Part shown: piece after piece, positions 1 through 64,000 of the stretch
Layout: each line of letters begins with the position of its first letter
Position numbering within the stretch: the stretch's first letter is position 1
Assembly (NCBI RefSeq): GCF_009914755.1
Contig: NC_060941.1
Length of the DNA stretch: 64,000 nt
Direction: 5' to 3' (one strand)
Origin: the human T2T-CHM13v2.0 reference genome, Homo sapiens
Position numbers and translations under genes: made by a program
Notes under the pieces: generated by a model
What the model was told of the DNA's origin: nothing
Seen by the model: the letters and a program-made list of their open reading frames with translations, nothing else
The model's database searches: none

Positions 1-2204
1 AAAGAGCTGAATGGAAGACTGAATTTTCACTTTACTTCCTTTTTTCATATCTTTTCTCCATATTTTGTCCTTTTCACTACTCTTATTTCCCTTCTTATTC
101 ATCTATAATAACAGCTATTGGGTGAGCAGAATTTTCTTCCAGAATGACATGCCTTTCTCTCTGCCAGAGTCTCATCTTCCTTCCTCCATAGGACTTAACG
201 TTGGTTGAGGATTCAAGCAAGTAATAAATTGTTAATAGGCTTCCCCACATGTAATTGATGTTGGCATTCTTCCAGGGCTCTTCATGTGAGTTTGGGGTGT
301 AAATGTAGTTGTCCAACAGATAAAATGTGTGCAAAGCTCTGAACACTCACTAAATTTCCCAAATTAATAACATCTTTGGTGCTTTTGATCTTTATGATAA
401 AGAGAGAGATGAATATATATTTGGCCATCCAGTCTACCTTGAATTTGTGTTCCTTATCATCACATCTTGCTGTCTGTAAAACTTTGGCAATTTTTTCTTT
501 TACTTTGAGTCTCCTTTCGCTCACCAGTGAAAACAAAATAACCTGTGAGAGTTGCTGTGTGGACCAAATGAGATACCAAAATCTGAAAAAGTGCCTTGGA
601 AACTGTTGAAGGATTTACAATTGTACAATATTATTTACTATGGTAGGAAGCATAGCATCAGGAGCTGAATACAAAGCAGAGACTTAAAAGCTTAGAAAGA
701 CCTCAATAACAAGAATCATGTCATTGTATGATTCCATGCTCCAGATATCGGCTGAAATGAAGTGATTCTTACAAACGTTTGCTAAATGAGAAAAAAACTT
801 TAAAAATCTATGAAAAAGAAGAATATTTAAATTTTAGTACTGTTAACATTCTAATAGATTCAATCTGTTGTATAAAGTGATTGTTTTCAACCTGCTAAAA
901 GTCAATCATTACTTATTTCTTAAGGTCTTACTATACACCAGGCCCTTGACTAGGACTACAACAAGTGTAAAGAAATCATTCAATATCAAGTGGAGAGAAT
1001 TTTTGTTTGGGGTAGTGAATTCAGCCTATGTGTTTAATTCTCTTTTGTGTTCTTCACCCTTAGCCCCTTCCAATGAGTAAATTTTGTCAACACGACAAAG
1101 AATGAAAATGTTGGAAACCTACAAAATTTTTGAAAGGAAAACTTTCCAACCCCCAAGTCACTGGATACAGATAACTTGCCTAAGGATTGTGTGTAATAGG
1201 AGACTCCAGAAGGAGGTCAGCAAAGCAACCAGTCTGAGTGACATGGGCTGGAGGTAAGGCTGGAAGTCTCCCTGCCTCCCCAGGTAGTAGTCAAGTAATA
1301 GACACTGAGCAAACAGAGATTGGGAATATTGCTTACAGGTTAAATACATAATTGCTCAACTAAAAAGAGAAATGGAGGTAGAAAGGAGTCTACTGGAAGT
1401 TGTAAATACTATGTTGAATTAGATGACCATCTAGAGAATTCTTAGAATGTCCTAGAACTCAAAGGCAAATAATGAAGAGATTCACATAATGATAAAAAAT
1501 AAAAGAGACAAAGAGGCATGAAGAATAGATCCAAGATTATATATACACATATATATGTGAGTGTATACACACACAGAGTCCTCCTCTGCTCTCTATTTTG
1601 TGAAATAACTCCACCTATAATAAATACCATACCCAGATGAGTACAGAATATTTCTATATTCTTTGAAAATATTTTTCTGTAATGTTTAAACTATTTCAGG
1701 GAACTGAAAAAAATGAATTTAATTAATGAGAACAAAACCAAAATCTTAAAAAGAGAACTCAGAAAACCACACAGACCTGTCTGAGATACAGATGCAAAAA
1801 TCCTAAATTCAAAATAAATTACTTAAAAGAATAAACTGTCAACACTATTCTACTTTTGTCTAATGAACTTGTTTGTTAGTTTAAAAAAACTTACTTGGAT
1901 TTTGATTAATATTTTATTTAAATGATAGATTGATCTTTGGACAACAAATTTATTTACCTGAAGTACTTTCTAACTTTCTCAATGCTAAAACAATATTCTC
2001 TTCTTTCAACTATTACTACTCAAATTTGTTAATCCAAATCTCCTTTGGATGAGCCACCCTATTTTCAAATAACGCTTAAGCTTATATACTCATTTTTACT
2101 GTAATCATTTGATGTTAATGTGACCATTGAGGCTGCTTCCAGTAGACTTCCACACACCAGGAGACTGGAAAGTTGAACTCTTAAGAGGATCACTTTCAAC
2201 ATCA

Positions 2205-3037
2205 AATCCGTGTCTATCTACATAGAGTTAACTGCTGCAGTAACGAATCCCCCCTTTTAGTGGCTTGCAGCAGCCTGTTTCTTTCTTGCTTATGTTAAAG
2301 GTCGATTGTAGCTTAGCTGAGGCTTAATGCTGTCTTTACTCTGGATCTCAGGTGTATGGGGCTTCAAGAATCTGGACGATGGCTGGTGTACTGGGCTGAA
2401 TAGTGTTCTTTAAAATTTCATGTCCATCTAGAACTTCAGAATGTGATCGTATCTGGAAATAGGATCTTTGCAGAATTAATTAGTTAAGCATATTGAGATA
2501 AAATCATCCCAGATTTAAGGTGGGTCCTAAATATAATGACTCATGTTTTTATATGAGGAGAGGACACAGAGACACAGAAAGTGATGTGAAGATGGAGGTA
2601 GAGATTGAAATGATGCATCTACAAGGCAAAGAATGTCAAGCACTGTTAACCACCAGAAACCAGGAGGGAGGCATGGCTTCTCCCTTGGAGCCTCTGGAAA
2701 GAACCAACACTTTTAACCCCTTCACTTTGTACTCTTGGTCTTCTAAACTATAGGAGGCTAAATTTCTGTTGTTTTAAGCCACATAGTTTGTGATAATTTG
2801 TTATGGCAGCCTTAGGAAACTCATACAGCTGGTGACTTAGGCAACGGGTAACTGAGTTCCAGAGTGTGTCTCACTTTGGCTCAACATAGAAGTGTCCTGC
2901 TTCCTTTCCACTCATAACTTGTTAGCCAAAACGACTTTCACAACCCCACACAACCAAAAAGGAGTCAGAAAGTGCAATCCTGTCATGTGTCAAGAAGCAG
3001 AGAACCAGAAATATTTGGCAACAGTACTAATGACTAC
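2205..3037 (-). mobile_element. Old MaLR LTR (MLT1J/K-like), split by a younger MLT1B/C insertion
   Basis: Degenerate MLT1-like sequence either side of 2387-2827 (gctgcagtaacgaatccc... and ...agtgcaatcctgtcatgtgtcaagaagcagagaaccagaaatatttgg); boundaries approximate. Confidence 0.45.
2387..2827 (+). mobile_element. MaLR solo LTR (MLT1B/MLT1C-like)
   Basis: TG...CA termini, typical MLT1 body (ggaaataggatctttgcaga; ttctgttgttttaagccac...ggaaactcataca), perfect 5-bp TSD GCTGG at 2382-2386 and 2828-2832. Confidence 0.85.
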
Positions 3038-3150
3038 ACTGAGCCCGTGGTATTACTTCGCTTTCAGAGGCAGAAATGCAGGAAAAAGTACAATGACTAT
3101 ACTGAACCCACTGTATTACTTTGCTTTCAGAGGCAGAAGTGCAGGAAAAA
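3023..3150. repeat. Two-copy tandem duplication, ~63-bp unit
   Basis: agtac(t)aatgacta.actga.ccc...gtattactt.gctttcagaggcagaa.tgcaggaaaaa occurs twice head-to-tail. Confidence 0.9.
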
Positions 3151-3903
3151 ATATATCTTTGCAAATGCATTCTGATGAAAACAGATGACAGGCAAATCCT
3201 ATTCTCTTGTGACAGACAGAGAGATATTTCGCCCCCCAAATCTCCAAAGCGGCATTCCATATATTCTTTCTGATAGATACATCAAAGTTGAATTCTAAAA
3301 TTTCTCTTAAAATCTGGCAATGACTCAACATTAGTAAGAAAGGCCTTCCTCATAATCATCTAAATGGCATTTTCAGAAGCAACATTAGGAAAATATTGCC
3401 TGAATTCATTCTGCAGAAATTGGATTTGGATATTTTCTTTGAAATAATTTTTAAGACTCCTGTCTTTATAAGCTTCATTAAGACAAGAAAATGAGGAGGC
3501 ATTTTAAGAGAAAAATTACTAAATTCATAGCTGGAGTCTGTTTCTGTTAGAGGTAAATAAATCATAAAGAGAAATAATGCTGGTGTTTTAGATTCAACTT
3601 ACACAAAACTTCAATATATCAGCCAAATATTCCCAGCTTTGCTAAAAGTTATACTCTTTTGATAGTTTGAAGAACTTAGTCTTATGCCTGGTTTTAGAAA
3701 AGCGGGAAAAAAGTGTACCTCAACTTTTAAATCCAGCCAGGCTGTCACCCTTTGATAACAGAGTATTAGAAAGAATAACTGAGAGCATTCAAACATTTTT
3801 TGAGATTTTCTTCTTTAAATTTTATTCTTTTTAATATACTGTGCCCAAATGGCTCTCTGCCTCCTGTTTTATATACTATGCAGAATTAAAGTAGGTGTTT
3901 TTA

Positions 3904-4198
3904 TTTATAATATTTTTTATTTTTATGAGTACATAGTAGGTGTATATATTTATGGGGTACCTGAGATATTTTGATACAGACACAACAAGTAATATTCACA
4001 TCAGGGTAAATGAGGTATCTGTCTCCTCAAGCATTTATCATTTCTTTGTGTTACAAAGATTCCAATTTTACTCTTTTAGTTTTTTAAAATATATAATAAA
4101 TTATTGTTGACTTTTGTCACCTTGTTTTGCTATCAAATACTGCATCTTATTTATTTTACCTAACTGTATTTTGTAGCCATTAACCAACCAACCCCATG
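3904..4198 (-). mobile_element. 5'-truncated L1 3' end (L1MA-like)
   Basis: T-rich tail then acatagtaggtgtatatatttatggggtac...; 15-bp TSD AAGTAGGTGTTTTTA at 3889-3903 and 4199-4213. Confidence 0.8.
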
Positions 4199-5017
4199 AA
4201 GTAGGTGTTTTTAGATTGCAATGGAAAATTCAATACGTGATTACGTTAAAAACTTGATTTACAATCCTTATTGATACCTTGTCCTTTTTCAATGTAAAAT
4301 AATTAACAGAGAATACTATTTTTAGCACTATGAATTTTAAAGAATGTTATAGTGTACCTAATTTTCCCTTAGCTATTTTTGGAAAAGACTCCTGAAACAA
4401 ATTCCATACAGAATGAAATATATAGAAAATATGTTAGCTTGTATGAGAAATTTAACAGCCTCTTGCCTTCAGACATTTCTAAGCCACTGCCCCATTTTCA
4501 ACTCAACCAGTCATCAACTGTATTTTATTTTTAGTAACTTTTAAAATCATGATCATGTTGAACCATTTAGACAAAAATAATACGTATTAATAAAACTATA
4601 TTGTTAATTGTGAAGAAATTTATGTTTGGTCCAAAAAACTGTCATTTTGTTTATGTGTCAGTTTCTTCACATGAAAAACTATTTGACAAAGAACACTATG
4701 GATAAAATATCGTAAAGAATTGTTGCCTGATTCAAATCTTCATAGAGTAATGCAGATACCCGGTGTGTAACAGTTTTGCATGTAATTTACCTCTTTATGA
4801 TGAGATGATGTGTTCTTATAGATTACTGGGCTGTTTTGGAAGCCAGTGCTTAGAGGTCAATGATGCAAGATAATCTCTTGCTTCCTCTGTCCTATGAGAT
4901 TTTTTTTTAATTTTTGCAAAAATGATGTTCATGAGCCTAACATTGCTGCATTATTATTATTGTTTAATTTTTAAAATGTGGGGGTACATAGTAGGTGTAC
5001 ATATTTATAAGGTATAT

Positions 5018-5381
5018 TAAATCTACCAATTGACCCAGTAATCCCATTACTGGGTATATACCCAAAGGGTATAAGGGTATATACCCAAAGGAATATAAAT
5101 TGTTCTATCATGAAGACACCATGTACACATAAGTTCATTGCAGCACTATTCACAATAGCAAAGACATGGAATTAACCTAAATGCCCATCAGTGATATACT
5201 GCATAAAGAAAATGTGATACATATACACCATGGAAGGCTATGCAGCAATAAAAAATGATGTGAGTATATATATACATATATATATATGTCATAATTTATG
5301 TCACAGACAGCCTGAGACCGTTCTTACAGAAACACCCCAGATCACAATTGAATTATGTGTATATATATATATGTATGTATG

Positions 5382-5432
<51 letters not shown>

Positions 5433-5752
5433 GGAACATGGATGGAGCTGGAGGCCATTATCCTTAGCAAACTAATGCAGGAACAGAAAACCAAATACTG
5501 CATGCTTTTACTTATAAGAGGGAGCTAAATGATGAGAGCACATGAACACATAAAGGGGAGCTACACACACTGGGGCCTATTGGAGAGTGGAAGGTGACAG
5601 GAGGGGAGGCTTAGGAAAAATAACTAATGTATACTATGCTTAATACCTGGGTGACAAAATAATACATAAAACAAACTCCCATGACACAAGTTTACCTGTA
5701 TAACAAACCTGAACATGTATCCCTGAACTTAAAATAAAAGTTAAAACAAAAA
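5018..5752 (+). mobile_element. L1 3' end (L1PA13-16-like) with internal (TA)n-flanked insertion
   Basis: ORF2 end (atcccattactgggtatatacccaaagg), 3' UTR aggaaaaataactaat...ccctgaacttaaaataaaagtt and A-tail; preceded by a short minus-strand L1MA-like tail fragment at ~4950-5017. Confidence 0.8.
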
Positions 5753-7699
5753 TGACAGTATATATGATACTGAACACACTTAGCAAGCATTTCAGGTAAC
5801 TAACATGTACCTCACACTGCTAGCCCTGAATTCTTTCTCACTATATCTATCTTCTAAGTATGCTCACCATCTATGATTACTCAGAGAGAGATTACTTTTT
5901 ATAATTTGAATTATAAAAACAAGAGCTTTCTTTTACATTTCTTCATATTAAAATTGTGTTGTAATATTGAATAATTTATCTCAAGCCACACGTGTCTCTT
6001 TTTATTCCCAAAAATGTGCTGGCTCCTTTCAACTTCACCCCCTAATTCAGAATTACTGTCCTCACATATACTATGTGCAGGCTGATGGTAACCCCAAAGC
6101 ATTTGCTGGTTGAGTATTTGCATTTGTAGACTAGGAACTAGACAGGCGAAGTCAACTTGAAAATACAAATGTCCATCATAGAATCTGCAGTGTGGGTAAT
6201 CTGCATAAGAATAATTGAGAATTTTCTCTAAGAAAAATTTTAACCCATAGTGAAAGCCTTGGATACACAAAATAATCTTATAATAGTAAAAAAATTACCC
6301 CAAATTATTATTCTTTCACATTTTTCATGGTAGTTTTTACTAAATTACAGGTGGAAAATAAGATGCTCGTAAGAGTTTATCTATTCTAAGAAGCCACTTG
6401 CTACTCCTTTCTCTGACTGATGAAATACTTCTCATCCTCTAGGTTCAGGTTAAATGTCATATTCATATTGAAGCCTTCATTGATACTCCCACTCAAACTC
6501 ATTTGTTCTCTCTTTTCTGTTTCTATGGCACTATATTCATGCTGTTAATACGTATTATGTTGGCTTCTAGCTTATTTTATATAGTTTTGCTTCTCAGAGA
6601 GATTTTTAACTTCTTGATGGTAAGGACCTAGGATGATTTTATTTTTTTCATCCTCATGCTTAGTTCAGTTGCTGACAAGATCAGGTACATATCTTTTTAA
6701 ATAAAGCTCCAAAGGTGATTCTGATGCACAACCACTTCAGAGTTTATATGAAATAAAGAATTTCTTAAATAAAAATGAACATTTGATGAAAATTGAAAAT
6801 ACTGACTAAAAAACTAGATGTAAATTCAGCACAAGAGAGTGCTCATAGTGTAATGAGATGCCATTATTACTCATTTTTAACCTATTTTACATTAATTTTT
6901 GTTGTTATTTACCAAAAAGTTTTTAACCAAGATACCCCATTGAGTAGCAGCTGTCTCCCTGGGTTTTCTGGATAACATAAAAAGGGCAGTGCCAGCCAGC
7001 TCTGACACCAACGTAATGAGAATTTGTTAGACTCATGACATCTGCCAGCTTAAGGGAGGTACTCAACGTAATATTGCAAATAAAGCTTGAAAATGACATT
7101 TTTAGTAGAGTTAATATAGTTTTTAAAAAAACCTTTTTCCCATCATACAATTGTTTTTAGTCCTCTCTCAGTTCAACTAGCTTCTATTTGCATAAGAAGC
7201 ATTTTATGTCAGGGAGAAGCAGTGTTTTCCAGAGGGGGACGGGGGGACAGAGTGGGCAGAGGGGGCAGGATGAACATGCCAAACAGCCAACACTCCCAAA
7301 TAGAGATATTTCTTCTCCGAAATGATCAAGATAAGAGGTTTGAAATTTATTCATTTGGTAGTTTGAAGTGAATTTGTTTACAAATAAAAAGCCATTAATC
7401 ATTTCTGAGGAGTAAGGAAGGAAATTAATATTTATTATCTGCTAAGTGCCAATCATGCTTTCAGAACTGGAGGCCTTTGTAACTAACACTCTTTTCTTAC
7501 CTACTCTACTCTTCTCACCTTAGAGTCAAGTCTTTCAGGGTGCACCAATTATGGCGTTAAGGCATCTGAAATTTCAAAGGCCCTAAATCCCCACAGTTTC
7601 ATACTTTTCTGTGGCTACAGTGTACACTAAGCCAGTAAGAAGCAGTCATTTCATATTTAGACCTTTGTACTAATCAGAAGAAATTATACTCAAACAGGT

Positions 7700-7875
7700 T
7701 AAGACAGTACTTAAAGTGTGAGCCCAGACCACTGCCATCAAACTGCAGAGTGTAGGTGCTTAAAATAAAGATTTCTAAATGTCACCTTAGCCACACTAAT
7801 GCAAAACCTTTGAAACTAGGGTCTACAAAGCTGTATTTTAACAAACACTTAGAGTATTCTAAAGTACAAAATAAA
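7700..7875. mobile_element. Degenerate MER5-like hAT DNA transposon fragment
   Basis: cttaaagtgtgagcccagacc...ctgtattttaacaaacac...tattctaaagtac resembles MER5A/B. Confidence 0.4.
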
Positions 7876-8173
7876 TGACTCGGGGGTTCATGCAGATACA
7901 ACTTTGTAAGGACAAGATCCCCAATGAGTTGCCTGAGGGGTCCCTTACTGAACATTCTGAAAGTGGAGTGCTTGGACCCATGGCCAACACTCATGCCAGT
8001 AACCTTCATAGTTGTTGTGCTTCAAGGAACCAAAGGAACCAAATTATAGTCAATTGTAAGCAAGTTTCACTATGAGTCTTGCCAAGCAACATACTTTGCT
8101 CTTCTCTCATCTCCTAGAGTACAAAGAAGGAGCAAAAATGCAATCTATAAAATCATGTTTCAGTTTTTGTTTC

Positions 8174-8549
8174 TGTCTTAATCTGTTTATGCAACTATAA
8201 CAAAATACCACAGATTAGTTATAAACCATAGAAATTGCTTTCTCATAGTTGGGCAGGCTGGAAGTCTAAGATCAAAATGCTGCCAAGTTCAGGGTCTAGT
8301 AAGGTCCCAGCCAGTCTCTCTGTTTCTATGATGATGCCTTATTGCTGTGATTTCACATGGTAGAAGGATGAAAAGGCAAGAGATCAAACTCCCCTTGTAG
8401 CCTCTTTTATAAGGGCATTAATCCATTCATGAGAGCAGAGACTCTTATGATTTAATCACTTCCCAAATGGGCCTACCACTTAATAACACCAAAATCAGGA
8501 TAAAGATTCAACATAAATTTTGAAGGAGACTCACATGTAACCCACAGCA
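8174..8549 (-). mobile_element. MaLR solo LTR (MLT1A/MSTD-like)
   Basis: TG...CA, ctataacaaaataccacaga / ggctggaagtctaagatcaa motifs; perfect TSD GTTTC at 8169-8173 and 8550-8554. Confidence 0.85.
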
Positions 8550-9942
8550 GTTTCCAACTCCCTTGGACTTATTTTATACTTTTCTTCTCATTAAATATCA
8601 GCATAAATAGAGAAGAATATGTAGGTGTACACGTACATATATATACCTTCATATTGGTTGTGGCCTGTGATAAGTCAAGTTTGGATGTTCAAGACTTAGA
8701 GATTATTTTTGATAGATTTCTGAAGCCACCAGTAGGAACTAAATGAACATTATACACATTAAGCACTACTTACTTAATAGAAGGTTGTAATGAAAGAAAT
8801 GTGTAGATCAAATTCTAGCTGCATGTACAAACCTTTATTTATAAGCAGATGAAACCATCATAGATAATATTTCAGAAACATAAATTAGCTGTTTGTCAGA
8901 ATAAAATGACCACAAAAATCTTCAAAGCAACATCTTGACAAGAAATGTTTAGAGAACAAATTTACAATGCAATTTAAAACTACAAAGTTTACTGTATTTG
9001 TATGTCCTGTTTATAATGAACATATATTGGATACAACTAATTTCAAGAACCTGTTGCTAGCATCCATTATAGCATTTGCAAATCTTCTAGTATTGATGGA
9101 GATAAATAAAGTTGAAACAATTAAAATAGCCATCTCTGGTCTTGCAGATTAAATGCCAGCTGACCACCCTTGAAATGGGAATTTCTGAAGTAGACTACTG
9201 ACTGATTGTTAAGCTTGAAATAACATATTCCAAATATCAGACCCTCAGTGAAATTTGGAACCATCATCCACTGCAAAAAAGAAATTTGCTTTCTTCTTTA
9301 AAAGGTGAAAAAGCTTCATTCCCATTCATTATTTCTAAGTGTTAAGTGGTTGAAATATATTTATATCAATGATTTTCTACATTTATATTCATATGTATAT
9401 CAATGATTTTCTATTCTCCTAGGGTTTCCTTCCTATGTACTTATAGAACACACTCATTAACTTATTCATCTATAATAATATTACTGTCTACCTACTTTAT
9501 CAAGTTTACTGTATAACAATTATAACATACTTTAATATTTTATGTGCCACTAAGAAAAAAAGAAAACATGCTGGTAAGTTGGGCAAATGCAATTTCACAA
9601 TTTCAAGATGGTAAACTTCGAAAAAAATGGCATCATAGAACTGATGAAATATGGGGTATTTTATAAAAGGTAATTTTGTAGGTATTGAGACATTTACAAA
9701 GAAAAGAATATGACACGTATTTTTTTACAAGTTTTGTGAAAGAGAAAAATTATATCAATATTAATGTCACCAAGTGATATGGTGTAGAGAACACAGTGGT
9801 CAGAAGCAACAGAGAGTCTCAGATGTTTCTTCTACAAAAAAAAGAGCATCTGTAGTTGTTACCAGACCCCACCACATACCCAAAGTTAGCCTTTGGATTG
9901 CGGGTTTCCTCAGTATTGTTCCTTTAGTGGTCACCAGAAAGA

Positions 9943-10520
9943 TATTACCAGAAAGGGGTCTGGATCCAGACCTCAAGAGAGGGTTCTTGGATTTCACACG
10001 AGAAAGAATTTGAGGCAAATCCATACAGCAAAGTGGAGGCAAATCCATACAGCAAAGTGAAGGCAAGTTTATTAAGAAAATAAAGGAATAAAAGAATGGC
10101 TACTCTACAGGCAGAACAGCCCTGAGGGCTGCTGGTTGCCCATTTTTATGGTTATTTCTTGATTATATGCTAAACAAGGGGTGGATTATTCATGCCTCCC
10201 CCTTTTAGACCGTGTGGAGTAATTTCCCGACGTTGTGATGGCATTTGTAAACTATCATGGTGCTGGTGGGAGTATAGCTGTGAGGATCACCAGAGGCCTC
10301 TCTTGTTGCCATCTTGGTTTTGGTGGGTTTTACCTGGCTTCTTTACTGCTACCTGTTTTATCAGCAAGGTCTTTATTACCTGTATCTTGTGCCAACCTCC
10401 TATCTCATCCTGTGACTTAGAATGCCTTAAGTGTCTGAGAATGCAGCCCAGTAGATCTCAGTCTCATTTTACCCAGCCACTATTTAAGATGGAGTTGCTA
10501 TGGTTCAAATGCCTCTGGCA
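9943..10520 (-). mobile_element. MER41A 3' LTR
   Basis: t.ttaccagaaaggggtc...ggttcaaatgcctctggca; lacks the tandem-GAS segment; private 24-bp tandem duplication at 10012-10059. Confidence 0.88.
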
Positions 10521-12069
10521 TTTTACCTCTCCCTTTTATAACAGAACCAGTAAACCTAAGGGTTGCAGAGGGATGAAGATCCATCTTCCGTAACTTCTTT
10601 AAGCTGAAAAGGGGCAATGATATTTCTGCCTAACTATGAGGGTCTCTTGTATTTGGGGTAGAGAGGAGCCGGTCAGAAAGCATTGGTATGTTGAGGGCCA
10701 TTCAGAACTCCTGAGTTCCAACAAAAGGTTGGTATCTGGAAGATTAATGTGTTCAATTTAAGAAAATATTGAGTAAGTGTATTCTGCATTCCTACACAGA
10801 GTACAACAGCAATATATTCCACATGAGAAATTATACCAAGGTAACTGAATTTGAAGGCTTTCCTTGAACAGGGTAATAGTTGGAACCAAGCTGATATGGG
10901 GTTGCTAGCTGATTCCACTGTGCCCATGATTAGAATATTGACTCCAGATTTTTACATTACCCATCTTTTTTGCTTCTTTTGAGCAGAAGCCAGAGATCAC
11001 TGGTTGTTTTACAGGAATAAGCAACGTCAACCTAAATTTCAGGAAAAAACTCAAAAATAACTGATGAGACTAGACTCTAATAACAAGTGTACCATAGTTC
11101 TTGAAACATAATTTCTCTCTACAGTTTCCCATTTTTGCTAAAGACAAATCATGGTAAGACTGATTTTCTTTATTATACTTGGCCTAATTATTTGTATAAA
11201 GTGCATCAAAAATAATTACTTTTCACATAGATTTTAAAATTGGCTTTGATGGAACTCTGTTCTATAAGGAATCTCAGATAAGACTTTTTATTTAAAGGTG
11301 AGTCCAGCCATGGATTTGCACCCTCAAATAACTATAAGTTGTGTAAATTCCTCTCCTCTTGAGGTCCCAAGATACCTTGGGCTCCTGGACCTGTCAGAAA
11401 GTGACATTTCATGACATTCTTTACTTACCACAGGTCAGAAACCCTGTACATAGACTGTGTAGATAAGGCATGAGGCCAGTTTTCCCAAAGTGCTTTTACT
11501 GGCTTTACAAGTAAAGTTTGATTTTTTTAAAGGAAAGCACACCATTCCAGCCAAAGCCTTGGGAAAATAACCAGTTTCTCCAATAGTGTTCTGTTGAAAA
11601 AAACAATTCTTATTGCACTTATACAAACAATTATATTGCCATAAATGAAGAATACTCACAACTAGTTTCCAAATTCTGAAGAAATCAGGTAGAAATAAAT
11701 AAATATGCTCCAAATATTCTTTATAGGAATATACTTTACTCAATTGTTAAAAGATGTAAATAGCTCAAAAAAAAAAAAAAAAAAAAACAGTTTCCTCTAC
11801 TCTGAAAAACAAAGGATCAGCAACATTATCAGAAGAGTCAAAGTGGATAAGTGGATGTGTCCAAGATGGCCAAATAGGAAGAGCTCCAGTCTGCAGCTCC
11901 CAGTGAGATCAACACAGAACACAGGTGATTTCTGCATTTCCAACTGAGGTACCCGGTTCATCTCACTAGGACGGGTTGGACAGTGGGTGCAGCCCATGGA
12001 GGGTGAGCTGAAGCAGGGTGTGGCATCGCCTAACCCAGGAAGTGCAAGGGGTTGGGGGATTTCCCTTTC

Positions 12070-12291
12070 CTAGCCAAGGGAAGCTGTGAACAGACTGTAC
12101 CCGGAGAAATGGTATATTCTTGACCAATTACTGTGCTTTTTGTGTGGTCTTAGCAACCAGCAGACCAGGAGATATTCTCCCATGCCTGGCTCGGCAAGTC
12201 CCACGCCCATGGAGCCTTGCTCACAGCTAATGCAGCAGTCTGAGATCAACTTGTGATGCTGCAGATTGGTGCGGGGAGGGGCATCCACCAT
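12070..12291 (-). CDS. L1 ORF0 homologue (antisense ORF in L1 5' UTR), open, 73 aa
   Basis: MVDAPP...LISDCC...SMGVGLAEPG aligns with the L1 ORF0 pattern MAGAPP...LISDCC...SVGVGPSEPG; ATG in gcaATGG context; expression not shown. Confidence 0.7.
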   Translation of the reverse strand: MVDAPPRTNLQHHKLISDCCISCEQGSMGVGLAEPGMGEYLLVCWLLRPHKKHSNWSRIYHFSGYSLFTASLG

Positions 12292-12882
12292 TGCTCAGGC
12301 TTGAGTAGCTCACGGTGTAAACAAAGAGGCCAGGAAGCATGAACTACATGGAGCCCACAACAGCTTAGCAAGGCCTACAGCTTCTATAAATTCCACCTCT
12401 GGGGACAGGGCATAGTAGAACAAAAGGCAGTAGAAAGCTTCTGCAGATTGAAACATCCCTGACTGACAGCTCTGAAGAGAGCAGTGGTTCTCTCAGCACA
12501 GCGTTTGAGATCGAAGAACGGACAGACTGCCTCCTCAAGTGGGTCCCTAACCCCCGTATAGCCTGACTGGAAAACACCTCCCAGTAGGGGCCAACAAACA
12601 CCTCAAACAGATGGATGCCCCTCTGGGATGAAGCTTCCAGAGGAAGTATCAGGCAGCAATATTTGCTGTTCTACAGCCTCCGCCAGTGATACCCAGGCAA
12701 ACAGGGTCTGCAGTGGACCTCCAGCAAACTTGAGCAGACCTACAGCTGAGGGGTCTGACTGTTAGAAGGAAAACTAATAAACAGAAAGGAATAGCATCAA
12801 CATCAACAAAAAGGACATCCACACCAAAACGCCATCCATAGGTCACCAACATCAAAGACGAAAGGTAGATAAAACCACAAAG

Positions 12883-13907
12883 ATGGGGAGAAACCAGAGC
12901 AGAAAAGCTGAAACTTCCAAAAAAGAGAACATCTCTTCTCCTCCAAAGGATCGCAACCCTTCTCCAGCAAGGGAACAAAACTGGACAGAGAATGAGCTTG
13001 ACGAGTTGACAGAAGTAGATTTCAGAAGGTCTGTAATAACAAACTTCTCCAAGGTAAAGGAGCATGTTCTAACCCACAGCAAGGAAGCTAAAAAACCTTG
13101 AAAAAATGTTAGATGAACGACGAACTAGAATAAACAGTGTACAGAAGACCTAAATGACCTGATGGGGCTGAAAACCATGGCACAAGAACTTTGCGACACA
13201 TGCACAAGCTTCAATAGCCGATTCAATCAAGTGGAAGAAAGGATACCAGTCATTAAAGATCAAATTAATGAAATAAAGACAGAAGACAAGATTAGAGAAA
13301 AATGAGTGAAAAGAAACAAACAAAGCCTCCAAGAAATATGGGACTATGTGAAAAGACTAAATCTACATCTGATTGGTGTACCGGAAAGTGATGGAGAGAA
13401 TGGAAGCAAGTTAGAAAACACTCTTGAGGATATCATCCAGGAGAAATTCTCTAACCTAGCAAGGCAGGCCACATTCAAATTCAGGAAATACAGAGAACAC
13501 CACAAAGATAGTCCTTGAGGAGAGCAACCCCAAGACACATAATTTTCAGATTCACCAAGGTTGAAATGAAGGAAAAAATGTTAAGGGCAGCCAGAGAGAA
13601 AGGTCAAGTTACCCACAAAGCAAAGCCCATCAGACTAATAGCGGCTCTCTCGGCAGAAACCCTACAAGCCAGAAGAGAGTGGGGGCCAATATTCAACATT
13701 CTTAAAGAAAAGAATTTTCAACCCAGGATCTCATATCCAGCCAAACTAAGCTTCATAAGGGAAGTAGAAATAAAATACTTTACAGACAAACAAATGCTGA
13801 GAGATTTTGTCAACATTAGGCCTACCTTACAAGAGCTCTTGAAGGAAGCACTAAACATGGAAAGAAGGAACTGGTATCAGCCACAGCAAAAACATACCAA
13901 ATGGTAA
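12883..13907 (+). pseudogene. L1 ORF1p remnant (stops and frameshifts)
   Basis: Fragments MGRNQSRKAE..., KRNKQSLQEIWDYVKR, RRATPRHIIFRFTKVEMKEKML...QPRISYPAKLSF. Confidence 0.93.
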
Positions 13908-13970
13908 AGACCATCGATGCTATGAAGAAACTGCATCAATTAATGGACAAAATAACCAGCTAAAATCATA

Positions 13971-17832
<3,862 letters not shown>

Positions 17833-20800
17833 TCATGCTACTATAAAGACACATGCACACATATGTTTATTGAAGCACTATTCACAATAGCACTGACTTA
17901 GAACCAACCCAAATGTCCATCAATGATATACTGAAAATGTGGCACATATACACCATGGAATACTACGCAGCCATAAAAAAGGGGGTGTTCATGTCCTTTA
18001 CAGGGACATGGATGAAGCTGGAGACCATATTCTAAGCAAACTGTCACAGGGACAGAAAACCAGACATCGCATGTTCTCACTCATAGGTGGGAGTTGAACA
18101 ATGAGAACACATGGACACAGGGTGGGGAACATCACACACCGGGGCCTGTCAGGGGTGGGGGGCTGGGCGAGGTATAACTTTAGGAGAAATACCTAATGTA
18201 AATGACAAGTTGATAGGTGCAGTAAACCAACATGGCACATGTATACCTATGTAACAAATCTGCACATTGTGCACATGTACCCTAGAACTTAAAGTACAAT
18301 AAAAAAGAGTCACAAAGATTACTTCAGTCTTCTATTAGTTTAGTCCACTCAGTTAACTCCTGTTCTGTTTGATATTCATGAACATTTCAGCACTCCATGA
18401 GAGTCCTGAAAGGTTTTTCCCTATGCTAATGTTACAATCTCCAAAGTTATCAAAAACCTGCATTTAAGAACACCTATCAAACTCCCATAGCTGACTATCA
18501 ATCACAATTTGAAGAGGAACAAAACCAGACAACATTTGTCTGTGGACAATTAAAAAAAAAAGTCACAGGACAGCCACTCTTAAAGCCACAATTGATAAGA
18601 AAATTTTGGTTACTTCTGTGGCATACAACAATTGTACATAACAATTACAACTTTTAATAACATACACTAAGTTATATCAGGATTATAGGAGTTTTACATA
18701 ATTTTGGAACAGATGCTAATAACATATTTATATAAACACAGCCAAAAGAAAGCCAAACACCATTTTATATTTGACAATGTTTCCTAGGTGATTTTCATAC
18801 TAAATGAGCCAAATTTCACTGTTGCATTTGTACATTATTGATATCAAACCCAATTCTTAATAAAACCTTATAGACATATCTATAATGTTTTTATTTTAAT
18901 TGTTGACCATAAGGTAAGATTCTCATAAACCTTTTATAAACCTTTACAAATCTTTGTTAAAGAGCAGATCATAAGCAAGTTTTTGCTATAAGAAAAATCT
19001 TTTGTGCTTTTATTCCAATGTTTAATTTAAGGAAAAACTGAATAATACCCCTTTAACTTTAGCCAATAATTTTTTTACAAGATTAATTTTTTACACACCT
19101 TCCACAACTTGCTTAAAGCTTCAGCTTTATTCTAACTTAAAACAAACTTTTTAACTTTTAATATGGCCAAGAACATCCACGTTTCCATGACTTCTTATAA
19201 TCTTTCACCAAAAACACATTTCACTTTCCTTACAAGCATTACGTGTAAAACTGTTTCTTCAGTAGTTTCAATTACGTATATTACACTGTTAACTGTTAGC
19301 AACTCTTACTTTTGGTGAAAACCTTGGTAAGTAAGGGATTATAATTATGTACTAGGTGTGGAGCTTAGGAAACCAGATAAGTACGACTTTTTCCAGCATT
19401 GCTATGGGTATGGCTAACACCACATGTTTCTGGGTCTTACCTAAAATCTAATGCTCCAAAGTAGGTAAACTGAACAATTTTCAAAAGTCAAAGGAGCAGT
19501 TTATGACCTTAAAGCATTTAGCAAACTTAATATTTGACCTGCATAATTTAGACCAAATGTTTACATTTTTGAATATATTTTTATTTTACCAATAATCTTT
19601 AAAACTGTTTTTGTTTCCCAAAGATTACTTAAGTCAAATGAACCAAAAGGCATTACACTTTTTTACTTTTTTGACCAAATATTTAATTTAAGCACTTATT
19701 ATTTTAAACCAATTAAAGCTTTTTTATATCACACACACAACACATATAAATACACACACAGAAGATAAAGGACTCATTTCCTAAGCCGAGAATTGAACCC
19801 TGAACCTGCGCTGCCATTGTGATGGTGGAGACCAAGACTAAATATCGCCACATGGTTACAAGGTCAAGCTCCTAAGGACATACAAGACAAGAGGGAAACT
19901 TCAACCAGTTTTTATTTTTTTGCAGGGGGTGGACCTGTAGCAAAGTTTATAAGTGACCACTTCACTGGGCCATCTTGAGCCAGGCTTATGGGGTCCTAGG
20001 CCCGCATTTTGTCCTAAGGTACCACTCTTTATGAAAACAATACCAAAAGACACAGAAAGCACACCAGATTCATTACAGCTTAAGATTAGCTTCATGAATC
20101 CTTTTTTCTATTAATCAAAACCTTACAGAATAGCTAAAGAGTGATTTCTTTTTACCATTCATTCAATCAGTTTGCACAGAGAGAGAGGCCAGAAGTCTGA
20201 CTAGTAAGAAATTCTTACCATTTTGCCAGCGTGCCAGGCTTCTGGGTTACCTTTCCCTGAGTGGCCCTAGTGACCTAGCTGGCTGCACCATAGCCCTAGG
20301 GGCCAAGACCCAACACAAAAGAATATTATCTTTTCCTGTCCTGGCCAGAGCAAAATATATGGGATAAAACACAGACATTAGCCACTCTGCTTAGCACCCA
20401 ATATCAAACTGGCAAGACTCAAACTTGCCCCCAATTGGGCCCCATTATCGTTAAACCAACTTCCTACCAGGAGTTTCAACATGTGGTCTCTGGGCAAGAT
20501 GGTCATCCTGAATAACATAAAAGATAGAAAAGGGGAAGAAGAGAGAGAAAAGCATTGCCTGTGGCAGGGTAGGGAAGGCAAACAGCTCACTGAGGCCAGA
20601 GAAAGACCCATCCATTGCAGCAACACTGAAAAGTTCAGGCAGCCACTTATCACTAGCAAAGGGATCTTTTCCAGCAGTTCCATTCACTCTCAAGTTTCCC
20701 CTTTTGGCAAGGGAAAAGCTACCCATGTCCCATGATCCTGTATGTGCCTAATTCCATTACTCATAGTCATAAGCAAAAAGTGCAAGGCAGATTAATCCAA

Positions 20801-21243
20801 ACAGAATAGCAGTTAATATCCCATAGTGCCAAAATCATTCTTAGTTGAGAGGGACTTTACTGAGAGGGGCCTCCAACCCCCTAAATCTTAGGAAGCACTC
20901 TAACCTTCATAAGTTAGGCCTCGAGTCCAAGTTTCCTCAAGCGTTTTTGCTTTTTATTAAGAGGAGCCCTTAAACCCTCTCTGTCTTAAGAGGGACTCTA
21001 ACTCATCTAAGTTGGGCCTGTAACTCAGCCCTATCCTTTACCCAGGTTTATGCACCCCACATACCCAAGGTCAGCCAATTGGTGCACACAGATAATTACC
21101 CTTGGGGTTGGGGGGGTCTCCTCAGTTTTGCCCTTCAGGGTTCACCAGACAGATGTTACCTACCGGACCCTACCACTTAAGTAACGTTAGCCTCTGGGTC
21201 AGGAGTTTCCTCAGTATTGTCCCTTCAGTAGTCACCAGAAAGA

Positions 21244-22214
21244 TGATATCAGAAAGAGGTCCCAATCCAGACCCCAAAAGAAGGTTCTTGGATCTTGCAC
21301 AAGAAGGAATTCAAGACAAGTCCATACAGTAAAGTGAAAGCAAGTTTATAAAGAAAGTTGGATTAAGAAAATGTGGCACATATACACCATGGAATACTAT
21401 GCAGCCATAAAAAATGATGAGTTCATGTCCTTTGTAGGGACATGGATGAAACTGGAAACCATCATTCTCAGCAAATTATCGCAAGGACAAAAAAACGAAA
21501 CACCGCATGTTCTCACTCAGAGGTGGGAATTGAACAATGAGAACACATGGACACAGGAAGGGGAACATCACGCACCGGGGACTGTTGTGGGGTGGGGAGA
21601 GGGGGGAGGGAGAGCATTAGGAGATATACCTAGTGCTAAATGACGAGTTAATGGGTGCAGCACAACAACATGGCACATGTATACATACGTAATAAACCTG
21701 CACATTGTGCACATGTACCCTAAAACTTCAAGTATAATAATAATAAAATAAAACAAACAAACAACAACAACAAAAAAAAGAAAGTAAAGAAATAAAAGAA
21801 TGGCTACTCCATAGGCAGATCAGCCCTAAGAGCTGCTAGTTACCCATTTCTAAGATTATTTGATTATATACTAAACAAGGGTGGATTATTCATGTTTCCA
21901 CTTTTTAGACCATATAGGGTAACTTCCTGACATTGCCATGGTATTTGTAAACTGTCATGGTGCTGGTGGGAGTGTAGCAGTGAGGAAAACCAGAGGTCAC
22001 TCTCATTGTCATCTTGGTTTTGATGGGTTTTAGCCAGCTTCTTTACTGCTACTTGTTTTATCGACAAGGTCTTTATGACCTGTATCATCTTGTGCCAACC
22101 TCCTAGCTCATCCTGTGACTTAGAATACCTTAACTCACTGGGAATGCAGCACAGCAGGTCTTAGCCTTATTGTACCAAGCCCCTGTTCAAGATGGAGTTG
22201 CTGTGGTTTAAACA
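21244..22214 (-). mobile_element. MER41A 5' LTR, interrupted by L1 and terminally truncated
   Basis: Colinear with 9943-10520 once 21359-21776 is removed. Confidence 0.88.
21359..21776 (+). mobile_element. Young 5'-truncated L1 (L1PA2-4-like) 3' end
   Basis: tggattaagaaaatgtggcac...gctaaatgacgagttaatgggtgcagc (GAG, not the Ta ACA diagnostic), A-rich tail; TSD AAAGAAAGT at 21350-21358 and 21777-21785. Confidence 0.9.
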
Positions 22215-23201
22215 TTAAAATGGAATGAATAGCCATACAAAGTACTTCTTCTCAGTAGATGGTGGCCAGAAACAAATAGGAAGGCCCCAGCTCTGTCAAG
22301 GAAATAAAAATTGCTGATAGCTCTACATTCTTCTGTTATCACCCTTAAGCCCTAATGCTGCTTTTTGAAAACCAGCCATCAGTGTACATTCCCCAAGACC
22401 TGCCACAGATCACAGAAGACTCTGACCATCAGAGCAGTGAACAGGGGCTGGGGGCCGTATCCTAGAAAGGTGAACAACAGGTGAAAAAACAGGAAGAAAT
22501 AAAGAGAAGAGGAAATTTTTTAAAAAGTGATAAGTTATTTCTTTATGAGAAGGAGGGAGATAGGAGGATTGACGTTTTAAGTAAGAGGAGGTCCTCTTTT
22601 GTTTAATATTTACATGGATATTTTTCTTCCTTTCACACCTATTTGTGTTTTAAACTGCAAATCTGCCACTTATGGACTTTTAACTGGTGAGCTTAATCCA
22701 TTCATATTTAACCAGATTACTAATAATGAAGAACTTATTTTTGCCATTATGCTATTATACATATATATGTTTGTGTGTATGTGTGTGTGTGTATGTATAT
22801 AAGTGTATATATCTTTTTGTTCCTCAATTATTTTAATACTGTCTTCCTTTGTTTTTGATTTTTTTTTTTTTTGGTGTACCACATTTGATTCCCTCTTTAT
22901 TTACTTTTCAGTATTTTTTTAAATTACCTTCTTAGTGGTTACCATGGAGATGACAGTTAACATCCTAAATTTGTATCAATCTAGTTCTAATTAATAATAC
23001 ATTGGCGCAACCCGCTCAGGTCCCTTTCCATGCTGTGGAAGCTTTGTTCTTTCACTCTTCACAATAAATCTTGCTGCTGCTCACTCTTTGGATCCATGCC
23101 ACCTTTAAGAGCTGTAACACTCACTGCGAAGGTACACAGCTCCATTCTTGAGGTCAGCAAGACCATAAACCCACCAGCAGGAACCAACTCCAGGCACTTC
23201 T

Positions 23202-23219
23202 CGGGGGCTTGTCCAGGAT
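23202..23219 (+). other. Primer-binding site, tRNA-Pro type
   Basis: cgggggcttgtccaggat matches TGGGGGCTCGTCCGGGAT at 15/18, two mismatches at CpG; lies just after the U5 end. Confidence 0.75.
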
Positions 23220-24059
23220 ATCGCCACGTGGCGAGTACCACTGGACCCATGTCACTTGCTATTCTGTCCTATTTTTCCTTAGAATTCAGGGGCTAAACAT
23301 CAGGCACTAGTTTTCCTCCTAGACCACAAAGGGGACTAAGAAAGGTTGGATTTAGTGGCCCTTACCAATGCCTTCTTGAAAACCTGCACCCTTGCCTTTC
23401 TTCTTAGACCACAAAGAGGACTGAGAAAAATTGGATTTAGTGGCCCTTACTGATGCATTCTCAAAAACCTGTCAGAGTCCTAAGCGTTTTCTCCTGTTGG
23501 TATTGGGACCTTATCCTTGTCCTATAAAGATGATATGCCTCAAAATGGAGTGGAGGGCCATACCCTGAGGGAGGGAAGGGATCTCCAGGGTTGGAAGAGT
23601 GACGCCTTTTGTCCTCACTTCTTATCATATGAATAGGAAGGATATTCTCCTAATTTGGGAGTCTATAATTTCTGAGGGTCCCCATATCCTAGCTTCAGGA
23701 ATAGCCTTTGTTAGGCCTGCTAGACTAAGGAGGGATCCTAAAATTCCAGATAGTCCACCTGCCCCACTACCCACTATGCTGGGGCTTTGGGCAAAAATTA
23801 TGTCTTTCTGATTGGTGAGCCCATGTGCCTAAAGAAGGGAACAGAGTCCCAAAATGTATACTAGAAATCATTTGTATAAGAGAAGCTAGAAGAGCACAGG
23901 GACAGGGAGTGGTATTTAGAAGTGGGACTAACCTTGGAGAAGAGAGGTGGGAGGAAGTTTGTCTGACAGTTGTTAGGACCCAGGGGGCAAGGGTCAGGAT
24001 AGATAGGATAGATGGTTGACTCTCGCTTAGGCAACATAACTCTGAGGGTTCTGCTCACC

Positions 24060-26630
24060 TCCTCAGTTGTAATTGGGAGACTTTGCTCTTTTCATGTTCC
24101 TTCCTTGTTATGCATGAAAATCCCACACCCTTATTAGGGAGGGATATATTAGCCATAGCTGGAGCTATTATCTACATGAATATGAGGAAAAAGTTACCCA
24201 TTTGTTGTCCCCTGCCTAAGGAGGGAATCAACCCTGAAGTCTGGACATTGGAAGGACAATTCAGAAAGGCAAAAAATGCCTGCCCCGTCCAAATCAGGCT
24301 AAAAGATCCCTTAAGGCCTGAAGCTCATAAAGGATTACAGGATACTGTTAGACATTTAAAAGTTCAATGCTTAGTAAGAAAATGCAACAGTCCCTGCAAC
24401 ACCCCAATTCTAGGAGTACAAAACCGAATGGTTAGTGGAGACTAGTGCAAGATCTTAGACTCATCAATGAGGCAGTAATTCTTCTATATCCAGTTGTACC
24501 CAATACCTATAACCTGCTCTCTCAAATCCCAGAGGAAGCAGAATGGTTCACAGTTCTGGACCTCAAGTATGGCTTCTTCTGCATTCCCCTGCACTGACTC
24601 CCAGTTTTTCTTTGCCTTTGAGGATCCCACAGACTACATGTTTCAACTTAAGTGGATGGTCTTGCCTCAAGGGTTTAGGGATAGCCCTCATCTCTTTGGT
24701 CAGGCACTGGCCCAAGATCTAGGCCACTTCTCAAGTCCAGGCATTCTGGTCCTTCAGTATGTGGATGATTTACTTTTGGCTATCAGTTCAGAAGCCTCAT
24801 GCCAGCAGGTTACTCTAGATCTCTTGAACTTTCTAGCTAATCAAGGGTAGAAGGTATCTAAATTGAAGGCCCAGCTCTGCTTACAACAAGTCAAATACCT
24901 AGGCCTAATCTTAGCCAGAGGAATCAGGGCCCTCAGCAAAGAATGAATACACCTTATACTGGTTTGTCCTCACCCTAAGACAATAAAACAGTTGTGGGGG
25001 TTCCTTGGGATCACCGGCTTTTGCCAACTATGGATCCCCAGATACAGTGAAATGGCCAGGCCACTCTGTACTCTAATCAAGGAGACCCAGAGGGCAAATA
25101 CTCACCTAGTAGAATGGGAACCAGAAGCAGAAACAGCCTTCAATACCTTAAATCAGGCCCTAGTACAAGCTCCAGCCTTAAGCCTTCCCAAAGGACAAAA
25201 CTTCTCTTTATACATCACAGAGAGAGAGGGAATAGCTTTTGGAGTCCTTAGACTTGTGGGACAACCCCACAACCAGGCATGCCTAAGTAAGGAAATTGAT
25301 GTATTAGCAAAAGGCTGGCTTCACTGTTTATGGGTAGTTGCAGTGGTGGCCAACTTAGTATCAGAGGCTATCAAAATAATACAAAGAAAGGATCTCACCA
25401 TCTGGACTACTCATGATGTAAATGGCATACTAGGTGACAAAGGAAGCTTATGACTATCAGACAACCATCTGCTTAGATACCAGGGGCCATTTCTTGAGGG
25501 ACCGGTGCTTCAAATATGCACATGTGCAGCCCTCAACCCTACCACTTTTCTCCCAGAGGATGGGGAACGAATCAAGCATGACTGCCAACAAATTTTAGTT
25601 CAGACTTATGCCGCCTGAGAGGATCTCTTAGAATTCACCTTAACTAATCCTGACCTTAACCTATATACCGATGGAAGGTCATTTGTGGAGAACGGGATAT
25701 AAAGGGCAGGTTATGCCATAGTTAGTGATGTAACAGTACTTGAAAGTAAGCCTCTTCCCCCAGGGACCAGCACCCAGTTAGCAGAACTAGTGGCATTTAC
25801 CCGAGCCTTAGAACTGGGAAAGGGAATAAGAATGAATGTGTATACAGATAGCAAGTATGTTTACCTATATGCCCATGCTGCCATATGGAAAGAAAGGGAC
25901 TTCCTAACCTCTGGGGTAACCCCCATTAAATACCACAAGGAAATCATGAAGTTACTGCACACAGTGCAAAAACCCAAGGAGGTAGCAGTCAAAAAGCCAT
26001 CAAAACGGTGAAGAAAAAAAGGCAGAGGAATCCATCAGGCAGATGTGCTGAGTCCAAAATTGCTGCCAGGTGGAACCTCCCATTAGAAATACCTATGGAA
26101 GGACCCTTGGTATGTAACTACCCTCTCCAAGAGATTAAGCTCCAGTATTCCCTGACTGAAACAGATTGGGGACTTTCATGGGGGCATAGTTTCCTCCCCT
26201 CATGGTGGTTAATGACAGAAGACGGAAAGATACTCATACCCAAAGCCAGCCAGTGGAAAATACTTATGACCCTTCACCAAACTTTTCATATGGGTATTGA
26301 GAACATTCATAAAATGGCCAAATCCCTATTTACAGGGCCAAATCTCCTCCGGACCATCCAACAAGTAGTCAAAGCCTGTGAGGTGTGCCAAAGGAATAAT
26401 CCCTTGGTCCATCATAAGGCCCCACTGGGGGAACAAAGAATAGGTCACTCTCCTGGAGAGGACTGGCAGTTAAGACTTCACCCATATGCCTAAGTCAAGG
26501 GAATTTCAGTATTTGTTGGTCTGTGTTGATACCTTTACAAATTGGATAGAAGCCTTCCCCTGCAAGACAGAGAAGGCTCAGGAAGTGGTTAAAGTCCTAA
26601 TTCATGAAATAATTCCTAGATTTGGTCTTC
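24060..26630 (+). pseudogene. Gammaretroviral pro (C-term)/pol remnant: RT, RNase H, N-terminal integrase
   Basis: PTPLLGRD, LPQGFRDSPHLF, QYVDDLLL, FLGITGFC, NVYTDSKY, integrase HHCC (LHQTFHMG...CEVCQ); many stops/frameshifts. Confidence 0.9.
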
Positions 26631-27720
26631 TTCCCCATCTCTGATTGCACCAAGAATAGCCTAACAGGATGTGACACAAGTTTAACTTTCCAAGTCCCTT
26701 TATGCACCCAACACAGCCTGTTATACACCTCCATTCAGATGGCTTGTCTGTTTCTCAGGGCCCCCAAAAATCATGACCTCCGCCCTGCTTAGCAAACATC
26801 CAGGTTTTGTAATGGCAAACATACTCGCTGCATAACCATTCTCCCCTGGACCCTCTGCAGCAGCACCCCCACCACTAGTGAGTGCCTTCTCATCCCCTCT
26901 TTTAATTACTCTCTTGAATGGTTTCTAACAGATACAAGATGTGTTTTTCTCCAACGGGAAAATAGAACACTTGGAGCTACTCAGTTTGCACCCAACATTC
27001 CTTTCCAGCTGTTCACCAGAGCTACTTTGGCAACTACTCTAGGAGTATGGTAAAATGAAAACAACAAACTCACACACCTTTTTAACATACACAACCAGTT
27101 CTGTCTACTTAATTGAGACGTATTCTTCTTGACATTGCCACAGGAAATCAGACCCTATCAGTGCCCCTCAAAGCTCAAGTCCATCAGTGCAGGGCCATAC
27201 AATGGTCACTACTACAGGAACTGGAATAGCAGGTTTGTCCACTTCACTATCCTACCTCCACATATTCTCAGAGGATTTCTCAGACAGTTTGCAAGAAATA
27301 ACAAAATCTATTCTTACTCTACAATCCCAAATAGACTCTTGGGCAACAGTGACTCTCCAAAACCACTGAGGCCTAGACCTCCTCACTGGTGAGAAAGGAG
27401 GACTTTGCACCTTCTTAGGGGAAGAGTGTTGTTTTTACACTAGCCCATCAGGGATAGCATGAGATGCCACCTGGCATTTACAGGAAAGGCTTCTGAAATC
27501 AGACAACACCTTTCAAACTCTTATACCAACCTCTGGAGGTGGGCACCATGGCTTCTCCCCTTTCTAGGTCCCATGACAGCCATCTTGCTATTTCTCTCCT
27601 TCAGGCCCTGTATTTTTAATCTCCTTGTCAAGTTTGTTTCCTCCAGGATCGAGGCCATCAAGCTACAGATGGTCTTACAATGGAACCCCAAATGAGCTCA
27701 ACTCACAACTTTTACTGAGG
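26631..27720 (+). pseudogene. env remnant (partial SU, TM with immunosuppressive domain)
   Basis: GTGIAGLSTS fusion-peptide region, [27 protein letters not shown] (ISD + CX6CC), WLLPFLGP...PCIFNLLVKFVSSRIEAIKLQM. Confidence 0.88.
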
Positions 27721-27885
27721 ACCCCTGGACTGACCCACTGGCCCTTTCACTGGCCTAGAGAGTTTACTGCTGGAGGATCCTACAACTGCAGGGCCCCTTC
27801 TTTGCCCCTATCCAGCAGGAAGTAGCTAGACTGGTCATTGCCCAATTCCCAACAGCTGTTGTGGTGTCCTGTTTAGAGGGGGAAT

Positions 27886-28263
27886 TGAGAGGTGAAGCCA
27901 GCTGGACTTCCTGGGTTGAGTGGGGACTTGGAGAACTTTTCTATCTTACAAGAAGATTGTAAAATGGACCAATCAGTGCTCTGTAGCTAGCAAGAGGATT
28001 GTAAAATGCACCAATCAGTGCTCTGTAAAATGCACCAATCAGCGCTCTGTAAAACTCACTAATCAGCAGGATCCTAAAAGTAGCCAATCTCGTGAGGATT
28101 GAAAAAAGGGCATTCTTATAGGACAGAAACAGAGCATGGGAGGAGATAAATAAGGGAATAAAAGCTGGCCACCCCAGCCAGCAGCAGCAACCTGCTTGGG
28201 TCTGCTTCCACGCTGTGGAAGCTTTGTTCTTTCACTCTTCACAATAAATCTTGCTGCTGCTCA
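27886..28263 (+). promoter_or_regulatory. LTR12F-type U3-R with CCAAT repeats, AATAAA TATA-like box and polyA signal
   Basis: tgagaggtgaagccagctggacttcc after purine tract agagggggaat; repeated accaatcag (NF-Y-type); AATAAA at 28157-28162 and 28243-28248. Confidence 0.85.
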
Positions 28264-28754
28264 AAAATAAATAATAATAATAATAATAATAAATTGGCTT
28301 CAATAGCACACATTAACCCTGCTCCTATTCAGTTCTTCTCCCTTATGTTGTTATTGTCACAGATTACAGCTTTATTCAATGTATGCTCATTATCATAGAT
28401 TTATGATTATTGTTATATGTATTTGTCCTTTAAATCATATGGAAAACAAAAAAGAGGAGTTACAAGCCAAAACATCAATAATATTAGACTTTATATTTAC
28501 CTTAGCAGCTATCTTTACCAGTAATCTTTGTTTTTATGGCTTCAAGTTACCACCTACTTTTATTTCATTTCAGCTGAAGGACCCCCATTAGCATTTATTA
28601 TTTTCTTTTTTTTCCTTTAGCATTTCTTGTATGACAAGTCACTAGTAAAAAACTTCCGTGTTTTTTTGTTATTATTGATAATGAGAAATTGGTTGTTAAT
28701 CCTTTTTAGAGTCCCTTGTATGCTATGTGTTGCTTTTTTCTTGTTGTTGCCAGG

Positions 28755-29632
<878 letters not shown>

Positions 29633-30034
29633 GGTGATTTTAAGATTCTCTGTTTGTTTTTAGCTTTTGACAGCTTGCTTATATATAATGTATCTCAGCA
29701 TAGATCTCAATCTCTTTATTTTTATCCTGTTGGATTTTGTTGAGCTTCTTGGTTGTGTAGATTCATGTTTCCTTCAAGTTTGGGAAGTTTCCTGCCATTA
29801 TTTTTTCAAGTATCTTTCTTTCTTTCTAAACCTTTATCTTTCTCTTCTCCTTCTGGAGACGTCCATAATGTATATATGGGCATGCTTGGCAGTGCCCCAT
29901 AGATCCCTTAGGCTCTGTTCACTTATCTTCATTCTTTTTTTTTTTTCCTGCTCCTCAGATTGGGTAATTTCAAGTGTCCTATTTTTAAGTCTGCTAATTC
30001 TTTTTTGTGCCTATCCAATTCTACTGTTTTATCC

Positions 30035-30376
30035 TGTTTTAGTCCATTCCCTACTGCTATAACAAAATAACTATAGACTGGGAAATTTATTTTTAAAGGG
30101 ATTTACTTGACTCACAGTTCTGGAGGCTGGGAAGTCTAAAAGCATGGCACCAGCATCTGGTAAGGGGCACCTGATGGTGGAAGGTACCACATGGTGAGGA
30201 ACCATGCACTCAAGACAGAGAGAAAGGGGACGAAACTCCTACAAAATAACCCACCCCTGAGATAACAGCAAAGCCTTCATGAACTAATCACCCCTTAAAG
30301 GTCCCACCTCTTAATACCATCATGATGGCAATTACATTTTAACATGAGTTTTGGAGAGAGTGTTCAAACTATAGCA
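30035..30376 (-). mobile_element. MaLR solo LTR (MSTC/MSTD-like)
   Basis: tgttttagtccatt...ctcacagttctggaggctgggaagtc...aactatagca. Confidence 0.8.
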
Positions 30377-31565
30377 TACTCACTATTATGTTCCCCACAC
30401 CCCCACCCCCACAATTTTAGCTGTTATAATTTTCAGTTCTAGAATTTCTATTTGCTTCCTATTTCTATCTCTTTATTGGTATTCACTACTTGTTTGTACA
30501 CTGTTATCCCAAGTTTTTAAGTTTTTATCTATGATTTTTTTCAGCTCTTTGAGCATATTTGGTAGTTAATTCAAAGTCTATGTCTCATAAATCCAATGTC
30601 TAGGGCTTCTTCAGTGAAGACTTTGGTCAAATCGGCACCCCGCACCCCTCCCCCCCAACTTTTTTTCCTGTAAGTGGGCCATACTTTCTTGTTTCTTTGT
30701 GTGCTTTCTGAATTTTTTTTTCCTTGAGAACAGAACATTTTAAATACTGTAAATTTGTTAACTCAGGACATCAGATTCTTCCCTCTCCCCAGTGATTGCT
30801 GTTGTTGCTTGATGAAATCTCCAGATATTCATTTATTTATTGACTTTTCCAAAATAATTTTTTCAAAAAATATATTCCTGGTCACATGTGGTTACCGAAG
30901 TCTCTGTTTTGTGATCTATGATGTCAGGCAGTGACCTGAGAGAAATGTTCTCAAATGCATAGATTCCATAAGAAAAGAAGAGAAATGATGTTCTATCTCT
31001 TTAAATTCCCACAACTAACTGTTTGGGGAAGTTAATTGTGTTTGACAATTGAAACGATGGACAGGTCTTTTGCCAGTCCCTCAGTAATCTGTCAAGCAGA
31101 TCAAAAGATGCAATCTCGATTTTGGGGGAACAAAATCTGTATTGCCCACTGTGGCACCAGCAAGCTACACTGGAAATGTAAGCCACCATCCTTGTGACTA
31201 CATGCTGTCAGGCTGGGAGATGGTGAATTTAGGTCACTTCATAAAATATTGAAATTCAATAAAATTTACCAGGCTTTTTCTTCACCAAGCATTCCTCTAG
31301 ATGCTACGAGTATTACACTAGACTCTAGAGTTCTGAAATACTTGATTCTTATGTTTCTTGCCAGCTCAGTAGTTGTTTCAGTGGAGAGACCAAATCCTGG
31401 AGCTTCCTACTGTACCACCTTCAATGACATCACTATGACTTTAATTTTTTTCAGCATTTATATGCTTTATGTATTGAAAATAAAGAAGAAAGGAAGGAAG
31501 GAGGAAAGGAAGGAAAAAACGGAAGGAGGGAAGGAGAGAGAAGGAAAAGGAGAGAGAGTGGTAGG

Positions 31566-31924
31566 TGATATGGTTGGGCTCTGTGTTCCCACCCAAATCT
31601 CATCTTACAGCTCCCATAATTCCCACGTATTGTGGAAGGGACCTGGTGGGAGATGATTGAATCATGAGGGCAGGTCTTTCCTACACTGTTCTTGTGATAG
31701 TGAATGGTCTCATGAGATTTGATGGTTTTAAAAACAGGAGTTTCTCTCCACAAGCTCTCTTTGCTGCCATCCATGTAAGATGTGACTTGCTCCTCCTTGC
31801 TTTCCACCATGACTGTGAGGCCTCCCCAGCCATGTGGAACCATAAGTTCAATAAAACTCTTTCTTTTGTAAATTGCCCAGTCTTGGGTATGTCTTTATCA
31901 GCAGTGTGGAAAATAACTAATACA
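31566..31924 (+). mobile_element. THE1 solo LTR (THE1B/C-like) inside a GA-rich tract
   Basis: tgatatggtt...ctaataca; TSD GTAGG/GCAGG. Confidence 0.9.
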
Positions 31925-32553
31925 GCAGGAATGGATGGAGGGAAAGAGAAAAGAAGGAAAGAGAAGGATTTTTCATTGCAGAACATAACCAAGTGCTTAA
32001 TTCAGCATTTCAGTCATGGGGTAAACACAGAATCCTGAGAATTGAACTTTACATGGATGAGAAAATGCTGACACCTAAGCCACAGAATAAAAGGCAACTG
32101 GCCTAGATTCTTGGGTTACCTTGTTGGAGTTTCTGCCACATGGACATTAGTTCCCCTTTTGTCAATATTATGTTGAAAGAGGTTGTGCAGTTGCTGGCAT
32201 AGTTGTATTCTTATAATTAAATATTTGTTTGTTTCTGGAATTACTTTGCTCTTCCACTATAAACAGTCACCATGGTAAAATTTGCAGCACCAATTTTCTA
32301 TCAGCATCACTATGTATTCTTGTTCTCTTGCTTTAATGACATTTTTCTTAGGCTGTATGACTATATGATCCTAATGGACTTAAGTGAACGGTGCATGGGG
32401 GCAGGGTGGTTGTAAACTGCATCATTCTTTCCATACTTTCTGCCTTTGTAATCAATTTTGTAAGGCTCAAAGAAAAATATCAAACTCCCCAATTCCTAAA
32501 TGATTAATACAGAGATCTAATTACCTGGTACCTTAAAATATATATTGTGTTTG

Positions 32554-32995
<442 letters not shown>

Positions 32996-34542
32996 ACAGT
33001 TAGGGGGAACCCTCTGAAATAGTTCCAAGGAAAATAAATTTAAATTGCATTTATTAAGCAATCCACTAAGTGCCAGCAGGAGATTTCTTCCTACAGCGTT
33101 GCAGAAACATTTTAGAGATATGGTTTGGCATGCTGCAGAATGCACAGGTCTTCAAAGAAGGCTCTGACCTACTTTGTTTCTGCCTAGTCTGTGCTGGTTC
33201 TTGCTACTGTAGCTTTCTGAGTCAGGTAGAGTCAGTCATTGCACCATTTTTGGTAGCCAGTCTGCTCATACAAGACCCAAGGCAGAGTCATAATACAGAA
33301 GCTTCTGATTTCTTACCTACATTTAGGAACATTATTACAAGCATTTTGCTCAGAGTTGAAGGAGCTTTCTGTTTTCATCATTTCAGTGTAAATTTCAAAA
33401 TAGCTAACAGGAATGTCATCTTAAGTAGTAGATCATGATTTCCAAATATACACTGGCTATATCTCATAGGCAGCAACTTATTAATAAGAACTTTAGAGAA
33501 TATTTTTTTGCCATAACCCAATAAGGCTAAGCACAAGGATGGGAGCCCCAAATTAGGAACCTCATTGGTTTTCATAGGCAATATACATTGTGTGCCACTA
33601 TAATCCAAATCCATATAGGCACTACCAGTCCCCCTTGATTAAGAAGCTAAAGGTAAAGTAAAGGGGTCCAAGACACAATCGTGTGGAAGGAACAAATTGA
33701 AAGACTAACCTGATCCTGAAGACTACTAGAGAAAGGCCATACGAATTTTAAAAATTCTTCTGAATAATCTTTCCTCTCTGCCTTAGACCCAGCTCAAACT
33801 TTCTGCATTGTGTGCCTTAATGAGAATATTTGTCTTCATTCAATTTATTCATTTAGGCACTCATTCTATGGACCTAGTATTCAACTTTCCAGGAAATGTG
33901 TAGCTCCTTTCGTCTTTCTCTTGAGGCTTCACGCACAGTCAATAGGTATAATTTTTCATTAAAGGTCCAATATGATTTAAAACTTAACCTGAACTGATAA
34001 TTTAAACAGTTCCTTTAGGCAATATTTAAGCTTTTCTTTGGATAATAATGCTTAGTCTCTTAGGAAACCTTCCCCTCCCATTGCTTCTCTTTCGAAAATA
34101 CCATCTATTTATACGTGAGGGAAGGTTCTGGTTGGCCCATTCTTGAGGCATTAGAAGGGACTTCCTGGTGTGGGCTGGTGTTGTGTGTGTGCTGATATCC
34201 TCTTGTCCCTGAGGCACTGTTTCTTACTTACCTGGTTGCTGACTGCCCTGCTGCCATTGAGAGATTTTCTGGTGGGTATTATTCTTAATCTGGTCTCTGC
34301 TGCATCAAACCATATTTGCAGTGGCTCCCTGTCTGAGCTGCCCTGACCATGGTTCCCACGGGTACTATGAACCTCTTTGAGGTCCTGCATTGACTCCTAA
34401 TTATTTCTTCAGCCCTTATTACATAACATTATTTGGCAAGCTCCTTGATTACTTTGAAGTTCCGTATAGAATATAGGAAAGCAAGGGGCTTCTGGGAAAA
34501 TACATGCCTTGAGATTTCTCTCTTCCTGGAAACACCATACTT

Positions 34543-34841
<299 letters not shown>

Positions 34842-37776
34842 TTATAAGTTAACTTTGCAGTGACAATACCTTGCAAGGTGTCGGGGTTTTTTACAGTCAT
34901 AAATGGGGAGTAAGGGAGAGTTCCTTCTTCTCAGTGCTCCTGTAAAAGCAGTAGGGGAAACTGGGAGAAATTACTTATAGCTTCTCTGGCCTAACCCTCA
35001 AACCCTTTCCTTCCCTTCCCATCACCAATTAGACAGAAAAGAACCTGAATTACTTTTTCCTCCTCTTGTCTGAACCTAACTTATATAAAATTTTGGACCA
35101 GACCTCATATCCAAACTTTGATAAAAAGGAAGCTATCAGGGATCCAAACAATCCTTTCTAAACACAGAGCCTGACTCACTGGATTTGTTGGAAATTTTGT
35201 TTTAAATGTCATTGAATAGGAGTTTCCTTTCTGGTAATGGCAAAATAGCTTGTAACAGACTAAATCTTTTACAGAGAAAAAACAGACAGTCTGAATTAAA
35301 TGAAAACAAAGATATAAAAGATTTTGAAGACTAAATAGAATTACAAAGATGGCTGAGACTGGAAGAACCAAAGTCATGGACAGAGGAAAGTCTTATTGAG
35401 GTAAGCTGGCCTGTTGTGGCTCTTTTCCTTAAAACATTCACCAATCCCTGACTGCTGTAGATAACAAAGACTGGGAAGCCAACAGAAAGTGACTTCAAAG
35501 AGGCAGAGGAGATGAGCAGTGCTGTTGTCATTACTGTAGGATCATGATAAAATTTAGATTGCAGGGCTAATCAGATAGGAAGGATTTGCGAAGCCAACAT
35601 TTCATGGAGAAAAAAAAAAAGTGTAGAGTTGTGAGCCCAATGGTGTCAGCTGCTTTTACTGTCAAGGTATTCATGATTCATAAAAGTAAGCAATGAGGGC
35701 AAAGTGAAGCCTAGAGAGAAATGGCAGTGAAGAAAATAAAGACCTAACTGAGCTTTTGGCAATCTCATTATGCTTAAGAGATTTAAATTGGAGTTTATGA
35801 CTTGTCAAGGAAGAAGGACCCCAGGATTTCAGTTTGGAATCTTGAAGGACTACCCCCAAAGAGGAAGGGAAAAAAATGAATAAATAAAAACATAAATAAG
35901 AAAGACTAAATGAACACCCCAAAACATCTCAGCTCCTATTAGGACTAAGGTTTTTTTTGCCTTTAATTTGCTAACAGAAACTAACTAATCCAGAGCTTTT
36001 ATAATTTTGTATATACAAAATGTTTATTTAATCAAAAAAATTTAAAGATATAATGAGAATGGACCAAAAGAAAATGAGACAATAAAAGTAGATTTGCAGG
36101 TAATACAGAAATTAAAGTTTTCAGACAAAGACTTTAAAATAATTTTGATTGGTATGTTCAGAAACAGAGGACCAAGCAAAATTCACCAGATACCTGAGAT
36201 CTATAATTTAAAAAAATCAAATGTATGCTCTAGAGCAAAAAATGCATAAAGTGTCAGTAGACTGATAACACCTTGATCATTTTCTTTGAATTATTTCTGT
36301 GCTAAATCATCATCCCTCTGTTCAGCTTCAGTGAAGGGAAACCAAGATTCACCATTCAGTAAATCCCCTAAACATCTGATCTCTTAGACTCTTAAGTTCT
36401 TTGACTGCTTCTAGCATCCTCTCCCTACTTTCCTGAGTTTCAAACTTAAGGAATAAGCCAGGATACAAGGGTCTCTCCTTCTCTCTGGCCAAATTCAAAC
36501 TAATTTTTAAAGTATAATGCCAGAGCTGAAATGAAACAGAAAGTACACAAAAATAGACCAAAAACAGATTATTAAGGAAAGAAAATTACTGAACAAATTT
36601 GTCAGAACAAAAAAAAAATCACTAGTCATTTGGAAAAAAAAATAAATGTTTTTATCCTGATAAACTATTTTATGTCAAAACAGAAAAAATGTATTAGTTA
36701 ATATTTTGTAATCTTAGTATGAGAGCAAAGTTTTCTAAGCATGAAAACAAAGTCAAATGAAAAGGTAAAATTTTCTGTATAATATCTCTTAGGGAAAAAA
36801 GGAAGATAATAAAAGAATAAATCCAAACTATATTAAATTTTCACAATTTAGGCAGGACACTATAATAATGTTTCTATTCTTGATTATATAATGAGCTATT
36901 ATGAAACAAGAATACCCAAATAGATTAGAAACATAAGCAAAATATATGTATGGGCCATTTTCAAAGATGAAATAGAAATTACATGGTATTCAGCCTTACC
37001 TGAAATGTTTAAAATGCAAATTAAATGGCAATTAATTTTAGCTTTACTCCATTAGCCTAAAACAGAATTTAGGGTTTAATAATACCTATTATCAGAGTTC
37101 AAGTGGAGAAATGGGCACTGTCAGGAAATAGTGGTGGGATTATAGGTTGCTATAATATTTGTAAAGGATATTCTAAATATGAATGAAACAACATAGTATG
37201 AAAAAGAATAAGGTAGGGATTTCCAGGATGGATTTTGGAGAAAACTCTCTACGTCTGAATCACAGTGGTTAGACACTTGTGAAGCTGCCACGGTTTCAGC
37301 ATCTCTCCAAAGTTTTAGCTTTCCTGACAAAGGATGACTCAAGCATCTCTTGGCTTCACCATCTTACATGGCTCTATGTACATGCAAGGATGCTGGAAAA
37401 TATACCCGTTTTCAGGTCCAGAATGGAAAGAAAAAGCAGATATGCATGAACACTAGGACTCTCATTCTCACAAGTGGGAATCATATATTAAATGTAGCTA
37501 TTAATATTATCGCGTTCCTTTTGTCCCAAGAATTCCACTTTTCAAAGTTATCCTATACAAAAACATGGAAAAGTGTGCAGAGAGATACATTTAAAGATTT
37601 TATTTATAGTATCCTCTATATTGTTGATAGTTTTAAACTACATTACCATTCAAAAGTCATGATAAAGAGCTATAGTTATGGACAAAGAAAAATGTCCATA
37701 ATTTATCTTTAAATGAAATATCCTATATCAATACAATAACAATTGTGTAGAGGTGTGTTTCCTTGTATTTCAGTAT

Positions 37777-38133
37777 GTGCTGTTATCTAAATGTTTGTGT
37801 TTCCCTAAAATTCATATGTTGAAATTCTAACCCTCCAAGGGACAATATTAGGAAGTGGGGCCTTTAGCAGGTGATTAGATCATGAAGGTGGAGGCTTCGT
37901 AAATGGAATTGGTGGCCTTATAAAAGACTGCAGAGAGATAGCTATCTCCTTTCATCATATGAGAACATAGTGAGAAGGTGCCACCTATGAGAAAGGAGCC
38001 CTCAATAGACGATAAATCTGCTGGCACCTTGATCTTGAACTATTCGGACTCCAGAACTATGAGACATAAACTTCCGTTGTTTGTAAGCTACCTAGTTTAT
38101 GGTGCTTTGTTATAGAAGCTGCCAAGTGAACAC
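37777..38133 (+). mobile_element. MaLR solo LTR (MLT1A0-like)
   Basis: aaaattcatatgttgaaattctaacc...ctgctggcaccttgatcttg...tttgttatag. Confidence 0.8.
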
Positions 38134-39714
38134 AGGGGGAAAAAGCATGTATGAGCGACACTGTAAAGGTTTTCACGCTTGCTTACATTAGCAAGTTAAA
38201 GTTGTGGGGATTGTCCTTTAGTAGAAAAATGTAAAAAACTCTTAAAAATGCCTTACTTAGTTTTAAAAGTAAAAGCATTTTTTCTTTCATTCTTGCTTTT
38301 GTCTTTTAATATGTTTCAAAAAGGACAAAATATATTATGTTCACAAACTCATAATATAAACATGTGTATCAGACCCAAAGTAAATGTAAATTTAAAAATG
38401 GAAATGTAAAACATATCCCATTCACTACATACTGAAAATTATAAATACTTACAAATAAAAGTAACAAGAAAGAAACAGGAAATATATGAGATAAACAATA
38501 AAATCTTATTGTAGAATATAAAATTAAATCTGAACACATTTGAACATATACCATTCTCTTTATGGGAGGAAGTACTTTCATAAACCACTATTCTCTCTAA
38601 ATTAGTATAAGTGTAATATGCCTCTAATTAGAATGATAATAGAGATGTAAATCAAATTCTATAAATGGATCTCGAAGTTCATATGGAAGAAAATGACACC
38701 TAAGATTAAGCAAAAAGAAGAGGACGGTGATGATAATAAAGAGAGACTTGCCTAACATAAATCAGGCTACACCAAAAATTCCCTGTGATTGAATCAATAT
38801 ATCATTAGCATAAAAATAGATGCATGGATGGGTGAAACAAGATGTAGAAAAAATAAATGGGCATTAGCATATATGAGAATTTCCTACACACTAATACTAG
38901 TATTTCAATTTAATGGAAAAAATAAATTATAAGATTGTGTCATGATTGGTTATTTATATAGAAGACAATATAATTTTTCCTGATATTATACCATATACAA
39001 AATAAAATTACACAGGAAATAAATACTTAAATGAATTTAAAGTTTAAATATTTATAAAACTTTAAACAACCAGGGAAACAGGTCCAATACCTTAATGGTG
39101 AGCTGAAGGGAATGTTCTTAAGCAATATGTAAAACCAGATTCTATAAATAAAAGATAGGCATTTCTGTCTAAAAAAATGTGAAACCTTTGAGAGGCAAAA
39201 AGCAACATAAACCAAAGTAATAGACAAACAATGGATTTGGAAAGAAAATTGTAAATTATTCAACCAAAAATCGTTTGCTATTTATAAAATTGAGAAATAA
39301 TTTTGCAAACAATAAAACAATTTTCCATAATTCATACTTCATATATACTTAACTCACAATTTCTAAATGACAAACTGCTGAACAATGTAAATGTAAACTA
39401 TGCATTTAGAATCTCAACACAAAGCCCATGGCCAGTCAGGTAAAGACAATATTTAATTACTAATAAAGCAGACAATCCTATACTTTGGTTAAAAATTCCA
39501 TGTTATTTTTTTTTCTTTTATATAAACATTATTTCCCAAGGATCCATGCAGAGTAAATATTGTGAGTGGCCTCTACGTAAAGTGTTTTAACATGTAAAAA
39601 GTTTTTGTGTTTAAACTTTTCCTTAACAAAATGCAAAGCTCTGAAATTTTGACAAGAAAAAGGGCAAATAACTCAATAAAAATGGGAAAGAGATATGAGA
39701 AAATACATTTCTTA

Positions 39715-40014
<300 letters not shown>

Positions 40015-40379
40015 AAGAAATATGTACTCAAACTCACCGGGAGTCAGGAAAATGCAAATTAAAAATTAAAGTAACACTGAGATATCACCTTCCTACACCT
40101 TTAAAAGGAGCAATAGCACTTACTGTTGGTGGGAATGCTGATACAGGATGCCTTCAGAGGAGGAAACAAAACTGGAATTGTTTAAAATCTTTTTGGGAAA
40201 ATAATCAGGCAATACTACTGAAATTAGTCAATATATCATTTGAGCTATGAATTTGCCATCCTCCTTTTTGGATCATATTTACTGAAATAAAAACACAGGT
40301 ATTAAAATATATATGCACACAGATTTTATTAGAGCATTGGTTGCAGTGAGAATGGTTGAAAAAGATGGTACATTCATAC

Positions 40380-41022
40380 TTTCAGAGTCGCTTCAACCAG
40401 AGTGACTCCACCTTGAACAGGGGCTGGGTAAAATAAGGCTGAGACCTACTGGGCTATTCCCAGGAGGTTATGCATTTCTTTTCACAAGATAAGATAGGAG
40501 GTCAGCACAAGATCCAGGTCACGAGGGCCTTGCTGCTAAAACAGGGCCCATTAAAAAGCCAGCCAAAACCCAACAAAACCAAGATGGCAATGAAAGTGAC
40601 CTCTGGTCGTCCTCACTGCTCATTATATGCTAATTATAATGCATTATCTGCTAAAAGACACGCCTGCCAGCACTATGACAGTTTACAAATGCCATGGCAA
40701 CAACAGAAAGTTATTCCATATACTCTATAAAGGGGAGGTAACCTCAGTTCTGGGAATTGCCACACCCCTTTCCTGGAAAACTGATGAATAATCCACCCCT
40801 TATTTAGCATATAATCGAGAAATATTAATAATTATTTAATAACTGTAAGTATACTCAGTCAAGCAGCCCATGCCACTCCTCTGCCTATGGAGTAGCCATT
40901 CTTTTGTTTCTTTACTTCTTTAATAAACTTGCTTTCACTATACTCTATGGACCTGCCCAGAATTCTTTCTTGCATGAGGTCCAATCTCTTGGGATCTGGA
41001 TCAGGACCCTTTTCCAATAACA
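40380..41022 (+). mobile_element. MER41B solo LTR
   Basis: Homologous to the reverse complement of 9943-10520 but with the extra GAS-bearing segment; ends ...cccttttccaataaca; flanks ATAC/AAAC. Confidence 0.88.
40748..40778 (+). promoter_or_regulatory. Tandem GAS (STAT) motifs in MER41B
   Basis: TTCTGGGAA at 40748-40756 and TTCCTGGAA at 40770-40778, both TTCNNNGAA. Confidence 0.8.
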
Positions 41023-41128
41023 AAACCATGAAACACTATGCAGCAATTAAAAGAAATAAAATAGAATTATACCTGTTGAAAATAAATTTCCATGAGGTAT
41101 TCTTAAGTGAGAAAAGCAGAATGCAGAA

Positions 41129-41632
41129 TGTCAGGCCTCTGAGCCCAAGCCAAGCCATCGCATCCCCTGTGACTTGCACGTATATGCCCAGATGGCCTGA
41201 AGTAACTGAATAATCACAAAAGAAGTGAATATGCCCTGCCTTGCCTTAACTGATGACATTCCACCACAAAAGAAGTGTAAATGGCTGGTCCTTGCCTTAA
41301 CTGATTATATTCCACCACAAAAGAAGTGAAAATGGCTGGTCCTTGCCTTAAGTGATGACGTTACCTTGTGAAAGTCCTTTTCCTGGCTCATCCTGGCTCA
41401 AAAAGCTCCCCAACTGAGCACCTTGCAACCCCCACTCCTGCCCACCAGAGAACAAACCCCCTTTGACTGTAATTTTCCTTTACCTGCCCAAATCTTATAA
41501 AACGGCCCCACCCCTATCTCGCTTCACTGACTTTCTTTTTGGACTCAGCCCGCCTGCACCCAGGGGAAATTAACAGCCATGTTGCTCACACAAAGCCTGT
41601 TTGGTGGTCTCTTCACACGGATGCGCATTAAA
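41129..41632 (+). mobile_element. LTR7 (HERV-H) solo LTR with three U3 repeat units
   Basis: tgtcaggcctctgagcccaagc...cttcacacggatgcgcattaaa; TATAAAA box; perfect TSD CAGAA at 41124-41128 and 41633-41637. Confidence 0.93.
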
Positions 41633-41875
41633 CAGAACATTTGCATATAATCTCATATTGAAAGGAAAGAATAAGCTCCATATGTGTGTATTTATACTTT
41701 GCACTTCTATTGTATATAAATAAGTTGATGAAAAAACAAACTCTTTAAAATATTTAAAGAAGTGATAATAATGAAGAGGAACTTGGCTTAACATACATCA
41801 GAATATGACAAAAATCTCCTATAACTGAATCAATATATCATTAGCATAAAAATAGATGCATGGATGACTAAAACC

Positions 41876-43050
<1,175 letters not shown>

Positions 43051-43425
43051 AATTGAACAAAAATTTGAAAGGACAATGATTAGGTTGTTCTCATATGTTT
43101 TCTAAAGGTGGGGATAGGGAGGCCTAAGGGAGGATGGATATGAGAAGAAGGAATGATAGCACAGAGGAGGCCAATTTTGCTGACTATCATTTTCCATGTT
43201 GTTGTGCATGACTCTCATTAGAAGGATCCAAAAAGAATTGTCCCAATTCATGCAAAAGCGATTTCCTACACCACCAAGTAGGAATCTGCATAATGGGTTT
43301 GGGAATCAAAAATGTCAAACATAAGGCATGGGACCCTAGATAGTTACTTAAGGTCTCAGATTTTCACTTTCCCCACCTTATAATAAGATAGTAACTCATA
43401 GCAACTGATAGAGTTGTGAAGGTAT

Positions 43426-44053
43426 TGACAATGAAAATGAGTGACTGAGACATAAGTCTCGATCATGATCATTGAGGTTTATTAAGTCACCTTAGGGTGC
43501 ATCTGAGAAAAACACAAGCCACAGATACATCTGCATCTGTTTATCTGAAGAGATTTTTAGGAACTTTGGTATTTATACATCTCCTTAATGGGGGAAAGGC
43601 TTGTAGGAAGAGGGACAGGTAGATGGTTAGGCAAGCACTACATTTTACATACGGCGAATATCTGAAGAGGAAAAGGAAGTAAAGGAAGGGTCAATTATGC
43701 AGATGTCTCTAAGTAGATGAAGGAAATGACTTGACTTTGCTATGCACCTAGGAAGGTAAGCTTGTAATGGATGTTATCAGTCTGGAGTTTTAAAAGCTAG
43801 ACTTACATTGTAGACCTACAGTTACAATTGGCTTGTCCTCTTTTAGGGGAGATCAGCAAAAAATGTACTCATGAATGGTCTGTGGAGGCTGTCCTTCCCT
43901 GATGCCTGAGGCCTTTTTCCTCTGCATGGGTATCTGGCTGATACAGTGTTAGTAACAGCTATTCATTTGGAAGAGGATGTTGCAATGACCTTCCTTTTGC
44001 ATACAAAGCTTGGTGGGGGTGGTGCTGGAATTTTTTAAAAATTATCTTTTACA
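43426..44053 (-). mobile_element. ERV1 (MER4-group) solo LTR, subfamily unassigned, inserted in a MIR
   Basis: TG...CA with perfect TSD GTAT at 43422-43425 and 44054-44057; MIR-like sequence continues on both sides (~43330-44122). Confidence 0.7.
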
Positions 44054-44176
44054 GTATTAAGGTAAAGTATGTAACATACTTAGTAGAGTATGGACACATA
44101 CCAAGCACTCAAAAATTTTAAGTCTTTGCTTTCCATTTCAATTGAATTATGTCTCTTTATAGTCTGCAGTAGTCAC

Positions 44177-44544
44177 TGTTAAATAAAGGTTAGCCTAAAG
44201 TTGCCTCCTTATATATTTTAGGTTTGTACTAAAGGTTTTCCCGTACATCATGAACTATAACAAGTGGAGGTGTAAACAGACCTTAGCCTACCCTTATGCC
44301 AATCACTGAATTTTGCCAATCAAATATAGCCAACTGTTCAAACCATGTTCAGATAACGCAAACGCTCAGCTAACCAATCCAGCTGTTTCTGTACCTCACT
44401 TCTGTTTTATGTACATCACTTTCCTTTTTCTGTCAATAAATCTTCTTCCACTCCCCTGGCTCAGGAGGCTGCCCAATTTGTGAAGTGTTCATTGCTCAAT
44501 CAAACTCCCTTAAATTTAATTCAGCTAAAATTTTTCTTTTATCA
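44177..44544 (+). mobile_element. MER57A/B-like solo LTR
   Basis: tgttaaataaaggttagcctaaag..., several CCAAT boxes, ends cttttatca; TSD TCAC at 44173-44176 and 44545-44548. Confidence 0.82.
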
Positions 44545-44997
44545 TCACTTAAAATCAATTCTTAAAATGGATAAAGGCTGACAGCAATCCAGATTTGTTT
44601 TCAAGAACTAAGATTGAAAATAATTTTTAAAATAAGAATTCAAAGATTTGTTAGATACTCAGGAGTATACAATGATCACCAGGGCTAACTAATTTAGGTC
44701 TGTTAATATACTCTGTGACCATTTTGAGGTATGGCTTTTTTTTAAAGCCCTCACAAACTCTAGTTATCCTGCTGGAGAAGATAGTGTTTCATTATTCAGT
44801 TGGATGCACATGGTTGTTTTTCACATCTTTTCACAATTTTGGGGACCAAGCTTATCAGAGAGCAAAAGAACAAAGTTAACTGGAGACGAAGGAGCAGGGA
44901 AGAGCCCAGCAAGTCAGGTAGAAATAAAATTTACCTAATAAGTATACACTTTTTTAACCCTTTCTTCATTTTGCAGTGTGCTGTATCACACTGAATA

Positions 44998-45577
44998 TGA
45001 AACCACCTTTGCAAAAATTATGACTGAGAAAATTATGACAGTGAAAGAGATCTGACCTAACTGACTCCTTCTTGCTTCTAACATCCAAGTTGTCTAGCTC
45101 ATTCCTGAGCATAAGCCAAACTAACTTTGGGAGGAATGTATTTTATAGTTTGACTTTGAGACAGAGATGATAACAGCCCCCTTCTTGCCTGAGGACTAGA
45201 ATGCCTTTGCAGGAGTAACAAATTAACCAAGGGTGAGAAATTATCTTTCAGGAGTCACTGTTATAAAACATGAGATAAGTGCTTGAGATATTTTCCAGAC
45301 CCGGCCTTTCGATGCACCAGCTGATGCCGCCCAGAATGATAAACTGTCTCATCTAGTCTTGTGGTCCCCCCTTTCTCAACCCCATACCCTACAAATTATC
45401 CTTAAAAACTCTGATCCCTGAATTTTCAGGGAGACTGATTTGAGTAATAATAAAACTCAGTTCTCCCTTAACAGCTGCTTCTGATGAATTGAATTTCTTT
45501 CTCTATTGCAATTCCCCTGTCTTGAAAAGTTGGCTCTGCCTAGGCAGCGGGCAAGGAGAATGCACTGGGTGGTTACA
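44998..45577 (+). mobile_element. LTR8/LTR8A-like solo LTR
   Basis: tgaaaccacctttgcaaaaattatgac...gggtggttaca; TSD AATA at 44994-44997 and 45578-45581. Confidence 0.85.
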
Positions 45578-46350
45578 AATATAACAATGTTTCCAGAGCT
45601 TGCATGCATACTATTACATGAGTTGGAGGTATGATAGGACACAGACTATTAAATAAGCATATTTTTAACTTTATAGAAATAAAATGAGATAAAAACACAA
45701 GAGAATACAAAATAGCCAGGCAGATAGGAAAAAGAACCAAATAGGACTTCCTCAAACAAAAAATGTTATTGCTAAAATGAAAACACACATACACACACAC
45801 ACACACACAAATACACACACACTGATTAAATCAAATAACAGAGCTGAGGAGAGAATTAGTAAACTGGGGATAGATACCAAGATATCATTCAAAAACTATC
45901 TGGAGAAACAAAGAAGTATCTTCTTCCATATATGAGGGATCAAAGACATGGAGGATTGACTGAGGATTTCTCACACACCTCTATTTTGGGTTCCAGAGGA
46001 GAGATGAGAGAGTATGGGAAACACAGTGTTTGCAGAGGCAATGGCTAACAATTTGCTAAAATTATTAAGAAACGTGAATCCCCAGATTCAGGAATGCAAT
46101 AAATATCAAGCAGAACACATAAAAATAAATCTATACCTACACCCATCATATAAAACTGCAGGATATCAAAGATGATGTTGAGATCTTAAGGAAGCTAGGG
46201 AAAAGCAAATTTTCCCTGTAAAAAGATTGATAGAAGACTTCTGAAAGGCAACAAAGGAATCCAAATAGTAAAGAGAATGGAATGATATCTTTGAAGTGCC
46301 GAGAAAAAGATAACTACCAACTTATAATTACATACCTAGTTAATGAGGCT

Positions 46351-46645
46351 TTCTTTTTTGAGACAGAATCTTGCTCAGTTGCCCAGGCTAGAGTGCAGTG
46401 GCACCACCTCCATTTATTGCAATCTCTGCCTCCCAGGTTCAAGTGATTCTCGTGCCTCAGCCTCTTGAGTAGCCTGGGACTACAGGCACGCACCACCACA
46501 GCTGGCTAATTTTTCTATTTGTGTTAGTAGAGATGAAGTTTTGCCATGTTGGCCAGGTTGGTCTCAAACTCCTGGCCTTAGATGACCTGCCCACCTCGGC
46601 CTCCCAAAGTGCTGGGGTTACAGGCATGAGCCATTGTGCCTGGCC
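46351..46645 (-). mobile_element. AluS
   Basis: Full dimer on minus strand, short T tail. Confidence 0.9.
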
Positions 46646-47472
46646 AAGACTTTCAAGAAAAACAAAAGAAGAAAGGAGAAAGATATTTTTAAATAAACAC
46701 TGAGACTATACTAACAGCAAACTCTCATTAAAGCAACTTCTAAAGGATGAATTTGAAGACTAAAGAAACAGACTCCAACACAATGTCTAGGTGACAAATA
46801 GGAGGAACAAAGAAGTTGTTGAACATGAAGATAAACATAAAGCCAACGTTGATATGTCTTAGAAAACTCAGATACAGTGGTCTTAACCTCACAATGGCCT
46901 ATTCTGTCATGTGAAAGACTTAGTCACTTTCATTCTGCTCTGCAATACCAGGCTTCTGGCAGCCAATAAATTCATCCAAATCCAGACAACAGGGGGAGAA
47001 AAAGGCACAAAAAGTCTTGCTTTTATAAAAAGGCTTCCATAAAATTCCACATAATACTTTCACTCAATGTTTGGCTATAATTTAGTGATATTGGCACTCC
47101 TAGAAGCAAGGGAATCTGGAAAATGTAGTTACTTAAATATCACAGGAATTAGATTCATTTAAAAGGGGAGAAAATGAGAGTACAACTGCAGTCTCTGCCA
47201 CATATCTATTGGTAAGTTTTAGTAAACAGTTAATAAACTAATCACTTCAGTTTTATACAAATTATCTCGGAAATATGAAAAACATAAATACTCTGCAAAT
47301 TGTTTTATGAGAATAGTATGACCTTAATTACCTAAACCAGACAAGTATAGGATAGGAAATGAAAATTACTAGCCAGGTTCACTCATGAATATAGATAAAT
47401 AAAATATTAGCAAATTAATTTAGTCATGTATTTTTAAGAAGAAATCCACAATAACCAGTGTGTCTCAGCAGT

Positions 47473-47814
47473 GTAGACCTGTAGGTGTGAAGCCCAAATT
47501 GCCCTTAAAGAAAATCTTTGTTTAAGATCTGTTTGGAGTATTGTGAAAAGATGTCTTTCAGCAGAAGCCCCTTCAGGGGCTGTTCCAGCTTCAGAGTGAT
47601 AACTTGTCCAAGGTCATGCCCTTACAGGAATGACATTACACCTCATGGGCAGCTGAAGCTATAAGGTCTGCATCAAAGCCAGACCTCCCCATTAGCGTAA
47701 TCCTACTATTTCCCCATCCATTCCATTGGTATTGGTCTTAAGAATATCCCTAATAAATATCCTGCAAACTGAAACTTCTCCGAGTCTGCTCCCTTTGGGA
47801 CCTAACTTGTAACA
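47473..47814 (+). mobile_element. Old ERVL-type LTR (LTR16-like)
   Basis: Ends ccctaataaatatcctgca...gagtctgctccc...acctaacttgtaaca. Confidence 0.5.
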
Positions 47815-48241
47815 CCCAGAAATGCAAAGATGGTTTACGACCAGAAGATCCATTGATATGATTCACCACATTAACAGATTGACAGGGAAAAAAAAAGCAT
47901 TTGATTGTTTCATTAAATGGAGATAAATGGTTCAATACAATTAAATATCTATTTATGATAAGAACTCTTAACAAGCTTGGAATAAAAAAGAAAAGTCTTT
48001 AACCTGATAAATAAAGGTATTTGCACTTAACTGCACTGCCTAAGACTTCCAGCACAATGCTGAATAAGAGTAGTGAGAGTGAACATCCTCCTTGCCTTCT
48101 TCATGATCTTTAGGGAAAACTATTGAGTGATCACGGTTAAGTATAATTTTATATGTAGGCTTCTTATAGATGTGCTTTATCAAACTGAGACAATTTCTAT
48201 TTTTTGAGAATCTTAATTATGAATATATTTTGAGTTTTGCC

Positions 48242-48545
48242 TTTTTTTTTTTTTTTTTTTTTTGAGATGGAGTCTCACTGTTTTGCCCAGGCCGGAGTGC
48301 AGGGGCATGGTCTCAGCTCACTGAAACCTCCACCTCCCTAGTTAAAACGATTCTCTTGCCTCAGCCTCCCAAGTAGCTGGGATTACAGGCACGTGCCATT
48401 ACGTCTGGCTAATTTTTGTATTTTTAGTAGAGACGGGGTTTCACCATGTTGGCCAGTTTGGTCTCAAACTCTGACCTAAAGTGATCCATCCACCTCGGCC
48501 TCCCAAACTGCTGGGATTACAGGCGTGATGTGCCGTGCCCACCTG
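48242..48545 (-). mobile_element. AluS
   Basis: Poly-T, full dimer; TSD gagttttg(c/t)c at 48232-48241 and 48546-48555. Confidence 0.9.
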
Positions 48546-49692
48546 GAGTTTTGTCAAATGCTCTTTCTGCATCAATTTATATAATCAATGATTTTTCTTC
48601 TATAGCCTCTTATAAAGGTGAATTACATTGACTAATTTTTAAATATTAAACCATACTTAAATGCTTGGAATAAATTTTACTTTGTCATAGTTCATATTTG
48701 TATATCTGAACCCTATTTGCTGATTTTTTATGGACATGCATCTATTTTCATGAAGGATATTTGTTGTAATTTTTATTCTTTGTATTGTGTTTGCCTGGTT
48801 TGGGAATAAGAGTAACATTAGACTCATAAAATAAATTAGGAATTGTTTCCTTTTCTTCTATTTTCTGGAATAGATTATATAGAATTGGTGTTAATTCTTC
48901 TTTAAACATTTGGTAAAATTCTCCTGTGAGACCATCTGGGTTTGTTGGTTTCTTTTTTGTGAGTTTTTTAATTAGGCATTAAATTTTCATAATAGTCATA
49001 GGGCTATTAAATTTTTTATTTCTTTTTTGGTAAATTATGACAATTTGTGATTTTTGAGGAACTTTAAGTCATCAAATTATGTGTTTAGATGTATAGCTTG
49101 TTCATAATGTTCTCTTGTTATCCTTTTAATATATACACGATCTGTAGTTATATCTCCTGATTCATTCCTGATACTATAATTTCCGTCTTTTCTCTTTTTG
49201 TCAGTCATCTTAGATGCTCATCAATTGTACTGGTCTTTTCAAAGAACCAGATTTTTATTTCATTAATTTTCTTTATGATATTTCTGTTTTCAATTTCACT
49301 GATTTTGCTTTTACTTTTATTATATCTGGCCGTCTGTTTGCTTTAGTTTTATGTTGCTATTTTTTCCTCGATTCTTCAGGTGGAAGCTTAAATTATTGAT
49401 TTGAGTGATTCCCCTTTTCTCATGCATGCATTTTGGTTGAGCAAAGCTTCAGTTGTGGCCCACAGTTTTTAATATGCTTTACTTTCATTTTCACTTAGTT
49501 CAAAGTATTCTTTTTTTAAATTTTCTTTGAAACTTCCTTGTAAACTTAGGAAATGCAGGTGTGCTATTTAGTTTTTAAGTGTTAGCAGATTTTTCTGTTA
49601 AGTTATTGATTTCTAATTTGATTCCACCGTGCTTGGAGAACATATCCTACATGATTTCAATTCTTTTAAAATTGTATAAGATTTGTTTTATA

Positions 49693-50010
49693 GGCCGGGT
49701 GCAGTGGCTCACACGTGTAATCCCAGCACTTTGGGAGGCTCAGGCAGGCGGGTCATGAGGTCAGGAGATCGAGACTACCTGGCTAACACAGTGAAACCCA
49801 ATCTTTACTAAAAACGCAAAAAAATTAGCCAGGCGTGTTGGCAGGCAGCTGTAGTCCCAGCTACTTGGGAGGCCGAGGCAGGAGAATGGCATGAACCCAG
49901 GGGGCGGGAGGCAGAGCTTGCAGTGAGCTGAGATCCTCCCACTGCACTCCAGCCTAGGTGACAGAGTGAGACTCCATCTCAAAAAAAAAAAAAAAAAAAG
50001 AAAGAAAAAA
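49693..50010 (+). mobile_element. AluY
   Basis: gagatcgagac, cctggctaacac, gagcttgcag; flanking tttgttttat repeat. Confidence 0.9.
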
Positions 50011-51952
50011 GTTTGTTTTATGACCCAGTATATGGTCTGTCTGTATTGGGATATGTCCTGTGGACCCTTGAAAAGAATGTATATTCTGATGTTGTTGGGT
50101 GGAATGTTCCATACATTTTGATTAGATCATATTGTTGATGGTGTTGTGGAGTGCTTTTGTATTCCTAATGATTTCTTGTCTAGTTATTCTATCAAATGTT
50201 GAGAGAAGGTTGTTGTAGTGTCCAATAATAATTGTGTATTTTTCTATTTCTTCTTCCAGTGCTATCAATTTTTGCTTTATGTAATTTGCAGCTCTGTTGC
50301 TTCGTGCAGAAACATAAAAACTTACTATATCATTTTGGTTACTGAAAAATTTATCATTATATAATGTCACACTGTCTCTGATAATTTTCTAGGCTATGAA
50401 GACTACTTTATTTAATATTAATATAGCCTGTTTTCTCTTGATTGATGTTTACATGATATATCTTTTTCCATCCTCTTATTTTCTATTTGCTTATATTGTT
50501 CTATTTGGAGTGAATTTCTTACAGACAGCATATATCAGATAATTTTTAAAATTTACTCTTATGATCTCTGCCTTTATTTGGTACATTTAGGCCATTTATA
50601 TTTAATTTTTGATATAATAGAGTTGAAGTCTGCTGTTGTATTTTACTTTCCTGTTTGATCTCTTTTTATTACTTCTGTTTTCTTTTCTTGCTTTCCTATG
50701 GGTTACTTGAGCAATTTCATTTTTACTTTTTTGTAGTGTTTTTATGTGTATTTCTTTATATAGTTTTTTTTCTCTTTTAGTGGCTTTTCTAAATAATACA
50801 TAATGTATACATAATTTACCAAGCATACTATAATCACTCTACTAGTTCAAGTGAAATGTAGAAACCTTAACTCTGTCTAGGTCCCTTTATTCTCACACAT
50901 TTAATATATAGCTGTTTTAAATATTTTCTCTATGTACATTTAGAGGCAGTCAGTGTTATGATTTTGTTTCAACCATCAGGCATAATTTGGAAAAACACAG
51001 GAAGAGAAGAGACACCTATTATATTTACCCATGTTTTTGCTTAATATATTATTTCTTTTTTCTTGATGCTCCAGTGATCCTTCTTTTATCATGTCCATTC
51101 CGTTTAAAGAAGTTCCCTTATATACTACTTTAGAGTGGCCTGATGATGGACAAAGTATCTTAGATTTCTTTCATTCCAGAATGTCTTCATATTGTCTTCA
51201 TGCTTTTATTGATTTTGCTTTGTATGGGGCTCTGAGTTGACAGTTTTTTTCTCTCAACACTTAAAAAGTAATGTGCCACTTCCTTCTGGCCTCCATTATT
51301 TTTGATGAGAAACTCATTGTCATTTGAATTGTCTTCCCCTGTGGATAAAGAGTCTTTTTTCCTCTGGCTAATTTTAAGATTTCTTTTCTTTAGTTTGGTA
51401 TCTAATTACATTGTTCTTAGCATGAATGTCTCTGAGTTTATCTTGTTTAGGATTTCCACAGATTCTTGAATGTGTAAGTTTATATGTTTTTCCAATTTGG
51501 AAAAATATTCATTCATTATTTTTTAGCATACTTTTTGAGGGCTGCCCTCCTTTTTCTCTTTTTCTTGGATTCTGATGACATGTTAGACCTATTGTTACAG
51601 TCTTGCAGGTCTCTAAGGTTGTATTCTCCTTTTCTTTCAGTCTATTTTCTTTCCATTGTTTATATAAGAATTACAATTGTTCCATTTTCCAGTGTGTTAA
51701 TTCTTTCCTCTGACTCCTCCATTCTGCTATTGAGATGATCCACTGAGCTTTTTATTTTGGTTATCTTATTTTTTATTCTAAAATTTCCATTTGATTCTTT
51801 TTTATATTCTCTATTTTTTTTCTGAGACATTCTGTTTTTTTATTTGTCTCAACCATGTTTGTAACTGCATCCTGTAGCACAGTCATGATGACTGCCTTAG
51901 AGTATATGACAGAAGACAATTCTGATATCTCTCCCACCTTAGTGTTGCCATC

Positions 51953-54229
51953 TGTATTAGTCTGTTTTCATGCTGCTGATAAAGACATATATGAGACTGG
52001 GAAGAAAAAGTGGTATAATGGACTTACAGTTCCACATGGTTGGGGAGGCCTCACAATCATGGTGGAAGGCAAGGAGGAGCAAGTCACATCTTACATGGAT
52101 GGTGGCAGGCAAAGAGAGCTTGTGCAGGGAAACTCCCATTTTTAAAAACATCAGATCTCGTGAAACTCATTCACTATCACAAGAACAGCCAAGAAAAGAC
52201 ACCCCCCCATAATTCAAGCACCTCCTATCAGGTTCTTCCCACAATACTTGGGAATTGTGGGAGCTACAATTCAAGATGAAATTTGGGTGGGGACATACCC
52301 AAACCATGTCATTCTTCTCCTGGCCCCTTCCAAATCTCGTTTGCTCATATTTCAAAACCAATCATGCCCTCCCAACAGGACCCCCAAAATCTTAATTCAT
52401 TTCAGCATTAACTTGAAAGTTGACAGTCCAACATCTCATTTGAGACAATGCAAGTCCCTTCCACTTACAAGCCTGTAAAATCAAAAGCAAGTTAGTTACT
52501 TCTAGATACAATGGGGTACAGGCATTGGGTAAATACAGCCATTCTGAATGGGAGAAACTGGACAAAACAAAGGGACTACAGGCCCCATGCAAATCCAAAA
52601 TCCAGCGAGGCAGTCAAACCTTCAAGTTTCAAAATGATCTCTTTTGACACCATGTCTTGCATCCGGGTCACGTTGATGCAAGAGGTGGGTTCTCAAGGTC
52701 TTGGGCAGCTCCACGTCTGTGGCTCTGCAGGGTACAGCCTCCCTCCTGGCTGCTTTCATAGGCTGATGTTGAGTGTCTGAGGTTTTTCCAGGCACCCAGT
52801 GCAAGCTGTCAGTGGATCTACCATTCTGGGGACTGGAGGATGGTGGCCCTCTTCACACAGCTCCATTAGGTGGTGCCCCAGCAGGGACTTTGTGTGGGAG
52901 CTCCAACCCCACATTTCCTTTCCACACTACCCTATCAGAGATTCTCCATGAGAGCCCCACCCCTGCAGCATACTTCTACCTAGGCATCCAGGCGTTTCCA
53001 AACATCTTCTGAAATCTAGGCAGAGATTCCCAAACCTCAATTCTTGACTTCTGTGCATTTGCAGGCTCAATACCACGTGAAAGCTGCCAAGGATTGTGGC
53101 TTGCACTATCTGAAGCCATGGCCTGACTTGTACCTTGGCCCCCTTTAGACATGACAGGAGGAGCTGGGTACGCAGGGTACCAAGTCCTTAGATTGCACAC
53201 AACATGGGGACCCCAGGCCTGGCCCATGAAACTATTTTTTCCTTCTAGGCCTCTGGGCCCGTGATGGGAGGAGCTGCCATGAAGACCTCTGATATGCCGT
53301 AGAGACATTTTTCTCATTGTCTTAGGGATTAACATATGCAAATTTCTGCAGCCAGTTTCAATTTCTCCTCAGAAAATGGGATTTTCTATTGCATTATGAG
53401 GCTGCAAATTTTCCAAAGTTTTATGCTGTTTCCCTTATGAAACTGAATGCCTTTAACAGCATCCAAGTCATCTCTTGAATGCTTTGCTGCTTAGAAATTT
53501 CTTCTGCCAGATACCCTAAATCATCTCTCTCAAGTTCAAAGTTCCACGAATCTCTAGGACCGGGGCAAAATGCCACCAGTCTCTTTACCAAAGCATAGCA
53601 AGAGTCACCCTTGCTCCAGTTCCCAACAAGTTCCTCATTTCCATCTGAGGCCACCTCAGCCTGGACTTTATTGTCCATAATGCTTATCAGCATTTTGGGC
53701 AAAGCCATTCAACAAGTCTCTAGGAAGTTCTAAACTTTCCCACATTTTTCTGTCTTCTTCTTAGCCTTCCAAACTGTTCCAGCCTCTGCCTGTTACCCAG
53801 TTCCAAAGCTGCTTTCACATTTTCAGGTATCTTTTCAGCAATGCCCCACTCTACTTGTACCAATTTACTATATTAGTCCATTTTCACGCTGCTGATAAAG
53901 ACATACTCAAGATTGGGGAGAAAAAGAGGTTTAATGGACTTACAGTTCCACATGGCTGGGGAGGCCTCACAATTATATCAGAAGGCAAGGAGGAGAAAGT
54001 CACATCTTACATGAATGGCAACAGGCAAAGAGAGAGGTTATGCAGGGAAACTCCCATTTTAAAAACCATCAGGCATTGTGAGACTCATTCACTATCATGA
54101 CAACAGTGCAGGAAAGACACACTCCCATAATTCAATTACCTCCCACCAGGTTCCTCCCATGGCACATGGGAATCATGGGAGTTACAATTCAAGATGAGAT
54201 TTGGGTGGGGACACAGTCAAACCATATCA
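51953..54229 (-). mobile_element. Complete THE1 (THE1B/C-like) MaLR provirus: LTR 51953-52311, internal 52312-53868, LTR 53869-54229
   Basis: Two ~360-bp direct LTRs, ~1.56-kb internal region, TSD CCATC/TCATC; MaLR ORF remnant EELVGNWSKGDSCY...LGYLAEEISKQQSIQ at 53421-53708. Confidence 0.93.
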
Positions 54230-56361
54230 TCATCCAATGACTATCTTCTTTCACTCAATTTGAGATCCTGGTTCTTGGTATGAAAAGTGATTTCAGTGAA
54301 ACATAGTCATATTTGCCTTATGTTATGCGGTTCTGGATTTTATTTAAACCTTTCATTTTCACTGACTTTCTCTGACACCATTCTATCAGGAAAATAGAAC
54401 ACTACCTTTTAACTATCAGGTGGAGACAGAAGTTCAGATTCACCATTTGGCCTCTCTTAACCCTGAGGCTTGGCCACTCCTTTTTACTGCTCTGTGCTCT
54501 CTATGTAGTTTCCACTGACATTATTGTGGGGGTGGTCTTTTTAGAACTATACAGTGGTAAAGGCCTCACTCTCCACTTGGTGTCCTTCAACATCACTCTA
54601 GCAGGAAGGGAGAGGGCCACTTTGTCACTGCTGAGTGCGGATAGAAGTTCAGGCTCCTCATGTGGTCTTCATTGACACTGTAAGCAGGGATCCTAATTAC
54701 TGGGCAGTTTCAAATCTCTACTTGACCTTCTCTGACACAATTGTTGCAGGGGTATTGGGGTAGATACCTCCTTACAGTCTTGCATGGGTAGAAGTCAAAG
54801 TTCTTCATACTGCCTTTGTTGGCATGTATGGGGATTTGACCACAGATTTGAGGGAATTTCCATTACCTATTACTTTATTTTAGACAGGAACAGAAATTCC
54901 CCTCATTTTCTTTGTTGTCTTGGTTTTAAATATGTTTATTTTGGAGCATAAAACCTCAGAACATATAAGTTTATTCTTCCTCTCACACATCAAAAGTTTT
55001 CCATTTCCAATTTCTTTTTACCCCATGCATTAGATTCTTATTCTACTTGCATTTGAAAACCTTAAGTGGTAGCAAAGGCTTATTAAGTGAATGGATAAAT
55101 AATAAATGTATTAATACCAAAGCGATGAGAGTGAGAAAAATCATTCTGTTATCTTTCCCAGTCCTACAATTTGAAGAAGTTTCTTAGCAATTTTTAAAAA
55201 TTTATAGAATTGCATTATTTAATTGCCATACAGCTTCAAATAGAAGTAGTACAACATAGAAAGAACTCAAGAGTTGAGAGCTGCATCCTAATTATGCCAC
55301 TGACTAACTAAATAATCCTAGGAAATTCACCTCTATGAAAACTTAATTTCTGCATTTACAAGACGGAAACAAACATCTGTCCCTTCTTACGGATTATGAA
55401 TGCTTCAATGTCCCATTAAGTGAAAAGTACCAAGTAAATCAAGTTTAATAAGCATAATAACAGGATAATCAAATTTCACACAATCTGTACTCAACAATTA
55501 ATTAGGTTCTTAGTGTGTCAGAAAGAAGAGAAATCCAATTTTTAATTGTCTCTAAGAATTATCAATTTTTAAATCCTAGAATTTAGCCTTTAACATAAGT
55601 GGCAGAATATCAACATAGTTTCATAAGAGCATGATAATAAAAGTAAAACACAATAAAATTTATTAATTTTAAGTATCTTCAAGTTACTATGTAATTCATC
55701 ACAAGTACCTAGTGATCACCATTCCTTAGGTTTCTTGTCTGCAGAAGTTCTAAAATAATATGGTCAGGATAAAGTCCAATATCTTTGTATATAAGTGTCT
55801 AGAATACTTCTAACAGCTTAGAATGAAACTCTGATTTAGGAAGAATGAATCTGAGTAGATAGTCCAACACAAATTAGGTCATAAAAATAAAACAACTGCA
55901 GGAAACTTGAAGTTGCTTGTTAAACTAGAGAAAACCATTTATTGAAATCTAATGTATGGATGTGTACCTTTAAGGTTTGTTTCTGACTTTAACTGGAGGA
56001 TTACTTTAAAATTGTTTGTTTCTCAACAGACCATATACTGAGAAACAAAATGAAATAAGCTTTTTCCTACTTCAATAGGCATGAGAAAACCTCTCTAACA
56101 CTGAGTTTTAAAATAGTTCTAATGAATATAATTATAAAAATAAAGCATTCAGATTGTATCTAGTATACCTCTCTCTCAAATAACTACCATAAGAAACAAA
56201 TAAATAGAACAAATGTTCTCAAATGTAAGGTGTGACAAATCATCTTTAATGTTTCTTACCAAACTTGTATATCAAATATTAACCCATATTATAAGTATAC
56301 ACTTGATATTCAGAATTATTATCTAGTCTTGGCTGTGTAAGTTGTTATGTCATCTGAGGAT

Positions 56362-57261
56362 TGTCAAAGATAAATTGCACTGGACAGGTTAAACAGGCTA
56401 AGGAGATTTTTAGTCAAGACAGTTGCAGTGGGAGAGAGACTGAACTGAAATAAAAATAAGGGAGAGATTGAACTGGAACAAAAGGCAGAAAAGTTTTTAA
56501 GTGCCTGTATTAATCCATTCTTAGGCTGCTATAAAGAACTACCTGAGACTGGGTAGTTTATAAATGAAAGAGGTTTAATTGACTCACAGTTCCACAGAGC
56601 TGGGGAGGCCTCAGAAAACTTACAGTCATGGTAGAAGTGAAAGCAAACACATCCCTCTTCACATGGTGGCAGGAAGGAGAAGAATGAGAGCTGAGTGAAG
56701 GGGGAAGCTCCTCATAAAACCATCAGATCTTGTGAGAACTTACTCACTATCATGAGAATAGCATGGGGGAAACTCTCCCCATGATTCAGTTACCTCCCAC
56801 TGTGTACCTCCCACGACACATGCGGATTATGGAAACTACAATTCAAGATGAGATTTGGGTGGGAACACAGCCAAACCGTATCAGTGGTTGAGTGAAGTAG
56901 CGGAAAAAGTGAGGGCAGAGGTTGGTCAATATAATTAGGCTACCTGTCTTTGCTAATAGTAGTTTATGGAAGTCAGACTCCTACCTTGGCAGAGAGACTA
57001 AGACAGAGAGGCACTATCTACCTTGATGATTATATTTCAAAAGGATGGCTCTCAGGTCCTTGAGAAAAAAATTTCCTGGATTATAAACCTGGTAAGAGGC
57101 TGGAAGAAGATTTACATCTCAAAGGGGCAGAGAAAGAATTTACAACTGCAAATTTTCTAAAGTAAATGCTCTGAGAAAAGGGAAATCAGGGGCCTACAGT
57201 CAAAGATAAATGTGTCTAAAGTTTAGTCAGCCTGAGGGAAATATTAAGGGCATCTTGGTCA
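56362..57261 (-). mobile_element. MER31-like ERV1 solo LTR interrupted by THE1D
   Basis: TG...CA with perfect TSD GGAT at 56358-56361 and 57262-57265. Confidence 0.75.
56506..56883 (-). mobile_element. THE1D-like solo LTR
   Basis: tgtattaatccattc...ggaaactacaattcaagatgagatttgggtggg...aaaccgtatca. Confidence 0.88.
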
Positions 57262-58766
57262 GGATATTATTTATTATCTCCATACTATCTGGAAAAAAGA
57301 AGAATTCAGACTTGATTAACACTAACCCAAATTGTGTTCTGTGGGAGGCAAACTTAAGACCTACGAGATGTTTCAAAAAATATTTTATTCTCAACTAATG
57401 TAGTATTTACTCTGCTAATTCACAATGTTTGTGAGCAAATTACAGGCACTATGGCGTCCTGCAGTTTAAATAAAACAAAACAAAATAAAAACACTCTAGC
57501 CTTTCCTTAAGTCAATATTTTTCAAATTGAATACCAAATCCCTGAAAAACTTACATTTCAAGAAACAGAATTAAGGATCAAATAATCCGTAATTTCCCCT
57601 TTACTTCTAAAATTCTGTTATTATATGCATTTAATAGCATTATTTTCTTGGAATACAAAAATTCATTTCTGGTTTTTGTGCGTCTTTAAATTCTTTGCTC
57701 CCCATCTCTGCACTCTAATGCAAATCCCCAGATGGATTCTTTAACGCTTCAAATGATGGAGAAATCACTACAGATTTTTAAAATTCCAAAACAGACCATT
57801 TAGTATTCAAAGTTTTCTAAAGCCAGTAGCTACTCGACTAATCATTACTTGTATCTTAGAACAAGTAAGAGGATTCCATAGAAATTCAGGGGAAAAAAAA
57901 GAATCCTAAAAACCATTACTAAGCAACAACTTTTTATGTGTAATCCTTTGATTGTTTCTTGAGAAATTTCCAAAAAAAAAAAAAAAAAAAAAATTGAAAG
58001 GAGGGAAGGGAGGAAGGGAGAAAGCAAAAGAAAGCCGTGTGTGTGCATTTATCTCCAAGGGTCCTTATTTCACTAGTTATGTAAACAAAATTTATATGCT
58101 CCTATTTATCTTACTTTCTGAAGTATCCTGAGAGTTTTAGCCTTGTAAAATCTCAGGCAGCATTTCAGCTTCAAACTTCTTATTAACCATTGCAGAGGGA
58201 GGGGTTATATACTGGGAACATTTATTTTCTTCGCTGACAGAAGTAAGTATAGAGCCAAATGGCTGAAGTTAGTTGGCAAATTTCTCACTTTATTATAACA
58301 AAGGCTAGGGAGATAGCTCCTTTGAGCCACATAATTCTAATTTTGCCAATTAGTAAGAGCAAACTGAGAAGCAAACTGGTATTGGATTTTCTTGTAAATA
58401 GTACAAATACATTATTCTACCACAGAACAGAAGATATTAATGTAGCGTTCCTTCAAGAAAATAATAGATTAAGGTCACCAATATAAATAAAATAAGCTTT
58501 ATACAATTAGCTCAGAAAGTTAGATGAAAATTTTTAAAAATGCTTTTGATTATTAAAGCATAACAGTGCTGTTAAACATATCAGTTTATGTTACTATGTG
58601 CATTGGGGTTGGTATATCTAAGACTAATGAAGAGCAAATAACTAAAATGACTTCTACTGTTACTTACCTCTGAACAGCGACGGTAGAAGACAAAAACCAA
58701 ATTACTCTGTTTTTCCCTGAGAAGTTATTCATGTTTTAACTTTTCATAAGAATCCTATCCCGTAAT

Positions 58767-58943
58767 TATAGATGTCAAAAGAAATCTCATTTCCAACCAT
58801 GAAAAGTGAATTTTGAGTCCCAAATATGCATTTTAGAAGTACAAGCTAATGTTAAGTTTACAATGAATACAGTTGCCTTAGAAGGTAATAGAATATTTTA
58901 AGTAATGTAAACATATATGTAAATAATACCATACTTTAAAAAT
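58767..58943 (+). repeat. ~177-bp segment duplicated at 62126-62302 (probable donor)
   Basis: Direct comparison of both copies shows only scattered substitutions. Confidence 0.93.
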
Positions 58944-61551
58944 CTGTTCATTTTCTTCTAGGCTCACATATTTGTCCATTTTACATGTTTAGTACTATCA
59001 CGTACAGAACACAACACATATTATTGAGAAAAATGATGAATAATAACATAACGTGCCAAATGTTAGAGAAGTGACCTTATCTTTCGACAATTGGAATGTA
59101 TTTTCTAAAACAACCAAGAAAGACAAAAGTTCTTTTCTATAAATCCTTTAGTTTATAATCTATTTTTCATTCTAAATCTCATTTTATTTAATCTATTATT
59201 GTACTCTCAGAAAAACCTGATGTTATTCTACATAAGATAGGATATGCATATTCATGAGCCCTCATGAATTATTTGTGAAATTGAAATGAGTAAACCTTTA
59301 TCTTATAGGAAAGCAATTAAAAGCACTTGACTCACAAGATGATAAATCAAAACTGAAAATTCAGTCCTCTAAGCACACATAATTTGAAACCCTGCAATGA
59401 GAAGTAACACATTGTGCTAGATTAGACTTCCCCGTGTAAAAAAGTATATTTAAAATATTAAAGCTACTATTCTAGATCATAAAACATTCCAGTGTGGGTA
59501 AAGGTATAGCACATTTTAAAAAGCTAAGCTGATGGGTGATTTAAAGTCCTTTTGGACAACATATTATCTTCTGACATAGCTGCTTTCTGAAAACCTAAAA
59601 GGTTTTATATTTTTATTGAAATGCCTAGGTAACACTGAGAACCAAGAAGATTCCTCCCTCAGGCAAGAAGAGTTTAAATTTACTCAAGCTGCATAGTAGA
59701 AATTAACAAGTGATGCAGAGCACAATTATCTTTCTATTGCATACTGTACGCTAGTTTAATAATCAAATGATACATAAAGTTGTCAAAAAGCAGTGAATTT
59801 AAAAACAGGAATATATAATTTAAGTAAATGCACTGTAAAAAAACATTGATTATATAGTATTCTATGTGGAAAAAACTCAAAGCTACACTGTAAGGTTAAA
59901 ATTTTATATAAACTAGTTTAGCAAATGGTATTCTAATAACTTCCCAACCTGGCAATATATTTTTCTTTCTTTTTCTCTGCTCATGAGTATGTACAGAGGT
60001 GATTTTTTTTAAACATGAAAAACATAGATTTTATGTAAATGCACACTACTCCTGGGAAAACCCTTCGGGTCTTCTTATTGTCCTATTGCCAATTACATCT
60101 TAGTGATATTTCTCTATAGCATTAATTGTCATTGTTTAATATTCTGTTTGAAATATTCTCAGATCTTCTTTCCAAGTGTTTGTGTCCAAGTCTCTGTGTC
60201 CATTTTAAGATACTTCCAGGATCTGAATTATGTTGTTAATTTCTTTTATGTTGCCTCTTTCTTTTTTCCTAACAAACTCTTTCCTGCTCAAACCTCCTAT
60301 CATCTTGAAAAACAAAAATCCTGCCTTGTTCAGAAAGCTTCATATAATGAAAGTGTATTTATTTTTACCAGCTTCATCAAGCAAGCCTTCACTAAATATC
60401 GATATTTTATGTGAGCATTATAGCTTAAGACAGTTTGCTCTACTTAAGACTTTTTTATTTTATAAAAATGGGAAAAGATATGAGAAATCAATTGAAATTA
60501 GACAAACTTAAAAACACCTTGGTATATTGGGGAGATAAAAACCTTGTAATTAGGTTCAGAATCATGGTACTACTAGGTCTCAAGAGACCTGAGTCACTAG
60601 ATTTTTAAAACCTCAGTTTCATCATTTATTAAGTGATACACTAAAGCTTAAATAAGGCAATATATAGCTAGCAATTTATATTGTAGAGTACTATGAAATG
60701 TAAGGAAGCATTATAAGACAGAATGCATTATTGCTAAATGACAGCTGAGATAGTGGAGCCATCTTATCTCAACACTAGATGCTGTAGATGTTGACGCTGT
60801 TTATTCCTAGCAATTCATAGATGGATAATAAAAGAACATTACATTCACAACATGGAAATAATTGACTAACAAGACGATAAGAAGAGAGTAGACCTAGATG
60901 CTCTTGGCTTTAGGCATGAAATTCCCACATACCTGGAAGACCAAGGCCACTTCTCCACAAATCTGTCTAATTCTGAAAACGAATCCACTCAGCGTTTCAT
61001 AATCTATTAATCAAATTTAAGTTACTTTGTACTGTTGGAGAAGAAAAATACATTTCCCCTGAGTTCATAAAGTATTCTTTTCAGGAGAGAGCATTTTCTT
61101 GATGTTATAATTAATGTAGTCTGCCTGCTGTAGCTATTCAAACATTCTTTTATTCTATTTTTTGCCCCATGGCATTTCTCTGACTACTGTTTTGTACATT
61201 ATGGGTAAGATACATTGCATAAGACTGCATACTCATAAAAACATGGATTTTTTTTTATCATACTTTTAGCCTTACTTCATGTTCTGTATCTAATTTGTCT
61301 AAACTTATGGTGTAACCTCAATTTTTCTCCAAGGCATTCAACATTATTTGCAAAAAGATTCAGTTAGATTTATTGCTATAGGAACTCACAAACTGAATAA
61401 TATGAGCAAAAATAAATCACTTCAGGGTTATTTAAATCTTAGTGCATTTGCTGTACAACTGTATGTAAAGAACTGTTCTGGGGGTTGGACACACAGAGAA
61501 GTGTTGACCATCTCTGCCCATGATGAGTTTACAATCCAGTAGTTTAGACAT

Positions 61552-61905
61552 CGTTATGGTCTGAGTATTTGTGTCCCCTGCCACCAAAATTCCTGTGTTG
61601 AAAACCTCATTGCCAATGTGATGGTATTAAGAGTTGGGGGTCAAGGAGTGTGATTGGATCATGAAGGCAGAGCCCTCATGGGTGGGATTAGTGCCTTTAT
61701 TGAAGAAGCGCAGGGAGCTGCCTTGTCTCTTCTGCCATGTGCAGACAGAAGGCACCATCTATGAACCAGAAAGTGGGCCATCACAAGACAGTGAATTTGC
61801 AGGTGTCTTGATCTTGAATTTCCCAATGTCCAGGCTGCAAGAAACAAATTTCTGTTTAGATACTCCATTTATATTTTGTTGTAGCAGCCTGAATGAACTA
61901 AGACA
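61552..61905 (+). mobile_element. MaLR solo LTR (MLT1A0-like)
   Basis: Typical body, ends gaactaagaca; perfect TSD GACAT at 61547-61551 and 61906-61910. Confidence 0.87.
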
Positions 61906-62125
61906 GACATTATTGTGACTCTGAGGGAAATTGTGGAGGAAAGAGAGTGGTTTACGGAAAGATGACTTTCACTATGTTGTGTCAAATTATTTGGAGACCA
62001 GTGATACTGAAGGAAGAGAAATATGATGATGACATAGAGGGGTTTCAAAAGGTAACTTTATGTCATCTGCCCATTAGATTGTTTAACGCTTATGCATTTC
62101 TTCATATTTTTACCACATGAGTATG

Positions 62126-62302
62126 TATAGATGTCAATAGAAATCTCATTTCTAACCATGAAAAGTGAATTTTGAGTCCCAAATATACATTTTAGAAGTA
62201 CAAACTTATGTTAAGTTTATAATGAATACAGTTGCCTTAGAAGGTAATAGAATATTTTAAATAATGTAAATGTATATGTAAATAATACCATCCTTTAAAA
62301 AT
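62126..62302 (+). repeat. Second copy of the 58767-58943 segment
   Basis: tatagatgtcaa.agaaatctcattt...aataataccat.ctttaaaaat. Confidence 0.93.
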
Positions 62303-62359
62303 ATATAAATATAAAAATATATATAAAAAATACTTTAAAAATACTTTAAAAGTATTCCT

Positions 62360-64000
62360 ACATAAAATATAGTTTTGTTTACATTTAATATTTGTGAGAG
62401 TCATTCTTGTTAGTGCTGATAGTTCTCAGCCACTCATTTTTATTTTTGTGTGATATTCCATTGTAGGATTGTCGAATGCATGCACATATTAAAATTTGAA
62501 TATTAACTATTGCCAAGTTGTTATCCAAAGTGATCGTAACAATGTTTATCTCAATTCACAGTGTATGAAGAGTTCTTGTTATGCCTTAATCTTGCTGATA
62601 CTTGGTATAGTCAAACACTTAATTTTGTCAATATAATGGAAATGACTTGTGAATTTCTCTTGAGTTTTTCTCTTCTGTTGGAGTTGGCAGACAGGAATCA
62701 CATTTCTCTTCATACCTTTTGCTCAATTTTCTATTGGGTTGACTTTTTCTTACTAAGTTTTTTAGGAATCATTTTTACTGTATATTCTTCATACTTATGT
62801 TTTGGTGATTATACACATTACAATATTTCTCTAGTCTGACATATTTTTCCATTGTGATTTTTTGTACAGAAATTTAAAATCTTAATGTGTTTGAAAATTT
62901 CAGCTTTTTAGTTTTTAAATTTTAAATTTAAGTTTAAATTTAAGTTTTAAAATTTTCAGTTTTTAAATAATTTATTCTATTTGCATTAAGAAATGTTTTC
63001 TTAACCAGTCCTTATAAAAATTTTGCTATATTTTCCCAGAATACACCGTTTTGCTCTTTATATTTACATTTTGGTTGTAATATGCAGTATCAAACTAATT
63101 GTATTTTTTTATCTGAATAATACAGTCCTAAGACCATTTGCTGAGTAATCCATATTTTCCCACTAACTATAATACTATTGCTGTCATATACCAAGTTTTA
63201 TAAATGTCTGGGTCATTTTCTGGGGTTTCTATTTTATTTTGTGTCATCTTATTTTTGTGTCACTTAAAACACTTTTTAAATTACTATAGATTTATAATAA
63301 TCTCAGTATCTGCCACATCAGTTTTGTATACTTTGTCCTATTTCAAAATATTCATGACTCAACATATTGTCAAAATCTCAACAAAATATTGTTGTGGGTT
63401 AAAATTTTAAATTAATTTTGAGATAATTGATATCATTATTATATTGAGGCTTCTTATATATTAACACAGTATCGCTCTATTTAATTTTTTTCTTATCTCT
63501 TTTAGCAATATAATTTTATCCATATTTAAATCATTTATAAGATCTCTTAATAGGGTTCTTATGGTTTTTTTTAAGTTTTTATTATTTCTGTGAATGAAAA
63601 TTTTTTAAATCAATACACTTTACTGTAAAAAGCACTCTTAGTTTTTGTATGTAGATCTATTATCTAAAAACCTTGCAATTATTTATAACTTGTATACAAA
63701 TTATCTTGAATTTTTATACAGAAATTTTCATCATTTAAAAATAAAGAGAGTGGTATTACTTCCTATTATTTCCATATTTCTTGTTGTATATCTTTCTTGT
63801 CTTTTCCATTAGCTAAACCTTTACTACAATAGTGAATATTAGAAGTGATGGCAGATATATTTGTCTTATTCCAGAATAAAGGGAAATACTTCAGAGTTTT
63901 GCCATTTTGTCCATATTTGCTATCATTTTCCTCCTACAGAAATCCTCTATCAGGTTAAAAACTAAAATTATTTTTTTCGTATTCCCTGTTTGTTAGGAAT
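62360..64000 (-). mobile_element. Old L1ME-like element, antisense
   Basis: Degenerate T-rich L1 motifs (cagtgtatgaagagttc, accatttgctga, ctttactacaatagtgaatattagaagtgatggcagatat). Confidence 0.55.

What the first reader, a model, noticed from the sequence alone, without database searches (positions are those of the whole stretch)
22993..28298. ERV9-family genome copied by L1 machinery (processed retrocopy), not integrated as a provirus
Seen: the element begins with R (gcaacccgctc..., 23007) with no U3; the same R recurs at 28187-28263; it stops about 15 nt after AATAAA and runs into an A/(TAA)n tail with no U5; it is bracketed by a 14-bp TSD with one mismatch preceded by TT (TT/AATA); the host L1M reads through across the insert. 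The 5' end maps 30 nt downstream of the AATAAA TATA-like box in the 3' U3 copy. Established: retroviral integrase yields two full LTRs and 4-6-bp TSDs; R-U5...U3-R-polyA with long TSD at TT/AAAA-like sites is the signature of L1 target-primed reverse transcription, well described for HERV-W. Inference: a full-length 5.3-kb LTR12F-type ERV9 RNA was retroposed in trans by L1, much less commonly reported outside HERV-W, and it fossilises the ancestral transcription start and polyadenylation sites to near base resolution.
Basis: partly seen in the sequence, partly recalled or inferred. Interest (0 to 1): 0.8.

Follow-up and report, generated by a model that had tools for sequence, protein, structure and literature searches.

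The report
L1-made retrocopy of an LTR12F-type ERV
This is a dead endogenous retrovirus that was copied into chromosome 17 from its RNA by the LINE-1 machinery, not by retroviral integration, a route that reviews describe as unique to the HERV-W group.

Summary
The element (23007-28263) starts at R with no U3. It ends 15 nt after the AATAAA of a second R with no U5. A 20-nt A/(TAA)n tail follows, and a 15-nt target-site duplication (1 mismatch) brackets the whole. In 4 of 5 paralogous copies of the host repeat, the two flanks abut exactly as one duplication copy predicts.

All 29 nearest 5' relatives carry U3, and 28 of 29 nearest 3' relatives run on into U5. So this copy is an exception in its family. 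L1 target-primed reverse transcription of a TSS-to-polyA-site RNA is the best reading (about 0.93).

Three corrections apply.
- The LTR is LTR12F-like: 492 nt, with the published LTR12 start-site motif.
- The 5.26-kb length is not shown to be the RNA length. The copy carries a private 753-nt inversion with two flanking deletions, about 0.23 and 1.8 kb. It also carries a family-wide integrase-to-env deletion.
- It is not alone. At least one or two more U3-R-polyA copies exist.

In passing, 12 of 14 polyA sites I could read are 77-nt R-only mini-retrocopies.

Verdict: a new member of a known kind, of moderate interest.

The parts
22992..23006 (+). 5' copy of the target-site duplication (15 nt; the 14-nt version 22993-23006 follows TT)
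   Evidence: Matches 28284-28298 with 1 mismatch. Paralogs of the host repeat carry it once.
23007..23083 (+). 5' R, which starts inside the LTR12 start-site motif; no U3 upstream
   Evidence: 77-nt repeat, 91% identical to the 3' R. All 29 relatives have U3 directly before this base. R-only retrocopies start at the same base with 1-2 extra G.
23084..23197 (+). U5
   Evidence: Homology to solo or 3' LTR relatives ends at 23189-23200 in 24 of 30 held loci, most often at 23197 (11 loci).
23198..23304 (+). Leader in direct orientation (relatives' offsets about 190-298 from the R start)
   Evidence: Collinear with L002-L030 up to about 23299-23311.
23305..24057 (-). Inverted pre-gag/leader segment (relatives' offsets about 529-1269), private to this copy. 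It contains the family's own 85-nt-period tandem pair at 23312-23471.
   Evidence: Aligns in reverse to all 29 relatives. In all 38 other scored loci that show both parts, the two parts lie on opposite strands.
24056..26630 (+). pol remnant: end of protease, RT (24436-24850), RNase H (25703-26011), integrase zinc domain (26236-26403), first half of integrase core (26474-26626). It has many stops and shifts. gag and most of protease are absent.
   Evidence: Pfam RVT_1, RNase_H, Integrase_H2C2, rve. Direct homology resumes at 24056 in 37 of 39 other scored loci. pol is 86-89% identical to 39 other loci.
26631..27885 (+). env remnant (TM 27190-27695) and the stretch before the LTR. It sits directly after the integrase core because of a family-level deletion.
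   Evidence: Pfam TLV_coat. Six other loci keep the integrase piece within about 200-350 nt of the same env piece. The TM is 22 of 61 identical to syncytin-1.
27886..28186 (+). 3' U3: 42-nt CCAAT repeats at 27942-28049, AATAAA box at 28157-28162, start-site motif at its end
   Evidence: The LTR start was set by homology to 29 relatives. Repeats D2. Box and motif.
28187..28263 (+). 3' R with polyA signal at 28243-28248; cleavage after 28263; no U5
28264..28283 (+). A-rich tail: A4, then T-interrupted A runs, (TAA)n
   Evidence: Its boundary with the duplication is ambiguous by a few bases.
28284..28298 (+). 3' copy of the target-site duplication

Best explanation
An RNA was transcribed from the 5' LTR start site of an already defective LTR12F-type provirus, one lacking the integrase C-half and the env N-part. 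It was polyadenylated at the R/U5 border of the 3' LTR. LINE-1 ORF2p then nicked an old interspersed repeat on chr17 at a TT/AATA site, primed on the polyA tail, and copied the RNA to its capped 5' end.

The result is R-U5-interior-U3-R-An between 14-15-nt target-site duplications, with no promoter of its own.

- Shown: the anatomy, the duplication, the contiguity of the host repeat, and the exceptional status within the family.
- Inferred: that L1 was the enzyme.
- Inferred, about 0.7: that the 753-nt inversion with its two flanking deletions (about 0.23 kb, and about 1.8 kb covering gag and protease) arose after insertion.
For: - R at both ends, 70 of 77 identical.
- U3 is absent at the 5' end, while 29 of 29 nearest relatives have it.
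- U5 is absent at the 3' end, while 28 of 29 nearest relatives have it.
- The tail starts 15 nt after AATAAA.
- The duplication is 15 nt with 1 mismatch. A match of 14 nt or more occurred in 1 of 20000 random placements.
- In 4 of 5 paralogs hit by both flanks, the flanks abut as one duplication copy predicts.
- The 5' end lies in the published LTR12 start-site motif GCCAGCAGTGGC (passages of PMC11853044).
- Twelve independent R-only retrocopies use the same start base and the same cleavage region. They have 9-18-nt duplications, and about half follow TT. So these RNA ends were real and L1 did act on them.
- A second copy, L041, is a 5'-truncated U3-R-polyA with a roughly 19-nt duplication.
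Against: - The tail is short and not pure A (A4 then TAA repeats). The left part of the duplication is AT-rich and overlaps the tail motif, so only the right 6-8 nt are unambiguous.
- No orthologous empty site in another primate could be examined.
- The copy lacks the extra 5' G seen in the R-only copies.
- The internal inversion is not what simple L1 copying or twin priming produces, because here a direct 5' segment precedes the inverted one.
Confidence: 0.93

Rival explanations
1. An ordinary integrase-made provirus that later lost exactly its 5' U3 and 3' U5 by deletions.
For: The copy did suffer other rearrangements: an inversion and two deletions.
Against: - The two deletions would have to end exactly at the transcription start and at the polyA cleavage site.
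- An A-rich tail would have to be added.
- A 15-nt duplication would have to be left abutting the new ends, whereas integrase gives 4-6 nt.
- Paralogs show that the host repeat is interrupted precisely at one copy of that sequence.
Confidence: 0.02
2. The source RNA already carried the inversion and the gag/protease deletion. On this reading the 5.26-kb copy is a faithful full-length copy of a rearranged 5.3-kb transcript.
For: - The integrase-to-env deletion is demonstrably older than the retrocopy and is shared by 6 other loci. So the source lineage was already defective.
- Transcription from the 5' LTR does not need an intact leader.
Against: - None of the 38 other scored loci with both parts shares the inversion.
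- None of the 29 held relatives shares it.
- Only the 40 best of 899 candidates were scored, so a rare source lineage could have been missed.
Confidence: 0.25
3. Retroposition by a reverse transcriptase other than L1 ORF2p, for example the retrovirus's own enzyme with aberrant integration of an RNA-length cDNA.
For: Nothing specific. The enzyme itself cannot be read from the sequence.
Against: - A polyA-primed copy with a long duplication starting after TT is the L1 signature (established knowledge, recalled).
- The same signature is seen in 12 R-only copies that encode nothing.
Confidence: 0.03

Closest known systems
HERV-W (LTR17/HERV17) processed pseudogenes made by L1: 135 of 213 human HERV-W loci (PMC5537654, passages read; PMC5016936, passages read)
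   Same: The anatomy is identical: the 5' LTR lacks U3, the 3' LTR lacks U5, a polyA tail follows, there is a long duplication at an L1-type site, and the copy has no promoter.
   Different: - The LTR is LTR12F-like, not LTR17.
- The env TM is only 22 of 61 identical to syncytin-1.
- The class is rare here. An exact-motif search found 2 U3-R-polyA sites, and a similarity search found one more. HERV-W has 135.
- Reviews state that HERV-W is the sole HERV group mobilised by L1.
LTR12F-HERV17-LTR12F 'ERV-W-like' proviruses (Grandi 2018, PMC5775608, passages and Table S3; Grandi 2020, PMC6995185, passages)
   Same: They have a short LTR12F-type LTR around an interior of the HERVW9 supergroup. The relatives found here (for example C1:170.66M and C10:22.16M) are proviruses of this build, with both LTR parts present.
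   Different: - Those loci are described as proviruses. This copy is RNA-derived.
- No chr17 locus is in their Table S3.
- Whether my relatives are the same loci as theirs was not tested, because the assemblies differ.
ERV9 / LTR12 solo LTRs and their promoter (review PMC11853044, passages)
   Same: The TSS motif GCCAGCAG..GC lies at the U3/R border. U3 holds roughly 41-nt CCAAT repeats. The R is short.
   Different: The review says its authors know of no LTR12 repeat that serves as a polyadenylation signal for cellular transcripts. Here the LTR12 polyA site is seen in use, for the element's own RNA, in this copy and in the R-only copies.

Membership tests
L1-mediated processed pseudogene of an ERV | 5' end begins at R (the transcription start), with no U3 | tested here: met
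   29 of 29 relatives have U3 there; this copy has host sequence.
L1-mediated processed pseudogene of an ERV | 3' end stops at the R/U5 border after the polyA signal, with no U5 | tested here: met
   28 of 29 relatives continue into U5.
L1-mediated processed pseudogene of an ERV | polyA tail | tested here: met
   A 20-nt A-rich tail, decayed to A4 plus TAA repeats.
L1-mediated processed pseudogene of an ERV | Target-site duplication longer than integrase makes, at a TT/AAAA-like site | tested here: met
   14-15 nt with 1 mismatch, after TT. Present once in paralogs.
L1-mediated processed pseudogene of an ERV | Empty orthologous site in an outgroup species | not testable with these tools
   No primate genomes were held. 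The paralog test was used as a proxy.
Integrase-made provirus | Two complete LTRs and a 4-6-nt duplication | tested here: not met
LTR12F (ERV9-type LTR) | About 500 nt long; GCCAGCAG..GC start-site motif at the U3/R border; roughly 41-nt CCAAT repeats in U3 (as described in PMC11853044) | tested here: met
   301 + 77 + 114 = 492 nt. Motif. 42-nt repeats. Description in print.
LTR12F (ERV9-type LTR) | Best match to the Repbase/Dfam LTR12F consensus | not testable with these tools
   No repeat library was available. The name rests on the printed description and on recall.
HERV-W proper (LTR17/HERV17) | env close to syncytin-1 | tested here: not met
   22 of 61 residues identical in the TM heptad region, about the same as to syncytin-2.
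HERV-W proper (LTR17/HERV17) | LTR17-type LTR | tested here: inconclusive
   No LTR17 reference was in hand. The LTR carries the LTR12 motifs. My attempt to anchor the ERVW-1 locus failed.

The most novel reading that the evidence does not exclude
L1 mobilisation of retroviral RNA is not a peculiarity of HERV-W. LTR12-type LTRs left a hidden layer of L1-made copies. There are a few genome-length ones, such as this one, and dozens or perhaps hundreds of 77-nt R-only mini-retrocopies. The mini-retrocopies are copies of capped RNAs that start at the LTR start site and are polyadenylated 77 nt later in the same LTR.

That would mean promoter-proximal polyadenylation was frequent at ERV9-type LTRs in the germline. 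It would also mean that the abundance of HERV-W pseudogenes reflects expression and timing, not a special fit between LTR17 and L1.
Probability: 0.45. Interest if true: 0.6.

Novelty: new member of a known kind. Interest (0 to 1): 0.45.

Why it matters
Reviews state that HERV-W is the only HERV group mobilised by L1 (PMC5537654). One paper argues from this that the LTR decides L1 recognition (PMC5775608).

This is a clean retrocopy with an LTR12F-type LTR, and at least one or two more exist. So L1 also acted on a sister lineage with a different LTR, though rarely. That bears on why HERV-W was so favoured.

The copy and the R-only mini-retrocopies also give base-level genomic records of the LTR12 start site and polyA site. 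The start site agrees with what is published. Use of the polyA site is little documented.

For annotation, the locus is promoterless and should not be counted as a provirus.

Tried and rejected
1. Anchoring HERV-W through the syncytin-1 locus. A pol hit at C7:92.70M looked like ERVW-1. But the env TM search shows only an 85-aa open frame there, and no frame of 538 aa anywhere among the 150 scored hits. I dropped the claim.
2. Naming the host repeat. 0 of 82 stop-to-stop ORFs in 19500-22992 and 28299-32000 matched Pfam at E <= 0.01. It is an old interspersed repeat with paralogs 70-82% identical. 'L1M' stays unverified.
3. Fetching the other polyA sites. This was not possible, so 28 of the 40 exact-motif sites remain unread.
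4. A mismatch-tolerant census of U3-R-polyA sites was not run, so the counts are lower bounds.
5. Twin priming as the cause of the inversion. I rejected it because a direct 298-nt 5' segment precedes the inverted one.
6. The integrase-to-env junction as a private deletion or a splice. I rejected it because 6 other loci share it.
7. Pavlicek 2002 (PMC155283) is not held, so I could not check whether it lists ERV9-type cases.
9. Literature searches found no report of LTR12/ERV9 processed pseudogenes or of R-only retrocopies. Vargiu 2016 says it did not separate pseudogenes from proviruses.
Full report
**The observation**

The element runs from 23007 to 28263. Its first 77 nt (23007-23083) recur at 28187-28263, with 70 of 77 bases identical. 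To the left of 23007 lies host sequence.

The 3' copy ends 15 nt after its AATAAA (28243-28248). A 20-nt tail of A4 and TAA repeats follows (28264-28283). The 15 nt at 22992-23006 recur at 28284-28298 with one mismatch. I placed the same test at 20000 random positions in the window, and a match of 14 nt or more appeared once. With the real tail set against random upstream 40-mers it appeared in 0.12% of trials. A TATA-like AATAAA (28157-28162) lies 30 nt before the 3' R.

**Is it an exception within its family?**

I searched the window's own genome with 23007-23300. This gave 39 other scored loci out of 3106 first-look candidates, and 29 were kept as loci. All 29 carry U3-homologous sequence up to the base before the R start.

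I then searched with the 3' U3-R (27886-28263), which gave 29 further loci. Of these, 28 run on into U5, and one (L041) ends in polyA.

These comparisons set the parts:
- U3: 27886-28186.
- R: 77 nt.
- U5: 23084 to about 23197. Homology to solo or 3' LTRs ends at 23189-23200 in 24 of 30 loci.
- Whole LTR: 492 nt.

**Empty-site proxy**

No primate genomes were available. I therefore searched the genome separately with the left flank (22840-23006) and the right flank (28285-28700). Five loci appear in both lists: C7:159.139M, C16:57.015M, C12:46.554M, C1:243.816M and C17:59.013M. In four, the end of the left alignment and the start of the right alignment are spaced exactly as expected if the paralog holds one copy of the duplicated 14-15 nt. 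In the fifth they are 17 nt further apart.

So the insert interrupts an old interspersed repeat, and the short repeat is a true target-site duplication. I could not confirm that the host repeat is an L1M. 0 of 82 flank ORFs hit Pfam.

**What kind of element it is**

The U3/R border reads ..GCCAGCAGCA|GCAACC.. here. In the 29 relatives the three bases before R are GCA (14), GTG (10), GCG (2) or other (3). This is the GCCAGCAGTGGC motif that a 2025 review gives as the LTR12 start site. The same review gives about 500 bp as the length of LTR12F and describes roughly 41-nt U3 repeats (PMC11853044, passages). Repeats of 42 nt with CCAAT are present at 27942-28049.

The interior holds these domains by Pfam:
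- RT: 24436-24850.
- RNase H: 25703-26011.
- Integrase zinc domain: 26236-26403.
- First half of the integrase core: 26474-26626.
- env TM: 27190-27695.

All are broken by stops and shifts, and no gag was found. pol is 86-89% identical to 39 other loci, several of which sit behind LTR12F-type 5' LTRs found. The TM heptad region is 22 of 61 identical to syncytin-1 and similar to syncytin-2, so the env is not that of HERV-W proper.

Grandi and colleagues describe LTR12F-HERV17-LTR12F loci as 'ERV-W-like' proviruses (PMC5775608 and PMC6995185, passages; Table S3 read). No chr17 locus is in their table. I could not run a repeat library, so family names rest on these descriptions.

**Internal rearrangements**

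- The segment 23305-24057 aligns in reverse to all 29 held relatives. It corresponds to their offsets of about 529-1269 from the R start.
- In a genome search with 23150-24250, all 38 other loci that show both parts have them on opposite strands. None spans either junction.
- Direct homology resumes at 24056 in 37 of 39 other scored loci. In the provirus at C1:172.726M this is offset of about 3060.
- So the copy has a private inversion flanked by deletions of about 0.23 kb and about 1.8 kb. The larger one removes gag and most of protease.
- Twin priming does not explain this, because a direct 298-nt 5' segment precedes the inverted one.
- In contrast, the jump from mid-integrase to env is shared. 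Six other loci keep the same integrase piece (89-94% identical) within about 200-350 nt of the same env piece. The source lineage was therefore already defective.
- The present 5.26 kb need not be the length of the RNA that was copied.

**Other L1-made copies**

An exact motif made of the last 14 nt of R around AATAAA, 7 free bases and A5 finds 40 sites in the genome. The reversed control finds 0. A looser version gave 128 overlapping matches against 2.

I held sequence for 14 distinct sites. Of these:
- 12 are R-only units.
- 2 show no homology and are chance matches.

The R-only units share these features:
- A duplication of 9-18 nt.
- One or two extra G, then R starting at the same base as this element. 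The R is 62-80 nt long and is the full 77 nt in most.
- polyA, most often right after the same CA.
- No U3 and no U5.

Two of the 12 are a segmental-duplication pair.

Adding the U3-end motif CCAGCAG at the right distance leaves 2 sites, this one and C5:52222183. That motif is exact in 23 of 29 relatives, so few U3-bearing sites were missed among the 40. L041 (C2:204.155M) is a third. It is a 5'-truncated copy of about 410 nt, made of the pre-LTR stretch, U3, R and polyA, with a roughly 19-nt duplication.

The other 28 sites could not be read, and a mismatch-tolerant census was not run. All counts are therefore lower bounds.

**Mechanism**

The best reading is L1 target-primed reverse transcription of a full TSS-to-polyA-site RNA from a defective LTR12F-type provirus (confidence about 0.93). 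The anatomy is shown. The enzyme is inferred from the polyA priming, the long duplication and the TT/AATA site, and from the same signature at the R-only copies.

The two R copies differ at 7 of 77 positions, several at CpG sites. This points to an old insertion, some tens of millions of years, but the sample is small and the source LTRs may already have differed.

**Comparison and novelty**

The kind is known, namely HERV-W processed pseudogenes. Reviews call HERV-W the sole HERV group mobilised by L1 (PMC5537654, abstract and passages). Vargiu 2016 did not separate pseudogenes from proviruses (PMC4724089, passages). Five full-text searches found no report of LTR12/ERV9 processed pseudogenes or R-only retrocopies. 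Pavlicek 2002 was not available.

I class the finding as a new member of a known kind. The side observation of R-only mini-retrocopies may be the more novel item.

Noticed in passing
L061, L067, L068, L069, L076, L077, L078, L079, L080, L088, L089, L090 (R at about 1446-1522 or its reverse in each locus): Twelve R-only mini-retrocopies of LTR12-type LTRs. Each has a duplication of 9-18 nt, then 1-2 extra G, then R (62-80 nt, mostly the full 77) starting at the same base as the window element, then polyA. None has U3 or U5. They look like L1 copies of capped RNAs that start and are polyadenylated within one LTR. 40 exact-motif sites exist genome-wide against 0 in the control. 28 of them were not read.
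   Followed up: partly
L041 (G000:C2:204155127-204155495, minus strand): A second LTR12F-type U3-R-polyA copy. It is 5'-truncated about 35 nt before the LTR and has a roughly 19-nt duplication.
   Followed up: partly
G000:C5:52222183-52222272 (+): The only other exact match to U3-end motif + R + polyA. Its upstream extent is unknown because it could not be fetched.
   Followed up: no
window 23305-24057: A 753-nt inversion with deletions on both sides, private to this copy. The junctions show at most about 2-7 nt of overlap between the direct and inverted alignments.
   Followed up: yes
window 26350-27130, and loci at C1:170.667M, C8:27.771M, C16:63.19M, C18:26.428M, C15:42.67M, C13:61.377M: A subfamily of LTR12F-type elements shares a deletion from the middle of the integrase core to inside env. 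Defective genomes were therefore being propagated.
   Followed up: partly
window 23312-23386 and 23397-23471: An 85-nt-period tandem pair in the leader/pre-gag region. It is also present as two copies in the relatives, so it is a family feature.
   Followed up: partly
G000:C17:55314695-55316248 and C17:55161937-55162229 (outside the window): Two other LTR12F-type elements lie within about 110 kb of this copy on chr17, and both have U3 present.
   Followed up: no
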